A stretch of DNA of 64,000 nt. Origin: Escherichia coli. GTDB lineage: Bacteria > Pseudomonadota > Gammaproteobacteria > Enterobacterales > Enterobacteriaceae. The notes below the pieces were generated by a model. That model saw only the letters and a list, made by a program, of their open reading frames with translations. It had not been told where the DNA came from and did not search any database. Below are positions 1 to 64,000 of the stretch, one piece after another. The position numbers were made by a program, and so were the translations under genes. The number at the start of each line of letters is the position of its first letter. Within the stretch, counting starts at the first letter, position 1. The stretch lies in assembly GCF_003334405.1 (NCBI RefSeq), contig NZ_QOWM01000006.1; one strand, 5' to 3'.

Positions 1-1682
1 GTACCATGCAGGGCCGTCGCTGGTCCGATGGTCTGCACCAGGCTGTGGAAGCGAAAGAAGGTGTGCAGATCCAGAACGAAAACCAAACGCTGGCTTCGAT
101 CACCTTCCAGAACTACTTCCGTCTGTATGAAAAACTGGCGGGGATGACCGGTACTGCTGATACCGAAGCTTTCGAATTTAGCTCAATCTACAAGCTGGAT
201 ACCGTCGTTGTTCCGACCAACCGTCCAATGATTCGTAAAGATCTGCCGGACCTGGTCTACATGACTGAAGCGGAAAAAATTCAGGCGATCATTGAAGATA
301 TCAAAGAACGTACTGCGAAAGGCCAGCCGGTGCTGGTGGGTACTATCTCCATCGAAAAATCGGAGCTGGTGTCAAACGAACTGACCAAAGCCGGTATTAA
401 GCACAACGTCCTGAACGCCAAATTCCACGCCAACGAAGCGGCGATTGTTGCTCAGGCAGGTTATCCGGCTGCGGTGACTATCGCGACCAATATGGCGGGT
501 CGTGGTACAGATATTGTGCTCGGTGGTAGCTGGCAGGCAGAAGTTGCCGCGCTGGAAAATCCGACCGCAGAGCAAATTGAAAAAATTAAAGCCGACTGGC
601 AGGTACGTCACGATGCGGTACTGGAAGCAGGTGGCCTGCATATCATCGGTACCGAGCGTCACGAATCCCGTCGTATCGATAACCAGTTGCGCGGTCGTTC
701 TGGTCGTCAGGGGGATGCTGGTTCTTCCCGTTTCTACCTGTCGATGGAAGATGCGCTGATGCGTATTTTTGCTTCCGACCGAGTATCCGGCATGATGCGT
801 AAACTGGGTATGAAGCCAGGCGAAGCCATTGAACACCCGTGGGTGACTAAAGCGATTGCCAACGCCCAGCGTAAAGTTGAAAGCCGTAACTTCGACATTC
901 GTAAGCAACTGCTGGAATATGATGACGTGGCTAACGATCAGCGTCGCGCCATTTACTCCCAGCGTAACGAACTGTTGGATGTCAGCGATGTGAGCGAAAC
1001 CATTAACAGCATTCGTGAAGATGTGTTCAAAGCGACCATTGATGCCTACATTCCACCACAGTCGCTGGAAGAAATGTGGGATATTCCGGGGCTGCAGGAA
1101 CGTCTGAAGAACGATTTCGACCTCGATTTGCCAATTGCCGAGTGGCTGGATAAAGAACCAGAACTGCATGAAGAGACGCTGCGTGAGCGCATTCTGGCGC
1201 AGTCCATCGAAGTGTATCAGCGTAAAGAAGAAGTGGTTGGTGCTGAGATGATGCGTCACTTCGAGAAAGGCGTCATGCTGCAAACGCTTGACTCCCTGTG
1301 GAAAGAGCACCTGGCAGCGATGGACTATCTGCGTCAGGGTATCCACCTGCGTGGCTACGCACAGAAAGATCCGAAGCAGGAATACAAACGTGAATCGTTC
1401 TCCATGTTTGCAGCGATGCTGGAGTCGTTGAAATATGAAGTTATCAGTACGCTGAGCAAAGTTCAGGTACGTATGCCTGAAGAGGTTGAGGAGCTGGAAC
1501 AACAGCGTCGTATGGAAGCCGAGCGTTTAGCGCAAATGCAGCAGCTTAGCCATCAGGATGACGACTCTGCAGCCGCAGCTGCACTGGCGGCGCAAACCGG
1601 AGAGCGCAAAGTAGGACGTAACGATCCTTGCCCGTGCGGTTCTGGTAAAAAATACAAGCAGTGCCATGGCCGCCTGCAATAA
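1..1682 (+). CDS. secA: Preprotein translocase ATPase SecA, C-terminal part (5' end lies outside the window)
   Basis: 558-aa ORF open to the window start; ends with the zinc-binding tail [17 protein letters not shown] characteristic of SecA. Confidence 0.95.
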
Positions 1683-1703
1683 AAGCTAACTGTTGAAGTA
1701 AAA

Positions 1704-1727
1704 GGCGCAGGATTCTGCGCCTTTTTT
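1704..1727 (+). terminator. Intrinsic terminator-like hairpin after secA (ggcgcag/ctgcgcc stem plus T-tract)
   Basis: 7-bp perfect stem, 4-nt loop, followed by TTTTTT; lies between the secA stop and the mutT start. Confidence 0.6.
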
Positions 1728-1741
1728 ATAGGTTTAAGACA

Positions 1742-2131
1742 ATGAAAAAGCTGCAAATTGCGGTAGGTATTATTCGCAACGAGAACAATGAAATCTTTAT
1801 AACGCGTCGCGCAGCAGATGCGCACATGGCGAATAAACTGGAGTTTCCCGGCGGTAAAATTGAAATGGGTGAAACGCCGGAACAGGCGGTGGTGCGTGAA
1901 CTTCAGGAAGAAGTCGGGATTACCCCCCAACATTTTTCGCTATTTGAAAAACTGGAATATGAATTCCCGGACAGGCATATAACACTGTGGTTTTGGCTGG
2001 TCGAACGCTGGGAAGGGGAGCCGTGGGGTAAAGAAGGGCAACCCGGTGAGTGGATGTCGCTGGTCGGTCTTAATGCCGATGATTTTCCGCCAGCCAATGA
2101 ACCGGTAATTGCGAAGCTTAAACGTCTGTAG
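1742..2131 (+). CDS. mutT: 8-oxo-dGTP diphosphatase (Nudix)
   Basis: 129-aa ORF with Nudix box GGKIEMGETPEQAVVRELQEEVG; sequence recognised as MutT. Confidence 0.95.
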   Translation: MKKLQIAVGIIRNENNEIFITRRAADAHMANKLEFPGGKIEMGETPEQAVVRELQEEVGITPQHFSLFEKLEYEFPDRHITLWFWLVERWEGEPWGKEGQPGEWMSLVGLNADDFPPANEPVIAKLKRL

Positions 2132-2209
2132 GTCAGATAAGGCGTTTTCGCCGCATCCGACATTCGCACACGATGCCTGATGCGACGCTGGCGCGTCTTA
2201 TCAGGCCTA
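2128..2209. repeat. REP/BIME element (two inverted REP units)
   Basis: Units gtaggtcagataaggcgttttcgccgcatccgacat and gatgcctgatgcgacgctggcgcgtcttatcaggcctaa match the E. coli REP family; first unit overlaps the mutT stop codon. Confidence 0.8.
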
Positions 2210-2243
2210 AAGGGATTTCTAACTCATTGATAAATTTGTTTTT

Positions 2244-2326
<83 letters not shown>

Positions 2327-2346
2327 CGTGCGGCATCAGACAAATG

Positions 2347-2544
2347 TCACTGCTTTGGTTCTTCGCTCCAGTCATCGCTTTCGGAAAGATCGCCACTGCT
2401 GGGGATTCGTTTTTCTTCAGCAGCCCATTCTCCGAGGTCGATCAGCTGACAACGTTTGGAGCAAAATGGCCGAAACGGGCTGATTTCACCCCACACCACC
2501 GTTTTCCCGCAGGTTGGGCAATTCACCGTAATAGTTTCTGACAT
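2347..2544 (-). CDS. yacG: DNA gyrase inhibitor YacG (zinc-finger)
   Basis: 65-aa ORF with CPTCGK...CSKRCQ zinc-binding pattern and acidic tail; recognised as YacG. Confidence 0.9.
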
Positions 2545-2553
2545 TTTTACTCC

Positions 2554-3297
2554 TTAGCAACAGGCCAGTTCGAAATCCAGACGTTCCGGTACCTGTCCGT
2601 TTTCAGTGTCCAGCGGCATAAAACGAATGGCAAAACGGCTCTTATGTCCGGAAATTTGCGGATAAAGCTGTGAATCGAGCGACAGATTCAGGCGCAGCAA
2701 GTCGGCATCGCCACCGTTATCCTGATAAAAACCATTCAGGCTGGTTTGTTTACGGAAGGGGGCCGACTGGCGAATTAAATCCAGCACCATGGTAAGTGCC
2801 TGGGTGAGCGGGTTCAGGCTGGCAATCCAGGTTTCTACCTGGCTGTCGCGCTGCGCCTGGGGTAGATGCAGCCAAATGTGCAATGTAGGTAAATCAAAGC
2901 TGCAACAGCCGCCTGGGATGCTCAGTCGCTGACGCACCAGAGCAATCAAACGATCTTCACGCAGAAATTGCCCGATACGCGGCGCGGAAATTAATACGCT
3001 CCCCGCCGCTTTTAACTGCTGAATTAATGCTTCAATACGGCTCTGGTCCACGCCAGGCACGCCAATCCAGGTCTGGAGTTTACGTTGCTGCCGGTCAAGT
3101 TCTTTCAACAGCTCAGTGCGGACTTCGCCGCGCTCGAAAACATCCAGTAATTCACTGACATTACGGAAGAAATGCAGCGCGCCAGCGTGGTCAACGATGG
3201 GTAAATTAACGGTGAGTTGCTGAATCAAAAACTCAATGCGCAGCCATGTACGCATTTTTTCATTTAGTGGATGTTCAAAAAGGACCTGGGTCTGCAT
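2554..3297 (-). CDS. zapD: Cell division protein ZapD
   Basis: 247-aa ORF recognised as ZapD (YacF); 1-nt overlap with the coaE stop. Confidence 0.9.
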
Positions 3298-3917
3298 TAC
3301 GGTTTTTCCTGTGAGACAAACTGCGACGCAAGCTGCAAATAGTGTGCGTGCAGGCGGGCAACATCCGATGCGATAGCATCCGGTGCGCCGTTATTATCAA
3401 TGACGTCATCTGCCACGGCAAGGCGGGCTTCGCGCGTTGCCTGAGCAGCAAGGATTTGTTCGACATGCTCGCGAGTTACATCATCGCGCTGCATGGTGCG
3501 CTTAAGTTGCGTTTCTGGGCTGACATCCACCACAAGCACTCGATTCGCTTTTTTATACAGTGAGTTTTCTACCAGCAATGGCACAACCCACAGTACATAG
3601 GGGGAAGTAGCTTGCTGGATCTGGTGTTGCGTCTCTTGCTGAATCAGCGGATGCAGCAGGGCGTTAAGCCAGTTTTTCTCTTCCGGGTTGGCGAAGATCC
3701 GCTCGCGCAAGGCCCGGCGCTGCAATGTTCCATCAGCAGCAATCATGTTAGCGCCAAAGTGATCAGCAATGGCATGTAGCGCAGGTGCACCTGGTTCAAC
3801 CACCTGACGCGCAATAATATCGGCATCAATGACGTTAATTCCGAGATCAGCAAACGCATTGGCAACGGTACTCTTGCCACTGCCAATGCCTCCCGTTAAG
3901 GCAACTATATACCTCAT
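3297..3917 (-). CDS. coaE: Dephospho-CoA kinase
   Basis: 206-aa ORF with P-loop GGIGSGKST at the N-terminus. Confidence 0.95.
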
Positions 3918-4141
3918 AATTTATATTCCCGGGAATTCATCATGATTATCAAAACGTTAAAAATGAGTGCACGAAAGCGAAATTGATGAAACGTTCGCTC
4001 ACTATTTACCAGGTAAATTTATGGGATTGTAGCGTAAAAAAAGACAATTTCGCAGTCTTGCGCCGCATTGATTAGTGCGTATGATAGCGTCACTGGAGTT
4101 GCGCTCTTACCCTTATAGCCATTAACCCCAGGAATCCGCAC

Positions 4142-5185
4142 ATGCGTATTGAAGAAGATCTGAAGTTAGGTTTTAAAGACGTTCTCATCCGCCCTAAACG
4201 CTCCACTCTTAAAAGCCGTTCCGATGTTGAACTGGAACGTCAATTCACCTTCAAACATTCAGGTCAGAGCTGGTCCGGCGTGCCGATTATCGCCGCAAAT
4301 ATGGACACCGTAGGCACATTTTCTATGGCCTCTGCGCTGGCTTCTTTTGATATTTTGACTGCTGTGCATAAACACTATTCTGTCGAAGAGTGGCAAGCGT
4401 TTATCAACAATTCTTCCGCTGATGTGCTGAAACATGTGATGGTTTCTACCGGTACGTCTGATGCGGATTTCGAAAAAACTAAACAGATTCTCGACCTGAA
4501 CCCGGCATTAAACTTCGTTTGTATTGACGTGGCGAATGGTTATTCCGAACACTTCGTGCAGTTCGTTGCGAAAGCGCGTGAAGCGTGGCCGACCAAAACC
4601 ATTTGTGCTGGTAACGTAGTGACTGGTGAAATGTGTGAGGAGCTTATCCTCTCAGGTGCCGATATCGTTAAAGTTGGCATTGGCCCAGGTTCTGTTTGTA
4701 CAACTCGCGTCAAAACAGGCGTCGGTTATCCGCAACTTTCTGCGGTAATCGAATGTGCCGATGCTGCGCACGGTCTGGGCGGAATGATCGTCAGCGATGG
4801 TGGCTGCACCACGCCGGGCGATGTGGCGAAAGCCTTTGGCGGCGGTGCCGATTTCGTCATGCTTGGCGGCATGCTGGCGGGCCACGAAGAGAGCGGCGGT
4901 CGCATCGTTGAGGAGAACGGCGAGAAATTTATGCTGTTCTACGGCATGAGCTCCGAGTCTGCGATGAAACGTCACGTTGGCGGCGTTGCGGAATATCGCG
5001 CAGCAGAAGGTAAAACCGTTAAGCTGCCGCTGCGAGGCCCGGTTGAAAATACCGCGCGAGATATTTTGGGCGGCCTGCGTTCAGCTTGTACATACGTTGG
5101 GGCTTCACGCCTGAAAGAGCTGACCAAGCGCACCACGTTTATTCGTGTGCAGGAACAAGAAAACCGCATCTTCAACAACCTGTAA
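4142..5185 (+). CDS. guaC: GMP reductase
   Basis: 347-aa ORF, IMPDH/GMPR-fold sequence recognised as GuaC. Confidence 0.95.
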
Positions 5186-5219
5186 TCTCCCAACGCTGGC
5201 GTGGAGCAACACGCCAGCG

Positions 5220-6422
5220 TTATCCCATCCCACTCATCGCATCGCCTAAATGGAAAATTGGCAGATACATTGCCACCACCAGCGTACCAATAATTCCTCC
5301 CGTTATGATCAGCAACGCCGGTTCCAGTAAGGCTGCGAGGTTATCCGCCAGCGCCATTGTGTTTTCCCGATGATGATGGGCGAGGTTGTCTAACATGAGA
5401 TCCAGAGAGCCGGATGCCTCTCCTGTTCTCACTAATTGCAAACAGAGCGGGCTAAACTCACCGGTATTTTTTAGCGCCAGCCAGATGGGTTGACCGTTAC
5501 TGATATCGTGCTGGATTTGTGTCAGAAGTTGCACCCAGTACGGGCAGCGCATTGTTTCTCTGACGCTCTCTACGCCCTGTAAAAAAGTAATGCCTGCACT
5601 TTGTGTCAGCGCCAGAATCGTAAAGATCTGCGTGAGTTTTTGTCCCCGCATCAGTGAACCCATAATCGGGATGCGTAACAGCAATTTCTGCCGCACTATA
5701 AGCCAGGTCGGTCGGCGCATCAGCAACTTATTGGCTATCGCCAGCAGAAAGCCGAACAACACCAGCAGCCAGCTCCATTCGCCACTAAAGTCTGCCAGCG
5801 TCATGATCCCCTGCGTTAGTGCCGGTAGTGGGGTGTTGAAGGTCTTATAGATAGCGGCAAACTCCGGCAGAACAAAATGCAGCATTGCCACAACCACCAT
5901 GATTGCCATCGCTAAAATGATGATGGGATAACGTAACGCTGATTTCACTTTGTCGGTCAACTGACGCTGGGCTTTTTGCTGACGCGCCAGTTCAAAGCAG
6001 CATTCATCCAGCTTACCGGTCAGTTCACCCGTGCGGATCATCGCCTGATAGAGCGGCGGAAATACCTCTGACCAGGGTAATAAGGCATTGGAAAAAGCAA
6101 TGCCCTGTTCGAGATCGTGCGCCAGCGATTGCAGCAACGCTTGCCATTGCTTACTGGGATGCTGTTCCGCCAGCAGAGCCAGCCCTTCAGAAAGCGTTAA
6201 CCCTGCTTTGAGTAGCGTCGCCAGTTGATGAATGACTTCCGCGCTTTTATCTCCTCGCCACTGCGCAGAATTGATGGCGATTCGCTTCAGGCTTAGTGGG
6301 GTAACCATCTGTTGCTGTAGTGCCATAAGCAGTAAAGTACGGCTCTCTGCCCATAGCATCCCATCTTGCGCATTGCCGTCGCCGGTTATGCCATGCCAGC
6401 GCCAGAGTTGCTTACTCGCCAT
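5220..6422 (-). CDS. hofC: Type IV pilus assembly inner-membrane protein (PilC/GspF family)
   Basis: 400-aa ORF recognised as HofC; overlaps hofB by 11 nt. Confidence 0.9.
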   Translation of the reverse strand: MASKQLWRWHGITGDGNAQDGMLWAESRTLLLMALQQQMVTPLSLKRIAINSAQWRGDKSAEVIHQLATLLKAGLTLSEGLALLAEQHPSKQWQALLQSLAHDLEQGIAFSNALLPWSEVFPPLYQAMIRTGELTGKLDECCFELARQQKAQRQLTDKVKSALRYPIIILAMAIMVVVAMLHFVLPEFAAIYKTFNTPLPALTQGIMTLADFSGEWSWLLVLFGFLLAIANKLLMRRPTWLIVRQKLLLRIPIMGSLMRGQKLTQIFTILALTQSAGITFLQGVESVRETMRCPYWVQLLTQIQHDISNGQPIWLALKNTGEFSPLCLQLVRTGEASGSLDLMLDNLAHHHRENTMALADNLAALLEPALLIITGGIIGTLVVAMYLPIFHLGDAMSGMG

Positions 6423-7797
6423 GCGGCATCCCCAGTACGCGGATTAACTCTTCAAAGGTGGTTAAGCCTTGCTCTACGGCCAGGCAGCCGTTTTCAAAAA
6501 GCGTACGCATACCCGCCTGTCGTGCGTGCGTTTCCAGCGATTCAACGTCGGTATTAGCGGAAATAAGCTGACGAATGACCGGCGTTATGGGCAGAACTTC
6601 AAATAAGGCCGTACGACCATAAAAACCGTGGTAGCAATGTACACAACCGGGTGCCTGCCAGTGGGGCAGCGGCGATGGCCATACATTGTCTGGAATGTGG
6701 ATGGGCTCCCCTTGCTGCCGGCGACAATGTGGGCAAAGTTTGCGTACCAGACGCTGGGCTATTACCAGCGTAAGCGCCGATGATAGCATCCAGCGGGCGA
6801 CCCCCATTTGCTGTAAACGTACCAGCGTTTCGCAGGTGGAATTAGTGTGTAGGGTAGACAACACCAGGTGACCAGTTTGCGCCGCGTTAATAGCGATCTC
6901 TGCTGTTTCGCCATCGCGGATCTCTCCGATCATGATGACGTCAGGATCCTGGCGCAATAACGCACGCAAAACGCCCTGAAAGGTGAGTCCGGCACGCGGA
7001 TGGATTTGCGTCTGGTTTAGTCCGGCTATGGGGATCTCAACTGGATCTTCGACGCTACAAATATTAATGTCAGCGGTATTCAGCTTTTGCAGGGCACTAT
7101 AAAGCGTGACCGTTTTGCCGCTGCCGGTAGGGCCAGTTACCAGCACCAGTCCCTGTGGTTGTTGCAAGGCATGAGCAAAGTCCGCCAGTTGTAACGGCTG
7201 CATTCCAAGCGTGTTGACATCCAGTGCCTGACCCACCTGCTGTAACAACCTTAATACCACCTTTTCACCACCCCGACATGGTAAGGTCGCAATACGAAAT
7301 GAGACGGCGTTTCCTGCCAGTTCGACAGTGAATTGCCCGTCCTGCGGCAGGCGATGTTCCGCAATATCCAGGTTTCCCAGCACTTTTAATCTGGCGGTTA
7401 ATGCGACTCCGGCATCCGGTGAAACATCCGGTAAAGGATGCAATACGCCGTCGATACGCAAGCGGATGCGGTAGGCATTGTCCGCTGGTTCGATATGAAT
7501 ATCAGACGCGCGTTGTTCCAGCGCAGATTGTAACGTTCGAGTTAGCAACTCTGCTTTGGGCTGATGCTTCTCCTGAACAGCTACGGGCAATGTCTGTTGT
7601 GTGCGACTGGCGTGACCTTCCATTTGTTGGCGCGTCCAGCAGGTGATCTCAATACGTTTGGTGGTAGCGAAATGCAATGCGTCCAGTAGCTCATGCGAAG
7701 GTGCATCGACTACCGCAACATGAACCACCTCTTCGCTGGCATCCAGCAAGACTCCATGATAACGCAGACACAGGGCAGTGAGCTGTGGAATATTCAT
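6412..7797 (-). CDS. hofB: Type IV pilus assembly ATPase (PilB/GspE family)
   Basis: 461-aa ORF with Walker A GPTGSGKT and tetracysteine motif CPHC...CVHC. Confidence 0.9.
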   Translation of the reverse strand: MNIPQLTALCLRYHGVLLDASEEVVHVAVVDAPSHELLDALHFATTKRIEITCWTRQQMEGHASRTQQTLPVAVQEKHQPKAELLTRTLQSALEQRASDIHIEPADNAYRIRLRIDGVLHPLPDVSPDAGVALTARLKVLGNLDIAEHRLPQDGQFTVELAGNAVSFRIATLPCRGGEKVVLRLLQQVGQALDVNTLGMQPLQLADFAHALQQPQGLVLVTGPTGSGKTVTLYSALQKLNTADINICSVEDPVEIPIAGLNQTQIHPRAGLTFQGVLRALLRQDPDVIMIGEIRDGETAEIAINAAQTGHLVLSTLHTNSTCETLVRLQQMGVARWMLSSALTLVIAQRLVRKLCPHCRRQQGEPIHIPDNVWPSPLPHWQAPGCVHCYHGFYGRTALFEVLPITPVIRQLISANTDVESLETHARQAGMRTLFENGCLAVEQGLTTFEELIRVLGMPHGE

Positions 7798-7806
7798 TGC
7801 CGCTCC

Positions 7807-8247
7807 TTAGTTGGCGTCATCAAAGCGGAAGACATCTTCGCAGGCTTGCTGCAATGCGCTGTCACTTTGAATATTGCAGTTGCGCGTCCAGCCGGTGACG
7901 CCGTTTGCGTTATCCCAACCCGGTGTCATGACGACGCTTAGCCCATTGAGACTTTCTTGCCCGGTCAGCGACACCACGCCCTTTGCCACACTCATGGCTG
8001 AAACATAGCGGGTGGTGGTAGGCGAGGGAATGCCATTGCTGCCACCGTCGCAGGTATCTAATCCACCATGTTCCAGCGCGCACAACTCTACGGCGGTACG
8101 GTAAGGCACAAAGGTTTGTAGCATGTCGGTGAGTGCGGCTTTGCGCAGGTAGTTTTGATAAGCGGGAATACCAATGGCGCTTAAAATGGCAATGATGCCA
8201 ATAACCACCATCAGTTCGATAAGTGTAAAACCGCGTTGCTTGTCCAT
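7807..8247 (-). CDS. ppdD: Prepilin (type IV pilin)
   Basis: 146-aa ORF with N-terminal prepilin signature GFTLIELMVVIGIIAIL. Confidence 0.9.
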   Translation of the reverse strand: MDKQRGFTLIELMVVIGIIAILSAIGIPAYQNYLRKAALTDMLQTFVPYRTAVELCALEHGGLDTCDGGSNGIPSPTTTRYVSAMSVAKGVVSLTGQESLNGLSVVMTPGWDNANGVTGWTRNCNIQSDSALQQACEDVFRFDDAN

Positions 8248-8449
8248 CTGTTTCGCTCCTTGATTTGGTTGGCGCTACTTTGGCAAATGCCATCAGCACA
8301 GGCGAGGGGCAAAAAACGAAACGGGAAAGCAGATTCCGAGGTTTTTTATTTCGTTGCAGCGAAAGACAAGAAATTTGCGAGGCGTTACGAAGAAAGTTGG
8401 GGAAGGGGAGATTATCCGCCCGCGATGGAGCGGATAAATCTGTCAACTA

Positions 8450-9403
<954 letters not shown>

Positions 9404-9430
9404 TTAGCACCACATATAAGGAGATCCTGC

Positions 9431-9982
9431 ATGTTGTTAGAACAGGGGTGGCTGGTTGGCGCGCGCCGCGTTCCCTCACCACATTACGATTGCCGCCCGG
9501 ATGACGAAACACCCACCCTGCTGGTGGTGCACAATATTAGCCTGCCGCCAGGCGAGTTTGGCGGTCCGTGGATCGACGCATTATTCACTGGAACTATTGA
9601 TCCGCAGGCACATCCTTTCTTTGCTGAGATCGCCCATTTGCGCGTCTCCGCTCACTGTTTGATTCGCCGTGATGGTGAAATAGTCCAGTATGTTCCTTTC
9701 GATAAACGTGCATGGCATGCGGGAGTCTCTCAGTATCAGGGGCGCGAACGCTGCAATGATTTTTCTATTGGGATTGAGCTTGAAGGCACCGATACGCTGG
9801 CGTATACCGATGCGCAGTATCAACAGCTTGCGGCGGTTACGCGGGCACTGATTGATTGCTATCCGGATATCGCTAAAAACATGACGGGCCATTGTGATAT
9901 TGCGCCGGATCGGAAAACCGATCCCGGTCCTGCATTTGATTGGGCACGGTTTCGTGTGCTGGTCAGCAAGGAGACAACATGA
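9431..9982 (+). CDS. ampD: Anhydro-N-acetylmuramyl-L-alanine amidase
   Basis: 183-aa ORF recognised as AmpD. Confidence 0.95.
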
Positions 9983-10833
9983 CGCTATTTACAACCTTAC
10001 TGGTGTTAATTTTCGAGCGCCTGTTTAAGTTGGGCGAGCACTGGCAGCTTGATCATCGTCTTGAAGCGTTCTTTCGGCGGGTGAAACATTTTTCTCTCGG
10101 GCGCACGTTAGGCATGACCATTATTGCGATGGGCGTGACTTTTTTACTGTTACGCGCATTGCAGGGAGTATTGTTCAACGTTCCCACGCTACTGGTGTGG
10201 CTGCTGATTGGTTTGCTGTGTATTGGCGCAGGTAAAGTTCGTCTTCATTATCATGCTTATCTGACAGCTGCTTCACGTAATGATAGCCATGCCCGTGCCA
10301 CGATGGCTGGCGAACTCACCATGATTCACGGCGTCCCGGCAGGCTGCGACGAACGTGAGTATTTGCGTGAGCTGCAAAATGCATTGCTGTGGATTAACTT
10401 TCGTTTTTATCTTGCACCGCTGTTCTGGCTGATTGTGGGGGGAACCTGGGGACCCGTTACGCTGATGGGGTATGCGTTTTTGCGTGCATGGCAATACTGG
10501 CTGGCGCGATATCAGACGCCGCATCATCGTTTACAGTCCGGCATTGATGCCGTGCTTCATGTACTGGATTGGGTGCCGGTTCGTCTTGCGGGTGTGGTAT
10601 ATGCCTTGATCGGTCATGGTGAGAAAGCGTTACCGGCCTGGTTTGCTTCGCTGGGTGATTTCCATACTTCGCAGTATCAGGTGTTAACGCGTCTGGCGCA
10701 GTTCTCTCTGGCGCGTGAACCGCATGTCGATAAGGTGGAGACGCCGAAGGCAGCGGTTTCAATGGCGAAGAAAACCTCGTTCGTAGTCGTGGTGGTGATT
10801 GCACTACTGACGATTTACGGGGCGTTGGTGTAA
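9979..10833 (+). CDS. ampE: Inner-membrane protein AmpE
   Basis: Start placed at MTLFTTLL..., overlapping the ampD stop in an ATGA junction; ORF-track start at 9940 rejected. Confidence 0.9.
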
Positions 10834-10841
10834 AGATTATT

Positions 10842-10866
10842 GCCCTCACCCTGTACGGGTGAGGGC
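10842..10866. terminator. Bidirectional terminator-like hairpin between convergent ampE and aroP
   Basis: Perfect palindrome gccctcaccc-tgtac-gggtgagggc located between the two convergent stop codons. Confidence 0.55.
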
Positions 10867-10875
10867 GTAGAGAGA

Positions 10876-12249
10876 TTAATGCGCTTTTACGGCTTTGGCG
10901 GTTTTCTCTTTAAACAGATAGCCGATACCTAACACGATCAGCCATACCGGGATCAGGTATACCGAAATCGCCATTCCTGGGGTCATCAGCATAATCACCA
11001 GTACCGCCGCCATAAACAGCAGGCAGATCCAGTTACCCAGCGGATAAAGCAGAGCAGGGAAGCGAGTTACCACGCCTTGTTCCTGCTTGGCGCGACGGAA
11101 TTTCATATGCGCCAGGCTAATCATCGCCCAGTTGATTACCAGTGCAGATACCACCAGCGCCATTAACAGTCCGAAAGCGGACTCTGGGGCAAGGTAGTTA
11201 ATCAGTACGCACAACGCCGTTACCAGTGCAGACACCAGAATGGTATTTACTGGTACACCACGTTTATCGACAGACGCCAGCGCTTTTGGCGCATTACCCT
11301 GTTGTGCCAGACCAAACAGCATACGGCTGTTGCAATATACGCAGCTGTTGTACACGGAGAGCGCCGCAGTCAGTACCACGATGTTCAGCGCATTCGCCAC
11401 AAAGGTATCGCCTAACTCGTGGAAGATCAGCACAAACGGACTGGTATCGGCGGTAACGCGGGTCCACGGCATCAGTGAGAGCAGAACGGCTAACGAACCA
11501 ATATAGAAAATCAGGATGCGGTAGATAACCTGGTTAGTTGCTTTCGGTATACTTTGCTCCGGGTTATCAGCTTCTGCTGCGGTGATCCCCACCAGTTCCA
11601 GACCACCGAACGAGAACATGATAATCGCCATCATCATCACCAGCCCGGTGAAGCCGTGCGGCAGGAAACCACCCTGATCCCACAGGTTGCTAACGGTCGC
11701 CTGCGGGCCGCCGTTGCCACTGAATAGCAGCCAGCCGCCGAAGATGATCATCGCTACCACCGCGATAACTTTGATAATGGCAAACCAGAACTCCATCTCG
11801 CCAAACACTTTAACGTTGGTCAGGTTGATGGCGTTAATCACCACAAAGAATACGGCGGCAGAAACCCAGGTGGGGATTTCCGGATACCAGAACTGAATGT
11901 ATTTACCCACGGCAGTCAGCTCAGCCATGGCAACTAAAACGTACAGTACCCAGTAGTTCCAGCCAGAGGCGAAACCGGCAAAACTGCCCCAGTATTTATA
12001 AGCAAAGTGGCTAAAGGAGCCTGCGACAGGTTCTTCGACCACCATTTCACCCAGCTGACGCATGATCAGAAAGGCGATAAAACCAGCAATGGCGTAACCC
12101 AGGATAATCCCTGGCCCTGCGGACTGTATTACGGAGGCGCTACCCAGGAATAACCCGGTCCCTATCGCGCCACCCAGCGCGATAAGCTGAATATGGCGGT
12201 TTTTAAGGCCGCGCTTTAGCTGCTCGCCGTGCTGTTGACCTTCCATCAT
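10876..12249 (-). CDS. aroP: Aromatic amino acid:H+ symporter
   Basis: 457-aa multi-pass membrane ORF recognised as AroP (APC family). Confidence 0.95.
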   Translation of the reverse strand: MMEGQQHGEQLKRGLKNRHIQLIALGGAIGTGLFLGSASVIQSAGPGIILGYAIAGFIAFLIMRQLGEMVVEEPVAGSFSHFAYKYWGSFAGFASGWNYWVLYVLVAMAELTAVGKYIQFWYPEIPTWVSAAVFFVVINAINLTNVKVFGEMEFWFAIIKVIAVVAMIIFGGWLLFSGNGGPQATVSNLWDQGGFLPHGFTGLVMMMAIIMFSFGGLELVGITAAEADNPEQSIPKATNQVIYRILIFYIGSLAVLLSLMPWTRVTADTSPFVLIFHELGDTFVANALNIVVLTAALSVYNSCVYCNSRMLFGLAQQGNAPKALASVDKRGVPVNTILVSALVTALCVLINYLAPESAFGLLMALVVSALVINWAMISLAHMKFRRAKQEQGVVTRFPALLYPLGNWICLLFMAAVLVIMLMTPGMAISVYLIPVWLIVLGIGYLFKEKTAKAVKAH

Positions 12250-12319
12250 GAAACCTCGTGCGGTGGTTGTTTTTTTGATCTACGCAGTGATGCGTGTGTA
12301 AGTTTGCAATTCCGTTTGT

Positions 12320-12337
12320 TGTATTAATTTGTTTACA
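12320..12337. promoter_or_regulatory. Putative TyrR box upstream of aroP
   Basis: tgtatt-N6-tttaca resembles the TyrR box consensus TGTAAA-N6-TTTACA (right half perfect, left half 4/6); aroP is a known TyrR target. Confidence 0.35.
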
Positions 12338-12741
12338 TCAAAGAAGTTTGAATTGTTACAAAAAGACTTCCGTCAGATCAAGAATAATGGTATGCGGCAG
12401 CGAATGCACCCGCTTTATGCATGGTTGAAGATGAGTTGCTTAAAAAGAAACCGTTTGTAAAGCTCAGCCTCAACCCCTCTCAATATGTAGAATGAATTTA
12501 AATTCGTTTTAATTGAATTAAAAATCACAAAATTGGTAAGTGAATCGGTTCAATTCGGATTTTTATAGTTTAATAATCGTTAAAAAACTCCTTTCCTACG
12601 TAAAGTCTACATTTGTGCATAGTTACAACTTTGAAACGTTATATATGTCAAGTTGTTAAAATGTGCACAGTTTCATGATTTCAATCAAAACCTGTATGGA
12701 CATAAGGTGAATACTTTGTTACTTTAGCGTCACAGACATGA

Positions 12742-12758
12742 AATTGGTAAGACCAATT
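12742..12758. promoter_or_regulatory. PdhR operator (autoregulatory site)
   Basis: Perfect palindrome aattggt-aag-accaatt about 30 bp upstream of the pdhR start, matching the known PdhR box. Confidence 0.75.
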
Positions 12759-22312: not shown

Positions 22313-24910
22313 GTGCTAGAAGAATACCGTAAGCACGTAGCTGAGCGTGCCGCTGAGGGGATTGCGCCCAAACCCCTGGATGCAAACCAAATGGCCGCAC
22401 TTGTAGAGCTGCTGAAAAACCCGCCCGCGGGCGAAGAAGAATTCCTGTTAGATCTGTTAACCAACCGTGTTCCCCCAGGCGTCGATGAAGCCGCCTATGT
22501 CAAAGCAGGCTTCCTGGCTGCTATCGCGAAAGGCGAAGCCAAATCCCCTCTGCTGACTCCGGAAAAAGCCATCGAACTGCTGGGCACCATGCAGGGTGGT
22601 TACAACATTCATCCGCTGATCGACGCGCTGGATGATGCCAAACTGGCACCTATTGCTGCCAAAGCACTTTCTCACACGCTGCTGATGTTCGATAACTTCT
22701 ATGACGTAGAAGAGAAAGCGAAAGCAGGCAACGAATATGCGAAGCAGGTTATGCAGTCCTGGGCGGATGCCGAATGGTTCCTGAATCGCCCGGCGCTGGC
22801 TGAAAAACTGACCGTTACTGTCTTCAAAGTCACTGGCGAAACTAACACCGATGACCTTTCTCCGGCACCGGATGCGTGGTCACGCCCGGATATCCCACTG
22901 CACGCGCTGGCGATGCTGAAAAACGCCCGTGAAGGTATTGAGCCAGACCAGCCTGGTGTTGTTGGTCCGATCAAGCAAATCGAAGCTCTGCAACAGAAAG
23001 GTTTCCCGCTGGCGTACGTCGGTGACGTTGTGGGTACGGGTTCTTCGCGTAAATCCGCCACTAACTCCGTTCTGTGGTTTATGGGCGATGATATTCCACA
23101 TGTGCCGAACAAACGCGGCGGTGGTTTGTGCCTCGGCGGTAAAATTGCACCCATCTTCTTTAACACGATGGAAGACGCGGGTGCACTGCCAATCGAAGTC
23201 GACGTCTCTAACCTGAACATGGGCGACGTGATTGACGTTTACCCGTACAAAGGTGAAGTGCGTAACCACGAAACCGGCGAACTGCTGGCGACCTTCGAAC
23301 TGAAAACCGACGTGCTGATTGATGAAGTGCGTGCTGGTGGCCGTATTCCGCTGATTATCGGGCGTGGCCTGACCACCAAAGCGCGTGAAGCACTTGGTCT
23401 GCCGCACAGTGATGTGTTCCGTCAGGCGAAAGATGTCGCTGAGAGCGATCGCGGCTTCTCGCTGGCGCAAAAAATGGTAGGCCGTGCCTGTGGCGTGAAA
23501 GGCATTCGTCCGGGCGCGTACTGTGAACCGAAAATGACTTCTGTAGGTTCCCAGGACACCACCGGCCCGATGACCCGTGATGAACTGAAAGACCTGGCGT
23601 GCCTGGGCTTCTCGGCTGACCTGGTGATGCAGTCTTTCTGCCACACCGCGGCGTATCCGAAGCCAGTTGACGTGAACACGCACCACACGCTGCCGGACTT
23701 CATTATGAACCGTGGCGGTGTGTCGCTGCGTCCGGGTGACGGCGTCATTCACTCCTGGCTGAACCGTATGCTGCTGCCGGATACCGTCGGTACCGGTGGT
23801 GACTCCCATACCCGTTTCCCGATCGGTATCTCTTTCCCGGCGGGTTCTGGTCTGGTGGCGTTTGCTGCCGCAACTGGCGTAATGCCGCTTGATATGCCGG
23901 AATCCGTTCTGGTGCGCTTCAAAGGCAAAATGCAGCCGGGCATCACCCTGCGCGATCTGGTACACGCTATTCCGCTGTATGCGATCAAACAAGGTCTGCT
24001 GACCGTTGAGAAGAAAGGCAAGAAAAACATCTTCTCTGGCCGCATCCTGGAAATTGAAGGTCTGCCGGATCTGAAAGTTGAGCAGGCCTTTGAGCTAACC
24101 GATGCGTCCGCCGAGCGTTCTGCCGCTGGTTGTACCATCAAGCTGAACAAAGAACCGATCATCGAATACCTGAACTCTAACATCGTCCTGCTGAAGTGGA
24201 TGATCGCGGAAGGTTACGGCGATCGTCGTACCCTGGAACGTCGTATTCAGGGCATGGAAAAATGGCTGGCGAATCCTGAGCTGCTGGAAGCCGATGCAGA
24301 TGCGGAATACGCGGCAGTGATCGACATCGATCTGGCGGATATTAAAGAGCCAATCCTGTGTGCTCCGAACGACCCGGATGACGCGCGTCCGCTGTCTGCG
24401 GTACAGGGTGAGAAGATCGACGAAGTGTTTATCGGTTCCTGCATGACCAACATCGGTCACTTCCGTGCTGCGGGTAAACTGCTGGATGCGCATAAAGGTC
24501 AGTTGCCGACCCGCCTGTGGGTGGCACCGCCAACCCGTATGGACGCCGCACAGTTGACCGAAGAAGGCTACTACAGCGTCTTCGGTAAGAGTGGTGCGCG
24601 TATCGAGATCCCTGGCTGTTCCCTGTGTATGGGTAACCAGGCGCGTGTGGCGGACGGTGCAACGGTGGTTTCCACCTCTACCCGTAACTTCCCGAACCGT
24701 CTGGGTACTGGCGCGAATGTCTTCCTGGCTTCTGCGGAACTGGCGGCTGTTGCGGCGCTGATTGGCAAACTGCCGACGCCGGAAGAGTACCAGACCTACG
24801 TGGCGCAGGTAGATAAAACAGCCGTTGATACTTACCGTTATCTGAACTTCAACCAGCTTTCTCAGTACACCGAGAAAGCCGATGGGGTGATTTTCCAGAC
24901 TGCGGTTTAA
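22313..24910 (+). CDS. acnB: Aconitate hydratase B (bifunctional aconitase / 2-methylisocitrate dehydratase)
   Basis: Start placed at in-frame GTG ([16 protein letters not shown]... read as MLEEY); ORF-track N-terminal extension from 22160 rejected. Confidence 0.95.
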
Positions 24911-24945
24911 AAAGTCAGCGCACGCGCTGCGCATAAACGACACAA

Positions 24946-24978
24946 TGCCCGGTGAATGAGATTCCCGGGCATTTTTTA
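24946..24978 (+). terminator. Intrinsic terminator after acnB
   Basis: tgcccgg ... ccgggca hairpin followed by TTTTTT. Confidence 0.65.
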
Positions 24979-25084
24979 TTTCTAAACCATCGCCGTTCCG
25001 CTGTTTTTCTCCGGTAAGGCTGCGATAATTACATCAATGGCGCAATGCGATTTCGGTGCATTGCCGGGAGCAGAGGAACACACT

Positions 25085-25447
25085 ATGGATTACGAATTTC
25101 TGCGCGATATTACCGGAGTGGTAAAGGTGCGTATGTCCATGGGGCATGAAGTGGTCGGGCACTGGTTTAATGAAGAGGTGAAAGAAAACCTGGCCTTGCT
25201 TGATGAAGTGGAACAAGCAGCGCACGCACTGAAAGGTAGCGAACGGTCCTGGCAACGGGCAGGGCATGAATACACCCTGTGGATGGACGGTGAAGAGGTG
25301 ATGGTTCGCGCCAATCAACTGGAATTCGCTGGCGATGAAATGGAAGAGGGGATGAACTACTACGACGAAGAAAGCCTGTCGCTATGCGGCGTTGAGGATT
25401 TTCTGCAGGTCGTGGCGGCTTACCGCAATTTCGTGCAGCAGAAGTAA
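25085..25447 (+). CDS. yacL: Uncharacterised protein YacL (UPF0231 family)
   Basis: Start placed at [11 protein letters not shown]...; acidic 120-aa protein recognised as YacL. Confidence 0.85.
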
Positions 25448-25452
25448 ATAAA

Positions 25453-25480
25453 TCTGGCGGAGCCTGGGAGCTCCGCCAGA
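25453..25480. terminator. Bidirectional terminator-like hairpin between convergent yacL and speD
   Basis: tctggcggagc ... gctccgccaga perfect 11-bp stem. Confidence 0.55.
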
Positions 25481-25484
25481 GCCG

Positions 25485-26279
25485 TTAAACAGCTGGCATA
25501 TTGCGCCCGTAATAAATCTCGCGCATTTCTTTCCACAGCGCAGCGGTAATTTCCTGGCGCTCGCTGTCGGTTAAGTCTTCCGGTTTGGTGTGGAACATGT
25601 AGTGCTTAAGGTCGAACTCTTTAAGCAACATCTTGGTATGGAAGATATTTTCCTGATAGACGTTCACATCCACCATGTCATACAGCGCCTTCATATCGTC
25701 AGACATAAAGTTCTGAATCGAATTAATCTCATGGTCGATAAAGTGCTTCATACCGTTAATGTCGCGGGTAAAACCGCGCACGCGATAATCAATGGTTACG
25801 ATATCGGACTCAAGCTGGTGGATCAGGTAATTCAGCGCCTTCAGCGGAGAAATCACGCCGCAGGTAGAGACTTCAATATCGGCGCGGAAGGTACATAAAC
25901 CGCCTTCAGGATGACTTTCCGGGTAGGTATGTACGCAAATATGACTTTTATCAAGATGGGCAACGACCGTTTCTGGCAGTGGGCCGGGGTGTTCTGTTTT
26001 GTCGATGAGTTTCGGGTCAACCGGTTCTTCACTCACCAGAATAGTGACGCTGGCACCCTGTGGTTCGTAATCCTGGCGGGCGATGTTAAGAATATTAGCC
26101 CCGATAATGGAACAGGTTTCTGACAGGATTTCGGTCAGACGGTTGGCATTATAGAGTTCATCGATATAAGCAATATAACCGTCGCGCTCTTCGGCAGTTT
26201 TGGCGTAGCAGATATCGTAAATACAAAAACTCAGACTTTTGGTCAGATTATTAAAGCCATGCAGTTTCAGTTTTTTCAA
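25485..26279 (-). CDS. speD: S-adenosylmethionine decarboxylase proenzyme
   Basis: 264-aa ORF recognised as SpeD. Confidence 0.95.
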
Positions 26280-26294
26280 TTTCTTATCTTCTCC

Positions 26295-27161
26295 TTAGGA
26301 CGGCTGTGAAGCCAGTGCGTCTTGCAGATACTGAGGTAAGGCAAAAGCTGCCGTATGGATTGCCGGATTGTAATAACGGCATTTCAGGCCAGAGGCGAGA
26401 AAACGCGCCTGAATAATTTCGGTTGAGAGATGGCGTAAGGCGTCGTTATCTGTCGCCCATGCAAAAGTCATGATACCGCCGTAATAGGTCGGGATCGCCG
26501 CCTGATAAAAGCCAACGTCGCTGAAGTAATGGCTGAGTTTGCGATGGCTGTCGATGGCTTCTTCCTGCTGTAAAAAGCAGACGCCGTTTTGTGCGACGAA
26601 GATACCGCCAGGATTCAGGCAACGTTTGCAGCCTTCATAAAATGCCGAAGTGAAAAGGCTTTCGCCGGGACCGATAGGATCGGTGCAGTCGGAGATAATG
26701 ACATCAAAGGTCTGGCTGGTTTGATTAACGAAATTGACGCCATCGTCGATCACCAGCTTAAAGCGCGGATCGTCGTAGCTACCGGCGTTATGGTTGGGTA
26801 GATACTGACGGCAGAACGATACGACACCCGCATCGATTTCCACCATCGTGATTGACTCAACGTTTTTATGTCGGGTTACTTCACGCAGCATGGCACCGTC
26901 GCCGCCGCCGATAATCAGCACATGTTTCGCGTGACCATGGGCCAGTAGCGGAACATGGGTCATCATCTCATGATAGATAAACTCGTCGCGCTCGGTGGTT
27001 TGTACTACGCCATCCAGCGCCATTACGCGACCAAATGCAGCGTTCTCAAAAATGATCAGATCCTGGTGATCGGTCTTTTCATGATACAGAACGTTATCTA
27101 CCGCAAAGTACTGCCCAAACTGGTCGTGTAGCGTTTCATGCCACTGTTTTTTTTCGGCCAT
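26295..27161 (-). CDS. speE: Spermidine synthase
   Basis: 288-aa ORF with GGGDG SAM-binding motif. Confidence 0.95.
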
Positions 27162-27266
27162 GGGTTGATACCTCCTTTGTTAACACCCGTAAAAAAAGGG
27201 CGCAACATAATAGCTAACATTGACCGCGGATGCACGGTCAATATTTCTACAAAAAGGTATCAGGGA

Positions 27267-27614
27267 TTATTTGACGTAGGCAAGCAGGCTTAAGGAATCG
27301 CGGGCCAGGGCTTTGCATTTTTTAGCGACGGGAATGCCAATGCCGCTGAGATCGCGGTAGCTGTCTTCACCGAGGGCTTTCATGTCGAAGGTGTCGTAAT
27401 TACTGAGGTCCCACTGGTTTTGCTGAGCGAAAAAGACCAGTGCGCGACGAATTTGCCCGTTAGGTAAGTTCTGGTAACCACAATCGTTCTTCAGAAAGAC
27501 AAAAACTGCCGTTAAATCGGCCATATCTTCGGCTTCAGACTCGCTGAGCGCGTAACTGTTTGCGCAGACGGCCATCAGGCTGCCGAATAACACTGTTCTG
27601 AAAAACGTCTTCAT
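27267..27614 (-). CDS. yacC: Uncharacterised small secreted protein YacC (possible PulS/OutS pilotin-like family)
   Basis: Start placed at MKTFFRTVLFGSLMAVCANSYA (signal peptide); ORF-track extension to 27785 rejected because it would overlap the cueO promoter and start. Confidence 0.8.
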   Translation of the reverse strand: MKTFFRTVLFGSLMAVCANSYALSESEAEDMADLTAVFVFLKNDCGYQNLPNGQIRRALVFFAQQNQWDLSNYDTFDMKALGEDSYRDLSGIGIPVAKKCKALARDSLSLLAYVK

Positions 27615-27706
27615 TGCTTCTACCAGGGGCTTAAAGAAGATAAACGTTAGCACACTGCGAGCGAGGCGACGACCATTATTGTCGATTAAATTGTGTCTGC
27701 GGCTTG

Positions 27707-27725
27707 ACCTTCCCGTAAGGGGAAG
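27707..27725. promoter_or_regulatory. CueR (MerR-type) operator in the cueO promoter
   Basis: Dyad ccttccc-gtaag-gggaagg overlapping a cttgac -35-like hexamer, about 55 bp upstream of cueO; matches the known copper-box architecture. Confidence 0.7.
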
Positions 27726-27779
27726 GACTATGCTCAACGTTTGATTTTGTTTCGCCTGCTTAAGAATAAGGAAATAACT

Positions 27780-29330
27780 ATGCAACGTCGTGATTTCTTA
27801 AAATATTCCGTCGCGCTGGGTGTGGCTTCGGCTTTGCCGCTGTGGAGCCGCGCAGTATTTGCGGCAGAACGCCCAACGTTACCGATCCCTGATTTGCTCA
27901 CGACCGATGCCCGTAATCGCATTCAGTTAACTATTGGCGCAGGCCAGTCCACCTTTGGCGGGAAAACTGCAACTACCTGGGGCTATAACGGCAATCTGCT
28001 GGGGCCGGCGGTGAAATTACAGCGCGGCAAAGCGGTAACGGTTGATATCTACAACCAACTGACGGAAGAGACAACGTTGCACTGGCACGGGCTGGAAGTA
28101 CCGGGTGAAGTCGACGGCGGCCCGCAGGGAATTATTCCGCCAGGTGGCAAGCGCTCGGTGACGTTGAACGTTGATCAACCTGCCGCTACCTGCTGGTTCC
28201 ATCCGCATCAGCACGGCAAAACCGGGCGACAGGTGGCGATGGGGCTGGCTGGGCTGGTGGTGATTGAAGATGACGAGATCCTGAAATTAATGCTGCCAAA
28301 ACAGTGGGGTATCGATGATGTTCCGGTGATCGTTCAGGATAAGAAATTTAGCGCCGACGGGCAGATTGATTATCAACTGGATGTGATGACCGCCGCCGTG
28401 GGCTGGTTTGGCGATACGTTGCTGACCAACGGTGCAATCTACCCGCAACACGCTGCCCCGCGTGGTTGGCTGCGCCTGCGTTTGCTCAATGGCTGTAATG
28501 CCCGTTCGCTCAATTTCGCCACCAGCGACAATCGCCCGCTGTATGTGATTGCCAGCGACGGTGGTCTGCTACCTGAACCAGTGAAGGTGAGCGAACTGCC
28601 GGTGCTGATGGGCGAGCGTTTTGAAGTGCTGGTGGAGGTTAACGATAACAAACCCTTTGACCTGGTGACGCTGCCGGTCAGCCAGATGGGGATGGCGATT
28701 GCGCCGTTTGATAAGCCTCATCCGGTAATGCGGATTCAGCCGATTGCTATTAGTGCCTCCGGTGCTTTGCCAGACACATTAAGTAGCCTGCCTGCGTTAC
28801 CTTCGCTGGAAGGGCTGACGGTACGCAAGCTGCAACTCTCTATGGACCCGATGCTCGATATGATGGGGATGCAGATGCTAATGGAGAAATATGGCGATCA
28901 GGCGATGGCCGGGATGGATCACAGCCAGATGATGGGCCATATGGGGCACGGCAATATGAATCATATGAACCACGGCGGGAAGTTCGATTTCCACCATGCC
29001 AACAAAATCAACGGTCAGGCGTTTGATATGAACAAGCCGATGTTTGCGGCGGCGAAAGGGCAATACGAACGTTGGGTTATCTCTGGCGTGGGCGACATGA
29101 TGCTGCATCCGTTCCATATCCACGGCACGCAGTTCCGTATCTTGTCAGAAAATGGCAAACCGCCAGCGGCTCATCGCGCGGGCTGGAAAGATACCGTTAA
29201 GGTAGAAGGTAATGTCAGCGAAGTGCTGGTGAAGTTTAATCACGATGCACCGAAAGAACATGCTTATATGGCGCACTGCCATCTGCTGGAGCATGAAGAT
29301 ACGGGGATGATGTTAGGGTTTACGGTATAA
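27780..29330 (+). CDS. cueO: Multicopper oxidase CueO (Tat-exported)
   Basis: Start placed at [28 protein letters not shown] (twin-arginine signal); Met-rich insert; HCHLLEHED copper site at the C-terminus. Confidence 0.95.
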
Positions 29331-29350
29331 AAAGACCGTATTCGGAAATA

Positions 29351-29370
29351 TGCCCGGATCTCTCCGGGCA
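29351..29370 (+). terminator. Hairpin immediately after the cueO stop (weak or no T-tract)
   Basis: tgcccgga-tctc-tccgggca. Confidence 0.4.
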
Positions 29371-29395
29371 TTAAACTGATGACAAACGCAAATCT

Positions 29396-29494
29396 GCCTG
29401 ATGCGCTACGCTTATCAGGCCTACGCTAGCTGTGCAATCCATTGATTTTGCACAATTTTGTAGGCTGGATAAGGCGTTCACGCCGCATCCGGCA
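29396..29494. repeat. RIP-type BIME (REP - IHF-like site - REP)
   Basis: REP units gcctgatgcgctacgcttatcaggcctac and gtaggctggataaggcgttcacgccgcatccggcat flank a sequence matching the IHF consensus on the reverse strand (aatcaatggattg). Confidence 0.75.
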
Positions 29495-29531
29495 TGAACA
29501 ACGCGCACGTTGTCAGCAATCTGAGCAAGTC

Positions 29532-31922
29532 TTACTTCACATCATCCGGCAGCGCATAAGCCACAATATAGTCGCCCATCTTCGTACCAAATGAACCGTG
29601 ACCGCCTGCGGAGATCACCACATACTGCTTACCATTCACTTCATAGGTCATTGGCGTAGCCTGACCACCCGCTGGTAAACGACCCTGCCACAGTTTTTCA
29701 CCGTTGCTCATGTTGTAAGCGCGCAGGTAGTTATCTGCCGTAGCGGCGATAAACAGCACGTTACCCGCCGTGGAGATTGGCCCGCCCAGCATCGGCATAC
29801 CCATATTGAACGGCACCGGAACCGGCATCGGGAACGGCATACTGTCCTGCGGCGTACCAATACGTTTCTTCCACACCACTTCATTAGTTTTCAGATCCAG
29901 CGCCGAGATATAACCCCATGCTGGCTGTTTACATGGCAGACCAAATGGTGAGAGGAACGGGTTGAGCGTGACACCATACGGTACACCGTACTGTGGCTGA
30001 ATGCCGGATTCCGTACCCGTGCCTTTGGCATCTTTCGGCTGCTCCATCGGGTTGCCAGGACCACGCGGGATCAGTTTCGAAACAAACGGCAGTGCCATTG
30101 GGTTGGCAATCGCCACTTCACGATTTGGATCAACGGAAATCCCGCCCCATTCGAACATCCCCAGGTTACCCGGGAAGACCAGCGTACCCTGTTCAGATGG
30201 CGGGGTGAAAATGCCTTCATAGCGCATCTGGTGGAACATCACGCGGCACACCAGTTGGTCAAACATGGTGGCTCCCCACATATCCGCACCGCTCAAATCT
30301 TTCGTCGGACGGAAGCTCAGTTCAGAAAACGGTTGAGTTGGGGTTACGTAATCGCCTTTCGCTGCACCTTGGGGAACCGGTTTTTCCGGTGCCGGAACCA
30401 CCAGTTCGCCATTACGACGATCGAGCACAAAAATGTTGCCGGTTTTCGCCGGAGCGTAAATAACTGGCACTTTCTGACCATTAACGGTGATGTCCGCCAG
30501 CGTCGGCTGTGCCGGAAGATCCATGTCCCACAGGTCGTGGTGAACGGTCTGGTAGCTCCACGCCAGTTTCCCGGTAGTGGCATTCAGCGCCAGAATCGAG
30601 CTGGCATAACGTTCCTGTTCCGGTGTGCGGTTACCGCCCCAGATATCCGGCGTGGTCACGCCCATCGGCAGATAGACCAGATCCAGCTTCGCGTCATAGG
30701 CCGCTGGTGCCCAGGAGTTTGGCGAGTTAAAGGTAAAGGTGTGTTCGTCAGACGGGATTGCGTTCGGATCTTTCGCGCCGGGATCAAAAGCCCACAGCAG
30801 CTCCCCGGTGTTGACATCAAAACCACGGATCACGCCAGACGTTTCGCGGGTTGAGAAGTTATCGGTAACTGAACCGGCCATCACGATGGTTTTATCGGTG
30901 ATAATCGGTGGCGAAGTCGGTTCATACAGACCCGGTTTGGTGTCTGGCATATTGCTTTGCAGATTGAGCACGCCTTTATTGGCGAAGGTTTCGCACAGTT
31001 TGCCGTTTTCAGCGTTAATCGCAATCAGTCGACCATCATTGACCGGAAGAATGATACGACGCGGGCAATCCGCCATCACTTCCGGCGAAGCGGTTTCTGC
31101 TTTGGCTTCATGATAAGAGACACCACGGCAGGTTACGTGCTGGAAAGACTCGTTGGTTTTCAGCTCAGGATCGTAATGCCATTTCTCTTTGCCGCTGGCG
31201 GCATCAAGCGCAAACAGGCGCTGGTGAGCGGTACACAGGTAAAGGGTGTCGCCCACTTTAATCGGCGTCACTTCATTGGTGATTTCACCCGGATCGTTCG
31301 GCTGCTTCACATCGCCAGTACGGAACACCCAGGCTTCTTTCAGATTATGGACGTTATCGGCGTTAATTTGTTTCAGCGGCGAAAAGCGTTGACCTTCCTG
31401 ATTACGACCATAGGCAGGCCAGTCCTGATCGGCTACGGGGGAGATAGCTTCAGCAGGTGTGGCATCGGCGCTTAAGGTGCCGTTGATCTCCTGCGGATCG
31501 TTAAATCCGGCCCAGGTCAGGATACCACCGCTAATCAGCAGTGCGACCACCAGTGCGGCAACTGCGCCGCTGGCAGGAATGACCAGGCGACGCCAGACAA
31601 ACGGCAGGATCAGCCAGATGCCGAAGAAGACCAGAATGTCGCTGCGCGGAGTCAGCGCCCAGAAGTCGAAACCAACTTCCCAGACGCCCCAAATCATGGT
31701 GCCGAGCAGCAGGGCTGCGTATAGCCAAAGCGCGGCGCGTTTACTGCGCCACAGCATCCAGGCGACGCCGAGCATCACAAGGCCAGCGATAGGGTAGTAC
31801 CAGGAGCCGCCAATCGCGACCAGCCAGCCTCCGCCAATGAGTAGATACAGCCCGCAAAGCGCTGCAAAAAGGGCTGTTAGCGTGACGAGTAATCGTCGCG
31901 AGCCTGTATTGTTAATTGCCAT
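29532..31922 (-). CDS. gcd: PQQ-dependent membrane-bound glucose dehydrogenase
   Basis: Start placed at MAINNTGSRRLL...; N-terminal membrane segments followed by a beta-propeller domain; recognised as Gcd. Confidence 0.95.
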   Translation of the reverse strand: MAINNTGSRRLLVTLTALFAALCGLYLLIGGGWLVAIGGSWYYPIAGLVMLGVAWMLWRSKRAALWLYAALLLGTMIWGVWEVGFDFWALTPRSDILVFFGIWLILPFVWRRLVIPASGAVAALVVALLISGGILTWAGFNDPQEINGTLSADATPAEAISPVADQDWPAYGRNQEGQRFSPLKQINADNVHNLKEAWVFRTGDVKQPNDPGEITNEVTPIKVGDTLYLCTAHQRLFALDAASGKEKWHYDPELKTNESFQHVTCRGVSYHEAKAETASPEVMADCPRRIILPVNDGRLIAINAENGKLCETFANKGVLNLQSNMPDTKPGLYEPTSPPIITDKTIVMAGSVTDNFSTRETSGVIRGFDVNTGELLWAFDPGAKDPNAIPSDEHTFTFNSPNSWAPAAYDAKLDLVYLPMGVTTPDIWGGNRTPEQERYASSILALNATTGKLAWSYQTVHHDLWDMDLPAQPTLADITVNGQKVPVIYAPAKTGNIFVLDRRNGELVVPAPEKPVPQGAAKGDYVTPTQPFSELSFRPTKDLSGADMWGATMFDQLVCRVMFHQMRYEGIFTPPSEQGTLVFPGNLGMFEWGGISVDPNREVAIANPMALPFVSKLIPRGPGNPMEQPKDAKGTGTESGIQPQYGVPYGVTLNPFLSPFGLPCKQPAWGYISALDLKTNEVVWKKRIGTPQDSMPFPMPVPVPFNMGMPMLGGPISTAGNVLFIAATADNYLRAYNMSNGEKLWQGRLPAGGQATPMTYEVNGKQYVVISAGGHGSFGTKMGDYIVAYALPDDVK

Positions 31923-32127
31923 AAAGAGACACCATTTCAATTCATTAATATTTTAGTAGCAATTAATTATAGGTTTTAACATGTGTGATCGTCATCACAA
32001 TTCGAGCTTTATTAACAGATTCCGCGAATGAATAGTTTTACTGGTATACTGCGTGTCTTGCGCTTTGTTGCGGTGCCAAAACCTGCCCGTGCGAAGTGAT
32101 TTGTTTTTAAATCATATGGTTAGAGAT

Positions 32128-32664
32128 ATGAAACATACTGTAGAAGTAATGATCCCCGAAGCGGAGATTAAAGCGCGTATCGCCGAACTGGGTCGTCAGA
32201 TTACTGAGCGTTACAAAGACAGCGGCAGCGATATGGTGCTGGTGGGTCTGCTGCGTGGCTCATTTATGTTTATGGCGGACCTGTGCCGTGAAGTTCAGGT
32301 ATCTCATGAAGTCGACTTTATGACCGCCTCCAGCTACGGTAGCGGCATGTCCACCACCCGTGATGTGAAAATCCTCAAAGATCTGGATGAAGATATCCGT
32401 GGCAAGGACGTGCTGATTGTTGAAGATATCATCGACTCGGGGAATACACTGTCGAAAGTGCGTGAGATCTTAAGCCTGCGCGAACCGAAGTCGCTGGCGA
32501 TTTGTACGCTGCTGGATAAACCGTCCCGTCGTGAAGTGAACGTCCCGGTAGAATTTATCGGTTTCTCGATCCCGGATGAGTTTGTGGTGGGTTACGGCAT
32601 TGATTACGCACAGCGTTACCGTCATCTGCCGTATATCGGCAAAGTGATTCTGCTGGACGAGTAA
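32128..32664 (+). CDS. hpt: Hypoxanthine phosphoribosyltransferase
   Basis: Start placed at [15 protein letters not shown]; PRPP-binding motif [13 protein letters not shown]. Confidence 0.93.
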
Positions 32665-32673
32665 GTGTGAAGT

Positions 32674-32694
32674 TGCCGGATGTGTTGCATCCGG
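32674..32694. terminator. Bidirectional terminator-like hairpin between convergent hpt and can
   Basis: gccggatg-tgttg-catccggc with a T-run on the + strand side. Confidence 0.55.
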
Positions 32695-32704
32695 CATGGC
32701 ATTT

Positions 32705-33367
32705 TTATTTGTGGTTGGCGTGTTTCAGCTTGAGGTTGGAAATCCCGTGACGGTAACGTTGCTCAAGGGTTTCGCGGTTGGTGGCGGTAACATCCAGATC
32801 ACGCAGCAAGCCGTCGTGAATGCCGTAGGCCCAGCCGTGAATGGTAACTTTCTGCCCGCGTTTCCACGCTGATTGCATAATGGTGGAGTGGCCCAGGTTA
32901 TACACCTGTTCCATGACGTTCAGTTCACACAAGGTATCCAGACGGCGCTCTTGCGGCATTTCGCCGAGCAATGAGCTATGTTTGAACCAGATATCGCGGA
33001 TATGCAGCAGCCAGTTGTTGATAAGCCCCAGTTCCGGGTTTTCAACTGCGGCTTGTACGCCGCCGCAACCGTAGTGGCCACAGATAATAATGTGTTCAAC
33101 TTCGAGTACATCCACTGCATACTGAACCACGGAAAGGCAGTTCAGGTCAGTGTGAATGACCAGGTTAGCAACATTACGGTGAACAAAGAGTTCGCCCGGC
33201 TCAAGACCGGTTAAACGTTCTGCAGGAACGCGACTGTCGGAACATCCAATCCATAGAAAGCGCGGTTTTTGCGCTTGTGCCAGTTTCTCAAAAAACCCGG
33301 GATCCTCTTCCACCAGCATTTTTGACCATAGTGCATTGTTGCTGATGAGTGTATCTATGTCTTTCAT
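32705..33367 (-). CDS. can: Carbonic anhydrase 2 (beta class)
   Basis: 220-aa ORF recognised as Can (YadF). Confidence 0.95.
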
Positions 33368-33475
33368 GGAGGTTAACGACCTGTAACCAAATAATTACGT
33401 TTGGCTAATATAGGGCAACTCCGGGACGATTTAAACCACAGATAAAGTGTAAGAACGTAAGGTAAGTAAAAATTT

Positions 33476-43525: not shown

Positions 43526-46123
43526 TTACTGAATCTGACACCGAATTCCATTCAGAATAATAGATTGTGCTATTTTTTCTGCTTCTGGGCTTTGTTGATA
43601 ATGCGCAAGACAACTTACGGGTTTACTTTGTTCGAGCCATTTAATGCTGATATTTCCCTGCTGCTCAATACCACGAACAAATGCTTGTCCACCCTGTCCA
43701 ACATTACCAATGACATTGCCTTGCTCATCATAAATATCTGCAGCAAATGGAATATTTTTACCATCACTTCGTGTGATGTTCATAATGGCTGATTGCCCTT
43801 GCACGGTTTCAAAATCAGCAAAGACGACTGAACCCTGACGCGGTACAGCTACTGCACTGGTACTTTTTAATTCAACATCGTTCTCAAGATCGTTGATATC
43901 CAGCGCGATACGGTTTTCATGATAAGGAGAAAGAGCGCTGGTGACACCATAACCCCATCGATCGATAGTACTGTTGCCATAATTTATTCGCGCTCCTTGA
44001 GCACCTGGAGCCTGAACTACCGCCAGTGTATCGGAGTCGCTAAAACTATCATTACTGAAAGTCAGTCCACCGCTATGCAATACAAAACCACCGTCGGTGC
44101 TGAGAGAAACTTGACGGCTGTTATCGCTATTTGCAGAAATTGAACCTGCCAGCGTTCCCCATGGTGACTCATAGCTGGCATAACCCCCAACATAACTCAA
44201 ATCTTTGCTGGCTTTATTCATCGTATAGCCAGTATTCACGCTATAACTGACGCGAGCGTTATCGCTATAGCCACTGCTGCTAACGTTGAGTTGGTTATTA
44301 CCCTTAAAGTCACTGCTTATTTGAGTATCAATACTCTGGAAACCTGAAGTACGTTGTTCAGTGCCAAGTAATTTTTCAATTGGAATGGTGAAACTAAGAT
44401 AAACGCTATCGTCAGTGTCGCCGTCTTCATTCCATGAACGCTGGGCACTGACACTGTAGCTGCCCCAGGATGTACTGTTACTGTAGCCAATAGAGTAATT
44501 GCTACGATTTTGTCCGGAAGCCCAGTAATCGGACCAACTTCCGGAAAGATAAAATGAACCGTAATCTTTTTTCTCAAATTTCAACGGTTGGTTAATACTG
44601 ACCGTAACCTGATTTTTCATGCGTGAGTAATTACGCATGGATTTCGGTTCAAGATCTTGTTCGGGATGTTTCACTTCATCAATTAGAGTTAGTGCATCAT
44701 TAAGACCAAGGTAATTCTGTGTCGAATAGCGATAGGCCGCGATATTCAGTGAAGTACTTGTTTCTTCGAATAACTTGTTCCAGGAAACACGATAACTTTG
44801 CCCCTGGTATGTTTTATCATCCGGGATACGAACATTGGAATGAGTCACATCGAAAGAAAATGCACCAACTGAAGTATTCAGACCAAGACCTAACAAACCA
44901 GCGGTATAGTTATTATCGGTTATCTGAATACCGGTATAACCCGTCAGATAGTTATTCAGGCCGTAGTAGTAGCTTGCTTGAAATAAATTAGGCTCATCCT
45001 GAATATCATCTTTTAAGACCTGACCGCCGCTAATATCCCAACGTCCAACGCCAGGGCGTAACATTTGAACAACGGATGAGAAAGGTTGCGAGAATGTCCG
45101 CTTTGAGCCATCGGATTCTTCGATGGTAACAATAAGATCGCTGCCGTACCCTGACGGACTCAGATCATCAATGACGAAAGCGCCTGGCGGCACCGTCGTT
45201 TCATAAATCTTATAGCCACCTTGCGTAATAGTGACTTTGGCGTTGGTATTGGCAACGCCATGAATGATAGGCGCAAAGCTGGCTAAAGTCGGAGGCAACA
45301 TGCGGCTGTCACTGTATAAACGAATGCCTCGGATACTGACGGAATCAAAGGTTTCGCCCGTCGTATAAGACTCACCAAGAATGAGTTGAGAACGCAGCGA
45401 GGCGATATCACGCTGAACATACCGATTCTTAAAATCATAATTACTGCCAGAATCGGTCATCCAGTTGTAGTTGCCCGAGGCACGCAGTCGCCATGCACCT
45501 AAATTCATCCCACCGTTAAATGCAGCATAAATGCTTTCATTTTTTCGACCAGGGGTTTCACTATGATATCCGTTGAGGTTGTATGACAACATGGCCGCAT
45601 TAATGCCGTTTTCCCATAACGATGGATCAACATAGTTTTGGTAATTTTTCATTACCCAGGCTTGAGGAACGTCTATATCCAGACGTTGATCGTTAACGTC
45701 ATAACGAACAGAAGCCTGAGGGATAATTTCCGTCAAATTGAGGCAATTGCCGAGCGTTTCATCCCTGGCAAGCAGAACGGCTTTTTCGTTATTTATATCG
45801 GGAGAATTAATATGAAACTGCAATAAATTCTTTAATGTGATACAAGCCTGGGCGTTCTTTTTTCCTTCAATTGCGACAAATGTAATACTTTGGTTAATGA
45901 TTGGTTGGTCGTTTACATAAACACTGACGTCGTAAACACCCGGTATAGCGGGGTTACCTTCACTGTACCGGCTGAGATCAATATTAGATGCATTCTGCCC
46001 CATCAGGAAGGTATGGTCATATTCAACGAGTTCAGCACTGAAAGCAGTATTGCAATACAGCAGCGCGCAAAACGTGGCGATACGGGTCAGATGATGATAA
46101 TTTTTAGTATATTCTATAGTCAC
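43526..46123 (-). CDS. htrE: Outer-membrane fimbrial usher
   Basis: 865-aa ORF, usher family, recognised as HtrE. Confidence 0.93.
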   Translation of the reverse strand: MTIEYTKNYHHLTRIATFCALLYCNTAFSAELVEYDHTFLMGQNASNIDLSRYSEGNPAIPGVYDVSVYVNDQPIINQSITFVAIEGKKNAQACITLKNLLQFHINSPDINNEKAVLLARDETLGNCLNLTEIIPQASVRYDVNDQRLDIDVPQAWVMKNYQNYVDPSLWENGINAAMLSYNLNGYHSETPGRKNESIYAAFNGGMNLGAWRLRASGNYNWMTDSGSNYDFKNRYVQRDIASLRSQLILGESYTTGETFDSVSIRGIRLYSDSRMLPPTLASFAPIIHGVANTNAKVTITQGGYKIYETTVPPGAFVIDDLSPSGYGSDLIVTIEESDGSKRTFSQPFSSVVQMLRPGVGRWDISGGQVLKDDIQDEPNLFQASYYYGLNNYLTGYTGIQITDNNYTAGLLGLGLNTSVGAFSFDVTHSNVRIPDDKTYQGQSYRVSWNKLFEETSTSLNIAAYRYSTQNYLGLNDALTLIDEVKHPEQDLEPKSMRNYSRMKNQVTVSINQPLKFEKKDYGSFYLSGSWSDYWASGQNRSNYSIGYSNSTSWGSYSVSAQRSWNEDGDTDDSVYLSFTIPIEKLLGTEQRTSGFQSIDTQISSDFKGNNQLNVSSSGYSDNARVSYSVNTGYTMNKASKDLSYVGGYASYESPWGTLAGSISANSDNSRQVSLSTDGGFVLHSGGLTFSNDSFSDSDTLAVVQAPGAQGARINYGNSTIDRWGYGVTSALSPYHENRIALDINDLENDVELKSTSAVAVPRQGSVVFADFETVQGQSAIMNITRSDGKNIPFAADIYDEQGNVIGNVGQGGQAFVRGIEQQGNISIKWLEQSKPVSCLAHYQQSPEAEKIAQSIILNGIRCQIQ

Positions 46124-46157
46124 GCTATGCTTCCTGCGGAATTATATCCTTGCCTGA

Positions 46158-46898
46158 TTACAGCCTGGCATTACCTTCAATTGCGCCACCAAAGTCATTA
46201 ATGGCGTAAAAATGCACTTTTGCAGAATTCGCTTTGCCATTAAGGCCATTGACTTTCATGACCTCATCACTAAATGGTGCAATCATTTTCACATCAATCG
46301 GATAGCGTTTACCGCTAGCTTCTAAATCACCACTGCTAAAAGAGACGTAGTAAGGGGTTGGATTGGTCACTCGTAATGACGCCTTACCTTCTGAACCTGA
46401 CCAGAACCACTTCAGGGCTAACGGGGCTTCAGAGGGATTTCCCTTCAATCCATCCGGGCGATAGAAAAGTTTTATACGTGTGCGAAATGCCAGTTGCAGC
46501 AGGCTTTGATTCGCGACCTTTTCTGCATCTGGTTTTGGTGGAACTTCCAGTACGTTAAACCAGAACACGCTCTCTCTGTCTTTAGGCAGTGAGGTGCTGG
46601 CTGTGTACATTAATTTGATTGTTTGCCCACGTTTGGCATCAATACGCGATACTGGCGGCGTAGCAGTAAAAGGGACTGTAATACTGCCAGGCTCAGCGTT
46701 GTCATCGCCAGTATCTAACCAACTCTGGACAAGCAACGGGTTATTCCCTTTATTTTCCAGACGTACGTTGACACTTTTTTGATCGCTTTTATATATTACG
46801 CGAGTACCCGAAATGACAATGTCCGCAATAGACGATGAACTAAAAGCCATACAGGTTACGAAGCATAAAGCTGTTGTATGTTTGGTGTTAAAAAACAT
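46158..46898 (-). CDS. yadV: Periplasmic fimbrial chaperone (PapD-like)
   Basis: 246-aa ORF with signal peptide and PapD-fold sequence; also known as EcpD. Confidence 0.9.
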   Translation of the reverse strand: MFFNTKHTTALCFVTCMAFSSSSIADIVISGTRVIYKSDQKSVNVRLENKGNNPLLVQSWLDTGDDNAEPGSITVPFTATPPVSRIDAKRGQTIKLMYTASTSLPKDRESVFWFNVLEVPPKPDAEKVANQSLLQLAFRTRIKLFYRPDGLKGNPSEAPLALKWFWSGSEGKASLRVTNPTPYYVSFSSGDLEASGKRYPIDVKMIAPFSDEVMKVNGLNGKANSAKVHFYAINDFGGAIEGNARL

Positions 46899-46926
46899 AA
46901 ACCATCCCTGATAGAGTTAATTAAAA

Positions 46927-46962
46927 CAGGGAATAATATAAAATAGAAATTATTATTCCCTG
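46927..46962 (-). other. Stem-loop between the major pilin gene yadN and chaperone gene yadV
   Basis: cagggaataat - 14-nt loop - attattccctg, perfect 11-bp stem in an otherwise AT-rich spacer. Confidence 0.5.
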
Positions 46963-46995
46963 TATATTCATTCAATCAATTTAACTGGTGAATAC

Positions 46996-47580
46996 TTACT
47001 GATAAGTAATGGTGTATGCAGTGTTAGTTTTTACATAACCAGCAGTTGCTGTTTGGTCTGCGACGGCACGAACGTAAGACGCTTTAAAATCATAAACAGC
47101 AGATTTTGTCGTTGCATCCAGGGCTTTAGTATACACATCGCCAGGGTTGTTAATTTGAACCTGTTTGATAGTGGAACCATCAATATTGTGTAGAGCGATA
47201 TTAACGCCGTCAGATGGGTTGTTAATAGACATGTCGTTGTTCAAAGTCCCTTTGCTGTTACCAAAGAAAACAGAACCGAAGGTCATTTTAGCCGTGCTAC
47301 CTGGATTCGGATTTGCTTTGCTGCAGTCAACGGTGATGCTGAAAGGTTTAGCTTTAGCGCCAACGGTGTCATTCAGTACGCCAGCATCGATTTCACCAAC
47401 GGTTGCGGTTTGCAGCAGGATCAGACCATCCTTGTTACCGCCGTCAACGCGGGTTTCACAGGTGTTATCAACAACCAGACCACTGATATTTAACTGACCG
47501 CCGTCCATATCAGCAGAAGCAGTACCTGCAACCATCGCCAGCATAAGACCAGACAGGGCAAAACCTAATTTTTTAGACAT
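46996..47580 (-). CDS. yadN: Fimbrial major subunit
   Basis: 194-aa ORF with signal peptide; first gene of the operon; pilin C-terminal motif (..YTITYQ). Confidence 0.9.
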
Positions 47581-47949
47581 AAAAATCCTTTAATAAAATT
47601 CCATTAGTCAGACTACATGTTTGAAGAATGACTATTCATGACACAAATAGGAGAAACAAATGTTAGATATTAATGAGCAATGATATTTGTTACCCAAATT
47701 TACAACCATTGTTCATTAGGTCGCCTATTGTGCACTTTAGAAGCTTTTGAACAAATTAAATTTACTTAATTCAAAATTAAGTAAAAATAAGTTCACAAGT
47801 GCAATTGGTTAGGGTATGGAGATGGGATTGATATTTATTTATAGGAAGTTATATTATTTCCGCAAAGAGATGTTTAAACTAAAATCGTAATTAAGGAAAG
47901 AGATGAGATATGATTTTCAGAAAATATTTATATTCGCAATATAAATAAA

Positions 47950-48429
47950 TTACCATTTGTTTAATTTGTCAAATGCTCTTGTATGTAAGATTTGACGCAA
48001 CATCTCCCCATCAGGAAACACCAACTCCGGCGCGATTTCAAACAGCGGCCACAGCATAAATCCACGATTCTTCATATCGTAGTGCGGAACGGTCAGGCGT
48101 TCAGTATTTATCACTTCATTACCAAACAGCATGATGTCGAGATCCAGCGTGCGTGGTCCCCAGCGTTCAGCTTTGCGGACGCGACCTTGCTGCAATTCAA
48201 TACGCTGTGTGTGATTGAGTAGCTCTTCAGGTGCAAGAGAGGTTTCCAGCGCCACGGCTGCGTTTAAGTAATCGGGTTGATCTTGCGGCCCCAGCGGTGG
48301 GGTGCGGTAAAACGAAGAAACGGTAAGAATGTGGCTTTCAGGGATATCGCCTAATGCTTTCAGGGCAGCATTGACCTGCTCCAGCGGAGAGGCCAGATTG
48401 CTGCCTATGGCAATATACGCCACTGTCAT
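47950..48429 (-). CDS. folK: 2-amino-4-hydroxy-6-hydroxymethyldihydropteridine pyrophosphokinase
   Basis: 159-aa ORF recognised as FolK; start overlaps the pcnB stop (ATGA-type junction). Confidence 0.95.
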
Positions 48430-49823
48430 GCGGTACCCTCACGACGTGGTGCGCGTTTGCGTGGACGACGAGTACGACGACGCGGTGACGGTTCTTCATC
48501 CAGCTCGTTGAGCATCCCTTTTTGGTCTGGTGGCGCGGAAACCTGGAACTCACCCCACCATTTCACCAGACGCTGCAGTTCAGCGTTACGCTCAACTTCA
48601 GCTCGCAAGGCCAACAGGTCATAAGCCGCACGGAACTTAGGATGCTCCAGCAGTTTCCATGCGCGTTTACCCTGACGACGGGACATACGCAACTGCAACT
48701 GCCAGATATCGCGGGTTAATGTCGTCAGACGTTTCGGGATTGCCAGTGAACGGCAGGCTTCGTCCAGCACGTCGTTCATCGCCAGCGCGAAAGCGTCGTG
48801 ATAGGTCAGGCCGCTTTCCTGGGCGATCTTCTGTGCCGTCTCCAGCAGTGGGTACCAGAACATGGCGGCAAACAGGAACGCCGGGTTCACGCGCATATCG
48901 TTATGGATACGCGTATCGGTATTCTTCAGCACCTGTTCAATGATCCGCTCCATCGGGCTGTCGCCATTTTCCGTGAAGTAGCGGGTAATGGTCGGGAACA
49001 GCGGCTGGAACAGATGATATTCACACAACAGCTTATAGGTTTCGTAACCGTAGCCCGCTTGTAGCAGTTTAAGCGATTCTTCAAACAGGCGTGCCGGTGG
49101 GATATCGTTCAGCAGGGTAGCGAGGCGAGGGATCGGTTCTGCGGTTTCCGGGCTGATGCGCATACCCAATTTGGCGGCAAAACGTACCGCGCGCAGCATA
49201 CGTACCGGATCTTCACGGTAGCGCGTTTCCGGGTTACCAATCAGACGGATAACGCCGTCCTTCAGATCCTTCATGCCGCCAACGTAATCACGGACGGTAA
49301 AATCCGCTACGCTGTAATACAGGCTGTTGATAGTGAAATCGCGGCGCTGGGCGTCTTCTTCGATGGAGCCGAAAATGTTGTCGCGCAGCAACATGCCGTT
49401 TTGCCCGCGTTGGGAGGTCGTGCGGTCGCTGACGTTACCTTCGTGGTGTCCACGGAAGGTCGCAACTTCGATAATCTCCGGGCCAAACATTACATGAGCC
49501 AGACGGAAACGGCGACCCACCAGGCGGCAGTTACGGAACAGTTTGCGCACCTGCTCAGGCGTGGCGTTAGTGGTTACGTCAAAATCTTTCGGCTTTTTGC
49601 CAAGTAACAGGTCGCGCACGCCGCCGCCAACCAGCCAGGCTTCGTATCCCGCTTTATTGAGCCTGTACATTACCTTCAGGGCATTTTCACTGATATCTTT
49701 GCGGGAAATAGCATGCTGCTCACGCGGGATCACCGTCACCTGTGGACGGGCGACTGCCTGTTCAGCCTCGCTTTCCTCGCGGCTTAGCACCTTGCGGCAA
49801 AAATTAGCGACTCGGGTAAAAAT
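48426..49823 (-). CDS. pcnB: Poly(A) polymerase I
   Basis: Recognised as PcnB; start assigned to the AUU codon at 49821-49823 (literature-reported non-canonical start) rather than the upstream in-frame TTG at 49844. Confidence 0.85.
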
Positions 49824-49882
49824 AGTACACCTCGGTAGTGTCAAACATCATTCAGGACAAAAAAATAGCGGCTAATCATAGC

Positions 49883-50779
49883 TCAGCATGACGCATTTGA
49901 GAATGTTGAATTTACAATTGCCGACTCGGGCACGGCGGTAAGCCGCCAGTTTTTGACGGCTGACTGAAGGATTTGCTCGACGCTGAAATCCTGCCAGTGT
50001 GCTTCTGCCTGCTGCCCCAGAAATTGAAGTGCCGCGATTAGTACCGGGCGTGGATCGCCTTTCGGCAACGCAGGCGCATGATTCTGCTTGGAAAGTTTAG
50101 CGCCTTGTGGATTAAGCGCCAGCGGCAGATGAATGTAATCTGGCACTTTCCAGCCAAAAAGCTGGTACAGCGAGATTTGCCTTACTGTTGGTTCAATCAG
50201 ATCAGCCCCACGCACTATTTCTGTAACGCCCTGGAAATGATCATCAACCACAACAGCCAGGTTGTAGGCGAACAACCCATCACGGCGATGAATGATAAAA
50301 TCTTCCCGTGCCAGTTTTTCGTCGGCGTGAATAATGCCGCGCAGCTGGTCAGTAAATTGCGTGACCGGATGCTGCTGGCGGATACGCACTGCGGCGTTGT
50401 CTGGTCCATGATGCAACACCCGGCAATGACCGTCGTAAATACCGCCAATGCTTTGAATACGCGCACGCGTACAGGTGCAGTAATAACTTAGTCCTTGTTC
50501 ATGTAACCAGGCGAGTGCTTCACGATAGGCGTCGTGACGTTGCGATTGCCAGAGAACATCGCCGTCCCAGTGCAGACCGTAATGTTCCAGCTGGCGCAGG
50601 ATAGTTTCTGCGGCACCGGGAACTTCACGAGGCGGGTCGATATCTTCTATGCGTACCAGCCAGCGACCTTGCCGGGCGCGAGCCTGCAAATAGCTGCCGA
50701 GCGCGGCGATCAGAGAGCCAAAATGAAGCTCGCCGGAAGGAGAGGGGGCGAAGCGGCCAATATACTGTGTGTCTGTCAT
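49883..50779 (-). CDS. gluQ: Glutamyl-Q tRNA(Asp) synthetase
   Basis: Truncated GluRS catalytic domain paralogue; start placed at [16 protein letters not shown]; an in-frame upstream start at 50809 is possible. Confidence 0.85.
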
Positions 50780-50845
50780 CTCTTTGAACAAAAAATAAGG
50801 CGGGAGCATTTCCCGCCTGTGGTAAACGTGATGGAACGGCTGTAA

Positions 50846-51301
50846 TTAGCCAGCCATCTGTTTTTCGCGAATTTCAGCCAGCGTTTTGCAGTCGATGCAC
50901 AGATCGGCTGTCGGGCGCGCTTCCAGACGGCGAATACCAATTTCAACACCGCAGGATTCGCAGTAGCCGAAATCTTCGTCTTCCACTTTTTTCAGCGTCT
51001 TCTCGATCTTTTTGATCAGCTTACGCTCGCGATCGCGGTTACGCAGTTCGAGGCTGAACTCTTCTTCCTGGGCTGCACGGTCTACCGGGTCCGGGAAGTT
51101 GGCTGCTTCATCCTGCATATGTGTAACGGTGCGATCGACTTCATCCCTGAGTTGATTACGCCATGCTTCCAGAATACGACGGAAGTGCGCCAGCTGGGCT
51201 TCATTCATATACTCTTCGCCCGGCTTCTCCTGATATGGTTCCACCCCAGCGATGGCGAGAATACTCAGGGACGATGTTTTACGGTTTTGCCCTTCTTGCA
51301 T
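50846..51301 (-). CDS. dksA: RNA polymerase-binding transcription factor DksA
   Basis: Start placed at [11 protein letters not shown]...; C4 zinc finger [25 protein letters not shown]. Confidence 0.95.
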
Positions 51302-51478
51302 GTTGCTTCTCCTTAACACGCACTATCGATCCCCATGTTCGGGGGAAAAATGAGGCCGCTATAAATAGCAGATGCTTTTCCGGATAGCAATTATCTAAAC
51401 GTAACACTTGACAACTGTGTGAGGAAAAGCGTATTTGCGCACGCGACCAGAATGTAAATTAACCAGTTACTTACTTTA

Positions 51479-52728
<1,250 letters not shown>

Positions 52729-52801
52729 GTGAGGCACTCGGTTATGAATTACCGCGATGCTACAATGTGGCGCGAAGAATGTTAACCCTCTGGAGCGTTT
52801 T

Positions 52802-55231
52802 GTGTCGTCGTTGCCCGTTGCTGCCGTCTTACCTGAATTACTTACCGCTCTCGATTGTGCGCCGCAGGTATTATTAAGTGCGCCGACCGGGGCCGGGAAA
52901 TCAACCTGGCTGCCGCTGCAACTGCTGGCGCATCCCGGCATTAACGGGAAAATTATCCTGCTGGAGCCGCGTCGTCTGGCGGCGCGTAACGTCGCGCAAC
53001 GGCTGGCGGAGCTGCTTAACGAAAAGCCAGGCGATACCGTTGGCTACCGGATGCGTGCGCAAAACTGCGTCGGGCCGAATACCCGCCTGGAAGTGGTTAC
53101 CGAAGGCGTGCTGACGCGCATGATCCAGCGTGACCCGGAACTGAGCGGTGTTGGACTGGTGATCCTTGATGAATTTCATGAGCGCAGCTTGCAGGCGGAT
53201 TTGGCGTTGGCGCTGTTACTCGATGTGCAACAAGGTCTGCGTGATGACCTTAAACTGCTGATTATGTCGGCTACCCTGGACAACGACCGCTTGCAGCAAA
53301 TGCTGCCAGAAGCGCCTGTCGTCATCTCAGAAGGGCGCTCGTTTCCGGTTGAACGCCGTTATTTACCGCTGCCCGCGCATCAGCGTTTTGACGATGCCGT
53401 TGCGGTAGCCACCGCTGAAATGCTGCGTCAGGAAAGCGGATCATTACTGTTATTTTTACCTGGCGTCGGAGAAATTCAGCGTGTGCAGGAACAACTGGCT
53501 TCGCGCATCGGCAGTGATGTATTGCTCTGCCCGCTGTATGGCGCGTTGTCGCTGAACGATCAGCGAAAAGCGATCCTCCCGGCACCGCAAGGGATGCGCA
53601 AAGTGGTGCTGGCGACCAATATTGCTGAAACCAGTTTAACCATTGAAGGTATTCGTCTGGTGGTGGATTGTGCCCAGGAGCGTGTGGCGCGTTTTGATCC
53701 GCGCACGGGGCTTACGCGACTGATTACTCAACGCGTTAGCCAGGCATCCATGACGCAGCGTGCCGGGCGCGCCGGGCGTCTGGAGCCGGGTATCAGCCTG
53801 CATTTAATCGCCAAAGAACAAGCAGAACGCGCCGCGGCGCAAAGTGAACCGGAGATCTTACAAAGCGATCTTTCCGGTTTGCTGATGGAATTACTGCAAT
53901 GGGGATGCAGCGATCCGGCGCAGATGAGCTGGCTGGATCAACCGCCAGTAGTGAATCTACTGGCCGCGAAACGTCTGTTACAAATGCTGGGGGCACTGGA
54001 GGGTGAACGGCTTAGTGCGCAAGGGCAAAAAATGGCAGCGCTGGGTAACGATCCGCGTTTAGCGGCAATGCTGGTTAGCGCGAAGAACGACGACGAAGCT
54101 GCTACCGCGGCAAAAATTGCCGCCATTCTCGAAGAGCCGCCACGGATGGGCAATAGTGACCTGGGCGTGGCGTTTTCGCGCAATCAACCAGCCTGGCAGC
54201 AACGTAGTCAGCAACTGTTAAAACGCTTAAACGTACGTGGCGGTGAGGCAGACAGTTCGCTTATCGCGCCGCTACTTGCCGGGGCGTTTGCCGATCGCAT
54301 TGCTCGTCGCCGTGGGCAAGATGGACGCTATCAACTGGCAAACGGCATGGGAGCGATGCTCGATGCCAACGACGCGCTAAGCCGCCACGAATGGTTGATC
54401 GCACCGTTATTATTGCAGGGCAGCGCCTCGCCGGATGCGCGGATTTTACTGGCGCTGCTGGTCGATATTGATGAGTTAGTACAACGCTGCTCGCAGCTGG
54501 TACAGCAGTCTGACACTGTGGAGTGGGATGACGCGCAAGGTACGCTGAAAGCCTGGCGTCGGCTACAAATCGGTCAGTTGACGGTGAAAGTGCAGCCGCT
54601 GGCGAAACCGTCAGAAGACGAGTTGCATCAGGCGATGCTTAATGGCATCCGTGATAAAGGTTTAAGCGTGCTCAACTGGACGGCGGAAGCGGAACAGCTA
54701 CGCTTGCGTTTGTTATGCGCCGCAAAGTGGTTGCCGGAATATGACTGGCCAGCGGTTGATGATGAAAGTTTATTGGCAGCGCTGGAAACGTGGCTGCTGC
54801 CACATATGACTGGCGTACATTCACTACGCGGCCTGAAATCACTCGACATTTATCAGGCACTACGCGGATTACTTGATTGGGGAATGCAGCAACGTCTGGA
54901 TAGTGAATTGCCTGCGCATTACACTGTGCCGACGGGAAGCCGGATCGCCATTCGTTATCATGAAGATAACCCGCCCGCGCTGGCGGTGAGAATGCAAGAG
55001 ATGTTTGGCGAGGCCACCAATCCGACGATCGCCCAGGGGCGCGTGCCGCTGGTGCTGGAGTTGCTTTCACCTGCCCAAAGGCCATTACAAATCACACGAG
55101 ATTTGAGCGCCTTCTGGAAAGGAGCGTACCGTGAGGTGCAAAAAGAGATGAAAGGGCGTTATCCCAAACATGTCTGGCCGGACGACCCGGCAAATACTGC
55201 ACCGACGCGACGGACGAAAAAGTATTCGTAA
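52802..55231 (+). CDS. hrpB: ATP-dependent RNA helicase HrpB (DEAH-box)
   Basis: Start placed at in-frame GTG (VSSLPVAAV.. read as MSSLPV); Walker A APTGAGKST and DEFHER motif present. Confidence 0.9.
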   Translation: MSSLPVAAVLPELLTALDCAPQVLLSAPTGAGKSTWLPLQLLAHPGINGKIILLEPRRLAARNVAQRLAELLNEKPGDTVGYRMRAQNCVGPNTRLEVVTEGVLTRMIQRDPELSGVGLVILDEFHERSLQADLALALLLDVQQGLRDDLKLLIMSATLDNDRLQQMLPEAPVVISEGRSFPVERRYLPLPAHQRFDDAVAVATAEMLRQESGSLLLFLPGVGEIQRVQEQLASRIGSDVLLCPLYGALSLNDQRKAILPAPQGMRKVVLATNIAETSLTIEGIRLVVDCAQERVARFDPRTGLTRLITQRVSQASMTQRAGRAGRLEPGISLHLIAKEQAERAAAQSEPEILQSDLSGLLMELLQWGCSDPAQMSWLDQPPVVNLLAAKRLLQMLGALEGERLSAQGQKMAALGNDPRLAAMLVSAKNDDEAATAAKIAAILEEPPRMGNSDLGVAFSRNQPAWQQRSQQLLKRLNVRGGEADSSLIAPLLAGAFADRIARRRGQDGRYQLANGMGAMLDANDALSRHEWLIAPLLLQGSASPDARILLALLVDIDELVQRCSQLVQQSDTVEWDDAQGTLKAWRRLQIGQLTVKVQPLAKPSEDELHQAMLNGIRDKGLSVLNWTAEAEQLRLRLLCAAKWLPEYDWPAVDDESLLAALETWLLPHMTGVHSLRGLKSLDIYQALRGLLDWGMQQRLDSELPAHYTVPTGSRIAIRYHEDNPPALAVRMQEMFGEATNPTIAQGRVPLVLELLSPAQRPLQITRDLSAFWKGAYREVQKEMKGRYPKHVWPDDPANTAPTRRTKKYS

Positions 55232-55243
55232 GGTTGGTTTTCT

Positions 55244-55328
55244 CCCTCTCCCTGTGGGAGAGGGCCGGGGTGAGGGCATCAGCGCGCACGTTCACCCTCA
55301 CCCTAACCCTCTCCCTCAAGGGAGAGGG
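55244..55328. repeat. Composite GC-rich palindromic element with three perfect 9-bp stems, between hrpB and mrcB
   Basis: ccctctccc-tgt-gggagaggg (55244-55264); gggtgaggg ... ccctcaccc (55268-55303); ccctctccc-tcaa-gggagaggg (55307-55328). Not a classical REP. Confidence 0.8.
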
Positions 55329-55426
55329 GACCGATCGAGCACAAATTTTGAGAGATATCTTCTTCTGTCTTGTAACAGAAGAACAGAAAATCGGGCTTTT
55401 GCGCCTGAATATTGCGGAGAAAAAGC

Positions 55427-57961
55427 ATGGCCGGGAATGACCGCGAGCCAATTGGACGCAAAGGGAAACCGACGCGTCCGGTCAAACAAAAGGTAAGCCG
55501 TCGTCGTTACGAAGATGACGATGATTACGACGATTATGATGACTATGAGGATGAAGAACCGATGCCGCGCAAAGGTAAGGGCAAAGGCAAAGGGCGTAAG
55601 CCTCGTGGCAAACGCGGCTGGCTATGGCTACTGCTAAAACTGGCTATCGTTTTTGCCGTGCTGATCGCCATTTACGGCGTTTATCTCGATCAAAAAATTC
55701 GTAGCCGTATTGATGGCAAGGTCTGGCAACTGCCTGCGGCAGTTTATGGCCGAATGGTCAATCTTGAGCCAGACATGACCATCAGCAAGAACGAGATGGT
55801 GAAGCTGCTGGAGGCGACCCAGTATCGTCAGGTGTCGAAAATGACCCGTCCTGGCGAATTTACCGTGCAGGCCAACAGCATTGAGATGATTCGCCGTCCG
55901 TTTGATTTCCCGGACAGTAAAGAAGGACAGGTGCGCGCGCGTCTGACCTTTGATGGCGATCATCTGGCGACGATCGTCAATATGGAGAACAACCGTCAGT
56001 TCGGTTTCTTCCGTCTTGATCCGCGTCTGATCACCATGATCTCTTCGCCAAACGGTGAGCAGCGTCTGTTTGTGCCGCGCAGTGGTTTCCCGGATTTGCT
56101 GGTGGATACTTTGCTGGCGACAGAAGACCGTCATTTTTACGAGCATGATGGAATCAGTCTCTACTCAATCGGACGTGCGGTGCTGGCAAACCTGACCGCC
56201 GGACGCACGGTACAGGGTGCGAGTACGCTGACGCAACAGCTGGTGAAAAACCTGTTCCTCTCCAGCGAGCGTTCTTACTGGCGTAAAGCGAACGAAGCTT
56301 ACATGGCGCTGATCATGGACGCGCGTTACAGCAAAGACCGTATTCTTGAGCTGTATATGAACGAGGTGTATCTCGGTCAGAGCGGCGACAACGAAATCCG
56401 CGGCTTCCCGCTGGCAAGCTTGTATTACTTTGGTCGCCCGGTAGAAGAGCTAAGCCTCGACCAGCAGGCGCTGTTAGTCGGTATGGTGAAAGGGGCGTCC
56501 ATCTACAACCCGTGGCGTAACCCAAAACTGGCGCTGGAGCGACGTAATCTGGTGCTGCGTCTGCTGCAACAGCAACAGATTATTGATCAAGAACTCTATG
56601 ACATGTTGAGTGCCCGTCCGCTGGGGGTTCAGCCGCGCGGTGGGGTGATCTCTCCTCAGCCAGCCTTTATGCAACTGGTGCGTCAGGAGCTGCAGGCAAA
56701 ACTGGGCGATAAGGTAAAAGATCTCTCCGGCGTGAAGATCTTCACTACCTTTGACTCGGTGGCCCAGGACGCGGCAGAAAAAGCCGCCGTGGAAGGCATT
56801 CCGGCACTGAAGAAACAGCGTAAGTTGAGCGATCTTGAAACTGCGATTGTGGTCGTCGACCGCTTTAGTGGTGAAGTTCGTGCGATGGTCGGAGGTTCTG
56901 AGCCGCAGTTTGCGGGCTACAACCGTGCGATGCAGGCGCGTCGTTCGATTGGTTCCCTTGCAAAACCAGCGACTTATCTGACGGCCTTAAGCCAGCCGAA
57001 AATCTATCGTCTGAATACGTGGATTGCGGATGCGCCAATTGCGCTGCGTCAGCCGAATGGCCAGGTCTGGTCACCGCAGAATGATGACCGTCGTTATAGC
57101 GAAAGCGGCAGAGTGATGCTGGTGGATGCGTTGACCCGTTCGATGAACGTGCCGACGGTAAATCTGGGGATGGCGCTGGGGCTGCCTGCGGTTACGGAGA
57201 CCTGGATTAAACTGGGCGTACCGAAAGATCAGTTGCATCCGGTTCCGGCAATGCTGCTGGGGGCGTTGAACTTAACGCCAATCGAAGTGGCGCAGGCATT
57301 CCAGACCATCGCCAGCGGTGGTAACCGTGCACCGCTTTCTGCGCTGCGTTCGGTAATCGCGGAAGATGGCAAAGTGCTGTATCAGAGCTTCCCGCAGGCG
57401 GAACGCGCTGTTCCGGCGCAGGCGGCGTATCTGACACTATGGACCATGCAGCAGGTGGTACAACGCGGTACGGGTCGTCAGCTTGGGGCGAAATACCCGA
57501 ACCTGCATCTGGCAGGGAAAACAGGGACTACCAACAATAACGTAGATACCTGGTTTGCGGGCATTGACGGCAGCACGGTGACCATCACCTGGGTCGGCCG
57601 TGATAACAACCAGCCGACCAAACTGTATGGTGCCAGCGGGGCAATGTCGATTTATCAGCGTTATCTGGCTAACCAGACGCCAACGCCGCTGAATCTTGTT
57701 CCGCCAGAAGATATTGCAGATATGGGCGTGGACTACGACGGCAACTTTGTTTGCAGCGGTGGCATGCGTATCTTGCCGGTCTGGACCAGCGATCCGCAAT
57801 CGCTGTGCCAGCAGAGCGAGATGCAGCAGCAGCCGTCAGGCAATCCGTTTGATCAGTCTTCTCAGCCGCAGCAACAGCCGCAACAGCAACCTGCTCAGCA
57901 AGAGCAGAAAGACAGCGACGGTGTAGCCGGTTGGATCAAGGATATGTTTGGTAGTAATTAA
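55427..57961 (+). CDS. mrcB: Penicillin-binding protein 1B (bifunctional glycosyltransferase/transpeptidase)
   Basis: Start placed at [13 protein letters not shown]..; internal Met (MPRKGKG, near 55562) corresponds to the known shorter isoform start. Confidence 0.95.
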
Positions 57962-57976
57962 CATCTAAGCGTGAAA

Positions 57977-58003
57977 TACCGGATGGCGAGTTGCCATCCG
58001 GTA
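57977..58003. other. Hairpin just after the mrcB stop (no clear T-tract)
   Basis: taccggatggc-gagtt-gccatccggta perfect 11-bp stem. Confidence 0.4.
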
Positions 58004-58123
58004 AAATAACATCCCATCTAAGATATTAACCCTTTCTTTTCATCTGGTTGTTTATTAACCCTTCAGGAACGCTCAGATTGCGTACCGCTTGCGAACCCGC
58101 CAGCGTTTCGAATATTATCTTAT

Positions 58124-58142
58124 CTTTATAATAATCATTCTC
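58124..58142. promoter_or_regulatory. Putative Fur box in the fhuA promoter
   Basis: ctttataataatcattctc resembles the Fur consensus GATAATGATAATCATTATC; about 40-55 bp upstream of the fhuA start; fhuA is a known Fur target. Confidence 0.6.
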
Positions 58143-58180
58143 GTTTACGTTATCATTCACTTTACATCAGAGATATACCA

Positions 58181-60424
58181 ATGGCGCGTTCCAAAACTGC
58201 TCAGCCAAAACACTCACTGCGTAAAATCGCAGTTGTAGTAGCCACAGCGGTTAGCGGCATGTCTGTTTATGCACAGGCAGCGGTTGAACCGAAAGAAGAC
58301 ACTATCACCGTTACCGCTGCACCTGCGCCGCAAGAAAGCGCATGGGGGCCTGCTGCAACTATTGCGGCGCGACAGTCTGCTACCGGCACTAAAACCGATA
58401 CGCCGATTCAAAAAGTGCCACAGTCTATTTCTGTTGTGACCGCCGAAGAGATGGCGCTGCATCAGCCGAAGTCGGTAAAAGAAGCGCTTAGCTACACGCC
58501 GGGTGTCTCTGTTGGTACGCGTGGCGCATCCAACACCTATGACCACCTGATCATTCGCGGCTTTGCGGCAGAAGGCCAAAGCCAGAATAACTATCTGAAT
58601 GGCCTGAAGTTGCAGGGCAACTTCTATAACGATGCGGTCATTGACCCGTATATGCTGGAACGCGCTGAAATTATGCGTGGCCCGGTTTCCGTGCTTTACG
58701 GTAAAAGCAGTCCTGGCGGCCTGTTGAATATGGTCAGCAAGCGTCCGACCACCGAACCGCTGAAAGAAGTTCAGTTTAAAGCCGGTACTGACAGCCTGTT
58801 CCAGACTGGTTTTGACTTTAGCGATTCGTTGGATGATGACGGTGTTTACTCTTATCGCCTGACCGGTCTTGCGCGTTCTGCCAATGCCCAGCAGAAAGGG
58901 TCAGAAGAGCAGCGTTATGCTATTGCACCGGCGTTCACCTGGCGTCCGGATGATAAAACCAATTTTACCTTCCTTTCTTACTTCCAGAACGAGCCGGAAA
59001 CCGGTTATTACGGCTGGTTGCCGAAAGAGGGAACCGTTGAGCCGCTGCCGAACGGTAAGCGTCTGCCGACAGACTTTAATGAAGGGGCGAAGAACAACAC
59101 CTATTCTCGTAATGAGAAGATGGTCGGCTACAGCTTCGATCACGAATTTAACGACACCTTTACTGTGCGTCAGAACCTGCGCTTTGCTGAAAACAAAACC
59201 TCGCAAAACAGCGTTTATGGTTACGGCGTCTGCTCCGATCCGGCGAATGCTTACAGCAAACAGTGTGCGGCATTAGCGCCAGCGGATAAAGGCCATTATC
59301 TGGCACGTAAATACGTCGTTGATGATGAGAAGCTGCAAAACTTCTCCGTTGATACCCAGTTGCAGAGCAAGTTTGCCACTGGCGATATCGACCACACCCT
59401 GCTGACCGGTGTCGACTTTATGCGTATGCGTAATGACATCAACGCCTGGTTTGGTTACGACGACTCTGTGCCACTGCTCAATCTGTACAATCCGGTGAAT
59501 ACCGATTTCGACTTCAATGCCAAAGATCCGGCAAACTCCGGCCCTTACCGCATTCTGAATAAACAGAAACAAACGGGCGTTTATGTTCAGGATCAGGCGC
59601 AGTGGGATAAAGTGCTGGTCACCCTAGGCGGTCGTTATGACTGGGCAGATCAAGAATCTCTTAACCGCGTTGCCGGGACGACCGATAAACGTGATGACAA
59701 ACAGTTTACCTGGCGTGGTGGTGTTAACTACCTGTTTGATAATGGTGTAACACCTTACTTCAGCTATAGCGAATCGTTTGAACCTTCTTCGCAAGTTGGG
59801 AAGGATGGTAATATTTTCGCACCGTCTAAAGGTAAGCAGTATGAAGTCGGCGTGAAATATGTACCGGAAGATCGTCCGATTGTAGTTACTGGTGCCGTGT
59901 ATAATCTCACTAAAACCAACAACCTGATGGCGGACCCTGAGGGTTCCTTCTTCTCGGTTGAAGGTGGCGAGATCCGCGCACGTGGCGTAGAAATCGAAGC
60001 GAAAGCGGCGCTGTCGGCGAGTGTTAACGTAGTCGGTTCTTATACTTACACCGATGCGGAATACACCACCGATACTACCTATAAAGGCAATACGCCTGCA
60101 CAGGTGCCAAAACACATGGCTTCGTTGTGGGCTGACTACACCTTCTTTGACGGTCCGCTTTCAGGTCTGACGCTGGGCACCGGTGGTCGTTATACTGGCT
60201 CCAGTTATGGTGATCCGGCTAACTCCTTTAAAGTGGGAAGTTATACGGTCGTGGATGCGTTAGTACGTTATGATCTGGCGCGAGTCGGCATGGCTGGCTC
60301 CAACGTGGCGCTGCATGTTAACAACCTGTTCGATCGTGAATACGTCGCCAGCTGCTTTAACACTTATGGCTGCTTCTGGGGCGCAGAACGTCAGGTCGTT
60401 GCAACCGCAACCTTCCGTTTCTAA
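58181..60424 (+). CDS. fhuA: TonB-dependent ferrichrome outer-membrane transporter
   Basis: 747-aa ORF with signal peptide, TonB box (DTITVTA) and C-terminal ...ATFRF. Confidence 0.97.
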   Translation: MARSKTAQPKHSLRKIAVVVATAVSGMSVYAQAAVEPKEDTITVTAAPAPQESAWGPAATIAARQSATGTKTDTPIQKVPQSISVVTAEEMALHQPKSVKEALSYTPGVSVGTRGASNTYDHLIIRGFAAEGQSQNNYLNGLKLQGNFYNDAVIDPYMLERAEIMRGPVSVLYGKSSPGGLLNMVSKRPTTEPLKEVQFKAGTDSLFQTGFDFSDSLDDDGVYSYRLTGLARSANAQQKGSEEQRYAIAPAFTWRPDDKTNFTFLSYFQNEPETGYYGWLPKEGTVEPLPNGKRLPTDFNEGAKNNTYSRNEKMVGYSFDHEFNDTFTVRQNLRFAENKTSQNSVYGYGVCSDPANAYSKQCAALAPADKGHYLARKYVVDDEKLQNFSVDTQLQSKFATGDIDHTLLTGVDFMRMRNDINAWFGYDDSVPLLNLYNPVNTDFDFNAKDPANSGPYRILNKQKQTGVYVQDQAQWDKVLVTLGGRYDWADQESLNRVAGTTDKRDDKQFTWRGGVNYLFDNGVTPYFSYSESFEPSSQVGKDGNIFAPSKGKQYEVGVKYVPEDRPIVVTGAVYNLTKTNNLMADPEGSFFSVEGGEIRARGVEIEAKAALSASVNVVGSYTYTDAEYTTDTTYKGNTPAQVPKHMASLWADYTFFDGPLSGLTLGTGGRYTGSSYGDPANSFKVGSYTVVDALVRYDLARVGMAGSNVALHVNNLFDREYVASCFNTYGCFWGAERQVVATATFRF

Positions 60425-60474
60425 TTTCTCTTTTGGGGCACGGATTTCCGTGCCCATTTCACAAGTTGGCTGTT

Positions 60475-61272
60475 ATGCAGGAATACACGAATCATTCCGA
60501 TACCACTTTTGCACTGCGTAATATCTCCTTTCGTGTGCCCGGGCGCACGCTTTTGCATCCGCTGTCGTTAACCTTTCCTGCCGGGAAAGTGACCGGTCTG
60601 ATTGGTCACAACGGTTCTGGTAAATCCACTCTGCTCAAAATGCTTGGCCGTCATCAGCCGCCGTCGGAAGGGGAGATTCTTCTTGATGCCCAACCGCTGG
60701 AAAGCTGGAGCAGCAAAGCGTTTGCCCGCAAAGTGGCTTATTTGCCGCAGCAGCTTCCTCCGGCAGAAGGGATGACCGTGCGTGAACTGGTGGCGATTGG
60801 TCGTTACCCGTGGCATGGCGCGCTGGGGCGCTTTGGGGCGGCAGATCGCGAAAAAGTCGAGGAAGCTATCTCGCTGGTTGGCTTAAAACCGCTGGCGCAT
60901 CGGCTGGTCGATAGTCTCTCTGGCGGCGAACGTCAGCGGGCGTGGATCGCCATGCTGGTGGCGCAGGATAGCCGTTGTCTGTTGCTCGACGAACCGACCT
61001 CGGCGCTGGATATCGCCCACCAGGTTGATGTGCTGTCGCTGGTGCACCGTTTAAGTCAGGAGCGTGGCCTGACGGTCATTGCCGTGTTGCACGATATCAA
61101 TATGGCGGCACGCTACTGTGATTATCTGGTCGCCCTGCGCGGCGGTGAAATGATTGCTCAGGGAACGCCTGCGGAAATTATGCGCGGCGAAACCCTCGAA
61201 ATGATTTATGGCATCCCGATGGGTATTTTGCCGCATCCGGCGGGTGCTGCACCTGTGAGTTTTGTTTATTGA
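60475..61272 (+). CDS. fhuC: Ferric hydroxamate ABC transporter ATP-binding protein
   Basis: Start placed at MQEYTNHSDTT..; Walker A GHNGSGKST, signature LSGGERQR. Confidence 0.93.
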   Translation: MQEYTNHSDTTFALRNISFRVPGRTLLHPLSLTFPAGKVTGLIGHNGSGKSTLLKMLGRHQPPSEGEILLDAQPLESWSSKAFARKVAYLPQQLPPAEGMTVRELVAIGRYPWHGALGRFGAADREKVEEAISLVGLKPLAHRLVDSLSGGERQRAWIAMLVAQDSRCLLLDEPTSALDIAHQVDVLSLVHRLSQERGLTVIAVLHDINMAARYCDYLVALRGGEMIAQGTPAEIMRGETLEMIYGIPMGILPHPAGAAPVSFVY

Positions 61273-62162
61273 TGAGCGGCTTACCTCTTATTTCGCGCCG
61301 TCGACTGTTAACGGCGATGGCGCTTTCTCCGTTGTTATGGCAGATGAATACCGCCCACGCGGCGGCTATTGATCCCAATCGTATTGTGGCGCTGGAGTGG
61401 TTGCCGGTGGAATTACTGCTGGCGCTCGGCATCGTGCCTTACGGCGTGGCGGATACCATCAACTATCGCCTGTGGGTCAGCGAACCACCATTGCCGGACT
61501 CAGTGATCGACGTCGGTTTGCGCACAGAACCTAACCTTGAACTGCTGACCGAAATGAAACCATCGTTTATGGTCTGGTCGGCAGGATATGGCCCTTCACC
61601 AGAAATGCTGGCTCGTATTGCGCCGGGTCGCGGATTTAACTTCAGTGACGGCAAACAGCCGTTGGCGATGGCGCGTAAATCGCTGACGGAAATGGCAGAT
61701 TTACTTAACCTGCAAAGCGCAGCGGAAACGCATTTAGCGCAATATGAAGACTTTATCCGCAGCATGAAACCCCGCTTTGTGAAGCGTGGTGCGCGTCCGT
61801 TATTGCTGACGACGCTTATCGATCCGCGCCATATGCTGGTCTTCGGTCCAAACAGCTTGTTCCAGGAAATTCTTGATGAGTACGGCATCCCAAATGCCTG
61901 GCAAGGGGAAACCAACTTCTGGGGCAGTACCGCCGTCAGTATCGATCGTCTGGCGGCGTATAAAGACGTTGATGTGCTCTGTTTTGATCACGACAACAGC
62001 AAAGACATGGATGCGCTAATGGCAACGCCGCTGTGGCAGGCCATGCCGTTTGTCCGCGCCGGACGCTTTCAGCGCGTACCTGCAGTCTGGTTTTATGGTG
62101 CGACGCTCTCGGCAATGCACTTTGTGCGCGTTCTGGATAACGCCATCGGAGGTAAAGCGTGA
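61272..62162 (+). CDS. fhuD: Ferric hydroxamate periplasmic binding protein
   Basis: ATG overlaps the fhuC stop (ATGA); Tat/Sec-type signal MSGLPLISRRRLLTAMALSPLLWQMNTAHA. Confidence 0.93.
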   Translation: MSGLPLISRRRLLTAMALSPLLWQMNTAHAAAIDPNRIVALEWLPVELLLALGIVPYGVADTINYRLWVSEPPLPDSVIDVGLRTEPNLELLTEMKPSFMVWSAGYGPSPEMLARIAPGRGFNFSDGKQPLAMARKSLTEMADLLNLQSAAETHLAQYEDFIRSMKPRFVKRGARPLLLTTLIDPRHMLVFGPNSLFQEILDEYGIPNAWQGETNFWGSTAVSIDRLAAYKDVDVLCFDHDNSKDMDALMATPLWQAMPFVRAGRFQRVPAVWFYGATLSAMHFVRVLDNAIGGKA

Positions 62163-64000
62163 GTAAACGAATTGCGCTTTTCCCGGCGTTATTGCTGGCG
62201 CTGTTAGTGATTGTCGCTACGGCGCTCACCTGGATGAACTTCTCGCAGGCGCTGCCGCGTAGCCAGTGGGCGCAGGCTGCCTGGTCGCCGGATATTGACG
62301 TCATCGAGCAGATGATTTTTCACTACAGCTTGTTGCCGCGTCTGGCGATTTCGCTGCTGGTGGGCGCGGGTCTGGGGCTGGTGGGCGTGCTGTTTCAGCA
62401 AGTGCTGCGTAACCCGCTGGCGGAGCCGACGACGCTTGGCGTTGCTACAGGCGCGCAACTGGGGATTACCGTCACTACGCTCTGGGCGATCCCTGGTGCG
62501 ATGGCGAGCCAGTTTGCTGCGCTGGCAGGGGCTTGTGTTGTTGGCTTAATTGTCTTTGGCGTCGCGTGGGGGAAACGGCTGTCGCCGGTAACGCTGATTC
62601 TCGCGGGGTTGGTAGTGAGCCTTTATTGCGGCGCAATCAATCAGTTACTGGTTATCTTCCATCATGACCAACTGCAAAGCATGTTTCTGTGGAGCACTGG
62701 AACGCTGACGCAAACCGACTGGGGCGGCGTTGAGCGTTTATGGCCGCAGCTGCTGGGCGGTGTGATGCTGACGTTGCTGCTACTTCGTCCGTTAACCCTG
62801 ATGGGGCTTGATGATGGCGTGGCGCGCAATCTCGGGCTGGCCTTGTCGCTTGCGCGTCTGGCGGCGCTGTCGCTGGCGATTGTCATCAGTGCGCTGCTGG
62901 TGAACGCTGTGGGGATTATCGGCTTTATCGGGTTGTTCGCGCCGCTGCTGGCAAAAATGCTGGGGGCGCGGCGTCTGCTGCCACGACTGATGCTGGCGTC
63001 GTTGATTGGTGCGCTGATCCTCTGGCTTTCCGATCAAATCATCCTCTGGCTGACTCGCGTGTGGATGGAAGTGTCCACCGGTTCGGTCACTGCGTTGATC
63101 GGTGCGCCGCTGCTACTGTGGCTGTTGCCGCGTTTACGCAGCATTAGCGCGCCGGATATGAAGGTCAACGATCGTGTCGCGGCTGAACGCCAACATGTGC
63201 TGGCGTTTGCCCTCGCGGGCGGCGTGCTGCTGTTGATGGCTGTGGTGGTGGCGCTGTCGTTTGGTCGTGATGCGCACGGCTGGACGTGGGCGAGCGGGGC
63301 GTTGCTCGAGGATTTAATGCCCTGGCGCTGGCCGCGAATTATGGCGGCGCTGTTTGCGGGCGTCATGCTGGCGGTGGCGGGCTGTATTATTCAGCGACTG
63401 ACCGGAAACCCGATGGCAAGCCCGGAAGTGCTGGGGATTAGCTCCGGCGCGGCGTTTGGCGTGGTGTTGATGCTGTTTCTGGTGCCGGGTAATGCCTTTG
63501 GCTGGCTGTTACCTGCAGGCAGTCTCGGCGCGGCGGTGACGCTGTTGATCATTATGATCGCCGCCGGCCGCGGTGGATTTTCCCCACACCGTATGTTACT
63601 GGCGGGGATGGCGTTAAGCACCGCGTTCACCATGCTTTTGATGATGTTGCAGGCAAGTGGTGACCCGCGAATGGCGCAAGTGCTGACCTGGATTTCCGGT
63701 TCGACCTACAACGCGACCGATGCGCAGGTCTGGCGCACCGGAATTGTGATGGTGATTTTGCTGGCGATTACCCCGCTGTGCCGCCGCTGGCTGACCATTT
63801 TACCGCTGGGTGGTGATACCGCCCGAGCCGTAGGAATGGCGCTGACGCCGACGCGAATTGCGCTGCTGCTGTTAGCGGCTTGCCTGACGGCGACCGCGAC
63901 GATGACTATTGGACCGTTGAGTTTTGTTGGTTTAATGGCACCGCATATTGCGCGGATGATGGGCTTTCGACGGACGATGCCACACATCGTAATTTCGGCG
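62159..64000 (+). CDS. fhuB: Ferric hydroxamate ABC transporter permease (partial, 3' end outside the window)
   Basis: GTG start overlapping the fhuD stop (GTGA); highly hydrophobic ORF open to the window end; absent from the ORF track because no stop codon is reached. Confidence 0.9.
   Translation, partial: MSKRIALFPALLLALLVIVATALTWMNFSQALPRSQWAQAAWSPDIDVIEQMIFHYSLLPRLAISLLVGAGLGLVGVLFQQVLRNPLAEPTTLGVATGAQLGITVTTLWAIPGAMASQFAALAGACVVGLIVFGVAWGKRLSPVTLILAGLVVSLYCGAINQLLVIFHHDQLQSMFLWSTGTLTQTDWGGVERLWPQLLGGVMLTLLLLRPLTLMGLDDGVARNLGLALSLARLAALSLAIVISALLVNAVGIIGFIGLFAPLLAKMLGARRLLPRLMLASLIGALILWLSDQIILWLTRVWMEVSTGSVTALIGAPLLLWLLPRLRSISAPDMKVNDRVAAERQHVLAFALAGGVLLLMAVVVALSFGRDAHGWTWASGALLEDLMPWRWPRIMAALFAGVMLAVAGCIIQRLTGNPMASPEVLGISSGAAFGVVLMLFLVPGNAFGWLLPAGSLGAAVTLLIIMIAAGRGGFSPHRMLLAGMALSTAFTMLLMMLQASGDPRMAQVLTWISGSTYNATDAQVWRTGIVMVILLAITPLCRRWLTILPLGGDTARAVGMALTPTRIALLLLAACLTATATMTIGPLSFVGLMAPHIARMMGFRRTMPHIVISA

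Follow-up and report, generated by a model that had tools for sequence, protein, structure and literature searches.

The ppdD-hofB-hofC operon of Escherichia coli: an intact locus for type IVa pilus components with a candidate CRP-S-type site upstream

Introduction

The closest described counterparts of the locus analyzed here are the ppdD-hofB-hofC operon of E. coli K-12 (b0108-b0106) and hcpA-hofB-hofC of EHEC (the type IVa pilus, or haemorrhagic coli pilus, operon), whose role is identical to that of the K-12 operon. The EHEC haemorrhagic coli pilus (HCP) is composed of the same pilin, is made in Minca medium, and is adhesive and cytokine-inducing (PMC2920817). The pilABCD operons of Haemophilus influenzae and Vibrio cholerae and the pilA/pilBCD-coaE genes of Pseudomonas aeruginosa display the same order of pilin, PilB-type ATPase and PilC-type platform genes; however, the E. 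coli locus differs from them in having no prepilin peptidase gene after the platform gene. The core of type II secretion systems (GspG, GspE, GspF) is drawn from the same three protein superfamilies.

Gamma-proteobacterial pil operons are controlled by a CRP-S site together with Sxy/TfoX (PMC1635313). In the case of ppdD, CRP binds an upstream fragment in a gel shift assay, and Sxy induces the gene 90-fold in a CRP- and cAMP-dependent manner, the effect being abolished in crp and cyaA backgrounds (Cameron & Redfield 2006, PMC1635313). The requirement for both CRP and Sxy was confirmed in another study (bioRxiv 10.1101/284836). Induction of sxy results in production of the PpdD pilin, of which none was detected in 72 ECOR strains, and in low, hofQ-dependent DNA uptake that is below direct detection and visible only with lambda Red (PMC3330819); the gene tested in that work was hofQ, not ppdD, hofB or hofC. 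Inactivation of ppdD leaves the "natural" plasmid transformation observed on plates unaffected (PMC6135910), and no natural signal inducing sxy is known. The genes of the operon serve in a working plasmid-borne 13-gene assembly system, in which pilus formation is dependent on hofB and hofC, and whose other assembly genes are hofMNOPQ, ppdAB-ygdB-ppdC and gspO (bioRxiv 10.1101/856302). The operon, the pilus structure, the scattered partner genes and the CRP-Sxy control have all been published already, and the locus described below is intact and ordinary.

Results and Discussion

The window, i.e. the whole 64-kb stretch of DNA that was analyzed, is E. coli K-12-like and aligns end to end with MG1655 at 99.98% identity. 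The stretch comprising ppdD, hofB and hofC is 99.9% identical to that of MG1655, with two single-base differences, at positions 6886 and 8288. All three genes are located on the minus strand: ppdD (hcpA; 7807..8247, 146 aa), hofB (6412..7797, 461 aa) and hofC (5220..6422, 400 aa), and the boundaries taken from the ORF list are the same as in the MG1655 RefSeq annotation. A gap of 9 nt separates ppdD from hofB, with the ppdD stop codon TAA overlapping the hofB Shine-Dalgarno sequence AAGGAG, while hofB and hofC overlap by 11 nt (6412..6422). The guaC gene (4142..5185, plus strand) is convergent with hofC and lies 34 nt from its stop codon. Genes, order, boundaries, overlap and neighbors (nadC upstream, guaC convergent) are those of the K-12 operon. 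The compact operon next to guaC, with its 11-nt overlap, that was proposed in a preliminary description of this DNA agrees with these coordinates, and the gene names given there stand, as the ORFs match the MG1655 annotation, all three products pass their NCBIfam equivalog cut-offs, and nothing counts against the identities. We have little doubt that this segment is the E. coli ppdD-hofB-hofC operon encoding the subunit, ATPase and platform of a type IVa pilus, switched by CRP and Sxy and apparently derived, with loss of pilD, from a pilABCD-coaE-zapD-yacG cluster.

The 11-nt hofB/hofC overlap was also found in the Salmonella and Citrobacter loci and in a distant locus (L026), with overlaps of 1, 4 or 8 nt in other distant loci. 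This layout suggests that translation of hofC is coupled to that of hofB.

The nadC-ppdD spacer (8248..8449, minus strand) was analyzed as the regulatory region by means of its sequence, hairpin folds and an alignment of 18 sequences. It contains a hairpin at the 3' end of nadC (8409..8441), a putative CRP-S-type CRP site (8373..8394, minus strand; the 22-mer ttcTTCGTAACGCCTCGCAaat), an A-rich -10-like stretch (8342..8348), a GGAA/TTCC dyad (8324..8337), a T-run (8311..8322), an invariant TGnCAAAGT block (8277..8285) and the ppdD Shine-Dalgarno sequence AAGGAG (8256..8261). The core of the candidate CRP site, TTCGT-N6-TCGCA (8376..8391), is centered 136.5 nt upstream of the ppdD ATG and has C at position 6 in both half-sites. 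This is the sole match (2 mismatches) to TGCGA-N6-TCGCA in the spacer, although such a match alone is not significant, since the 29 matches of this kind in 64 kb imply about 0.09 chance occurrences per 202 nt. What lends the candidate weight is not the match itself, but the gel shift in the literature and the conservation of the site. The primers of the shifted fragment map to 8331..8461, enclosing the site; the right half, TCGCA, is present in 15 of the 18 aligned Escherichia, Citrobacter and Salmonella-group sequences; the Citrobacter counterpart of the core is TTCGA-N6-TCGCA; and comparable sites, about equally far from the start codon, occur in Salmonella and in the distant loci L021, L024 and L025. 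The site thus has the features of the CRP-S regulon (22 bp, C6 half-sites, no canonical CRP-N site, location upstream of the first gene), and the comparison supports the presence of a conserved CRP-S-type site upstream of ppdD. A search of this spacer had been recommended in the preliminary description; the single conserved candidate that it yielded is in effect a published result. The accompanying view of the operon as normally silent and Sxy/CRP-inducible is borne out by the literature (90-fold induction, PMC1635313; pilin made on sxy induction, PMC3330819).

A consensus scan of positions 5100-8600 identified no sigma-70 promoter (2.7 expected in shuffled sequences), and a search of Rfam over 5000-8700 gave no match at E≤1. 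Three placements of a ppdD promoter were also considered by eye, namely at the -10-like stretch at 8342-8348, at class I spacing from the CRP-S center, and at the TGnCAAAGT block at 8277-8285; none combined canonical CRP spacing with a good hexamer. The Escherichia -10-like element is without the final T found in most Salmonella and Citrobacter sequences. The base change at 8288, located 41 nt upstream of the ppdD ATG, has no exact match among the aligning complete E. coli genomes.

Within the ppdD leader, the block GUUUCGUUUUUU (8311..8322) is predicted to pair with the ribosome-binding region AAGGAGCGAAAC (8250..8261). In the 18 aligned leaders, 87% of the cells pair in register, compared to 50-67% when the partner is slid, and RNAalifold also predicts this pairing, with an energy of just -1.68 kcal/mol. 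Three pairs were changed on both sides, a level of covariation in these 18 leaders that is not significant (reached by 66 of 500 shuffles). Burial of the ribosome-binding site, judged by its accessibility relative to that obtained with shuffled upstream sequences, was confined to the six Escherichia sequences (bottom 0-12% of shuffles); Citrobacter, Salmonella and the more distant loci did not show it. The helix was rejected as a conserved element on the basis of the covariation, the weak RNAalifold energy and the confinement of burial to Escherichia. An Escherichia-only post-transcriptional lock, in which the helix would mask the site so that even existing ppdD mRNA would yield little protein until the structure opened, is a doubtful possibility, and would need a transcription start upstream of 8322. 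If true, the helix and the -10-like element without its final T could partly account for the hard-to-induce piliation and competence of E. coli.

The main natural function of the pilus might be adhesion, biofilm formation and host signaling (as HCP) rather than DNA uptake, with the "competence" label reflecting common ancestry and regulation only. The adhesive, cytokine-inducing HcpA (= PpdD) pili that EHEC forms in Minca medium (PMC2920817) and the barely detectable DNA uptake of K-12 favor this interpretation; however, the promoter is Sxy-responsive and has the CRP-S signature typical of competence regulon members, and an exposed adhesin would not normally be as conserved as this pilin (dN of about 0.06 for ppdD versus 0.17-0.21 for hofB and hofC in the comparison of E. 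coli with Citrobacter). The two roles can, moreover, coexist, and we consider adhesion as the main function to be possible, but on balance unlikely.

The assignment of the operon to a type IVa pilus is based on the properties of its three products. PpdD (NCBIfam NF007862, 269 bits versus a cut-off of 138; GFxxxE domain TIGR02532 above cut-off) is identical to the MG1655 protein. Its 6-residue leader, MDKQRG|FTLIE (on to LMVV), provides Gly-1, Phe+1 and Glu+5, and four Cys residues are located at precursor positions 56, 66, 124 and 136; the class III signal peptide, hydrophobic N-terminal helix and C-terminal Cys are those of a type IVa major pilin. A PDB search with PpdD retrieves the solved EHEC pilus 6gv9 (E=3e-91) as well as 6gms. 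HofC (NF007861, 661 bits versus 401) contains the two T2SSF repeats (Pfam, residues 64-186 and 269-388) of a PilC/GspF-class platform protein. HofB (NF007755, 822 bits versus 617) consists of a T2SSE domain (residues 75-453, E=3e-146) preceded by a weak MshEN match (8-69). It carries the Walker A motif GPTGSGKT (222), the Walker B/Asp box region with VIMIGEIRD (287), the His box TGHLVLSTLH (308) and the tetracysteine motif CPHC(355)/CVHC(385) of PilB/GspE-class assembly ATPases. Its PDB homologues are PilB and GspE, with E of about 1e-104 for the PilB matches. Compared to PilB, the N-terminus of HofB is about 100 residues shorter, the alignment starting from PilB position 160 of 564.

The names attached to HofB raise the alternative that these genes encode not a pilus but the pseudopilin, GspE and GspF of a type II secretion system: both PGAP, which labels hofB "gspE" in MG1655 RefSeq, and NF007755 call the protein "type II secretion system protein GspE", and HofC and PpdD produce sub-threshold matches to GspF and GspG. 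However, the Gsp equivalog scores are all below their cut-offs (HofC on TIGR02120, 264 versus 424 bits; PpdD on TIGR01710, 29 versus 89), and HofB scores higher with the PilB model (483 bits) than with the GspE model (TIGR02533; 457 bits, cut-off 630), both values being under the respective cut-offs. Furthermore, no gspC, D, L or M genes are located nearby and the operon is flanked by no other gsp genes, the syntenic distant locus has the order pilin-ATPase-platform-peptidase-coaE, PpdD is the subunit of a true type IV pilus (6gv9), and the assembly of that pilus reportedly needs hofB and hofC (bioRxiv 10.1101/856302). The secretion reading, which we find very hard to credit, was rejected and the "GspE" label regarded as a naming quirk.

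As a type IVa pilus locus, the operon is incomplete. Genes for a secretin, a prepilin peptidase or minor pilins are absent from the MG1655 annotation of the 64-kb window, none of hofMNOPQ, ppdAB-ygdB-ppdC and gspO is annotated there, and the window's annotation includes no PilT-type retraction ATPase (HofB scores 181 bits on the PilT family model, versus a cut-off of 319). This upholds the earlier statement that the rest of the machine is absent from the window, the partners being those named previously (bioRxiv 10.1101/856302). The pilus machine is dispersed, and the operon is a member of a type IVa system, not a self-sufficient unit. The window's sole further pilus genes are those of the Yad chaperone-usher operon, along with the pilotin-like yacC.

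Synteny comparisons revealed that the locus context is kept from Escherichia out to relatives with 35% HofC identity, with coaE-zapD-yacG linked downstream. In L026 the order is pilin-ATPase-platform-prepilin peptidase-coaE-zapD-yacG, the peptidase being of the A24 family, while in E. coli the slot after the platform gene is filled by guaC, on the opposite strand. The Vibrio and Pseudomonas pilABCD-coaE clusters presumably share this pilin-ATPase-platform-peptidase-coaE order and the coaE-zapD-yacG linkage. Gene order suggests that the E. coli locus descended from a pilABCD-coaE-zapD-yacG cluster and lost pilD, which would explain why a prepilin peptidase is needed from elsewhere.

The operon was recovered, at a coverage of 80% or more, from 5424 of the 5426 complete E. 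coli genomes. At divergences up to dS of about 2, dN/dS was 0.02-0.06 for ppdD, 0.07-0.09 for hofB and 0.06-0.12 for hofC, values comparable to those of nadC, ampD and coaE. The three genes are under purifying selection. The absence of inactivating mutations noted in the preliminary description holds for stops and frameshifts, with no internal stop codons in any of the three ORFs, but HofB carries a missense change: the difference at 6886 results in K304N, with N304 in the window. Position 304 is K in 20 of 22 orthologues, and the 3426 complete E. coli genomes aligning to that stretch include no exact match. The idea that the operon is a functionless relic, silent and decaying into pseudogenes, draws on the lack of expression in laboratory media and in 72 ECOR strains, the failure to find a consensus sigma-70 promoter, the apparent loss of pilD and an IS903B within the matched 5000-8600 stretch of one complete genome, but the intact ORFs, dN/dS values like those of the neighboring housekeeping genes, near-universal presence, conserved CRP-S site and use of the genes in a working plasmid-borne system led us to reject it as highly improbable.

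Based on these results, the literature and family knowledge, the following mechanism is proposed. In ordinary culture, transcription is undetectable; cAMP-CRP and Sxy (TfoX) acting upstream of ppdD switch the operon on, as shown by others. From the layout, hofB and hofC would be translated from one shared mRNA, with hofC coupled to hofB. A prepilin peptidase whose gene lies elsewhere (GspO or PppA) cleaves and N-methylates PpdD, and hexameric HofB then acts on HofC to lift pilins from the membrane into a fiber, which is primed by the minor pilins PpdA-PpdB-YgdB-PpdC and leaves the cell via the HofMNOP-HofQ complex. The published outputs are weak hofQ-dependent DNA uptake in K-12 and the adhesive, pro-inflammatory HCP of EHEC.

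The discovery value of this analysis is small. It confirms the annotation and gives a positive, previously known answer regarding CRP-S. It makes small additions to the picture of how E. coli competence and piliation are shut off: strong purifying selection on "silent" genes, an apparent pilD loss, a ribosome-binding-site trap that may exist in Escherichia only, and a HofB variant absent from the complete genomes searched.

Finally, a 12-bp perfect inverted repeat, AACGCTGGCGTG / CACGCCAGCGTT (5192..5221, strand not assigned), is located between the convergent guaC and hofC genes and overlaps the hofC stop codon. It folds at -24 kcal/mol on either strand (ViennaRNA) and, although it has no T-run on either side, is probably a two-way terminator or a transcript-stabilizing hairpin.

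Organization and identity of the ppdD-hofB-hofC operon

All essentials on ppdD, hofB and hofC have already been published, and the analysis supported the preliminary description of these genes, which proved accurate. The mechanical ORF list placed ppdD at 7807..8247 (146 aa), hofB, named 'gspE' by PGAP, at 6412..7797 (461 aa), and hofC at 5220..6422 (400 aa), all on the minus strand and with boundaries equal to those in the MG1655 annotation. The guaC gene (4142..5185, plus strand) converges on hofC. The gap between ppdD and hofB is 9 nt, the ppdD stop codon being contained in the hofB Shine-Dalgarno sequence, while hofB and hofC overlap by exactly 11 nt (6412..6422). Both the ORF list and the MG1655 annotation therefore agree with the compact operon adjoining guaC, with its 11-nt overlap, that had been proposed. 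Where guaC and hofC converge, the intervening DNA holds a perfect 12-bp inverted repeat (5192..5221) that extends into the stop codon of hofC. Its fold energy is about -24 kcal/mol on either strand, and a T-run is present on neither side.

In a megablast search, window 5000-8600 matched 5,425 of 5,426 complete E. coli genomes, with at least 80% query coverage in 5,424, and the features annotated in the matches were ppdD, 'gspE' (hofB), hofC, guaC and nadC. In E. coli strain 74-2 (NZ_CP050044.1) the match is split in two pieces by an IS5-like IS903B, a rare natural case of interruption of this stretch.

The assignment of the products as a prepilin, a PilB-like ATPase and a PilC-like platform protein was borne out, as each exceeded its own NCBIfam equivalog cut-off: PpdD with 269 bits (cut-off 138), HofB with 822 (617) and HofC with 661 (401). 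The features of a type IVa prepilin are present in PpdD: its leader has six residues, it has Gly-1, Phe+1 and Glu+5, and it contains four cysteines. Among solved structures it matches the pilus subunit of EHEC (6gv9, E=3e-91; also 6gms). HofB contains Walker A, an IGEIRD box, a His box and a CxxC...CxxC zinc motif. Its T2SSE domain is complete and its MshEN domain weak, and it was aligned to solved PilB and GspE ATPases with E of about 1e-100. Its score with the PilB model was slightly above that with the GspE model, both being under threshold; the name 'GspE' in the databases is accordingly a labelling quirk. Two T2SSF repeats, as in PilC/GspF platform proteins, are present in HofC.

A candidate CRP-S site upstream of ppdD

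The proposed search for a CRP-S site (consensus core TGCGA-N6-TCGCA) was run on the 202-nt nadC-ppdD spacer (8248..8449). It yielded one candidate with two mismatches (core 8376..8391), whose minus-strand 22-mer, ttcTTCGTAACGCCTCGCAaat, carries a C at position 6 of each half-site. The 64 kb contains 29 matches of this kind and shuffled sequence contains more, and the ppdD match alone is not significant. The weight of the candidate comes from (i) its location within a CRP-bound fragment, (ii) conservation of a half-site, and (iii) its conserved position in distant loci. The site falls within the 131-bp fragment used in published gel-shift assays (primers map to 8331..8461), in which purified CRP shifts the ppdD upstream DNA (Cameron & Redfield, PMC1635313). 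The right half-site, TCGCA, is retained in 15 of 18 aligned sequences of Escherichia, Citrobacter, Salmonella and Pseudocitrobacter, and several Citrobacter sequences have TTCGA-N6-TCGCA, one mismatch from the consensus. In distant loci, sites with 8-9 of 10 core matches were found almost equally far from the start codon, the core beginning at -144 in the window, -142 in Salmonella, and -140, -150 and -160 in the distant loci L021, L025 and L024, respectively.

The description of the operon as normally silent and inducible by Sxy and CRP agrees with published work. Sxy induces ppdD 90-fold, with a requirement for crp and cAMP (PMC1635313), and Sxy mutants give no ppdD induction (bioRxiv 10.1101/284836). 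PpdD protein is made upon sxy induction, and none was present in 72 ECOR strains; DNA uptake is hofQ-dependent and detectable only with lambda Red (PMC3330819). EHEC grown in Minca medium builds haemorrhagic coli pili from the same pilin (PMC2920817). A scan of 5100-8600 detected no consensus sigma-70 promoter, which is consistent with activator dependence.

Other elements in the nadC-ppdD spacer

A putative leader (8340..8244) was folded with ViennaRNA. In the predicted structure the ribosome-binding site is hidden in a helix of GUUUCGUUUUUU (8322..8311) with AAGGAGCGAAAC (8261..8250); the fold energy is -29.9 kcal/mol and the z-score -2.26. The pairing is retained in 87% of cells of the 18-sequence comparison, versus 50-67% in slid registers. 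Covariation in the helix was not significant among these 18 sequences, and the RNAalifold energy of the pairing was only -1.68 kcal/mol. When accessibility was compared with that in shuffled upstream sequence, burial of the ribosome-binding site was confined to the six Escherichia sequences and was not found in Citrobacter, Salmonella or the distant loci. On these results the helix was rejected as a conserved element, and it is at best lineage-specific. For it to be part of the mRNA at all, the transcription start would have to lie upstream of 8322. The block TGnCAAAGT (8285..8277), invariant across the 18 aligned sequences, resembles an extended -10 element and could act as such, in which case the predicted leader helix would fall outside the transcript. 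No Rfam family matched 5000-8700 at E<=1.

The spacer also contains a conserved GGAA-N6-TTCC dyad (8324..8337), with longer palindromes in distant loci (GGAAGAGAGCTTCC in L021 and GAAGCGCGCTTC in L022). Where Escherichia has a simple hairpin at the nadC 3' end (8409..8441), some Citrobacter species (L008, L009 and L013) have a longer GC-rich palindrome, GCCGGATAAGGC...GCCGCCATCCGGCA, which we take to be REP-like; the CRP-S site just downstream of it is retained.

Differences from MG1655

The window and MG1655 share 99.98% identity; over the 64 kb there are 11 substitutions and one 1-nt deletion (positions 6886, 8288, 10785, 16890, 16949, 18383, 24972, 38378, 54491, 55110, 62523 and 62863). They are located in hofB, ampE, aceF (two), rpnC, hrpB (two), fhuB (two) and at three intergenic sites. 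Two of the 12 (6886 and 8288) lie within the operon region. The difference at 6886 changes Lys to Asn at HofB codon 304 (K304N), four residues ahead of the His box. Of 22 orthologues, 20 have Lys at this position, with identities reaching down to 48%; the two most distant of the 22 have Gln or Glu. Lys is also found in the three best-matching PilB structures with displayed alignments. A match to the 61-mer around K304N was given by 3,426 complete E. coli genomes, and not one of these matches was exact. At 8288, which adjoins the invariant TGnCAAAGT and precedes the ppdD ATG by 41 nt, the plus strand has T where MG1655 has C; none of 5,230 complete E. coli genomes matched this variant exactly, and S. 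bongori carries the same base as the window. The differences may come from a mutated K-12 derivative or from altered sequence.

Selection and evolutionary origin

In comparisons of the window with 12 loci of other Escherichia and Citrobacter species, dN/dS was 0.02-0.06 for ppdD, 0.07-0.09 for hofB and 0.06-0.12 for hofC, in the same range as for nadC, ampD, coaE and zapD. On these values the silent operon is not decaying. Among the three proteins conservation is highest for PpdD, with about 90% amino-acid identity in Salmonella and Citrobacter; dN versus Citrobacter is about 0.06 for ppdD and 0.15-0.21 for hofB and hofC. A major pilin exposed at the surface is not usually so well conserved, and this is the reverse of the common pattern of exposed type IV pilins.

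The order ampD-nadC-ppdD-hofB-hofC-guaC(convergent)-coaE-zapD-yacG was found in all Escherichia and Citrobacter loci compared. The same ampD-to-yacG order occurs in Salmonella enterica, S. bongori, Pseudocitrobacter, C. koseri and C. rodentium, within the extent of those loci, and in metagenomic relatives with a HofC identity of only 35-46%. One relative has coaE immediately 3' of the platform gene, and another has an ABC transporter inserted ahead of guaC. The most distant locus compared, L026 (GCA_036251705.1, a 2.39-Mb complete genome; HofC identity 33%), has the order pilin-ATPase-platform-prepilin peptidase-coaE-zapD-yacG on a single strand, without guaC. Its peptidase gene (L026 6188..6949; A24_N_bact and Peptidase_A24 domains), between the platform gene and coaE-zapD-yacG, occupies the slot that in E. 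coli and its relatives holds guaC on the opposite strand (window 4142..5185). Read most simply, this one outgroup locus would make the E. coli operon the descendant of a pilABCD-coaE cluster from which pilD was lost, with guaC now in its slot. Such a loss would explain the need for a peptidase encoded elsewhere.

Other pilus-related genes in the window

Gene content was judged from the MG1655 annotation of the aligned stretch, secA to fhuB. This annotation includes no secretin, prepilin peptidase, minor pilin or PilT-like gene, as expected from the preliminary description, which had placed the rest of the pilus machine outside the window, and none of the partner genes named in the literature (hofMNOPQ, ppdAB-ygdB-ppdC and gspO; bioRxiv 10.1101/856302) lies within it. 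The only further gene that might be linked to machines built around a secretin is yacC (27267..27614, minus strand). Its 115-aa product is 'pilotin-like' and a relative of the secretin pilots PulS/OutS (NF037975, 197 bits). The second pilus cluster of the window is the annotated Yad chaperone-usher fimbrial operon, yadC-yadK-yadL-yadM-htrE-yadV-yadN (about 40412..47580, minus strand), of an assembly class unrelated to the type IV pilus.

What the first reader, a model, noticed from the sequence alone, without database searches (positions are those of the whole stretch)
27267..27779. yacC, a small secreted protein divergent from cueO, shares a compact control region with the CueR operator
yacC encodes a 115-aa signal-peptide protein. 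From memory it belongs to the PulS/OutS pilotin-like family, although no cognate secretin is nearby; I cannot verify the family assignment here. It diverges from cueO across about 165 bp that contain the MerR-type CueR dyad ccttcccgtaaggggaagg. Whether yacC responds to copper or CueR from this shared region is, as far as I know, untested.
Basis: partly seen in the sequence, partly recalled or inferred. Interest (0 to 1): 0.3.

Follow-up and report, generated by a model that had tools for sequence, protein, structure and literature searches.

The report
yacC–cueO divergent genes, independently controlled
This is the well-known E. coli yacC–cueO gene pair: yacC encodes a small, soluble periplasmic relative of the PulS/OutS secretion "pilotins", it has its own promoter, and it does not appear to share the copper (CueR) switch that sits inside the neighbouring cueO promoter, so the finding is real but ordinary.

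Summary
yacC is at 27267-27614 on the minus strand and encodes 115 aa with a signal peptide. It lies 165 bp from cueO (ATG 27780). The CueR dyad ccttcccgtaaggggaagg is at 27708-26.

The family guess is right: Pfam PF09691 gives E=3e-9, NCBIfam gives "YacC family pilotin-like", and the predicted fold matches only PulS/OutS/GspS. However, YacC fails the tests for a true pilotin:
- It has no lipobox. Cys17 is not conserved, while NSYA|LSE (a signal peptidase I site) is invariant.
- It scores below the GspS equivalog cutoff.
- No secretin gene is nearby.
- Published work shows EPEC GspD assembles without it.

The "shared control region" is only a matter of position. The dyad lies in the 19-bp spacer of the cueO promoter and is centred at -80 from the mapped yacC start site (27637). 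yacC has its own conserved extended -10 promoter. That promoter travels with yacC where cueO is not adjacent, and its distance to the CueR box varies among species. In a copper RNA-seq data set, cueO rises 44-fold, while yacC is absent from the complete list of 487 genes induced at least 2-fold.

Everything here is already annotated or published. YacC's real partner remains unknown. One uncomplemented Klebsiella transposon mutant hints at a type II secretion role.

The parts
27267..27614 (-). yacC coding sequence: 115 codons plus the TAA stop
   Evidence: ORF and translation. Annotated yacC, 'YacC family pilotin-like protein', in RefSeq E. coli genomes. NF037975 scores 196.8 bits against a cutoff of 80.
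27549..27614 (-). Signal peptide (residues 1-22), cleaved by signal peptidase I after NSYA; not a lipoprotein signal
   Evidence: Among 54 distinct orthologue sequences from 80 species, Cys17 is often Ser or Gly, while NSYA|L[ST/N]E is invariant. MAVC has Val at -1, which does not fit the lipobox rule. Diverged members (Sodalis, Arsenophonus) also have AxA-type sites.
27270..27548 (-). Mature PulS/OutS-fold domain (residues 23-115), with two invariant cysteines (C45, C100)
   Evidence: Pfam PF09691 covers residues 24-105, E=3e-9. A family profile hits OutS 4k0u at 3.6e-9, PulS 4a56 at 7e-8 and GspS 3sol at 1e-3. The AF2 model has pLDDT above 90 over the domain. The top four Foldseek PDB hits are PulS/OutS/GspS, TM 0.71-0.77, with nothing else significant. 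C45 and C100 are invariant.
27637..27637 (-). yacC transcription start site (23-nt 5'UTR)
   Evidence: Genome-wide 5'RACE of primary transcripts gives MG1655 136940(-), which is window 27637 (offset 109303) (Kim et al. 2012, PMC3415461 supplement). K. pneumoniae TSSs map at the equivalent place.
27643..27652 (-). yacC extended -10 element TGcTAACGT(T)
   Evidence: The hexamer ends 7 nt upstream of the mapped TSS. It is an invariant block across about 70 distinct intergenic sequences. It is retained about 30 nt upstream of yacC in loci where cueO is not adjacent (L083, L086).
27666..27680 (-). yacC -35 region (TCGTCG, 27667-72) and an A/T-rich block just upstream (AATAAT, 27675-80; UP-like)
   Evidence: GCGACGA and TTTATT are conserved blocks in the alignment. 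The 17-bp spacing to the -10 hexamer was read from the sequence. That these blocks are functional is inferred.
27681..27703 (.). Non-conserved spacer of variable length between the two promoter modules
   Evidence: Alignment. The distance from the yacC -10 block to the cueO -35 is 40/41 bp in 60 species and 50-52 bp in 15 (including E. coli), with single cases of 47, 61, 85 and 96 bp.
27704..27734 (+). MerR-type cueO promoter: -35 TTGACC, CueR dyad 27708-27726, -10 TATGCT, 19-bp spacer
   Evidence: Unique pattern match, 0 expected by chance. Conserved in all Enterobacteriaceae loci examined and in the Arsenophonus-like loci L084 and L085. Named as a candidate CueR site of the yacC-yacK divergon in PMC1526738.
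27699..27699 (+). A second, upstream cueO start site seen without added copper (81-nt 5'UTR)
   Evidence: MG1655 137002(+) in Kim et al. 2012. A -10-like TAAATT at 27687-92 lies in a segment absent from Enterobacter and Klebsiella.
27780..29330 (+). cueO coding sequence (multicopper oxidase), preceded by the SD TAAGGAA at 27767-73
   Evidence: ORF, annotation, conserved SD block.

Best explanation
yacC and cueO are two autonomous transcription units placed back to back.

Shown:
- The CueR operator is part of the cueO promoter only. It lies in the 19-bp spacer between that promoter's -35 and -10.
- yacC is transcribed from its own sigma-70-type promoter: extended -10 TGcTAACGT, weak -35, TSS at 27637. 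The CueR dyad is centred at -80 relative to this TSS.
- yacC is not induced at least 2-fold by copper under conditions that induce cueO 44-fold.
- YacC is exported with a signal-peptidase-I signal.
- YacC is a member of the YacC branch of the PulS/OutS fold family, which is confined to the Enterobacterales.

Inferred:
- Because it lacks the lipid anchor, YacC cannot pilot a secretin to the outer membrane through the Lol pathway as PulS does.
- It most likely uses the PulS-type helical groove to bind a short amphipathic segment of a periplasmic or outer-membrane partner. A possible partner is the S-domain of a Klebsiella-type secretin. In this role YacC would act as a soluble chaperone or stabiliser.
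- The partner is not identified.
For: Family and fold:
- Sequence and profile matches.
- AF2 model with pLDDT 86.6.
- Foldseek top hits are only PulS/OutS/GspS. AFDB50 returns YacC proteins from Serratia, Proteus, Morganella, Pantoea and Limnobaculum first, then GspS pilotins.

Non-lipoprotein status: Cys17 is variable and NSYA|LSE is invariant. The same holds in diverged members.

Own promoter:
- TSS 136940(-) = window 27637. K. pneumoniae TSSs lie at the same conserved element.
- The conserved blocks are separate from the CueR block.
- The inter-module spacing is variable.
- TGCTAACGT is kept in L083 and L086, where hpt rather than cueO is the divergent neighbour.

No mirrored MerR-type promoter on the yacC strand: TTGAGC (27737-32) would need a 24-bp spacer to the nearest -10-like hexamer (read).

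Copper response: the complete 487-gene list of genes up at 2 mM Cu contains cueO (log2FC 5.46) and copA (6.84) but not yacC/b0122.

Independent constraint: mature YacC has a median identity of 96.8% across 60 non-Escherichia species, against 81.5% for CueO.

Secretion link: K. pneumoniae KPN_00130::Tn5 lacks outer-membrane PulA. GspD-alpha of E. coli is a Klebsiella-type secretin.
Against: On regulation:
- No direct yacC promoter fusion or cueR-mutant measurement was found.
- The lists of copper-repressed genes and part of the 8 mM list were not available, so repression or a change below 2-fold is not excluded.
- The two -35 elements are only 21-31 bp apart. Steric or supercoiling coupling between the two RNA polymerases is therefore physically possible.
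- The common spacing classes differ by about 10 bp (40/41 versus 50-52 versus 61), which could hint at a phase constraint.

On function:
- EPEC delta-yacC has normal GspD-beta assembly and SslE secretion.
- The Klebsiella mutant was not complemented and could be polar on speED.
- An AF2 fusion of YacC with the GspD-alpha C-terminus gave no confident docking.
- YacC is kept in lineages that, to my knowledge, lack a T2SS (Salmonella). This argues for a partner other than a T2SS secretin.
Confidence: 0.65

Rival explanations
1. CueR, bound at the dyad, also controls yacC, so yacC is a third member of the CueR copper regulon through the shared 165-bp region.
For: yacC and cueO are divergent and adjacent in 79 of 80 Enterobacteriaceae species, with gaps of 143-200 bp. 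The CueR box is always present. PMC1526738 speaks of a 'yacC-yacK divergon'. The two -35 elements lie 21-31 bp apart.
Against: - The dyad is centred at -80 from the yacC TSS, outside its core promoter. By established knowledge, MerR-family activators act by untwisting an overlong spacer of the promoter that contains the operator.
- There is no mirrored promoter on the yacC strand.
- The spacing between the modules varies from 40 to 96 bp.
- The yacC promoter is retained where cueO is not adjacent.
- yacC is absent from the complete list of genes induced at least 2-fold by copper, while cueO rises 44-fold.
Confidence: 0.07
2. YacC is a true pilotin: an outer-membrane lipoprotein that escorts a distantly encoded secretin (GspD-alpha, PulD or HofQ) to the outer membrane.
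For: Homology and fold are shared with PulS/OutS/GspS. It is the only PulS-OutS family member in E. coli strains that carry the Klebsiella-type GspD-alpha. K. pneumoniae yacC::Tn5 lacks outer-membrane PulA. Some databases label it 'chaperone lipoprotein YacC'.
Against: - No lipobox: Cys17 is not conserved, and the signal-peptidase-I site is invariant.
- TIGR01004 scores 38.5 bits, below the 75 cutoff.
- Klebsiella, Raoultella, Serratia and Pantoea carry both a GspS/PulS and a YacC, so the two are not interchangeable.
- EPEC GspD assembly and SslE secretion do not depend on YacC, and co-expression has no effect.
- No secretin gene lies near yacC in any locus examined.
- AF2 gave no confident docking of the GspD-alpha tail (weak evidence, no control).
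Confidence: 0.1
3. YacC works with CueO at the protein level, for example as a periplasmic partner in copper handling, and that is why the two genes stay together.
For: The adjacency persists from Escherichia to an Arsenophonus-like lineage with 38-51% YacC identity.
Against: - cueO is absent from the yacC neighbourhood in L083 and L086, and lies 5.3 kb away in Intestinirhabdus. speE-speD is the constant neighbour.
- YacC has no Met-, His- or Cys-rich metal motif. Its only two conserved Cys align with Cys residues of OutS.
- It is not co-induced by copper.
- The two proteins evolve at very different rates.
Confidence: 0.06
4. yacC is functionally tied to the downstream speE-speD operon, through read-through transcription or a polyamine-related role.
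For: The order yacC -> speE -> speD on one strand is kept in every Enterobacterales locus examined apart from two very distant ones. No intrinsic terminator was predicted between yacC and speE.
Against: speE has its own mapped TSS at window 27201. A periplasmic protein with a pilotin fold has no evident link to cytoplasmic spermidine synthesis. In some Citrobacter and in K. pneumoniae other DNA lies between yacC and speE.
Confidence: 0.05

Closest known systems
PulS / OutS / GspS (EtpO) pilotins of Klebsiella-type type II secretion systems (Pfam PF09691; PDB 4A56, 3UTK/4K0U, 3SOL, 6HCG)
   Same: Homologous over the whole mature domain (E 3.6e-9 to 1e-3 with a family profile). Same small helical fold (TM 0.71-0.77). 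Both YacC cysteines align with cysteines of OutS in the pairwise alignment.
   Different: YacC has no lipobox and is predicted to be soluble. It scores below the GspS equivalog cutoff. It is not encoded with a T2SS. It coexists with genuine PulS/GspS in several genera. It is not needed for EPEC GspD assembly.
YacC family pilotin-like protein (NCBIfam NF037975)
   Same: Full-length equivalog match at 196.8 bits against a cutoff of 80. This gene is the name-giving member.
   Different: Nothing. This is the family it belongs to, and the family has no established function.
PA3611 of Pseudomonas aeruginosa, the non-lipoprotein homologue of AspS pilotins discussed by Dunstan et al. 2013
   Same: A soluble periplasmic paralogue of a lipoprotein pilotin, suggested to bind and stabilise secretins rather than target them. 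This is the same logic proposed here for YacC.
   Different: An unrelated fold (AspS type). The function is also only a suggestion.
Divergent MerR-type control regions such as merR/merTPAD, where one operator does govern both divergent promoters (my own knowledge)
   Same: A MerR-family dyad in a 19-bp promoter spacer, with a gene transcribed divergently.
   Different: In the mer system the divergent promoter overlaps the operator, so MerR represses it. Here the mapped yacC core promoter lies 36-64 bp beyond the edge of the dyad, and the distance varies among species.
CueR regulon promoters PcopA and PcueO of E. coli
   Same: The element at 27704-27734 is the published cueO (yacK) CueR-dependent promoter. 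cueO and copA are strongly induced by copper.
   Different: yacC lacks the defining architecture and the copper response.

Membership tests
Pfam PF09691 T2SS_PulS_OutS (fold family) | Significant match to the family HMM | tested here: met
   i-Evalue 3e-9, 37.4 bits, residues 24-105 matched to model positions 23-103 of 110.
Pfam PF09691 T2SS_PulS_OutS (fold family) | PulS-type small helical bundle fold | tested here: met
   AF2 model with pLDDT above 90 in the mature part. The only significant PDB matches are 6hcg_P, 3utk, 4a56 and 3sol.
Pfam PF09691 T2SS_PulS_OutS (fold family) | Conserved cysteine pair | tested here: met
   C45 and C100 are invariant in 22 family members and align with Cys residues of OutS. 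That they form a disulfide bond is inferred.
GspS pilot lipoprotein (NCBIfam TIGR01004, equivalog) | Score at or above the curated cutoff | tested here: not met
   38.5 bits against a cutoff of 75.
GspS pilot lipoprotein (NCBIfam TIGR01004, equivalog) | Lipoprotein signal peptide (lipobox with invariant Cys) for Lol-dependent outer-membrane targeting | tested here: not met
   MAVC has Val at -1. Cys17 is replaced by Ser or Gly in many orthologues. NSYA|LSE is invariant. Lipidation itself cannot be tested here.
GspS pilot lipoprotein (NCBIfam TIGR01004, equivalog) | Encoded with, or co-occurring with, a cognate T2SS secretin | tested here: not met
   No secretin in the 64-kb window or in the related loci fetched. 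Whole-genome co-occurrence was not tested.
GspS pilot lipoprotein (NCBIfam TIGR01004, equivalog) | Required for outer-membrane localisation or multimerisation of the secretin | not testable with these tools
   The literature conflicts. EPEC delta-yacC is normal for GspD-beta and SslE (PMC3542185). K. pneumoniae KPN_00130::Tn5 lacks outer-membrane PulA but was not complemented (PMC4505419).
GspS pilot lipoprotein (NCBIfam TIGR01004, equivalog) | Binds the secretin C-terminal S-domain | tested here: inconclusive
   In an AF2 fusion with the last 49 residues of K-12 GspD-alpha, the peptide had pLDDT 31-60 and its last 29 residues were below 50. There was no positive control.
YacC family (NCBIfam NF037975) | Full-length match above the cutoff | tested here: met
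   196.8 bits against a cutoff of 80, residues 1-115 matched to model positions 1-115.
CueR (MerR-type) regulon member | CueR dyad inside an overlong (19-20 bp) spacer between the -35 and -10 of the regulated promoter | tested here: not met
   Met for cueO (27704-27734). For yacC the dyad is centred at -80 from the TSS, and there is no mirrored promoter.
CueR (MerR-type) regulon member | Copper- and CueR-dependent induction | tested here: not met
   Tested from published data only. yacC/b0122 is absent from the complete list of 487 genes up at least 2-fold at 2 mM Cu, in which cueO is ranked 26 and copA 13. A cueR-mutant comparison was not available.

The most novel reading that the evidence does not exclude
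YacC is an unrecognised soluble step in secretin or outer-membrane protein biogenesis. On this reading it is a non-lipidated PulS-fold chaperone, kept almost invariant across the Enterobacterales (mature protein about 97% identical from Escherichia to Klebsiella). It would hold the S-domain, or a similar amphipathic tail, of Klebsiella-type secretins or another envelope client before or instead of the lipoprotein pilotin. This would reconcile the loss of PulA in the Klebsiella yacC::Tn5 mutant with the negative EPEC result.
Probability: 0.2. Interest if true: 0.5.

Novelty: already known. Interest (0 to 1): 0.12.

Why it matters
As a finding about regulation it matters little. The CueR box is the published cueO operator, and the available evidence says yacC does not use it.

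What remains of interest is the protein. YacC is a core Enterobacterales periplasmic protein of unknown function, and in the species compared here it is more conserved than the housekeeping enzyme SpeE. It has a pilotin fold but no lipid anchor, and the two published genetic results on it conflict. Identifying its partner would remove one gene from the E. coli 'y-ome' and could add a soluble step to models of secretin assembly.

Tried and rejected
- **Generic promoter scan.** It found nothing in 27150-27850. Its rules exclude both a 19-bp-spacer MerR promoter and an extended -10 promoter with a weak -35, so the negative result says nothing.
- **Distant database hits.** I looked for distant YacC relatives fused into giant proteins (P0129, 4728 aa; also P0157, P0155, P0162). 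These are artefacts: each repeat scores only about 3 bits, and the total comes from summing many tandem copies.
- **AF2 fusion of mature YacC with the GspD-alpha C-terminus.** No confident docking, but there was no positive control, so this is uninformative.
- **Helical-phase idea.** The common spacing classes differ by about 10 bp (40/41, 50-52, 61), but 47, 85 and 96 do not fit. There are too few independent indels to conclude anything.
- **Sigma-S hint.** There is a C at -13 and a TG motif, and YacC protein falls together with curli proteins in PMC7580552. I could not test this.
- **Second TGCTAACGTT at 44278.** It lies inside an usher gene on the antisense strand and was judged to be chance.
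- **Literature not reached.** Kershaw 2005 is not held. The PRECISE-1K iModulon supplements were blocked by the paper cap. The Reg-Seq preprint included the yacC promoter and copper conditions but reports no yacC result in its text.
- **The 172-aa mechanical ORF from TTG 27785.** Rejected: the TSS lies downstream of it, and the upstream part is not conserved in frame (indels of about 10 bp).

Full report
**1. What is there.**
The window is E. coli chromosome. An 801-bp probe around the finding matches all 5426 complete E. coli genomes and is annotated speE / yacC / cueO. The surrounding annotation runs ppdD ... aceEF-lpd ... acnB-yacL-speD-speE-yacC | cueO-gcd-hpt. yacC occupies 27267-27614 on the minus strand and encodes 115 aa. 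The dyad CCTTCCCGTAAGGGGAAGG lies at 27708-27726 between TTGACC (27704-09) and TATGCT (27729-34), a 19-bp spacer. The combined pattern is unique in the window, with none expected by chance. No secretin homologue is present in the window, nor within about 6 kb of yacC in the related loci fetched.

**2. The protein.**
Pfam places residues 24-105 in PF09691 T2SS_PulS_OutS (E=3e-9). NCBIfam gives a full-length equivalog match to NF037975, 'YacC family pilotin-like protein' (196.8 bits, cutoff 80). It gives only 38.5 bits to the true pilotin model TIGR01004, whose cutoff is 75.

Against PDB sequences, the single protein hits OutS (3e-5) and PulS. A 22-member family profile hits OutS at 3.6e-9, PulS at 7e-8 and EHEC GspS at 1e-3, over the whole mature domain. 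An AF2 model (mean pLDDT 86.6, above 90 in the mature part) matches only the four solved PulS/OutS/GspS structures, at TM 0.71-0.77. In AFDB50 it finds YacC proteins of Serratia, Proteus, Morganella, Pantoea and Limnobaculum first, then GspS/PulS/OutS pilotins, and no other fold. The family guess is therefore right.

YacC nevertheless differs from pilotins in the feature that makes a pilotin work. Among 54 distinct orthologue sequences from 80 species, Cys17 is frequently Ser or Gly, and the preceding residue is Val or Met. The sequence NSYA|LSE is invariant, which is a signal-peptidase-I site rather than a lipobox. Diverged members identified as Sodalis (62% identity) and Arsenophonus (51%) show the same pattern. 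YacC is thus predicted to be a soluble periplasmic protein. It cannot ride the Lol pathway as PulS does; that last point rests on established knowledge of PulS-PulD targeting.

The family is narrow. Only 44 clusters at 50% identity were found among 1.84 billion representatives. Many of these are fragments, and four are repeat-summation artefacts.

Within Enterobacteriaceae the mature protein is strikingly constrained. Across the same 60 non-Escherichia loci, its median identity to E. coli is 96.8%, against 91.3% for SpeE and 81.5% for CueO. One caveat applies: the loci were the best 80 of 167 ranked by YacC similarity.

**3. The control region.**
Published genome-wide 5'RACE of primary transcripts maps the yacC start at MG1655 136940(-), which is window 27637 (offset 109303), giving a 23-nt leader. 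In K. pneumoniae the yacC starts fall at the equivalent position (PMC3415461 supplement). Seven nucleotides upstream lies an extended -10 element, TGcTAACGT (27652-27644). Seventeen bp further upstream is a weak -35, TCGTCG (27672-27667), followed by an A/T-rich block.

An alignment of about 70 distinct intergenic sequences shows two separately conserved modules:
- On the yacC side: AACGTTAGCAyAC, GCGACGA and TTTATT.
- On the cueO side: CTTGACCTTCC..GGG.AGG..TA.GCT, plus the SD TAAGGAA.

Between the two modules lies a stretch that is unconserved in both sequence and length. The distance from the yacC -10 block to the cueO -35 is 40/41 bp in 60 species and 50-52 bp in 15 (including E. coli), with single cases of 47, 61, 85 and 96 bp.

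The dyad centre (27717) is at -80 relative to the yacC start, outside its core promoter. On the yacC strand there is no -35/-10 pair flanking the dyad at MerR-type spacing. The modules also separate in evolution:
- In two diverged lineages (L083, 63% identity; L086, 46%), hpt rather than cueO is the divergent neighbour. TGCTAACGT still sits about 30 nt upstream of yacC there.
- In the Arsenophonus-like loci L084 and L085, cueO brings its CueR box with it.
- In Intestinirhabdus, 5.3 kb separates the two genes.

The constant neighbour of yacC is speE-speD, downstream on the same strand.

**4. Copper response.**
A 2026 preprint (doi 10.64898/2026.03.12.711415) profiled MG1655 after 30 min in 2 mM CuSO4, with thresholds of padj below 0.01 and at least 2-fold change. 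Its sheet of up-regulated genes is held complete, from rank 1 (cusC) to rank 487 (lolD, log2FC 1.002). copA is rank 13 (115-fold) and cueO rank 26 (44-fold). Neither 'yacC' nor 'b0122' occurs in it. So, under conditions that fully activate CueR targets, yacC is not induced 2-fold. Repression or small changes cannot be excluded, because the down-regulated lists were not held. No cueR-mutant data for yacC were found. The Reg-Seq preprint put the yacC promoter in its library and used copper conditions, but it reports no yacC result in its text.

**5. What the literature already says about function.**
Dunstan et al. 2013 found YacC by HMM as a PulS-OutS relative. They showed that EPEC delta-yacC secretes SslE and assembles GspD (a Vibrio-type secretin) normally. 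[quoted passage not shown] They concluded that YacC either serves another secretin or does something different (PMC3542185). They also classify E. coli GspD-alpha as Klebsiella-type, and they suggest that a non-lipoprotein AspS homologue, PA3611, might stabilise secretins.

In contrast, a K. pneumoniae screen recovered a Tn5 insertion in KPN_00130, the true yacC orthologue. It reported that PulA is absent from the outer membranes of this mutant, as in a pulC mutant. The yacC mutant was not complemented, and polarity on speED is not excluded (PMC4505419).

Other mentions are incidental:
- YacC protein rises after gentamicin, independently of Cpx.
- It falls together with curli proteins after one antibiofilm drug.
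- There are mild fitness signals in Salmonella.

My own attempt to dock the last 49 residues of K-12 GspD-alpha onto YacC by an AF2 fusion gave low confidence for the peptide. Without a positive control this is uninformative.

**6. Interpretation.**
The best-supported picture is two autonomous, back-to-back transcription units. CueR acts on cueO alone. yacC has its own constitutive-looking extended -10 promoter. It encodes a soluble periplasmic paralogue of the PulS/OutS pilotins, with an unknown partner. By analogy with the fold, YacC probably clamps a short amphipathic segment of that partner. The steps from fold to groove binding, and from there to a secretin client, are inference.

The rival readings each have specific evidence against them, set out in the rival list:
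- CueR co-regulation of yacC.
- YacC as a true lipoprotein pilotin.
- A protein-level partnership with CueO.
- A functional tie to speED.

**7. Novelty and score.**
The gene, its family, the negative pilotin test, the CueR operator and even the phrase 'yacC-yacK divergon' (PMC1526738) are already published or annotated. The finding is real but already known, and its one speculative element (copper or CueR control of yacC) is disfavoured by architecture, comparative data and expression data. Interest is low. The residual value lies in YacC as an extremely conserved orphan of the y-ome with two conflicting genetic reports.

Noticed in passing
window 27664-27699 (+): Without added copper, the mapped cueO start is at 27699 (81-nt leader), not at the CueR-type promoter. 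Its -10-like TAAATT (27687-92) lies in a 10-20 bp segment present in Escherichia and some Citrobacter but absent from Enterobacter and Klebsiella. Its -35 zone overlaps the yacC -35 on the other strand. Its transcript would begin 9 nt before the CueR dyad, which as RNA forms a 7-bp G+C-rich hairpin.
   Followed up: partly
window 27612-27620; locus L091 (E. coli HB101, NZ_CP184671.1): In the laboratory strain HB101 a 768-bp IS1A sits 6 nt upstream of the yacC ATG, with a 9-bp target duplication CATTGCTTC. This cuts yacC off from its mapped promoter and most of its ribosome-binding region but leaves the cueO promoter intact. HB101 may be a natural yacC expression mutant.
   Followed up: partly
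window 27216-27245: An inverted repeat AACATTGACCG-N8-CGGTCAATATT lies in the 105-bp gap between the yacC stop and the speE start. It overlaps the speE promoter region (speE TSS at window 27201). No intrinsic terminator was predicted between yacC and speE on the minus strand, so read-through into speED is possible.
   Followed up: no
window 27270-27548, compared with loci L002-L081: Mature YacC is more conserved than its neighbours. Its median identity to E. coli is 96.8% across 60 non-Escherichia Enterobacteriaceae, against 91.3% for SpeE and 81.5% for CueO in the same loci. Almost all YacC variation is in the signal peptide. The loci were selected by YacC similarity, so the figure is biased upward.
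   Followed up: partly
loci L088 (1627-2001) and L089 (5001-5378): The most distant YacC-like genes (35% and 27% identity, from unidentified metagenome organisms) lie in a different context. They sit between a class-I glutamine amidotransferase gene and rcsF-trmO, that is, immediately upstream of the gene for the outer-membrane lipoprotein stress sensor RcsF.
   Followed up: no
window 27653-27703, compared with 79 species: The spacing between the yacC -10 block and the cueO -35 falls into classes of 40/41, 50-52 and 61 bp (steps of about one helical turn), plus outliers at 47, 85 and 96 bp. There are too few independent events to say whether helical phase is constrained.
   Followed up: partly
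window about 7100-8340 (locus L001 1-1244): Type IV pilin genes ppdD and hofB (annotated as gspE-like) lie about 19 kb from yacC. No secretin gene accompanies them in the window.
   Followed up: no
proteins P0129, P0157, P0155, P0162: These very large or repetitive proteins appeared as significant YacC hits in the representative search only because many near-identical tandem repeats, each scoring about 3 bits, were summed. They are not relatives.
   Followed up: yes

Follow-up and report, generated by a model that had tools for sequence, protein, structure and literature searches.

[quoted passage not shown]

The window, by which we mean the whole 64-kb stretch of E. coli DNA that was analysed, carries the gene order speD-speE-yacC-cueO-gcd-hpt (Table 1). 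An AAGGA motif precedes the in-frame ATG of cueO at 27780, and residues are numbered here from that ATG, although the ORF lister opens the frame at a TTG at 27741. The cueO product is the same, residue for residue, as PDB 5b7e_A (1-516), and the crystallised mature chains 1kv7 and 3od3 are identical to its residues 29-516. The NCBIfam CueO equivalog NF008205, for which the cut-off is 525, gives 982.9 bits in a match that takes in residues 1-516 of the protein and positions 1-528 of the 529 in the profile, and the runner-up family, FtsP, scores 297 bits, which lies under its own cut-off of 581. Three Pfam multicopper-oxidase domains follow one another in the expected order, namely Cu-oxidase_3 (PF07732, residues 55-165, E 9e-32), Cu-oxidase (PF00394, residues 227-293, E 2e-4) and Cu-oxidase_2 (PF07731, residues 399-516, E 2.5e-23). 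The ligands of the type-1 and trinuclear copper centres (H101, H103, H141, H143, H443, H446, H448, H499, C500, H501, H505 and M510) are all present, and the N-terminus contains the twin-arginine motif MQRRDFLK, which predicts export to the periplasm. At the nucleotide level, many E. coli chromosomes, in which the gene is annotated as cueO, match the DNA with 100% identity. The stretch from 28740 to 29080 is likewise 100% identical to K-12 MG1655, and the region of the insert was found in 5425 of 5426 complete E. coli genomes. In its 516 residues, its whole insert and its yacC-cueO-gcd context, the window protein is indistinguishable from the characterised E. coli CueO (YacK; PDB 1KV7, 1N68, 3OD3, 3NT0; deletion 2YXV). 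Taken together, we conclude that the window protein is E. coli CueO, with every testable defining feature in place.

Upstream of cueO, the divergent yacC-cueO intergenic region holds a candidate promoter of the type used by CueR, which includes a perfect 7-bp dyad, CCTTCCC-N5-GGGAAGG (27708-27714 and 27720-27726). CueR controls cueO (PMC9302797), and the putative MerR-type promoter fits that published control. A generic sigma-70 scan upstream of cueO, which considered spacers of 16-18 nt only, returned nothing; it misses the candidate because the spacer here is 19 nt long. Downstream, the cueO-gcd intergenic region (29331-29531) contains a hairpin just past the cueO stop (29350-29371, ATGCCCGGA-tctc-TCCGGGCAT, with no T-run), which is followed by two REP-like palindromic elements at 29396-29424 and 29460-29494. 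The hairpin and the REP-like elements probably explain why a query that spans this region gave a median of 29 matches per E. coli genome.

Table 1. Features of the window, with positions counted from its first nucleotide.
Feature	Position	Strand	Basis or detail
STnc40	1658-1727	+	Rfam gathering-score match, 84 bits
naRNA4, two adjacent copies	2131-2207, 2247-2324	+	Rfam gathering-score matches, 78 bits each
tp2 sRNA	13599-13712	-	Rfam gathering-score match, 103 bits
Putative MerR/CueR-type promoter	27704-27734	+	-35 TTGACC 27704-27709; 19-bp spacer; -10 TATGCT 27729-27734; read by eye
cueO CDS	27780-29330	+	516 codons + stop; periplasmic multicopper (cuprous) oxidase; ATG 27780, stop ends 29330
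Tat signal peptide (predicted), residues 1-28	27780-27863	+	PF10518 TAT_signal at residues 1-20, E 7e-4; crystallised mature chains start at 29
Met/His/Gly-rich segment M355-G400	28842-28979	+	Translation (46 residues); composition statistics
Met-rich helix section, residues 355-379	28842-28916	+	Fixed length in close homologues; ligands M355, D360, M358, M362, M364, M368, M376
Insert by homologue alignment, residues ~358-407	28851-29000	+	Column occupancy, loop lengths, 2yxv alignment
Insert core with <20% column occupancy, residues 361-399	28860-28976	+	117 homologues
Variable His/Gly/Asn/Met tail, residues 380-401	28917-28982	+	Length variation; overlaps loop mostly without electron density
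D439-M440-M441 codons	29094-29102	+	D439 and M441 are domain 3 Cu5 ligands outside the insert (roles: PMC11494321)

A preliminary description of this DNA had singled out 46 residues of CueO, placed at 28842-28980, as a Met/His-rich low-complexity insert. The quoted residues are the exact translation of the plus strand there, with an end that lies one base beyond the 46th codon, which closes at 28979. The segment M355-G400 contains 14 Met, 8 Gly and 5 His, so that its Met share is 30.4%, compared with 3.2% in the other 470 residues of CueO. The chance of finding at least 14 of the 29 Met of CueO inside one 46-residue stretch is small (hypergeometric P = 8e-9), as is that of the Met count itself against a background of 2.8% (binomial P = 2e-11). 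The segment also has less entropy than any other 46-aa window within CueO, and the maximum-scoring Met-rich segment of the protein spans residues 355-396. With 15 ATG trinucleotides in 139 nt, the segment is the most ATG-dense stretch across the whole 64 kb, where the average is 2.3 (sd 1.6) and no stretch elsewhere exceeds 9. Among stop-free 46-codon windows in all six frames, it again has the highest Met count (14, next best 8). Composition, entropy and ATG density thus bear out the description of the segment as Met/His-rich and of low complexity. The further expectation, that it would look anomalous on any composition scan, held for amino-acid content, ATG content and purine content (99.4th percentile) but not for GC content, which at 53% sits at the 56th percentile of the window.

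A second low-complexity stretch of the window lies in yacH (20105-21958, minus strand), which encodes the DUF3300 protein YacH. This protein contains an Asp/His run, DWDDDDHDHHHHDNDDYHHHDGGH, and its C-terminus consists of about four repeats of about 33 aa (…ARERIQSASPEQRQAVRE.MQTNP…). The YacH stretch is possibly metal-binding, and when read off-frame it took second place in the Met-density scan.

The reverse strand at the CueO segment offered no meaningful reading. An antisense ORF of 81 aa (28878-29123, minus strand) lies wholly within cueO, and we set it aside as almost certainly a by-product of the sense composition; its product is His-rich because CAT complements the ATG-rich sense strand. 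An origin of the E. coli segment in tandem or dispersed repeats was likewise considered and rejected. Tandem Repeats Finder detected no DNA tandem repeats in it, and the sole direct repeat is a 10-nt chance pair, which together indicate that the E. coli segment is without an active repeat.

We evaluated the status of the segment relative to other multicopper oxidases by searching 1.84 billion cluster representatives, which yielded 13,880 matches. CueO was then aligned with MAFFT to 117 full-length representatives of 50%-identity clusters (430-660 residues) that are among the best 150 of these matches. In this alignment, the columns of residues 313-355 and 408-437 are occupied in 96-100% of the 117 homologues, with that of M355 occupied in 99%. 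Occupancy falls to 50-56% at residues 358-360 and to 2-19% over residues 361-399, and rises again through residues 400-407. Between the anchor residues 354 and 408, the E. coli loop is 53 aa long, compared with a median of 7 and a 75th percentile of 17 in the homologues, among which lengths range from 1 aa to a maximum of 75. Consistent with these figures, residues 294-398 of CueO fall outside all of the Pfam multicopper-oxidase domains. The twelve canonical copper ligands are conserved in 97-100% of the 117 homologues, whereas just 1-8% of them share the insert ligands D360, M362, M364, M368 and M376. For the positions that bind the additional coppers Cu6 and Cu7, described below, conservation is 1-13%, and for M355 at the boundary it is 33%.

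Solved structures place the gap at the same point. The engineered deletion chain 2yxv aligns to residues 29-356 and then to residues 407-516. For the solved oxidases other than CueO (Thermus laccase, bilirubin oxidases, FtsP/SufI, Mco, CotA and other multicopper oxidases), the alignment ends at or before residue 357 and restarts at about residues 407-410. The E. coli paralogue FtsP/SufI (PDB 2UXT), which is Tat-exported and shares the multicopper-oxidase-like three-domain fold, is without a Met-rich insert, and its aligned blocks end at 342 and restart at 410. FtsP/SufI is also not known to contain copper centres. The multicopper oxidase of Thermus thermophilus (PDB 2XU9 family) has three domains and a short Met-rich hairpin by the type-1 copper site (PMC11494321), and the gap between its aligned blocks is about 6 residues (chain 331 to 338) rather than the roughly 52 of E. 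coli CueO. The plasmid-encoded copper-resistance oxidases PcoA/CopA (TIGR01480) are periplasmic and have Met-rich regions listed in PMC6155172; their profile scores 119.6 bits on CueO against a cut-off of 479, which indicates a distant relationship only. Column occupancy, loop length, the Pfam gap and the structural alignments all support the earlier proposal of an insert relative to other multicopper oxidases, and the homologue alignment recommended for checking it places residues 361-399 outside the conserved core. We regard the segment on this basis as an insert rather than conserved core, with predicted boundaries of about 358/361 to 405/407, which are slightly shifted from the 355-400 given before.

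The insert is built of two sections, a helix section with a fixed length of 25 aa and a variable tail of His, Gly, Asn and Met. We compared both sections in the 120 listed closest 90%-identity clusters, which are mostly CueO from Citrobacter with 83-87% identity. The helix section is 25 aa long in 119 of these 120, and the remaining one failed the motif match. Its sequence is nearly invariant in 13 aligned relatives and can still be recognised at 65% identity. The tail, by comparison, is 22, 25, 27, 45 or 50 aa long among the listed close homologues. A loop comprising residues 370-398 lacks order in the G304K structure, a trait shared by most reported CueO structures (PMC6155172).

The longest variants of the tail are found in Citrobacter freundii and C. 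portucalensis, whose CueO (539-544 aa) is 83-84% identical to that of E. coli and differs from it at 4 positions of the helix section. The tail in these proteins measures 45-50 aa, compared with 22 in E. coli, and contains HGNMN-type units. In the cueO of one C. freundii contig (Logan accession SRR24032988, positions 1456-1572 of locus L008), 4 copies of the 15-nt unit CACGGCAATATGAAT (HGNMN), arranged in tandem with an 88% match, encode the insert tail together with a 9-nt repeat. Furthermore, C. freundii CueO alleles of 539 aa and 544 aa differ by exactly one 15-nt repeat unit. The E. coli tail keeps only a degenerate remnant of this repeat.

Within E. coli, the length of the insert is stable. 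In a 30-record spread across the ranking, all matches span exactly 341 bases, save one pseudogene, and five divergent alleles carry 1-4 nucleotide changes in the 139-nt segment, with at most one amino-acid change (G399S) and constant length. A representative of one 90%-identity cluster, P0151, carries G391D within the tail. Two further cluster representatives, P0158 and P0161 (470 and 471 aa, 91% identity), were considered as natural deletions of the insert and rejected: the insert is intact in both, and 45-46 residues are missing on the N-terminal side, from which we infer that they are truncated gene calls. The sole weak E. coli match (81%), from strain L37, was considered as a divergent allele, but it is annotated as a frameshifted pseudogene and is uninformative on the insert. 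The L37 gene (positions 447-1979 of locus L002, NZ_CP034589.1) shows 231 differences from the window allele, many of them indels of 1-3 nt, which concentrate at gene nucleotides ~600-1300, and both neighbours, yacC and gcd, are annotated as intact coding sequences. These differences may stem from sequencing or assembly errors at this locus, or from genuine decay of the gene.

The repeat in Citrobacter raises the possibility that the insert is neutral low-complexity sequence, generated by replication slippage and tolerated in a surface loop. The allele-dependent copy number of the 15-nt repeat and the spread of loop lengths from 1 to 75 aa are what such an origin would leave behind. However, the E. 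coli segment holds no tandem repeat, and its amino-acid sequence and length are held across the sampled E. coli alleles despite synonymous changes. The fixed length of the helix section in 119 of 120 close homologues, the recurrence of Met enrichment at the same loop in distant lineages, and the changed enzyme kinetics after deletion of the insert also argue against neutrality, which we consider the least probable account of the segment.

The Met enrichment extends to homologues in which the sequence of the loop is different. Loops at the insert position in distant homologues contain 16-22% Met regardless of their length, compared with ~3-4% elsewhere in each protein. We read this as a sign that thioethers have been selected repeatedly at this position, and not that any one sequence has been conserved. 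Many homologues with very short loops (5 aa) retain a mini-motif such as GMGxM or GMMxM, and even the minimal loops that adjoin the type-1 copper site (those aligned to 28842-29003) carry one or two Met.

The structural and biochemical literature assigns a copper-handling role to the insert. Enzymes of the CueO type have an extra Met-rich domain over the type-1 copper site, and crystals show three extra copper sites (PMC11494321). The ligands are M355, D360, D439 and M441 for Cu5, M358 and M362 for Cu6, and M364, M368 and M376 for Cu7 (PMC11494321). All of these residues are present in the window CueO at the stated positions. The preliminary description had held that the insert binds additional copper and gates the substrate site, and both statements find support in published work. 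The first rests on the Cu5, Cu6 and Cu7 sites (PMC11494321, PMC6155172, PMC12041951), and the second on the steric hindrance of the type-1 copper site, which concerns bulky phenolic substrates. Deletion of the Met-rich domain raises phenol oxidase activity 33-fold (PMC11494321), and movements of the helix and of the R-loop can expose the type-1 copper site (PMC6155172).

Deletion has the opposite sign on Cu(I), and its extent depends on how Cu(I) is supplied. In earlier assays, deletion of the domain lowered Cu(I) oxidation by ~90%; deletion variants show 10-20% activity on Cu(I)-BCA but are near wild type with electrogenerated Cu(I) and in vivo (PMC11494321). [quoted passage not shown] Where Cu(I) is weakly chelated, the domain proved dispensable in the work of 2024-25.

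Earlier reports cited in PMC11494321 conflict on the need for Cu6 and Cu7, and it has to be weighed whether Cu6 (M358, M362) and Cu7 (M364, M368, M376) are obligatory substrate-binding and relay stations that feed Cu5 stepwise. The window CueO has all five Met concerned, and they do not vary among the 12 nearest of the 13 aligned relatives, which come from E. coli and Citrobacter and have 83-100% identity; earlier studies cited in PMC11494321 attributed an activity loss of at least 4-fold to removal of Cu6/Cu7. By contrast, single and double Cu6/Cu7 mutants are wild-type-like in solution, on electrodes and in vivo (PMC11494321), these sites were observed to be filled only after soaking a crystal of an inactive mutant without type-1 copper, and their low conservation among the 117 homologues (1-13%) also speaks against an obligatory relay. 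We therefore judge an obligatory relay to be unlikely. The copper binding that matters now appears to be that of Cu5 together with diffuse, transient binding, with Cu6 and Cu7 negligible.

We consider it very probable that the segment is the Met-rich insert of CueO, a Tat-exported periplasmic enzyme converting Cu(I) to Cu(II), that it is spliced into a loop on the surface of cupredoxin domain 3, and that it acts in the following steps. The identity of the protein, the status of the insert, its composition, its conservation and its ligand residues were obtained here, and the steps of the mechanism come from published experiments. The conserved, amphipathic Met-rich helix (residues 355-379) would lie over the type-1 copper site and sterically exclude bulky phenolic substrates. 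M355 and D360 of the insert, with D439 and M441 of the core, would form the labile Cu5 site, which would serve both as the Cu(I) substrate site and as an electron relay to the type-1 copper. Solvent-exposed thioethers of the helix and the tail, probably also His, would bind Cu(I) transiently and pass it to Cu5, and this transient hand-over would let CueO strip Cu(I) from strong chelators. The discrete Cu6 and Cu7 sites of soaked crystals would not be individually required. The flexible tail (residues 380-401) may act in this scheme as a length-tunable capture arm.

Comparison with other oxidases bears on this mechanism in both directions. The CueO of Hafnia alvei (PDB 8R4F; deletion variant 8R4H) folds in the same way as the E. 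coli enzyme, has the Cu5 site and carries a Met-rich domain in the corresponding loop. Its domain is larger and richer in Met, and the enzyme beats E. coli CueO as chelator strength rises (PMC12041951). Against the mechanism stands the Met-rich hairpin of the Thermus enzyme, which behaves otherwise on deletion: phenol oxidase activity is not raised, and electrochemical Cu(I) oxidation is not reduced (PMC11494321).

The weak phenotype of deletion in vivo leaves room for a role of the insert that is mainly non-catalytic, such as the acquisition of copper by apo-CueO at maturation, or the docking of a partner that brings Cu(I), for instance a periplasmic chaperone. The authors of PMC11494321 raised this as a possibility and found that deletion affects survival little. 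CueO is also a Tat substrate, so that the timing of metallation bears on a maturation role. No docking partner is known for the insert, however, the near-normal complementation by deletion variants speaks against an essential docking role, and the purified deletion variants kept catalytic activity. Such a role seems to us very unlikely. Somewhat less probable still is that the Met of the insert form a sacrificial antioxidant shield against reactive oxygen species near the copper centres, repaired by MsrPQ. It has been postulated that Met oxidation could impair CueO, CopA and CusCFBA, and MsrP matters for copper tolerance (PMC9302797). In that study, however, the MsrP effect was traced to CusF in a strain without cueO, and an antioxidant role would leave both the kinetics that depend on chelator strength and the Cu5 ligands of the insert unexplained. 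All four of these alternatives (neutral sequence, obligatory relay, maturation or docking, and antioxidant shield) are less well supported than recruitment of Cu(I) by the insert for delivery to Cu5.

The chief uncertainty about the recruitment mechanism concerns physiology, because variants that lack the Met-rich domain show nearly wild-type copper resistance in vivo under the aerobic (PMC11494321) and anaerobic (PMC12510620) conditions tested. [quoted passage not shown]

The Met-rich insert of CueO, its structure and its deletion phenotypes are published and already known. The only mildly new point here is the two-section anatomy, with a tail that is repeat-driven and variable in length in Citrobacter, which fits the published tuning of activity by domain size and Met content. 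Taken further, the tail could be a slippage-prone, length-tunable Cu(I) capture arm, decayed in E. coli and retaining in C. freundii an active HGNMN repeat with allelic copy-number variation, with copy number under selection, both inside a species and from one enterobacterial species to another, to suit the Cu(I)-chelator strength of the niche. We hold this extension to be doubtful; if it were true, the copy-number-tuned tail would be a contingency-like locus for copper detoxification. The repeat-driven length variation of the Citrobacter tail is in itself a minor lead that fits the tuning of activity by domain size. For genome scans, the segment serves as a positive control, in which an extreme composition outlier proves to be a functional insert of textbook standing, and neither an artefact nor a new element. 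Met-rich segments are a recurring trait of copper-handling proteins, and CueO is the best model for how thioether clusters recruit Cu(I).

Follow-up and report, generated by a model that had tools for sequence, protein, structure and literature searches.

The assembly of fimbriae requires hundreds of major subunits per usher and tip adhesin, and the yad locus of Escherichia coli raises the question of how an operon whose first gene encodes the major pilin could provide such an excess, and what part the inverted repeat located between this gene, yadN, and the chaperone gene yadV may have in it. The repeat was analyzed within a stretch of 64,000 nucleotides (the window) that consists of E. coli K-12 DNA, with 100% identity to K-12 strains; MG1655 coordinates are obtained by adding 109303 to those of the window. 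In the order of transcription, the elements of interest are:

47580-46996, minus strand: yadN, with which the operon begins; it encodes the major pilin, a StaA-like fimbrial protein (stop codon at 46996-46998).
46995-46964, minus strand: weak hairpin, rich in A+U (GUAUUCA...UGAAUAU), that follows the yadN stop and precedes the main hairpin.
46963-46926, minus strand: core stem-loop, with a 13-bp perfect stem and a 12-nt loop, made up of the 5' arm (46963-46951), the loop AUUUCUAUUUUA (46950-46939) and the 3' arm (46938-46926).
46926-46917, minus strand: U-rich tail UUUUAAUUAA directly 3' of the stem, where release of the transcript would be expected from a terminator.
46909-46905, minus strand: AGGGA, the Shine-Dalgarno sequence of yadV, outside the hairpin and left free.
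46898-46158, minus strand: yadV (ecpD), encoding the periplasmic chaperone (start codon at 46896-46898; match to the fimbrial-chaperone equivalog NF007398 with 472 bits, cutoff 285).
46123-43526, minus strand: htrE, after which yadM, yadL, yadK and yadC follow in this order.

The original prediction had placed a perfect 11-bp stem-loop in a 97-bp spacer after yadN. The letters of the repeat given there are exact (cagggaataat at 46927-46937 and attattccctg at 46952-46962), the spacer (46899-46995) measured 97 nt again, and the pairing is indeed perfect, but the length of the stem had been understated, since one more base pairs at each end to give 13 bp. The folding energy, a calculation proposed at the time as a check, is -15.1 kcal/mol for the core hairpin as minus-strand RNA. 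This RNA reads ACAGGGAAUAAUA-AUUUCUAUUUUA-UAUUAUUCCCUGU, followed by UUUAAUUAAC; neither the transcribed strand nor the tail had been named in the original prediction. The stem is G+C-rich at its foot (CAGGG/CCCUG) and composed exclusively of A-U pairs in its upper part, while a run of four U abuts the foot on the transcribed strand, the first of them (46926) being able to close the stem as well; after these four proximal U the tail continues with mixed A and U (AAUUAA). The hairpin begins 32 nt past the yadN stop codon and ends 27 nt ahead of the yadV start codon, so that it lies, together with the U run, on the coding strand and clear of both the terminating ribosome and the yadV ribosome-binding site. 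As for the weak upstream hairpin, its AUUCA/UGAAU stem is seen again in homologous alleles.

The spacer folds with a z-score of -3.4, and none of 200 shuffled versions folded as well. When the A+T-rich spacer was shuffled 5000 times with its dinucleotides preserved, a perfect stem of 13 bp or more arose 3 times and one of 11 bp or more 17 times; for the whole 64-kb window, two perfect hairpins of at least 13 bp were counted against 0.0 in 100 Markov simulations. A hairpin lacking any function was kept only as a lesser rival explanation. Across 3233 E. coli genomes, the yadN hairpin has a single location in each and is never annotated, and no further perfect copies of the hairpin arm were detected in the window. 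With one copy per genome, a dispersed intergenic repeat (REP/BIME, ERIC) or a mobile element was rejected as its identity. The search for an Rfam family gave no match, only chance microRNA-like matches to the palindrome being returned with a permissive E-value, and there is no Rfam family for the fim locus either.

Some other inverted repeats of the window deserve mention in their own right. The spacer between yadC and panB has a hairpin at 40372-40408 on the minus strand (13 bp perfect, 16 bp when folded, -28 kcal/mol), followed by the tail GAUAAAUCAU, without a U run; presumably it is the terminator that closes the yad operon. The folK-yadN regulatory region (369 nt) contains A+T-rich perfect palindromes at 47761-47785 (11 bp, 3-nt loop) and at 47925-47947 (10 bp, 3-nt loop), the latter directly after the folK stop codon, and a perfect 10-bp hairpin, CCTGTCCAGC-AATG-GCTGGACAGG, is found within the yadK coding sequence (42206-42229).

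In our opinion, the yadN hairpin probably works as a leaky Rho-independent terminator inside the operon and, at the same time, as a cap that protects the RNA at its 3' end. Transcription would begin upstream of yadN on the minus strand and, 32 nt past the stop codon of this gene, the RNA would fold into the 13-bp stem-loop with UUUU coming next; part of the polymerases would be released there, giving rise to a short monocistronic yadN mRNA whose terminal hairpin would shield it from 3'-to-5' exonucleases. The remaining polymerases would read on to produce the yadV-htrE-yadMLKC message, and any of these longer transcripts that were cleaved farther downstream would likewise be shortened as far as the hairpin. 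The overall result would be an excess of major-pilin mRNA over the mRNA for chaperone, usher and minor subunits. The simplest route to pilin excess from a single promoter is a leaky terminator or a stabiliser placed behind the pilin gene. In this proposal the structure of the element, its strand, position and conservation and the generality of the arrangement are shown, whereas termination, stabilisation and the influence on stoichiometry are inferred.

Rho-independent terminators typically have loops of 3-8 nt and, in the classical form, U tracts of 6-8 residues. The yadN element is a stable stem-loop with a G+C-rich foot, located 3' of a stop codon on the transcribed strand, and the position of this foot beside UUUU would fit termination. 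The loop, with 12 nt, exceeds the typical range, and the U tract, with four proximal U that are kept in homologous alleles, is weaker than the classical one. A consensus terminator scan (loop 3-8 nt) did not report the site because the 12-nt loop is beyond its 8-nt limit. A low termination efficiency is predicted from the lack of G-C pairs in the upper stem, the size of the loop and the shortness of the U run; a terminator at this place would have to be leaky in any case, since the downstream genes of the operon are needed.

Published expression data offer several points of contact with this proposal. The MG1655 Term-seq tables (Adams et al.) list no 3' ends in the yad operon; as H-NS keeps this operon silent in the laboratory media used, nothing can be concluded from their absence. 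Elsewhere in the window, with the offset of 109303, the published 3' ends map to 25448 (speD, 5 nt past a perfect hairpin at 25453-25480), 32670 (can), 32700 (hpt) and 36972 (panD), and there is a very strong one at 50794, inside gluQ and downstream of dksA. Read-through past the yadN hairpin must occur, because an hns mutant shows increased expression of all the yad genes (PMC13245861) and the K-12 yad operon gives rise to functional fimbriae when put behind a foreign promoter. In ExPEC, qRT-PCR revealed unequal induction of the yad genes, interpreted by the authors as differential regulation within the locus (PMC13245861). Treatment with the Rho inhibitor bicyclomycin was reported to induce a set of fimbrial genes that are mostly the first, major-pilin genes of their operons, namely sfmA, yfcV, yadN and elfA (PMC10980228), a list that fits, as anecdotal evidence, a drop in transcript after the first gene. 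These pilin genes belong to operons with post-pilin hairpins.

In EHEC, RT-PCR divided yad into three transcriptional units and yeh into one, with the breakpoints given only in a figure (PMC11287998), and the yad pilin gene of EHEC is followed by an allele with a canonical terminator (L009). The unit counts, three for yad with its hairpin and one for yeh without any, agree with the model, as a comparison of two operons. If leaky termination were confirmed for yad, it would explain both the unequal behavior of genes within the locus and the existence of several transcription units in EHEC.

The three units reported for EHEC yad could also speak for a role of the palindrome at the DNA level, as a site for a dimeric regulator or a nucleoid protein or as part of an internal yadV promoter, and the repeat is in fact a perfect palindrome in A+T-rich, H-NS-silenced DNA, overlapped by a weak promoter-like match (TTGATT-16-AATAAT, 46979-46952, minus strand). 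However, promoter-like matches in the region occur at the level expected by chance (19 found versus 19.3 expected), and the palindrome is present nowhere else in the genome. In other alleles and species, moreover, the stems found at this position are unrelated in sequence, as would suit an RNA structure but not a site that a protein recognizes by its sequence. We regard a function of this kind as highly improbable.

The unrelated stems became apparent when yad alleles and related loci were compared. The yad locus is present in about 5200 of 5426 complete E. coli genomes, in several allele classes. In every class, and in most of the related loci examined, the major pilin gene is immediately followed by a hairpin of -11 to -18 kcal/mol; the genes upstream of the hairpin in the related loci are fimbrial subunits. 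Classes L001-L007 and L011, which have the K-12 stem, keep its basal part, and their indels are located in the apical loop, which in K-12 is 7 nt shorter than in B1-type strains; B1- and B2-type alleles have extra apical pairs that result in a smaller effective loop. The tail UUUUAAUUAA is retained in the K-12, B1-type, B2-type, L007 and L011 alleles, and is UUUUUUU in L003. Upon alignment of nine homologous alleles, 92% of the stem cells can pair, versus 40-56% if the partners are slid, and two-sided changes are found at three pairs: C-G to U-A at the foot (L011), and A-U to G-C and U-A to C-G (both in L007). One compensatory pair (36-80) is spurious in L007, where it is made by a gap introduced by MAFFT, and was counted for L011 only. 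With only nine sequences, covariation in this homologous family is suggestive but did not reach significance when columns were shuffled (29-102 of 500).

Beyond the homologous family, unrelated stems, all of them between -11 and -18 kcal/mol, are located at the same position in alleles L008, L009 and L010 and at the same place in YadV loci of Escherichia sp. E1V33, E. albertii, E. whittamii, Pseudocitrobacter, Citrobacter, Superficieibacter, Pantoea and others. Many of the stems in non-homologous alleles and orthologous loci are followed by canonical U tracts, as in AUAAGGUUUGCC-N4-GGCAAACCUUAU-UUUU. Identity in the spacer is 69-78%, versus 78-88% in the flanking genes; since the spacer diverges faster than its neighbors and stems are replaced, what is conserved is a structure at a position, and not a sequence. 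The chaperone-usher spacers of the related loci, once correctly delimited, measure 20-56 nt and are unstructured; apparently longer ones in L011, L013, L014, L015 and L025 were left out, as ATG-first calling had mis-set the usher starts.

Three individual loci are of interest by themselves. In strain Z1323HEC0423 (L006, 699-806) a U-to-C change breaks one stem pair (A.C), and the chaperone gene of the same genome is frameshifted; both changes may reflect the decay of an inactive operon. Strain 3PT (L039, NZ_CM137004.1) has an IS1 element in place of yadN and the distal half of the hairpin, and constitutes a natural deletion variant in which yadV-htrE is left without a pilin gene. Finally, a 670-bp contig labelled Terrisporobacter mayombei (L012, NZ_JAHZMP010000039.1) encodes the N-terminal 176 residues of YadV with 100% identity to E. 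coli, and is almost certainly an assembly contamination.

The comparison of alleles is also informative with respect to a possible translational switch, in which the 3' arm of the hairpin (UUCCCUG) would pair with the Shine-Dalgarno region of yadV (CAGGGA), so that the ribosome-binding site would become masked whenever the 5' arm is missing. Six complementary nucleotides exist in K-12, and in L003 a change of the Shine-Dalgarno region to CAGGAA coincides with a change of the 3' arm to UUCCUG. This single coincident change is what the reading is based on, however, and other alleles retain only 4-5 complementary nucleotides, the non-homologous ones none; any purine-rich Shine-Dalgarno sequence would be complementary to the 3' arm, and a 6-bp pairing would be strongly outcompeted by the 13-bp hairpin. 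Among the alternatives to which we assigned a probability, we consider this the least credible.

The survey also covered eight of the chaperone-usher operons present in MG1655 (yad, fim, sfm, elf, ybg, yfc, yra and yeh). In seven of them, all but yeh, no spacer of the operon is longer than the one that follows the first pilin gene (59-219 nt), and it harbors a hairpin of -12 to -23 kcal/mol, the sole strong intra-operon one; this includes yad, where the hairpin after yadN is the only strong one inside the operon. All other intra-operon spacers of the eight operons have 66 nt or less and hairpins no stronger than -8.7 kcal/mol. The yeh operon is the only one of the eight without a post-pilin hairpin, the yehD-yehC spacer of MG1655 (L036) having 34 nt. 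The idea in the original prediction that other chaperone-usher operons share this architecture was borne out in seven of the eight K-12 operons examined as well as across yad alleles, and the architecture is clearly under selection. The functions it put forward as alternatives, stabilisation of the upstream segment or attenuation, are supported for yadN by this comparative evidence, as putative roles. The design is nearly universal in the chaperone-usher operons of K-12 and survives a complete turnover of the stem sequence, a tidy generalisation that involves no new principle.

A closer competitor of the leaky terminator is a purely protective 3' hairpin without termination, by which the whole operon would be transcribed as one RNA with a long-lived yadN segment: RNase E would cut the A+U-rich single-stranded stretch downstream (UUUUAAUUAACUCUAUC) and exonucleases would halt at the hairpin, as at malE-malF or at the 3' end of fimA. 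The mechanism is common in E. coli operons, and at yad a stable structure is located precisely at the 3' boundary of the cistron that is due to be the most abundant. Across loci, hairpin and energy (-11 to -18 kcal/mol) are conserved and the U tract is not, as evidenced by the counterparts of fimA, elfA, L008, L018 and L020, which have no proximal U tract; selection may therefore act on the hairpin and not on termination. In addition, the 3' end of fimA lies at the foot of a hairpin that has no U tract, and the ends of the small RNA FimR2, derived from that site, are made by RNase E. On the other hand, a U run is present directly 3' of the stem in K-12 and most yad alleles, where it is retained, and it reappears after unrelated stems. 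This counts against protection alone, because blocking exonucleases does not require a U run. We consider pure protection rather unlikely, bearing in mind that termination and protection are not mutually exclusive and lead to the same physiological outcome.

Whether it acts through leaky termination, as we favor, or otherwise, the yadN hairpin has a counterpart within the same organism, in the spacer that follows the first, major pilin gene of the fim operon. The hairpin of the fimA-fimI spacer (L032 2675-2709; MG1655 4543674-4543708) is annotated in RefSeq as the small RNA FimR2, and a primary Term-seq 3' end of fimA in MG1655, at 4543708, coincides with the 3' foot of this hairpin. FimR2 has been described as a 35-nt 3' UTR fragment that is processed by RNase E and binds CsrA (PMC9723502); that the fim counterpart gives rise to a regulatory RNA had escaped the original prediction. 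The yadN 3' UTR with its hairpin (about 46917-46995, minus strand) could accordingly be released as a stable trans-acting small RNA, a counterpart of FimR2 that would couple Yad expression to other pathways. Its location in the spacer after the major pilin gene, equal to that of FimR2 in MG1655, and the generality of post-pilin hairpins point in this direction. However, the two elements differ in most other respects. The FimR2 hairpin is short and G+C-rich (GGGC-AGGGAU-GCCC), with a loop GGA that binds CsrA and without a U tract, whereas that of yadN has 38 nt, is A+U-rich and is followed by UUUU, and neither homology nor similarity in sequence or structure to FimR2 was found, in line with the lack of a match in Rfam. 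The yadN loop, AUUUCUAUUUUA, contains no GGA, and the sole GGA of the hairpin is paired in the stem; with this motif buried, CsrA binding at the yadN hairpin was set aside. Unlike a small RNA bearing a seed, the spacer evolves faster than the flanking genes and has been swapped wholesale between alleles, and its U tail is short for Hfq binding. A FimR2-like role is very unlikely, if somewhat less so than a site acting at the DNA level; it would belong to a wider scenario in which regulatory RNAs commonly derive from the 3' UTRs that hold the post-pilin hairpins of chaperone-usher operons, FimR2 being the first example known, and in which a Yad-specific small RNA would signal fimbrial expression to other pathways. 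As a separate observation, the CsrA-binding loop of FimR2 contains CAGGGAUG, and an identical 8-mer makes up the Shine-Dalgarno region of yadV (46903-46910, minus strand), where it is not conserved in other yad alleles. This 8-mer also fits the core of the CsrA SELEX consensus.

A leaky terminator with a protective function would be of relevance for engineering or quantifying the expression of Yad, which has now been linked to ExPEC bloodstream infection. The element also invites comparison with canonical Rho-independent terminators, which it resembles in having a G+C-rich foot with U residues following at once, after a stop codon; it departs from them in the 12-nt loop instead of one of 3-8 nt, the A-U-only upper stem, the four U followed by AAUUAA and its location internal to an operon. 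The element between malE and malF is another intergenic stem-loop after a 5'-most cistron. It follows the most highly expressed cistron and blocks PNPase and RNase II after cleavage downstream. The malE-malF element is a REP repeat with many copies; the yadN hairpin, in contrast, is single-copy and has a U run.

The nearest precedents in fimbrial operons are pap, coding for the P pilus, and others such as cfaAB, which like yad have a stem-loop directly after the major pilin cistron. An RNase-resistant terminator structure has been described at the 3' end of papA, just as a 3' hairpin protects malE (PMC5927463), and in operons of the pap/cfaAB type the pilin mRNA segment is stable and abundant, with the assembly genes expressed at lower levels from the same promoter (PMC5927463; PMC4546395). 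There are differences with respect to pap, where the pilin gene is the second, after papB, while yadN is the first gene of yad; a 5' RNase E cut and a 5' hairpin also contribute to the outcome in pap, and the stem sequences of both systems are unrelated. The hairpin after yadN is previously undescribed in the literature searched, and it is of a kind that has long been known.

Follow-up and report, generated by a model that had tools for sequence, protein, structure and literature searches.

An AT-rich inverted repeat in the H-NS-silenced control region of the Escherichia coli yad fimbrial operon: a candidate protein-binding site

The window, by which we mean the whole 64,000-nucleotide stretch of DNA analysed here, comes from E. 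coli K-12 and matches MG1655-type genomes at 100%. Its minus strand carries, in order, dksA, gluQRS, pcnB, folK, a 369-bp gap, yadN, yadV and htrE (Table 1). With a GC content of 26.6%, vs 51.4% for the window, the gap is the lowest-GC 369-bp stretch of the 64 kb (0.02% of 369-bp windows are equally low), so that the first-pass annotation was right both about its coordinates and in calling it extremely AT-rich. Only one other stretch of the window, at 12294-12693, has a 369-bp GC content below 32%. Since the region spans the entire interval between folK and yadN, it must hold the end of the pcnB-folK transcript, the yad promoter and the yad 5' UTR; this AT-rich DNA, silenced by H-NS, controls the yad chaperone-usher operon (yadN-yadV-htrE-yadMLKC) and also carries the zone in which the pcnB-folK transcript ends.

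Table 1 Features in and around the folK-yadN gap, in positions of the window
Feature	Position	Strand	Description or basis
yadN	46996-47580	minus	Open reading frame list and annotation
yadN Shine-Dalgarno sequence	47586-47590	minus	AAGGA, within the most conserved block of the region (sliding identity 0.87, 15-allele alignment)
folK-yadN intergenic region	47581-47949	minus	369 bp, complete; open reading frames, annotation and GC content
-10-like hexamer	47727-47732	minus	CACAAT, predicted; part of the conserved TGCACAAT block, with 16-bp spacing to the -35-like hexamer
-35-like hexamer	47749-47754	minus	TTGTTC, predicted; within the outer 3' arm, inside the K-12 equivalent of the CFT073 reporter fragment
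Extended imperfect inverted repeat (K-12)	47744-47799	strandless	11-bp core, 2 mismatches, 3 bp, outer TGAAC/GTTCA pairing
Perfect palindrome	47761-47785	strandless	11-bp arms and 3-nt loop, TTTACTTAATT-caa-AATTAAGTAAA
C-rich, G-poor sense tract	47790-47849	minus	13-14 C vs 0-3 G per 40 nt; 100-160 nt past folK
Second perfect inverted repeat	47925-47947	minus	10+3+10; starts 2 nt past the folK stop codon, with UUUUCU next on the sense strand
folK	47950-48429	minus	Open reading frame list and annotation

H-NS silencing of the yad region is already established in the literature. Consistently with an AT content far above the genome average, as in H-NS-bound regions, yadN was H-NS-bound in three genome-wide data sets (PMC5797941), and a CFT073 yadN promoter-lux fusion of ~200 bp was de-repressed more than 100-fold in an hns deletion, an effect reverted by hns in trans (PMC13245861). 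Thus the proposal that this DNA is an H-NS platform, made at first from composition, is borne out by published binding and de-repression. The same fusion responded to human serum, and EC958, an ST131 strain whose own allele was not compared here, was likewise H-NS-repressed and serum-induced; according to this 2026 study, no yad regulation other than that by H-NS has been defined (PMC13245861). Over-production of SlyA raised yadN 2.4-fold, and the LeuO regulon column of the same source does not include yadN (PMC5797941). Earlier K-12 work is reported to link Yad expression to low temperature, anaerobiosis and ArcA. Yad is described as not phase-variable, and the 369-bp gap contains no GATC sequence, as pap-like Dam/Lrp phase variation would need. 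Literature searches on BolA, TosR and SELEX yielded nothing site-specific, and the Reg-Seq preprint includes yadN in its list without giving a result for it.

Within this region the first-pass annotation had singled out a palindrome with 9-bp arms (ttacttaat-tcaaa-attaagtaa) at 47762-47784 as a candidate operator. The palindrome lies exactly there and is in fact longer, with perfect arms of 11 bp around a 3-nt loop. Its chance frequency was estimated from dinucleotide-preserving shuffles of the 369-bp gap: arms of at least 9 bp with a loop of at most 10 nt were present in 6.6% of shuffles, and arms of at least 11 bp in 0.5%, or in 0.7% (14/2000) when the loop could reach 12 nt. The 9-bp version is thus merely marginally unusual and the 11-bp version unusual, and the first-pass concern that such a repeat might be expected at this base composition did not hold for the full-length palindrome, which exceeds what chance would produce. 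In K-12 it forms the core of an extended imperfect repeat, for which the fold of 65 nt reached -14.3 kcal/mol. Across the window we counted six perfect inverted repeats of at least 11 bp vs 0.25 expected; the only two AT-rich ones lie in the folK-yadN gap, and the other four are G+C-rich. Moreover, the median number of places per genome was one for the palindrome, which was likewise present once in each of the K-12-derived records listed; a repeat or mobile element (REP, MITE or IS end) was rejected because the palindrome is single-copy per genome.

A second perfect inverted repeat begins just after the folK stop codon, and none of 5000 shuffles of the gap contained two inverted repeats of at least 10 bp together. 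Its hairpin is weak and terminator-like (-4.3 kcal/mol, z -1.1). The 5' arm was limited to the five K-12-like alleles of the sample, while the 3' arm, GAATATAAATA, was kept in 14 of the 15 alleles. Since GAATATAAATA is retained where the 5' arm is absent, this block is conserved for a reason other than the 47925-47947 hairpin.

The gap is highly polymorphic within the species: among 5426 complete genomes, ~3100 carried a K-12-like version, ~1230 an ST131-like version and ~560 a third family. A sense-strand alignment (A2) was made of 15 divergent alleles from E. coli. Perfect arms of 13–17 bp were found in six alleles belonging to three allele families, namely MS6198 (15 bp, spacer of 5 nt), BY68 (17 bp, spacer of 7 nt), JNE120442, 536 and PAR (16 bp, spacer of 9 nt) and LF82 (13 bp, spacer of 9 nt), the last of which has the same YadN and FolK proteins as CFT073. 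Arms of 15–17 bp were reached in 0/2000 shuffles. The K-12 palindrome is thus the core of a longer inverted repeat, homologous to the 13–17-bp-arm palindromes of the other alleles. Between families, ST131-type excepted, the arms were 0.79–0.88 identical vs 0.51–0.66 for the remaining gap; in ST131-type alleles arm identity fell to 0.50–0.62. Column identity over the 15 alleles was 0.81–0.89 in the arms and 0.89 in the core 9-bp arms, and 0.69 in the spacer, equal to the average of the whole region. Whereas the flanks are rich in indels, there was none within the palindrome in 14/15 alleles, and the distance between its C and its G was constant at 15 nt, the length of the spacer being fixed. 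As in an operator-type site, then, the inverted repeat is non-random, its half-sites are conserved and its spacing is fixed.

The repeat is not preserved everywhere. ST131, EC6868 and P276M-type alleles (L006, L007, L011, L012, L013) share an exact 10-bp deletion (columns 226-235 of A2) which sits between the palindrome and the TGCACAAT block and removes the outer 3' arm, and they also show a GTAAA to GTGGA change. No other indel occurs in the stretch from the palindrome to the promoter block, and the length of the deletion is exactly that of one helical turn. In the O104:H4 allele the palindrome has one mismatch, and in E. fergusonii its only G-C pair is lost and the repeat is degraded. Independently of these changes, strain MDK6L1 (L026, locus 380-1147) carries an IS1 inside yadN, outside the control region, which splits the major pilin gene.

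Orthologous loci of other species were gathered by protein search and contig look-ups. The order pcnB, folK, AT-rich gap, pilin, chaperone and usher is retained in E. albertii, Pseudocitrobacter and some Salmonella, whose gaps did not align with the E. coli gap, so that palindromes found there cannot be called homologous. The Salmonella and Pseudocitrobacter gaps bear unrelated AT-rich palindromes of their own, and the E. albertii gap contained neither a palindrome nor a comparable hairpin after folK. Different chaperone-usher operons lie downstream of folK (L020-L025, L009) in E. albertii, Pseudocitrobacter, some Salmonella and E. coli 2017-02-2CC; their pilins are 47–56% identical to YadN and each operon comes with its own unalignable AT-rich gap. 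This pattern points to the slot downstream of folK as a probable conserved fimbrial replacement site.

The position of the yad promoter relative to the palindrome could be bounded with the published reporter. When mapped on the CFT073 sequence, its primers delimit a fragment running from 12 nt upstream of the palindrome to ~25 nt before the ATG. Since this fragment is active although it includes only 12 nt on the upstream side of the palindrome, the promoter must be located at the palindrome or downstream, and the palindrome is probably upstream of or within the promoter and outside the yadN 5' UTR. The earlier description of the palindrome as part of a yadN leader is therefore probably wrong, and a 5'-UTR hairpin or RNA thermometer was rejected on the same ground.

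To obtain a promoter model, every allele was scanned with a simple sigma-70 weight matrix. Only one promoter-like pair came up repeatedly in the same columns of the alignment, in most alleles, with scores of ~4-6 bits, a weak match to consensus; this is the pair listed in Table 1. Around its -10-like element, five bases of TGnAnAnT (T, G, A, A and T) were invariant in the 15 alleles. Where the 10 bp are deleted, the altered arm GTGGATA supplies a -35-like TGGATA at the same 16-bp spacing. This pair would place the start at ~47720-47721, the centre of the palindrome at ~-52 and give a 5' UTR of ~140 nt. An alternative -10, CATACnCT, upstream of the palindrome was rejected, its sixth position being variable (T/G/C) and its location outside the active CFT073 fragment. 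A consensus promoter scan called no minus-strand promoter. The best consensus match in the gap, TTGATA-16-TATATT (10/12, 47828-47855), is on the plus strand, runs antisense towards folK and resembles the spurious promoters that H-NS-coated AT-rich DNA is expected to contain. A conserved block of the predicted 5' UTR contains a tiny minus-strand open reading frame (47700-47716; MNNGCKFG in K-12), which has 4–8 codons in other alleles, no conserved length and no obvious ribosome-binding site and is probably non-coding.

The repeat could instead act as RNA, in the 3' untranslated part of the pcnB-folk transcript: read-through RNA from folK would fold it into a stem-loop. Once Rho has released the transcript, this stem-loop would mark or protect its 3' end, or it would aid termination itself; either way it would shield the silent yad operon from the constitutive operon upstream. 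The co-directional layout, gene end then promoter, suits this reading, and yadN is up-regulated by the Rho inhibitor bicyclomycin (PMC10980228), although such induction is generic among H-NS-silenced genes. The C-rich, G-poor tract, whose composition is kept in all allele families despite sequence divergence and which has comparable counterparts after folK in other species, may be a rut-like candidate Rho entry site on the pcnB-folK read-through RNA. Pairing is also preserved: in the 17-pair structure 86.5% of cells were paired, vs at most 59% when the partner was slid, and at three pairs both partners had changed (G-C/U-A, U-A/A-U and U-A/A-U). Non-Watson-Crick changes were mostly G.U on the sense strand, and this strand folded better than the antisense (EC6868, -4.8 vs -2.9; ST131, -3.8 vs -1.5 kcal/mol). 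The core helix was independently predicted by RNAalifold, the K-12 core reached -6.9 to -8.5 kcal/mol on the sense strand (z = -3.2), and the long stems of several alleles reached -15 to -17 kcal/mol.

Several results weigh against such a stem-loop. The pairing score was equalled by 14–39 of 500 shuffles, so that the covariation is only moderately significant and the case for selected pairing appears moderate, not decisive. The stem is nearly all A-U, its RNAalifold consensus is just -3.8 kcal/mol, and the core hairpin ranges from 0 to -8.5 kcal/mol across individual alleles. No U-tract is conserved (4–6 U in 9 nt, as composition predicts), the Term-seq supplement contains no folK or yadN 3' end, and E. 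albertii, as noted above, lacks a counterpart. A terminator scan made no call at the palindrome; with this, a single G-C pair and the variable U-tract, a canonical intrinsic terminator, which has a G+C-rich stem and then ~7-9 nt of U-tract, was rejected. An Rfam scan of 47300-48200 with E up to 1 gave no match. Taken together, we regard a folK 3' stem-loop as rather unlikely to be what the repeat is for, but as a serious rival all the same.

Alternatively, the repeat may have no dedicated function. Mutation in E. coli is well known to include the correction of quasipalindromes by template switching, and a quasipalindrome in AT-rich, H-NS-coated DNA could be kept or perfected by hairpin-templated strand switching, its contribution being limited to overall H-NS affinity or DNA curvature. 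Template switching would yield concordant changes in the two arms without selection. The degradation or loss of the repeat in ST131-type, P276M, O104:H4 and E. fergusonii sequences, where the yad operons look intact, fits this explanation, as does the lack of a match to any consensus tested (ArcA, SlyA and H-NS), and the unrelated AT-rich palindromes in the same Salmonella and Pseudocitrobacter slot suggest that composition favours such repeats. However, mutation and composition would have to account for arms whose conservation clearly exceeds that of the flanks and the spacer, for a fixed position and spacer length, and for 15–17-bp arms in three families in which the rest of the gap is 50–66% identical between most, a length that the shuffles never reached. 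On balance, a functionless quasipalindrome seems to us unlikely.

The architecture of the long-armed alleles (17-7-17 in BY68; 16-9-16 in JNE120442 and 536) recalls two structural elements, a cruciform acting as a supercoiling or temperature sensor and a lox/FRT-like core site for a tyrosine recombinase, with its 7–9-bp spacer. Such a hairpin or cruciform switch would couple supercoiling, temperature, a recombinase or a structure-specific protein to H-NS release at the yad promoter. The temperature- and oxygen-dependence of Yad expression reported for K-12 and the different chaperone-usher operons that the folK-downstream slot holds across taxa are in keeping with it. The resemblance is nevertheless purely architectural: there is one site per genome, no recombinase gene is near, the alleles include no inversion or excision variants, and the 11-bp arms and 3-nt loop of K-12 are short for cruciform extrusion. 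We therefore consider a structural or recombination element very unlikely, and the switch that it implies equally so.

The explanation that we favour, though tentatively, is that the palindrome is a dyad-symmetric protein-binding site upstream of the yad promoter, a possibility suggested by the weakness of the consensus RNA hairpin together with arms conserved above background, fixed spacing, a position upstream of the conserved promoter-like pair and a single copy per genome. At roughly -40 to -65, the palindrome would lie directly upstream of the promoter, where a dimeric or tetrameric DNA-binding protein could bind it and modulate H-NS silencing, either as a counter-silencer or activator or as a repressor aiding H-NS. 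Binding and repression by H-NS, the presence of promoter activity and of the H-NS and serum responses in the ~200-bp fragment, and the non-random, conserved nature of the palindrome are shown; the exact promoter (TTGTTC-16-CACAAT) and the binding of a protein to the palindrome are inferred. Some observations count against a protein site. Concordant two-arm changes are needless there and would rather be expected of a hairpin under selection or of correction by template switching, and the palindrome is degraded in the ST131, EC6868 and P276M alleles and in E. fergusonii, while the ST131 strain EC958 mentioned above is still H-NS-repressed and serum-induced. Searches for known sites were negative: the ArcA-P consensus TGTTAATTAAATGTTA (direct TGTTA repeats with 11-bp spacing) had no match with up to 3 mismatches in 47581-47949, the SlyA (MarR-family) motif TTAN6TAA was absent from the intergenic region (locus L001), and the 10-bp high-affinity H-NS motif TCGATAAATT had no match with up to 2 mismatches at 47744-47799, the sole match of this type in the region being at 47942-47951. 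The candidate operator of the first-pass annotation thus appears plausible from sequence comparison, strengthened by conservation, fixed spacing and position and weakened by loss in some lineages.

Extraintestinal pathogenic E. coli are now believed to use Yad fimbriae in infections of the bloodstream and urinary tract, and a conserved dyad at the upstream end of the smallest fragment that responds to H-NS and serum is the obvious first target in the search for the missing regulator. Natural alleles offer ready comparison constructs, with perfect 17-bp arms, degraded arms or the 10-bp deletion. If the hairpin or cruciform switch were true, the repeat would work through DNA structure and not as an operator of the conventional type. 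Apart from its use as a target, the repeat is an ordinary cis-regulatory feature in a known class of silenced fimbrial promoter.

Comparison with known systems sets these readings in context. Like intrinsic terminators, the K-12 hairpin is followed on the sense strand by a T-rich stretch (UUUAAUUUG), but, unlike them, it combines one G-C pair with an unconserved U-tract and is not called by the terminator scan. With the stem-loops at Rho-terminated 3' ends (Dar and Sorek 2018, PMC6061677) it shares the absence of a U-tract, a preceding C-rich, G-poor tract and a bicyclomycin-induced downstream gene, whereas the yad stem is almost wholly A-U and weak in many alleles. Counter-silenced fimbrial promoters (SlyA, LeuO) differ in that yad has no defined counter-silencer site and its palindrome mismatches the SlyA consensus. 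At csgD, MlrA binds a 33-bp site, AAAATTGTACA-N12-TGTACAATTTT, an AT-rich palindromic operator upstream of an adhesin promoter. This site and the yad repeat have in common a long AT-rich dyad, an unconserved spacer of fixed length and a place upstream of a silent adhesin promoter; the half-site sequences differ, so that the resemblance is one of architecture only. Finally, yad has the same make-up as the other H-NS-silenced cryptic chaperone-usher promoters (elf/ycb, sfm and yeh among others), namely an AT-rich upstream region, an operon that looks horizontally acquired, binding by H-NS in ChIP data and strong de-repression upon loss of hns.

Follow-up and report, generated by a model that had tools for sequence, protein, structure and literature searches.

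Poly(A) polymerase I (PAP I), the product of pcnB, is a toxic RNA-tailing enzyme that is present in a few dozen molecules per cell. [quoted passage not shown] Regarding pcnB of Escherichia coli K-12, experimental proof of an AUU start is attributed by citing papers to Binns and Masters (2002; Mol Microbiol 44:1287, PMID 12068810), and the AUU is treated as an established, expression-limiting start in reports that cite this work (PMC2939334, PMC3561954, PMC9764084, PMC4447247, PMC5499595, PMC4245954, PMC9410913, and bioRxiv 10.1101/063800). Among these, PMC3561954, PMC9764084 and PMC4447247 state that PAP I synthesis is limited by the AUU, and bioRxiv 10.1101/063800, PMC5499595, PMC4245954 and PMC9410913 name infC and pcnB as the sole two (confirmed) AUU-initiated genes of E. 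coli. The other confirmed case, infC, encodes IF3, and according to PMC4447247 the weak codon limits expression in both infC and pcnB. The same paper describes ebpA of Enterococcus faecalis, which resembles pcnB in that a rare ATT start attenuates its expression and in that the gene has been annotated from another codon. The original prediction for the locus described here held that AUU initiation is rare in E. coli apart from infC and limits PcnB synthesis, and the papers citing Binns and Masters agree with it on both points. In the searchable literature text, no initiation-site ribosome profiling (retapamulin, TetRP) or N-terminal proteomics for PcnB was found.

The start region of pcnB

The window, by which the whole analysed stretch of 64,000 nucleotides of E. 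coli DNA is meant, carries pcnB on its minus strand, flanked by gluQRS and folK. The start region and its surroundings contain the following features.

48426..49823, minus strand: pcnB coding sequence, AUU-initiated, encoding poly(A) polymerase I of 465 aa, plus stop (RefSeq annotation)
49821..49823, minus strand: ATT (AUU) start codon of pcnB, read as fMet and followed by FTRVANF (RefSeq CDS start; found in 80/80 species)
49828..49833, minus strand: Shine-Dalgarno (SD) sequence GAGGTG for the ATT (GAGG, 6 nt, ATT; spacing invariant in 80/80 species)
49842..49844, minus strand: in-frame TTG at -7 codons from the ATT, a decoy (start taken by the ORF lister)
49848..49850, minus strand: in-frame TGA nine codons 5' of the ATT, closing the frame (direct sequence reading)
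49788..49790, minus strand: GTG codon 12, first canonical in-frame codon 3' of the ATT, a second decoy (80/80 species)
49668..49670, minus strand: ATG codon 52, candidate start of a minor isoform (sole in-frame ATG within the first 80 codons)
49883..50779, minus strand: gluQRS, the gene upstream of pcnB, whose 3' end holds the pcnB promoter region (RefSeq mapping and ORF list)
47950..48429, minus strand: folK, the gene downstream of pcnB (RefSeq mapping and ORF list)

Read 5' to 3' on the minus strand, the codons are TGA (49850-49848), TGT, TTG (49844-49842), ACA, CTA, CCG, AGG, TGT, ACT, ATT (49823-49821), TTT, ACC, CGA, GTC, GCT, AAT and TTT. The TTG is located two codons past the in-frame stop, and the ATT seven codons beyond the TTG. 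The gap to the ATT is 4 nt from GAGGTG and 6 nt from GAGG. In the mechanical ORF list, the gene appears as 48426..49844 (-), with 472 aa and TTG 49844-49842 as the start. The original prediction had noted this call and had assigned the N-terminus MFTRVANF to the ATT at 49821-49823 read as Met; the ORF lister reproduces the former, and the latter is upheld by the sequence, the RefSeq CDS start and an exact protein match. The coordinates stated in that prediction were all found to be correct. In RefSeq record NZ_AP018808, in which the gene order is dksA-gluQRS-pcnB-folK, the pcnB CDS at locus positions 2678-4075 corresponds to window positions 49823-48426, beginning at the ATT and encoding 465 aa. 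With Met replacing Ile, this product matches exactly the UniProt entry named PCNB_ECOLI. At the 3' end of the gene, the pcnB TGA overlaps the folK ATG as ATGA (48429-48426).

The encoded protein and E. coli PcnB are 100% identical, and the gluQRS-pcnB-folK synteny is present. Precomputed Pfam assignments on the PcnB homologue cluster are PF01743, PF12627 and PF12626, and the PDB entries matched as 'Poly(A) polymerase' (3AQK/3AQL/3AQM) span residues 28/29-442, with the N-terminus outside the structures. Orthology and the head, RNA-binding and Arg-rich C-terminal domains place the protein as poly(A) polymerase I, a class II nucleotidyltransferase. Of 5426 complete E. coli genomes, 5425 matched a 301-nt query around the start, the genes annotated under the match being pcnB and gluQRS, and an 85-nt initiation region was identical in 5404 of the 5425. 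The other 21 genomes vary in these 85 nt; one of them was inspected, and its change (T7 to T6, located 5' of the TTG) is uninformative on the TTG-ATT frame. The motif GAGGTGNNNNATT occurs once in the window, with 0.43 occurrences expected, and is not rare by itself; the significance of the ATT/SD motif is due to its conservation in 80/80 species and not to rarity in a single sequence.

Conservation and ribosome-binding potential

The comparative set consisted of the pcnB locus from 80 species-level Enterobacteriaceae genomes with 86-100% protein identity, including Escherichia, Citrobacter, Salmonella, Kluyvera, Enterobacter, Klebsiella/Raoultella, Kosakonia, Leclercia, relatives of Cronobacter, and others. 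In all 80 species, ATT is retained at the homologous position, so that the AUU is conserved among orthologues, and GAGG lies exactly 6 nt 5' of it. The invariant block of the alignment starts at GAGGTG. The open stretch 5' of the ATT most frequently comprises 8 codons (30/80 species). In the coding direction, the amino acids of codons 2-13 are unchanged across the 80 species, and codons 2-11 contain just five variable nucleotides, all of which are synonymous third positions. Synonymous diversity in codons 1-12 is 0.105 (mean over the gene, 0.559), the lowest value among 345 windows (rank 1). Coding conservation thereby runs up to the AUU, and in most species the ATT is the sole way to reach the conserved N-terminal segment.

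The ribosome-binding potential of each candidate start was calculated as the energy of the duplex between the 20 nt 5' of the codon and the 3' end of 16S rRNA, with the following results.

ATT: -7.2 kcal/mol, among the best ~2% of 20-mers taken at random from the window
TTG (-7): +0.4 kcal/mol, no SD
GTG codon 12: +0.5 kcal/mol, no SD; AAGG directly adjoining the codon (zero spacing)
GTG codon 29: -2.6 kcal/mol
GTG codon 31: -3.8 kcal/mol
ATG codon 52: -3.9 kcal/mol, AAGGU at zero spacing

Over the 80 species, the energy for the ATT ranges only from -7.2 to -6.9 kcal/mol. The mean for GTG-12 is +0.29 kcal/mol, and the mean for the 39 upstream canonical candidates is -0.32 kcal/mol, the best of which is an isolated -5.5 kcal/mol for a TTG located 24 codons upstream in one species. 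An SD at functional spacing is found for the AUU and not for the rival codons in 80/80 species; the position of an SD relative to the ATT, proposed in the original prediction as a check on its reading, therefore speaks for the ATT (GAGG 6 nt upstream, -7.2 kcal/mol). Judged by its sequence, the SD itself is good (the 6-nt GAGGUG at near-optimal spacing), and the weak element is the codon. This is at odds with the 'poor ribosome binding site' with which pcnB is described in PMC3561954 and PMC9764084.

Folding of the RNA between the presumed 5' end and codon 18 is no stronger than that of its shuffles (z = +1.33), and because this region is unstructured, the initiation site is accessible. A hairpin sequestering the SD, in which CG.GGUG pairs with UACCCG and the AUU is placed in the loop (centroid -4.5 kcal/mol), was considered and rejected: besides this z value, its stem is invariant in the 80 species and shows no covariation, and the pairing is lost in Thorsellia and partly lost in the relative of 67% identity described below. 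An out-of-frame upstream ORF of 15 codons, from ATGATG at 49851 to TAA at 49804, was likewise rejected as a regulatory element, as it has no SD (+1.3 and +0.4 kcal/mol); its ATGs at 49851 are missing in most genera of the 80-species alignment. No Rfam family was hit near the locus at the pcnB 5' UTR.

Relatives beyond the Enterobacteriaceae were sampled as representatives of 50%-identity clusters, together with the contigs encoding them. A relative with a 5-Mb genome (L083, 67% identity) reads GAGGTGTACC-ATT. Candidatus Erwinia haradaeae, an endosymbiont with a 1.08-Mb genome (62% identity), reads GAGGTGTCCT-ATT, and the ATT is its annotated start. Thorsellia kenyensis, also at 62% identity, reads GAGGTGTATT-ATT, and its record begins at a downstream GTG equivalent to GTG-12. 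The arrangement GAGGTG-N4-ATT is kept in both Candidatus Erwinia haradaeae and Thorsellia kenyensis. A metagenomic relative at 55% identity reads GAGGATAGAGTT-ATT-ATT. At 54% identity, one relative has ATC near the ATT position, no canonical codon before the conserved peptide, and a good SD with an ATG further down, to which its start may have been relocated. Homologues at 43-50% identity, including one from a betaproteobacterial MAG, share a hydrophobic/basic N-terminal motif with PcnB, and at the protein level their predicted products start with Met 0-4 residues from the ATT position. According to PMC3561954, Binns and Masters had already reported phylogenetic evidence of AUU in other Proteobacteria.

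Competing start codons and the public record

Regarding the transcript on which these codons would lie, two promoter elements located upstream are relevant.

49875..49903, minus strand: sigma-70-like promoter, TTCTCA-17 nt-TATGAT, overlapping the gluQRS stop codon (consensus scan)
50094..50099, minus strand: TAAACT, the -10 element of the published sigma-S promoter pS2 (PMC2939334)

The -10 block of the sigma-70-like promoter, GCTATGATTAGCCGC, is conserved in 72 of the 80 species, and its -35-like element, ATTCTCAA, in 70. This promoter is presumably the published pB, and it would place the 5' end of the transcript near 49868, upstream of the TTG. The TTG is therefore probably on the mRNA. Exclusion of the TTG by transcription was considered as an explanation and rejected, since the predicted 5' end near 49868 precedes it; the TTG thus appears to be disregarded for want of an SD, not for want of transcription. 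In PMC2939334, the pS2 start sites are numbered -263 to -265 relative to ATT as the start codon of translation, and the -10 element is given as TAAACT. Counted from 49823, these positions are 50086-50088 of the window, 6-8 nt 3' of TAAACT. As the pS2 coordinates map back onto TAAACT at 50099-50094, the ATT of that study is the ATT at 49823.

Translation from TTG 49844-49842, which would give 472 aa and make the ATT an ordinary internal Ile codon, can draw on the TTG being the first canonical codon after the in-frame stop, on its probable presence on the transcript, on the wide deposition of the 472-aa form (including under a MULTISPECIES RefSeq-style name), and on the introduction of PMC3561954, where the start is given as 'UUG'. 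However, the discussion of the same paper gives AUU, current RefSeq and UniProt use the ATT, and the TTG has no SD. In 43 of the 80 species, there is no in-frame ATG, GTG or TTG between the upstream stop and the ATT at all, and of the remaining 37, 26 have TTG at -7, two, both Salmonella subspecies, have ATG at -7, and nine have TTG at -10/-11. The sequence 5' of CGAGGTG is marked by 1-nt deletions (TA-CGAGGTG in Enterobacter, Lelliottia and Raoultella/Klebsiella), by 3-nt and longer insertions, and by free substitution, and the 1-nt indels before the SD break the TTG frame in these genera and others. All four bases of the N4 spacer between SD and ATT are variable, and the resulting changes in the TTG frame, at codons -1 and -2, are non-synonymous (Thr, Asn, Ala, Pro, Ile) even inside Escherichia. 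The description of the TTG as a decoy in the original prediction is thereby borne out by the absence of a canonical upstream codon in most species, the frame-breaking indels and the missing SD, and initiation at the TTG is considered highly improbable. A start at GTG codon 12 (49790-49788), which would give a 454-aa protein beginning MLSREES and turn everything upstream into 5' UTR, is favoured by the invariance of this GTG as the first canonical in-frame codon 3' of the ATT in 80/80 species, by the presence of the 454-aa form in public records, including older O157:H7 annotations, and by the annotation of Thorsellia kenyensis from the equivalent codon. Against it, the GTG has no SD, the AAGG abutting it directly, and distant homologues share the basic/hydrophobic N-terminal motif, predicted from a Met at the position equivalent to the ATT. 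Furthermore, as codons 2-13 are invariant in amino acid and the substitutions in codons 2-11 are purely synonymous third-position changes, the peptide 5' of GTG-12 is under protein-level selection and hence translated. Since the segment before it is translated, GTG-12 is discarded as the start, its residual probability being minimal.

An additional shorter isoform, initiated at ATG-52 (49670-49668) on the pS1 transcript, would supplement the AUU start and not replace it. For the sigma-S promoter pS1, located inside the coding region, activity was shown in vitro with sigma-S and, under special conditions, also in vivo, and two bands were seen in anti-PAP I western blots (PMC2939334). In addition, synonymous diversity in codons 33-50, directly 5' of this ATG, is second from the bottom within the gene (0.25; mean, 0.56). 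On the other side, ATG is found at codon 52 in only 23 of the 80 species and Leu in the other 57, the AAGGU preceding it has zero spacing, the product would lack residues 1-51, and the authors of PMC2939334 themselves called such an isoform unproven and unlikely. It is regarded here as doubtful. PMC2939334 also discusses a start proposed in 1989, designated +1(b). This start was probably ATG-52, because it is the sole in-frame ATG in the first 80 codons and the first two downstream canonical codons are GTGs.

The original prediction also held that the pcnB start is easily mis-annotated, and the public databases illustrate this with four N-terminal versions of the protein.

472 aa, start TTG: at least 1000 contigs
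465 aa, start ATT: at least 1000 contigs
454 aa, start GTG-12: at least 1000 contigs
414 aa, start ATG-52: 39 contigs

The lengths in the homologue list are scattered accordingly (465, 472, 454, 447, 464 and 466 aa). The label 'decoy' is justified by the circulation of these four versions of one protein, and it extends beyond the TTG to GTG codon 12 and ATG codon 52, both of which are used as starts in public records. In Salmonella, the codon at -7 is a canonical ATG, and the 2921 member sequences of a Salmonella enterica cluster are represented at 472 aa, counted from this ATG. The Salmonella clade (472 aa) and the Thorsellia clade (downstream GTG) are both probably annotated from the wrong codon.

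Proposed mechanism and relation to known systems

The reading preferred here, to which a probability of about 0.93 is assigned, is that pcnB is translated from the AUU at 49823-49821 to give the 465-aa MFTRVANF... protein, that the TTG is an unused codon of the 5' UTR, and that the AUU keeps the level of the enzyme low. The anatomy, annotation and conservation behind this reading come from the present analysis, the mapped start and the limitation of synthesis from literature citation, and the IF3 mechanism is one that we infer. In this mechanism, the GAGGUG SD, 4 nt upstream, would position the 30S subunit over the AUU, and the initiator tRNA would read the AUU as fMet to yield the 465-aa PcnB. 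As suggested by established knowledge, IF3 would discriminate against the non-canonical AUU, so that initiation would be inefficient and the toxic enzyme would be held at a very low level. Each mRNA would yield little protein, and the yield could increase under IF3 limitation. The TTG at -7, without an SD, would remain unused, its appearance as a start being an artefact of calling the first ATG, GTG or TTG after a stop.

Even synonymous sites are frozen across the 80 species in the block that extends from the SD to roughly codon 12 (49833-49788), and this observation, together with the lowest synonymous diversity in the gene, is the basis for a further reading in which the block is a cis-regulatory module beyond a ribosome-binding site with a weak codon. 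Such a module could be the site of an RNA or protein that acts in trans, or it could sense IF3 and tie PAP I synthesis to translational capacity or to the rate of growth. A related possibility is that Salmonella, with ATG at -7, produces a PcnB isoform longer by 7 residues. Both ideas are considered unlikely.

Compared with the known case of E. coli K-12 pcnB, as it is represented in the papers citing Binns and Masters (2002), the gene, the codon and the claim are the same, and nothing of substance differs. The AUU start of pcnB is already known, having been published in 2002; all checks made here are in agreement with it, and nothing categorically new is presented. The additions made here are modest: the 80/80 and 43/80 counts, the contrast in SD energy, the frozen synonymous sites, the four annotation variants, and the likely misannotations in Salmonella and Thorsellia. 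The practical point is annotation, as one E. coli protein exists in 472-, 465-, 454- and 414-aa versions, and the pcnB start would serve well as a positive control when start-site predictors or initiation-site profiling are evaluated. The biological point is that PAP I is kept scarce partly through a start codon that the ribosome dislikes. In infC, IF3 represses its own AUU and thereby forms a feedback loop, whereas the AUU of pcnB would be a constitutive throttle on a toxic enzyme; to our knowledge, no feedback acts on it. The ebpA gene of Enterococcus faecalis, as described in PMC4447247, differs from pcnB in encoding an unrelated protein, in belonging to a Gram-positive host, and in having been misannotated from a downstream ATG, not from an upstream TTG.

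Constraint and overlapping features around the AUU start

Comparison of 80 species-level Enterobacteriaceae genomes revealed that the block from the SD (GAGGTG) through codon 12 of pcnB (window 49788-49833, minus strand) is frozen even at its synonymous sites. Normalised synonymous entropy over codons 1-12 is 0.105 against a gene mean of 0.559, which is the minimum among 345 windows. The extent of this block corresponds approximately to the footprint expected of a 30S initiation complex; an additional regulatory role is conceivable but improbable.

An out-of-frame uORF runs across the same site, overlapping both the SD and the ATT initiation codon.

49804-49851, minus strand: uORF of 15 codons, ATG ATG TTT GAC ... 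CGC TAA

Duplex energies with the 3' end of 16S rRNA revealed no SD for this uORF, and its ATGs are absent from most other genera among the 80 species. For these two reasons it was rejected as a regulatory element and is probably meaningless.

After this block, synonymous diversity in pcnB is lowest, at about 0.25, over codons 33-50 (window 49674-49727, minus strand), a short way ahead of the in-frame ATG at codon 52. PMC2939334 places pS1, a sigma-S promoter within the coding region, in the stretch before this ATG, along with a putative SD.

Start-codon assignment in relatives and in print

The older assumption of a UUG start for pcnB persists in print: PMC3561954 gives the start codon as UUG in its introduction and as AUU in its discussion, citing the same reference for both. 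In Salmonella enterica subsp. diarizonae and arizonae (loci L021 and L022), a canonical ATG lies 21 nt upstream of the ATT, at the position of the E. coli decoy TTG, and Salmonella PcnB (P0027) is carried in databases as a 472-aa form with 2921 member sequences. The SD of the upstream ATG is weak (-0.9 and -3.1 kcal/mol), and GAGGTG-N4-ATT is intact in both loci. The 472-aa form would be either a clade-wide mis-annotation or a genuine longer isoform.

The annotated pcnB start of Thorsellia kenyensis (L086, about 350-400) is a downstream GTG, immediately upstream of which GAGGTGTATT-ATT and the N-terminal motif are found. In a 67%-identical relative (L083, 601-2098), gene calling split pcnB into pieces of 316 aa and 150 aa. 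A frameshift, loss of function as a pseudogene or an error in sequencing may account for the split.

Spacing and neighbouring genes

The distance from the gluQRS stop to the ATT is usually about 50-60 nt, as against 161-185 nt in 8 of the 80 species.

Upstream of pcnB, long gluQRS-pcnB gap: L019-L022, L033, L035, L069, L075

The conserved TATGAT block, the -10 of the sigma-70-like promoter candidate, is not adjacent to pcnB in these eight species, because about 100-130 nt of other sequence intervene. The two Raoultella genomes disagree on this point.

The mechanical ORFs of the two genes upstream of pcnB begin before their RefSeq starts.

50779-50809, minus strand: gluQRS, ORF from ATG 50809 vs RefSeq start 50779 (MTDTQYIG...)
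51301-51319, minus strand: dksA, ORF from GTG 51319 vs RefSeq start 51301

The rule of taking the first start after a stop over-extends three adjacent genes in the window, namely pcnB, gluQRS and dksA.

Elsewhere in the window, four Rfam matches at the gathering threshold bear no relation to the AUU start.

1658-1727, plus strand: STnc40
2131-2207, plus strand: naRNA4, copy 1
2247-2324, plus strand: naRNA4, copy 2
13599-13712, minus strand: tp2 sRNA

At the other end of pcnB, its stop codon overlaps the folK start in an ATGA (window 48426-48429, minus strand). As this stop/start overlap is a classic arrangement for translational coupling, folK output may depend in part on the weak initiation of pcnB.

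Follow-up and report, generated by a model that had tools for sequence, protein, structure and literature searches.

REP elements, BIMEs and REPINs are small intergenic palindromes that lie in 3' UTRs, often as inverted pairs that fold as one long hairpin; in the absence of a U-tract they set mRNA 3' ends or make them more stable, and they vary from one strain to another. Another intergenic repeat, BoxC, a small non-coding palindrome dispersed in E. coli and related Enterobacteriaceae, was reportedly described by Bergler in 1992 and by Bachellier in 1996, and is said to have been described as PIT elements by Hoyne and Maher between 2000 and 2002. After 30 years, we know of no accepted function and no accepted dispersal mechanism for BoxC, and no RAYT-like transposase for it is known to us.

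More recently, the repeat "earlier described as BoxC" and rediscovered as PIT elements was renamed TMECO and given the consensus CCCTCNCCC-N3-6-GGGNGAGGG-N3-GGGNGAGGG, with 23 copies in MG1655, every one of which is intergenic (Holder, 2015; PMC4666352); a separate survey, of families of stem-loop repeats, likewise came upon BoxC and counted 22 copies. Types A and B occur together as inverted copies at five loci of MG1655, and the pair formed by copies 1 and 2 is named among them (PMC4666352). The same sequences appear as the HPGQ motifs HPG1 and HPG2 (dGGGAGAGGGTTAGGGTGAGGG and dGGGAGAGGGCCGGGGTGAGGG) in another study, where the unit is a G-rich 21-mer with an upstream C-block and a regulatory switch was proposed (Kaplan, 2016; PMC5100583), whereas the data presented here favour a hairpin and a dispensable element.

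One such pair lies between hrpB and mrcB in the 64-kb stretch of Escherichia coli DNA analysed here (the window). Judged by its sequence, the segment 55236-55345 is an inverted (convergent) BoxC pair, with a type B copy on the plus strand and a type A copy on the minus strand, and the element is already known, being catalogued at this very locus in both papers (as TMECO 1 and 2, and as HPGQ 5 and 6). In Table 1 of Holder (2015; PMC4666352), entry no. 1 is CCCTCTCCCTGTGGGAGAGGGCCGGGGTGAGGGC, type B, at MG1655 164547-164580 (+), and entry no. 2 is CCCTCTCCCTTGAGGGAGAGGGTTAGGGTGAGGGT, type A, at 164631-164597 (-). With the coordinate offset fixed through hrpB and mrcB, these two entries map with identical sequence to 55244-55277 and 55294-55328 of the window, and a regular-expression search for the three-block consensus gives exactly two matches in the 64 kb, at 55244-55276 (+) and 55295-55328 (-). 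HPGQ 5 and HPGQ 6, tabulated between hrpB and mrcB, are the same two sequences (Kaplan, 2016; PMC5100583). The locus shares with the published BoxC/PIT/TMECO elements its sequence, its coordinates, the three-block motif, the TTA loop of type A, the CCG loop of type B and the pairing of A and B as inverted copies, here B(+) with the CCG loop and A(-) with the TTA loop as published for TMECO 1 and 2, and the element itself shows no difference from them. What is added beyond the BoxC/TMECO papers is a longer conserved unit with tails, of about 110 bp per pair, together with allele frequencies in 5426 genomes, an allele in the opposite orientation, the finding of BoxC at this spot in other genera and a coincidence with Term-seq 3' ends.

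The original prediction had described three perfect 9-bp stems built from two 9-mers immediately after hrpB, and this was confirmed by a repeat finder, which returns three perfect 9-10-bp stems along with one 27-nt imperfect inverted repeat across both halves. Read directly from the sequence, the hrpB stop codon is TAA (55229-55231) and the first 9-mer block begins 13 nt downstream; the plus strand then runs through CCCTCTCCC (55244-55252), GGGAGAGGG (55256-55264) and GGGTGAGGG (55268-55276), separated by TGT and CCG, and after 18 nt through CCCTCACCC (55295-55303), CCCTCTCCC (55307-55315) and GGGAGAGGG (55320-55328), separated by TAA and TCAA. The counts of both 9-mers are far above chance: GGGAGAGGG occurs four times in the 64-kb window (both strands), always inside 55244-55328, against an expected 0.22, and GGGTGAGGG five times (both strands), twice in 55244-55328, against an expected 0.31, with 0 of 100 shuffles as high in either case. 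The GEGRGEG-type translation reported for this segment is correct. Around the locus the window differs from K-12 MG1655 by 2 mismatches in 6 kb, both within hrpB (T/C at 54491 and C/A at 55110), and it is not exactly MG1655; farther upstream, somewhere between 18549 and 52697, the coordinate offset to MG1655 shifts by 1 nt.

When the segment 55232-55345 was searched with blastn against 5426 complete E. coli genomes, it was found at a median of 13 places per genome and a maximum of 27, in 5399 of the 5426 genomes, and it is therefore a dispersed repeat and not a unique sequence. The earlier suggestion of a less characterised repeat family holds as far as a dispersed intergenic family is concerned, but the family has a name and this copy of it stands in two papers; box C, proposed as one of several catalogued repeats for comparison, turned out to be the family itself. 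The element had also been said not to be a REP, and indeed 55232-55345 has no core of the GCCGGATG or GCCTGATGCG type, as carried by the imperfect REP palindrome of about 35-40 bp, while the Rfam matches to the REP-derived naRNA4 lie elsewhere, at 2131-2324. The BoxC pair is like a REP or REPIN in that it is an inverted doublet folding as one long hairpin, and REP-like sequences are found at the same spot in Salmonella and Citrobacter. It is unlike REP in having no GCCGGATG-type core, in its three-block purine/pyrimidine design and in its copy number, which is about 20-30 for BoxC and several hundred for REP. ERIC/IRU is likewise an enterobacterial dispersed intergenic repeat, but it is about 127 bp long, has an unrelated consensus and overlaps with BoxC over about 9-11 nt only.

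In the RefSeq annotation of MG1655 there is no repeat feature at the hrpB-mrcB locus, and a search of the whole window against Rfam at the gathering threshold gave no match at the element. At an E-value threshold, the matches at the element are sub-threshold eukaryotic miRNA hairpins only (at most 29 bits, compared with gathering thresholds of 58-105 bits), and these families were rejected as an identity, with scores below gathering, and taken as chance matches to any long GC hairpin. Elsewhere in the window, the gathering-threshold matches are STnc40 (1658-1727, +), naRNA4 twice (2131-2207 and 2247-2324, +) and tp2 (13599-13712, -). The term BoxC is absent from the main text of a 2026 paper on HusR.

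In an alignment with six other BoxC loci of MG1655, where the four convergent B(+)/A(-) pairs are hrpB-mrcB, fepB-entC, ygfF-gcvP and alx-sstT, conservation reaches past the 34-36-nt core and takes in a T-rich tract (TTTTCT) before the B copy and an A-side tail (GGGGACCGATCGAGCAC) after the A copy. At hrpB-mrcB, the unit begins with the 5' tail of the type-B copy, GGTTTTCT (55236-55243, +), which is T-rich ahead of the first C-block and conserved in the four convergent pairs and in two solo type-B copies of MG1655; a conserved T-rich tract ahead of the C-rich block has likewise been reported by Kaplan (2016; PMC5100583). The type-B copy itself (BoxC/PIT/TMECO no. 1/HPGQ 5; CCCTCTCCC-TGT-GGGAGAGGG-CCG-GGGTGAGGG-C; 55244-55277, +) is followed by the spacer ATCAGCGCGCACGTTC (55278-55293, no strand), which would form the loop of the long hairpin and which opens with the conserved 12-nt 3' tail of type B, and then by the type-A copy (BoxC/PIT/TMECO no. 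2/HPGQ 6; CCCTCTCCC-TTGA-GGGAGAGGG-TTA-GGGTGAGGG-T; 55294-55328, -), both copies being assigned by consensus match and the published tables. The alignment of the MG1655 copies places the 5' tail of the type-A copy, which reads GACCGATCGAGCAC on the plus strand, at 55329-55342 (-).

Further features of the unit recur at other loci. The sequence GGGGAC-N-G...G(A/T)GC(A/G)C after the A copy is kept in 4 of 4 convergent pairs and at lldD-trmL, the type-B 3' tail CATCAGCGCGCAC is common to the solo type-B copies of xynR-argF and ilvC-ppiC, and, compared with the three remaining convergent pairs, hrpB-mrcB has a spacer about 11 nt shorter. The composite unit spans about 55236-55345 (with its 3' edge at about 55342-55345), or about 110 bp, with 64% G+C. 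The range originally given, which ran to 55426, is too long, as the repeat stops at about 55342-55345 and 55346-55426 is a separate conserved segment. A study of evolution under amoxicillin (PMC12406687) recorded an A>C and a T>G variant at what are window positions 55278 and 55292, with allele frequencies of 0.20 and 0.31, and called one of them "mrcB promoter -135T>G"; both map to the loop of the BoxC hairpin, and they may be sequence-context artefacts.

As RNA, the whole pair is predicted to fold into one long interrupted hairpin, left half with right half, at -74.2 kcal/mol (z = -7.8); as a DNA single strand it reaches -33.7 kcal/mol (z = -5.75). The arms of the hairpin pair over about 40 bp, and the four MG1655 pairs have the same layout. 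A fold into three local hairpins is weaker, at -53.5 kcal/mol, and the three-stem architecture first proposed for the element has to be recast: the stems are perfect, but they belong to two inverted three-block repeats, and the lowest-energy fold is one long hairpin.

The state of the locus was surveyed in the 5426 complete E. coli genomes, where a K-12-type call was defined as coverage of at least 80% of a 481-bp query; this query is matched at 99.8% by K-12 strains and at 100% by many non-K-12 strains. The K-12-type pair is present at hrpB-mrcB in 3536 of the 5426 genomes, the exact empty junction TCGTGAAGACCAAAGCAAATTTGAGAG in at least 1471 (at least 27%), and a pair in the opposite orientation, as in strain E69, in 32. 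Internal deletions were found of 64 bp in strain DEC9B (between two GGGAGAGGG copies), of 63 bp in strain 23CRST031 (between two CCCTCTCCCT copies) and of 12 bp in strain 99-3311 (ending in the direct repeats of the element); as all of these end in internal 9-10-bp direct repeats, they carry the signature of slippage.

A scan based on the HrpB C-terminus, with one genome per species, gave 80 loci, in which the variable stretch was taken as that between the hrpB stop and a conserved TTGAGAGAT core. An empty intergenic region of 93 nt was found in E. albertii, E. whittamii and Escherichia sp. MOD1-EC7003, equal in length and near-identical in sequence to the empty allele of E. coli and, in E. 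whittamii, identical to it. Because the site is empty in sister Escherichia species, the empty state would be ancestral and the pair an insertion, a reading that draws on parsimony (the empty outgroups) and on the two orientations. Comparison of empty and filled junctions revealed no target-site duplication; the K-12-type allele replaces about 8-12 nt of the empty junction, and hrpB ends in TAA there instead of TGA. The pair is dispensable, being absent from at least 1471 of 5426 E. coli genomes, from E. albertii and from E. whittamii.

In other genera, the same spot is occupied by the REP-like sequences mentioned above (Salmonella, Citrobacter) or by a single type-B BoxC (Enterobacter, Leclercia, Lelliottia, Phytobacter). 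In Phytobacter diazotrophicus, a spacer of 368 bp (L070:3604-3972) holds three tandem units of about 95 bp, each made of a type-B BoxC and an AT-rich hairpin, and in Enterobacteriaceae bacterium RIT691 a spacer of 509 bp (L065:3604-4113) holds five BoxC copies. A pair in the A(+)/B(-) arrangement is found in E. coli E69 (L015:3604-3720) and in Lelliottia sp. V86_10. Absence from close relatives, which had been put forward as an argument against a repeat family, was seen in E. albertii and E. whittamii, whereas in Enterobacter, Leclercia, Lelliottia and Phytobacter BoxC is present at this spot. The E69 allele was also considered as a simple inversion of the K-12 allele, and this was rejected, as the B half is identical in 52 of 52 positions but the A half differs, as do both flanks (82% identity overall); the sequence comparison suggests instead that the E69-type pair is an independent insertion. 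Taken across taxa, the pattern looks as if insertions had entered a permissive spot time and again and then decayed, and the allele series at hrpB-mrcB, with an ancestral empty state, two orientations and slippage derivatives, is a clean natural system for the study of BoxC mobility.

The pair also coincides with a mapped RNA 3' end. Among the entries of supplementary file 1 of a Term-seq study (Adams et al., 2021, eLife; PMC7815308), the end at 164636 (+), located in the window by its flanking sequence, falls at 55333; it is recorded for M63 glucose at OD 0.4 with an average of 987 reads, in one of three conditions, and is classed there as "orphan", 94 nt upstream of mrcB. This position is 5 nt beyond the last GGGAGAGGG block and falls in the 3' arm of the outer stem (which reaches to about 55336), near the base of the hairpin, and it fits the earlier idea of an element acting at mRNA 3' ends or in mRNA stability. 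A text search of the same supplementary file gave ends within a few nucleotides of GAGGGGAC at other MG1655 BoxC copies (3781065+, the "primary" end of lldD, 4231270-, 632098+ and 624567-), as well as ends right after the first hairpin at the copies at 3959467- and 847200-. As far as these entries go, they suggest that an RNA 3'-end hairpin is a property of the BoxC family as a whole, and the coincidence at several loci is modestly useful for the question of BoxC function. The signal at 55333 is weak and could be a degradation intermediate of no consequence.

The explanation that we consider probable is that the element is a BoxC pair inserted as a dispensable selfish or neutral sequence, whose transcribed hairpin fixes an RNA 3' end. 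The pair would have entered, in either orientation, the one permissive spot of the spacer, which has the hrpB stop codon on one side and the conserved mrcB leader on the other, and slippage between internal direct repeats of 9-10 bp would have eroded it. Transcribed together with hrpB, it would form a very stable long hairpin that fixes the RNA 3' end at its base (55333), most likely by blocking 3'-to-5' exonucleases, by analogy with REP, or otherwise by causing RNA polymerase to pause or terminate without a U-tract. It would then act as a REP-like 3'-end or stability hairpin and not as a canonical terminator, and we infer that it has no selected function at this locus. A further-reaching version, proposed only tentatively, is that the A+B pair of about 110 bp with its tails may be what transposes in a REPIN-like non-autonomous element, mobilised by an enzyme still to be found; such an element may have arrived separately in each orientation at the same few bases behind the hrpB stop in E. 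coli, and again in several other genera, and BoxC hairpins, once transcribed, may determine mRNA 3' ends across the genome with no U-tract.

A terminator role had been among the first proposals, and a Rho-independent terminator that ends hrpB transcription and insulates mrcB would account for the GC-rich hairpin of high stability that follows the hrpB stop directly and for an RNA 3' end 5 nt past the last stem. It would also agree with the Rho-termination table of Adams et al. (2021; PMC7815308), which has no entry near 1644xx-1649xx, although this table omits the condition in which the 3' end was recorded and hrpB is weakly expressed. However, on reading the sequence no U-tract follows any of the stems (the next sequence is GACCGATCGAG), and a consensus scan of 55100-55500 found neither a terminator-like nor a sigma-70-like site. 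The tests of Hoyne and Maher, as cited by Holder (2015; PMC4666352), detected neither promoter nor terminator activity, nor any effect in vivo, and at least 27% of E. coli and the sister species are without the element and keep the same mrcB leader, all of which makes a terminator of this kind unlikely. The site of protein binding ahead of the mrcB promoter that had also been envisaged, whether as an operator or as a nucleoid-protein site, is far less probable again. A palindromic repeat upstream of mrcB, and the naming of a variant inside it as an mrcB promoter mutation in the 2025 evolution study (PMC12406687), might point that way, but no known transcription-factor motif was matched (Kaplan, 2016; PMC5100583), the variants are sub-clonal (0.20 and 0.31), have a GGG/hairpin context and might be artefacts of sequencing, and the element is missing in many strains and in sister species while the mrcB leader is invariant; no evidence for such a site was found. 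A literature search gave nothing usable on a mapped mrcB promoter or transcription start, and the pair might lie in the mrcB 5' UTR and not only in the hrpB 3' UTR.

At the level of DNA, it can be proposed that the G-rich strand (GGGAGAGGGCCGGGGTGAGGG, with four G-tracts) forms a triplex or a G-quadruplex that switches neighbour genes or stalls replication, leading to local instability. Consensus oligonucleotides have been shown to form triplexes by CD and NMR (Holder, 2015; PMC4666352) and to give a quadruplex or a hairpin depending on the ion (Kaplan, 2016; PMC5100583), TM-containing loci have been described as varying more between strains, and several deletion alleles exist at hrpB-mrcB itself. 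In vivo DMS footprinting, though, did not support the triplex, a duplex forms once the complementary strand is added, and neither a functional class nor a fixed distance to neighbour genes was found (PMC4666352). The deletions end in 9-10-bp direct repeats, for which ordinary slippage or hairpin bypass suffices without a triplex, and the G-quadruplex option amounts to only -12.6 kcal/mol compared with about -17 to -74 kcal/mol for the competing hairpins. We regard such a DNA structure as a doubtful explanation of the locus, and a BoxC pair acting, if at all, through its transcribed hairpin remains the preferred one.

As mentioned above, the segment 55346-55426 (+) lies outside the repeat and forms the conserved mrcB leader, with a hairpin at 55360-55368/55375-55383, a small stem at 55392-55408 and a Shine-Dalgarno sequence (GGAG) at 55416-55419 (+) ahead of the mrcB ATG at 55427. 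It is unchanged in the empty-site, deleted and filled alleles of E. coli, and across many genera of Enterobacteriaceae it is an 86-nt block of almost constant length (64 distinct sequences). In the leader hairpin, 6 of 10 pairs are changed on both sides, 0 of 500 shuffles reach the observed covariation score, and 95% of its cells are paired compared with 50-58% when the partners are slid. Many of its pairs are U-G wobbles when read on the plus strand, which points to an RNA structure in the mrcB sense. No Rfam family matches the hairpin, and it may be an uncharacterised 5'-UTR structure of mrcB, the gene of PBP1b; this adjoining leader with its covarying hairpin, outside Rfam, is of residual value.

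The remaining copies of GGGTGAGGG in the window are at 10843-10851 (-), 10857-10865 (+) and 18529-18537 (+), where they had been noted between ampE and aroP (10843-10865) and upstream of lpd (18529-18537), and from which a kinship of three hairpins had been proposed. The ampE/aroP hairpin at 10842-10866 (GCCCTCACCC/GGGTGAGGGC) has two blocks only and flanks unrelated to BoxC, and in 5369 of 5426 E. coli genomes its locus is present once and does not vary in length. In the Term-seq entries of PMC7815308, the "primary" 3' end of aroP corresponds to window position 10838 (-), a few nucleotides past the stem. The two genes are convergent, and the hairpin is a locus-specific 3'-end hairpin of aroP between them. 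A common family for the BoxC pair, this hairpin and the lpd site was therefore rejected, as only a 9-mer is shared and there is no wider homology, and the proposed link between the three can be dropped.

The lpd-upstream site is, from its match to published ERIC sequences, the core of an ERIC/IRU element and not BoxC. In the aceF-lpd intergenic region (18494-18537), ERIC1R (as reverse complement) matches at 20 of 22 and ERIC2 at 21 of 22 positions, back to back, and the presence of GGGGTGAG in the ERIC core accounts for the third 9-mer site, at 18529. Among strains, the region carries an indel of about 117 bp, found in about 5 copies in each genome, and 3433 of 5426 genomes have its full-length form; Term-seq 3' ends are listed inside this ERIC element at window positions 18543 and 18549.

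Follow-up and report, generated by a model that had tools for sequence, protein, structure and literature searches.

The charge-blocked cytoplasmic tail of Escherichia coli PBP1b: a conserved internal gamma start and a candidate spacer role for the acidic tract

Introduction

PBP1b, the product of mrcB (ponB), is one of the major synthases of the cell wall and is targeted by antibiotics. Its alpha and gamma isoforms have been described by Navarro/Vettiger et al. 2026, and Met46 is the published start of gamma (PMC13423804). The internal site has also been located by retapamulin ribosome profiling (Ribo-RET), which recovered it in E. coli as one of three known positives (bioRxiv 10.1101/520783) and recovered the homologous mrcB site in Salmonella (PMC11005335). 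In the Salmonella paper the alpha extension is already characterised as disordered, with a basic stretch first and an acidic one after it.

The tail carried only by alpha was recently shown to decide whether PBP1b reinforces the division septum. As reported in PMC13423804 (2026), the alpha-only N-terminus (the first ~14 residues, R6 in particular) binds FtsA and directs PBP1b to the septum. In the same paper its first residues are predicted to sit in the FtsZ-binding pocket of FtsA, which is supported by assays, and the R6E substitution abolishes both septal recruitment and septal fortification. The authors describe the first 14 residues as conserved in enterobacteria, ask for further biochemical and structural validation of the FtsA interaction, and cite Chalut et al. 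2001 for lysis protection being tied to the first six residues.

A sequence-only reading of DNA that carries this gene had pointed to the charge-segregated tail and called its role not well defined. This statement is largely outdated, because the alpha extension now has a role in FtsA-dependent septal recruitment (PMC13423804), but it stands for the acidic tract itself. None of the terms 'acidic', 'negatively charged' and 'linker' appears in PMC13423804, and our searches retrieved no published function for the tract; some deletions among the cytoplasmic-domain mutants of Chalut et al. 2001 (J Bacteriol 183:200) may touch it. Here we describe the tail, its conservation and the internal start, and weigh the possible roles of the acidic tract.

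Results

Identity of the gene and its locus

The window analysed is one stretch of 64,000 nucleotides, and all positions refer to it. The gene under study is the following reading frame:

55427-57961, + strand: mrcB (ponB), PBP1b alpha isoform, 844 residues plus stop (open reading frame, RefSeq start, PDB matches)

Comparison of the DNA and its translation identifies 55427-57961 (+), almost certainly, as E. coli mrcB/ponB, and the gene call made from the letters alone was right. Over the 469 bases that span the mrcB start, many complete E. coli chromosomes match the window with 100% identity, and on these RefSeq annotates the identical DNA as mrcB, 'bifunctional glycosyl transferase/transpeptidase', with the alpha start codon at the ATG equivalent to 55427. 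The gene is flanked by hrpB and fhuA, as seen both in the open reading frames of the window and in the RefSeq annotation, in the conserved order hrpB - mrcB - fhuA, and hrpB likewise lies upstream of mrcB in Pantoea-like loci.

At the protein level, the PBP1b chains of PDB entries 3VMA, 3FWL and 5FGZ are nearly identical to residues 53-804. Residues 1-52 are found in no PDB entry among the matches to the protein, the constructs beginning at residues 53-58. Within the first 250 residues Pfam detects PBP1_TM (1-79), UB2H (113-197) and Transgly (beginning at 209), so arranged that the order tail/transmembrane helix, UB2H, glycosyltransferase, transpeptidase is present, the remainder being covered by the full-length PDB match. 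Since the PBP1_TM family (PF14812, E = 1.2e-25) matches residues 1-79, the cytoplasmic tail belongs to an already catalogued family.

Architecture of the cytoplasmic tail

The tail and its surroundings are made up of the following elements:

55416-55419, + strand: GGAG, Shine-Dalgarno-like motif of the alpha start, 7 nt 5' of the ATG (read from the sequence)
55427-55468, + strand: N-pep, residues 1-14, alpha-only and near-invariant (87-sequence alignment; FtsA binding reported in PMC13423804)
55469-55510, + strand: remaining N-terminal basic block, residues 15-28, including R25-R26-R27 (charge, conservation)
55511-55558, + strand: acidic D/E/Y tract, E29-E44, net -13, with codon repeats of 9-nt period
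55565-55618, + strand: juxtamembrane Lys/Gly/Arg-rich basic patch, P47-G64, +10, partly a 6-nt-period repeat
55619-55681, + strand: transmembrane helix, W65 to about V85 (AF2 helix, Pfam PBP1_TM, PDB construct starts)

The 20 nt before the alpha start (...TTGCGGAGAAAAAGC) are the commonest form in Enterobacteriaceae loci, with a median anti-Shine-Dalgarno duplex of -6.6 kcal/mol. Downstream of it the charge is distributed in three blocks, a basic one of +8 in residues 1-28, an acidic one of -13 in residues 29-44 and a Lys/Gly/Arg-rich one of +10 in residues 45-64. The acidic block consists of 13 D/E and three Tyr (at 34, 37 and 40), with no other residue. With an assumed D+E frequency of 0.11, the probability of finding at least 13 acidic residues in 16 by chance is ~1.4e-10 per window of that length, or ~2e-4 expected occurrences per E. 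coli-sized proteome. The charge segregation of the whole tail, expressed as kappa, is 0.52, versus 0.13 ± 0.05 in shuffled tails, and was reached by 0 of 1000 shuffles. At the DNA level a period of 9/18 runs through the acidic tract (55507-55554) and a period of 6 through the basic one (55569-55593).

These data confirm the adjacent acidic and basic clusters that had been proposed to precede the transmembrane helix, and the peptide quoted for them corresponds exactly to R25-G64 (55499-55618). The description of a D/Y-rich tract of low complexity also holds; E29-E44 contains only D, E and Y, and its DNA is built of short codon repeats. The interval given for the feature, 55427-55600, correctly begins at the alpha start codon, but it ends at K58, 18 nt or six residues short of the peptide.

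AF2, run on the 87-sequence alignment, assigns no secondary structure to residues 1-63 (pLDDT 47-55) and a helix to residues 64-95 (pLDDT 80-93). The 64-residue cytoplasmic tail of PBP1b is thus predicted by the model to be disordered.

Conservation and distribution of the tail

The published conservation of N-pep is reproduced in our own alignment of 87 Enterobacterales sequences, in which no variation occurs at E7, P8, G10 and R11, while conservation reaches at least 90% at G3, D5, R6, I9, K12 and G13 and likewise at R25 and R26. The order of elements is also shared. It is seen in fragments from Salmonella, Klebsiella, Erwinia, Pantoea, Serratia, Yersinia, Sodalis, Providencia and Arsenophonus, each of which has a conserved MxGxDREPIGR peptide, then a basic run, a D/E/Y(F) tract whose length varies greatly, a Met or Val where the acidic residues give way to basic ones, a basic patch and the transmembrane helix.

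Within this frame the acidic tract is strict in composition. Among 80 Enterobacteriaceae species it is 9-19 residues long and 98% D/E/Y, with 6-16 acidic residues in every species, and Tyr makes up 210 of its 1228 residues; a Tyr (or Phe) is found every 3-4 residues and is conserved. The tract is longer in Yersinia-, Serratia- and Providencia-like proteins, and its whole range is 9 to about 40 residues. The basic patch has a net charge of +8 to +10 in all 80 Enterobacteriaceae species. Within E. coli, the tail DNA is at least 99% identical in 5093 of 5425 complete genomes and falls below this value in 332 (~6%), and the variants that we sampled are in-frame length alleles, lacking one D, one KG unit or one DDY unit.

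For an outgroup we took the best 150 representatives of 50%-identity PBP1b-family clusters, 141 of which have a recognisable membrane helix. An acidic segment was found in 0 of these 141 PBP1b-family representatives outside Enterobacterales (from the best 150; the 141 carry no taxonomic assignment), and their tails are purely basic and rich in K/R/S/T. The sequence-only reading had called the tail unusual, and this comparison bears it out. The absence of the tract from the 141 outgroup tails, together with its co-occurrence with N-pep, points to an Enterobacterales-specific insertion that travels with N-pep.

Internal start of the gamma isoform

The start of gamma lies at the boundary between the acidic tract and the basic patch:

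55547-55551, + strand: GAGGA, Shine-Dalgarno-like motif of the gamma start, codons E41-D42, with a GAGG-to-ATG gap of 11 nt
55562-55564, + strand: Met46 ATG, in-frame internal start of PBP1b gamma (sequence, conservation, literature)

That the internal Met matches the known short isoform of PBP1b had been proposed from the sequence, and it agrees with the published gamma start and with the Ribo-RET data in E. coli and Salmonella. The initiation-site mapping that the same reading had asked for is in fact already in print (Ribo-RET, bioRxiv 10.1101/520783; PMC11005335).

We followed both elements in a comparative set of 84 Enterobacterales loci, consisting of 80 Enterobacteriaceae species and 4 Pantoea-like loci. 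The codon equivalent to Met46 is ATG in 68 of the 80 Enterobacteriaceae loci, GTG in 8 and not a start codon in 4, and it is GTG in 4/4 Pantoea-like loci. Wherever this site encodes Val, the codon is GTG (12/12), versus a background GTG share of 0.57 among the Val codons of these genes; the statistics for GTG, like those for GAG below, are inflated by shared ancestry, and with ~6-7 independent lineages the P value for GTG is roughly 0.03. From this codon usage, GTG-only valine at the Met46 site would be a sign of a kept start, suggestive rather than decisive.

The motif upstream follows a similar pattern. The Glu codon at position -5 is GAG in 65 cases and GAA in 5, while the Glu codons at -3/-2 are GAA in 104 and GAG in 22, and it is this position-specific synonymous preference for GAG at codon -5 that yields the GAGGA motif at 55547-55551. 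Of the 80 loci with a start codon, 77 have GAGG no more than 21 nt before it, at -15 in 69 of them and shifted to -12 or -9 in the rest. In the four loci without a start codon (Kluyvera-type species and Pseudescherichia vulneris) GAGG is missing as well (4/4), while the acidic tract is retained. The start codon and the Shine-Dalgarno-like motif are therefore kept together and lost together, with GAGG in 77/80 loci that have the start and 0/4 that do not.

The 11-nt gap between GAGG and ATG exceeds the usual optimum, which counts against the assignment of GAGGA as the Shine-Dalgarno element of gamma. On balance, a gamma start at Met46 served by this element is very probable. Judged from these codon patterns, the last codons of the acidic tract appear to be dual-coded, for the protein and for the ribosome-binding site of gamma.

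RNA elements around the start

An mRNA hairpin that would hide the gamma Shine-Dalgarno motif was considered and rejected. In the minimum free energy fold of the E. coli mRNA (z = -2.55), CUAUGAGG is base-paired to CCUCGUGG in codons 59-61, but RNAalifold on 69 sequences did not recover the hairpin (consensus energy -6.5 kcal/mol). In the alignment 84% of the cells of this helix are paired, mostly as invariant or broken pairs, and double changes occur in only 2 pairs. The percentage paired is no better than in shuffles (46/500), and support from covariation is absent. An Rfam scan of 55150-55700 returned only sub-threshold look-alikes of microRNA hairpins, located on an upstream palindrome, and a promoter and terminator consensus scan of 55150-55650 found none.

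Discussion

A polyanionic spacer as the proposed role of the acidic tract

That the tail is charge-blocked and carries the gamma start is real, conserved and already described, and the original observation adds nothing to the picture of PBP1b. The comparative results provide modest new support on two points: the gamma start (ATG/GTG) and GAGG are co-conserved and co-lost across Enterobacterales, and retention of the acidic tract does not depend on the gamma start. Its presence in species without this start indicates that the tract is not there only to supply the Shine-Dalgarno motif, and such independent retention argues for a role at the protein level. The role of the tract is a narrow and well-defined follow-up for cell-division laboratories, and not a new kind of system.

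A single mRNA gives rise to two isoforms, alpha from 55427 and gamma from Met46 (55562), the latter very probably served by the Shine-Dalgarno-like GAGGA within the final codons of the acidic tract (E41-D42). N-pep (1-14) is present in alpha alone and is reported in PMC13423804 to bind FtsA and bring PBP1b to the septum. Both isoforms retain the Lys/Gly basic patch beside the membrane helix, which may act as a positive-inside anchor that binds anionic lipids. In the mechanism that we propose, the D/E/Y tract between N-pep and this patch may be a disordered, self-repelling polyanionic spacer, repelled by anionic lipids too, which would prevent the basic N-pep from collapsing onto the membrane and hold it within the reach of FtsA. 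The 3' codons of the tract would be doubly constrained, because they also form the ribosome-binding site of gamma.

The strict composition of the tract, its free length and sequence, its retention where the gamma start is missing and its co-occurrence with N-pep fit a spacer, as far as sequence comparison can tell. Based on this conservation pattern and on electrostatics, we put forward the spacer role itself tentatively, at slightly less than an even chance. The explanation as a whole (identity of the gene, gamma start with its Shine-Dalgarno element, and spacer) we consider likely, a judgement that blends the confidence in the separate steps.

Alternative explanations for the acidic tract

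The conserved, periodic Tyr residues are not needed by a pure charge spacer; they count against it and keep alive the alternative in which the acidic-aromatic tract is not a passive spacer but a motif with a specific binding or auto-regulatory function. Such a motif could dock on a basic partner, for which FtsN, through its basic cytoplasmic tail, and other surfaces of the divisome are candidates, or the tract could fold onto the flanking basic blocks and mask N-pep or the lipid-binding patch until needed. The periodic conservation of Tyr/Phe agrees with this, the alternation of +8/-13/+10 blocks with a kappa of 0.52 is of the kind expected to favour intramolecular compaction, and there is indirect evidence for a basic partner in that PBP1B is stimulated by FtsN of full length, including the cytoplasmic and transmembrane parts, in a manner not reported for soluble versions (review PMC4632607). 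However, the length (9 to about 40) and exact sequence of the tract vary more widely than is usual for a specific docking motif, AF2 shows no structure in it, and, in the passages of PMC13423804 consulted, FtsA is the only partner named from the AlphaFold-multimer screen with residues 1-60, its contact being mapped to the first residues, so that we regard a binding motif as unlikely. Less probable still is that the tract is a by-product of replication slippage in GAT/GAC/TAT repeats, tolerated in a disordered tail and having as its only function the ribosome-binding site of gamma. The 9/18-nt tandem periodicity, the in-frame length alleles of E. coli (minus one D, one KG unit or one DDY unit) and the large differences in tract length between genera would all be expected from slippage, but not a composition of 98% D/E/Y held over 80 species with always 6-16 acidic residues, nor the persistence of the tract in the four species from which the gamma start and GAGG are both missing, nor its strict co-occurrence with N-pep and its absence from the non-enterobacterial homologues (0/141, from the best 150).

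Two further proposals concern translation and modification. The tract could be an intrinsic-ribosome-destabilisation (IRD) sequence, on which some of the ribosomes making alpha would abort shortly ahead of the gamma start; in that case the alpha:gamma ratio would depend on Mg2+ or ribosome stability, with re-initiation at Met46 being possible. The tract does have the run of D/E with a proline, 13 of 16 residues followed by P45 directly 5' of Met46. D/E/P-rich stretches are documented to cause IRD, which becomes stronger at low Mg2+ and when bL31 is lost (bioRxiv 10.1101/2021.02.02.429294), and EttA assists the translation of early acidic residues (PMC11282234). According to the same two papers, however, IRD is counteracted by 20-30 residues in the exit tunnel and by bulky residues near the peptidyl-transferase centre, and both of these features apply here, because codon 29 is the first of the tract and Tyr residues interrupt it; a largely empty tunnel, a position in the first ~10-20 codons and small neighbours are not what the mrcB tract offers. 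In addition, neither paper mentions mrcB or PBP1b, and the tract is kept in species without the gamma start, which makes this role very improbable. As a documented property of mrcB, IRD was rejected, since it is absent from the IRD and EttA papers and their rules on position and bulkiness oppose it. A combined version, in which the tract is a protein spacer for N-pep-FtsA and at the same time a partly suppressed ribosome-destabilising nascent chain before the gamma start, is just as doubtful; if it were true, weak 70S ribosomes (low Mg2+, loss of bL31 or EttA) would shift the output from septum-targeted alpha to general gamma. Finally, the Tyr residues could be phosphorylated by tyrosine kinases such as Wzc or Etk, tuning PBP1b alpha. 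Their sequence context, flanked by D/E, is what speaks for this, but in several Enterobacterales tails they are replaced by Phe, Leu, Ile or Val, and a full-text literature search for phosphotyrosine in E. coli mrcB gave nothing relevant, so we consider phosphorylation extremely improbable.

Comparison with known systems

The closest system is E. coli PBP1b alpha/gamma itself (mrcB/ponB; PF14812), from which the present locus does not differ: it is the same gene, with identical DNA and the gamma start at Met46. Two other systems resemble single aspects of the tract and of the tail. Like the mrcB tract, MgtL-type IRD sequences have a D/E-rich run followed by a proline, but the mrcB tract begins at codon 29, beyond the first ~10-20 codons, and includes the bulky Tyr. 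In Gram-positive class A PBPs whose cytoplasmic N-termini bind GpsB, an extended cytoplasmic tail likewise recruits a synthase to the division site, a comparison drawn by the authors of PMC13423804 themselves; in contrast with PBP1b alpha, the partner of these tails is GpsB and not FtsA, and no sequence homology between them was found.

As for the use of an internal start, mrcB is like infB and clpB of E. coli, in which one mRNA also carries an internal in-frame start with a Shine-Dalgarno-like element, and the three genes were detected together by Ribo-RET. Unlike in infB and clpB, the two products of mrcB differ only by a disordered cytoplasmic extension of 45 residues, which alters localisation and not a folded domain.

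The gamma start and the charged N-terminal tail

In four of the compared mrcB loci (L069, L077, L078 and L081), which belong to Pseudescherichia vulneris, Kluyvera spp. and one gut MAG, the position of Met46, the internal start of the PBP1b gamma isoform, is neither ATG nor GTG, and the Shine-Dalgarno-like GAGG upstream of it is also absent (region equivalent to 55540-55570). All four nevertheless retain both charged segments, the acidic tract as well as the basic patch. Judged from these sequences, the organisms concerned probably produce the long PBP1b isoform only, in which case they would serve as natural gamma-less controls.

Both low-complexity tracts of mrcB (equivalent to 55511-55595) have in-frame length alleles in five loci from E. 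coli and close Escherichia (L086, L087, L088, L006 and L007). The allele types of the tail lack one Asp, one Lys-Gly unit, both of these, or one Asp-Asp-Tyr unit. Over this stretch, about 6% of the complete genomes of E. coli do not match the allele of the window.

Downstream of the gamma start, a short run of codons includes a rare Pro codon, CCT, which is kept across most Enterobacteriaceae:

55598-55609 (+), AAG CCT CGT GGC, encoding K58-G61, in the mrcB coding sequence

The CCUC in this segment is complementary to the GAGG about 50 nt upstream, and the two are paired in the predicted fold of the E. coli mRNA (z = -2.55). Covariation of this pairing was looked for in aligned relatives, and none was found.

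Overlapping frame and start-site annotation

The same region is also open in a second frame:

55514-55636 (+), overlapping stretch of 40 codons in the +1 frame relative to mrcB

Seven out-of-frame ATGs in this stretch arise from GAT-GAN codons of mrcB, and several database protein fragments (P0012, P0034 and P0058) are frameshift hybrids of mrcB and its +1 frame. The overlapping stretch most likely arises as a side effect of the repeated codons.

Automated annotation of the mrcB start is inconsistent because calls differ between a TTG that precedes the annotated ATG by five codons (stretch 55412-55426), as in the mechanical ORF list, the annotated ATG itself, and Met46, which is taken as the gene start in some database calls (P0025, P0029).

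C-terminal tail and upstream spacer

Two further features lie towards the end of the gene and in front of it:

57839-57958 (+), Gln/Pro-rich low-complexity C-terminus of PBP1b, residues 805-844
55232-55341 (core 55244-55328), imperfect GC-rich palindrome of about 85 nt, in the hrpB-mrcB intergenic spacer

Residues 805-844, like residues 1-52, are in no solved structure; all of the structures stop at residue 804.

The palindrome has arms of 27 nt each with 81% complementarity. By sequence comparison of 5426 complete E. coli genomes, about 35% are without it in this spacer; it was counted as present at a query coverage of at least 80% (3539/5426 genomes), and the remaining matches begin at query base 111. 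It also occurs elsewhere in E. coli genomes, at a median of 2 and a maximum of 6 places per genome. A search of Rfam returned no family match for the palindrome. It may resemble a Box C-type intergenic repeat.
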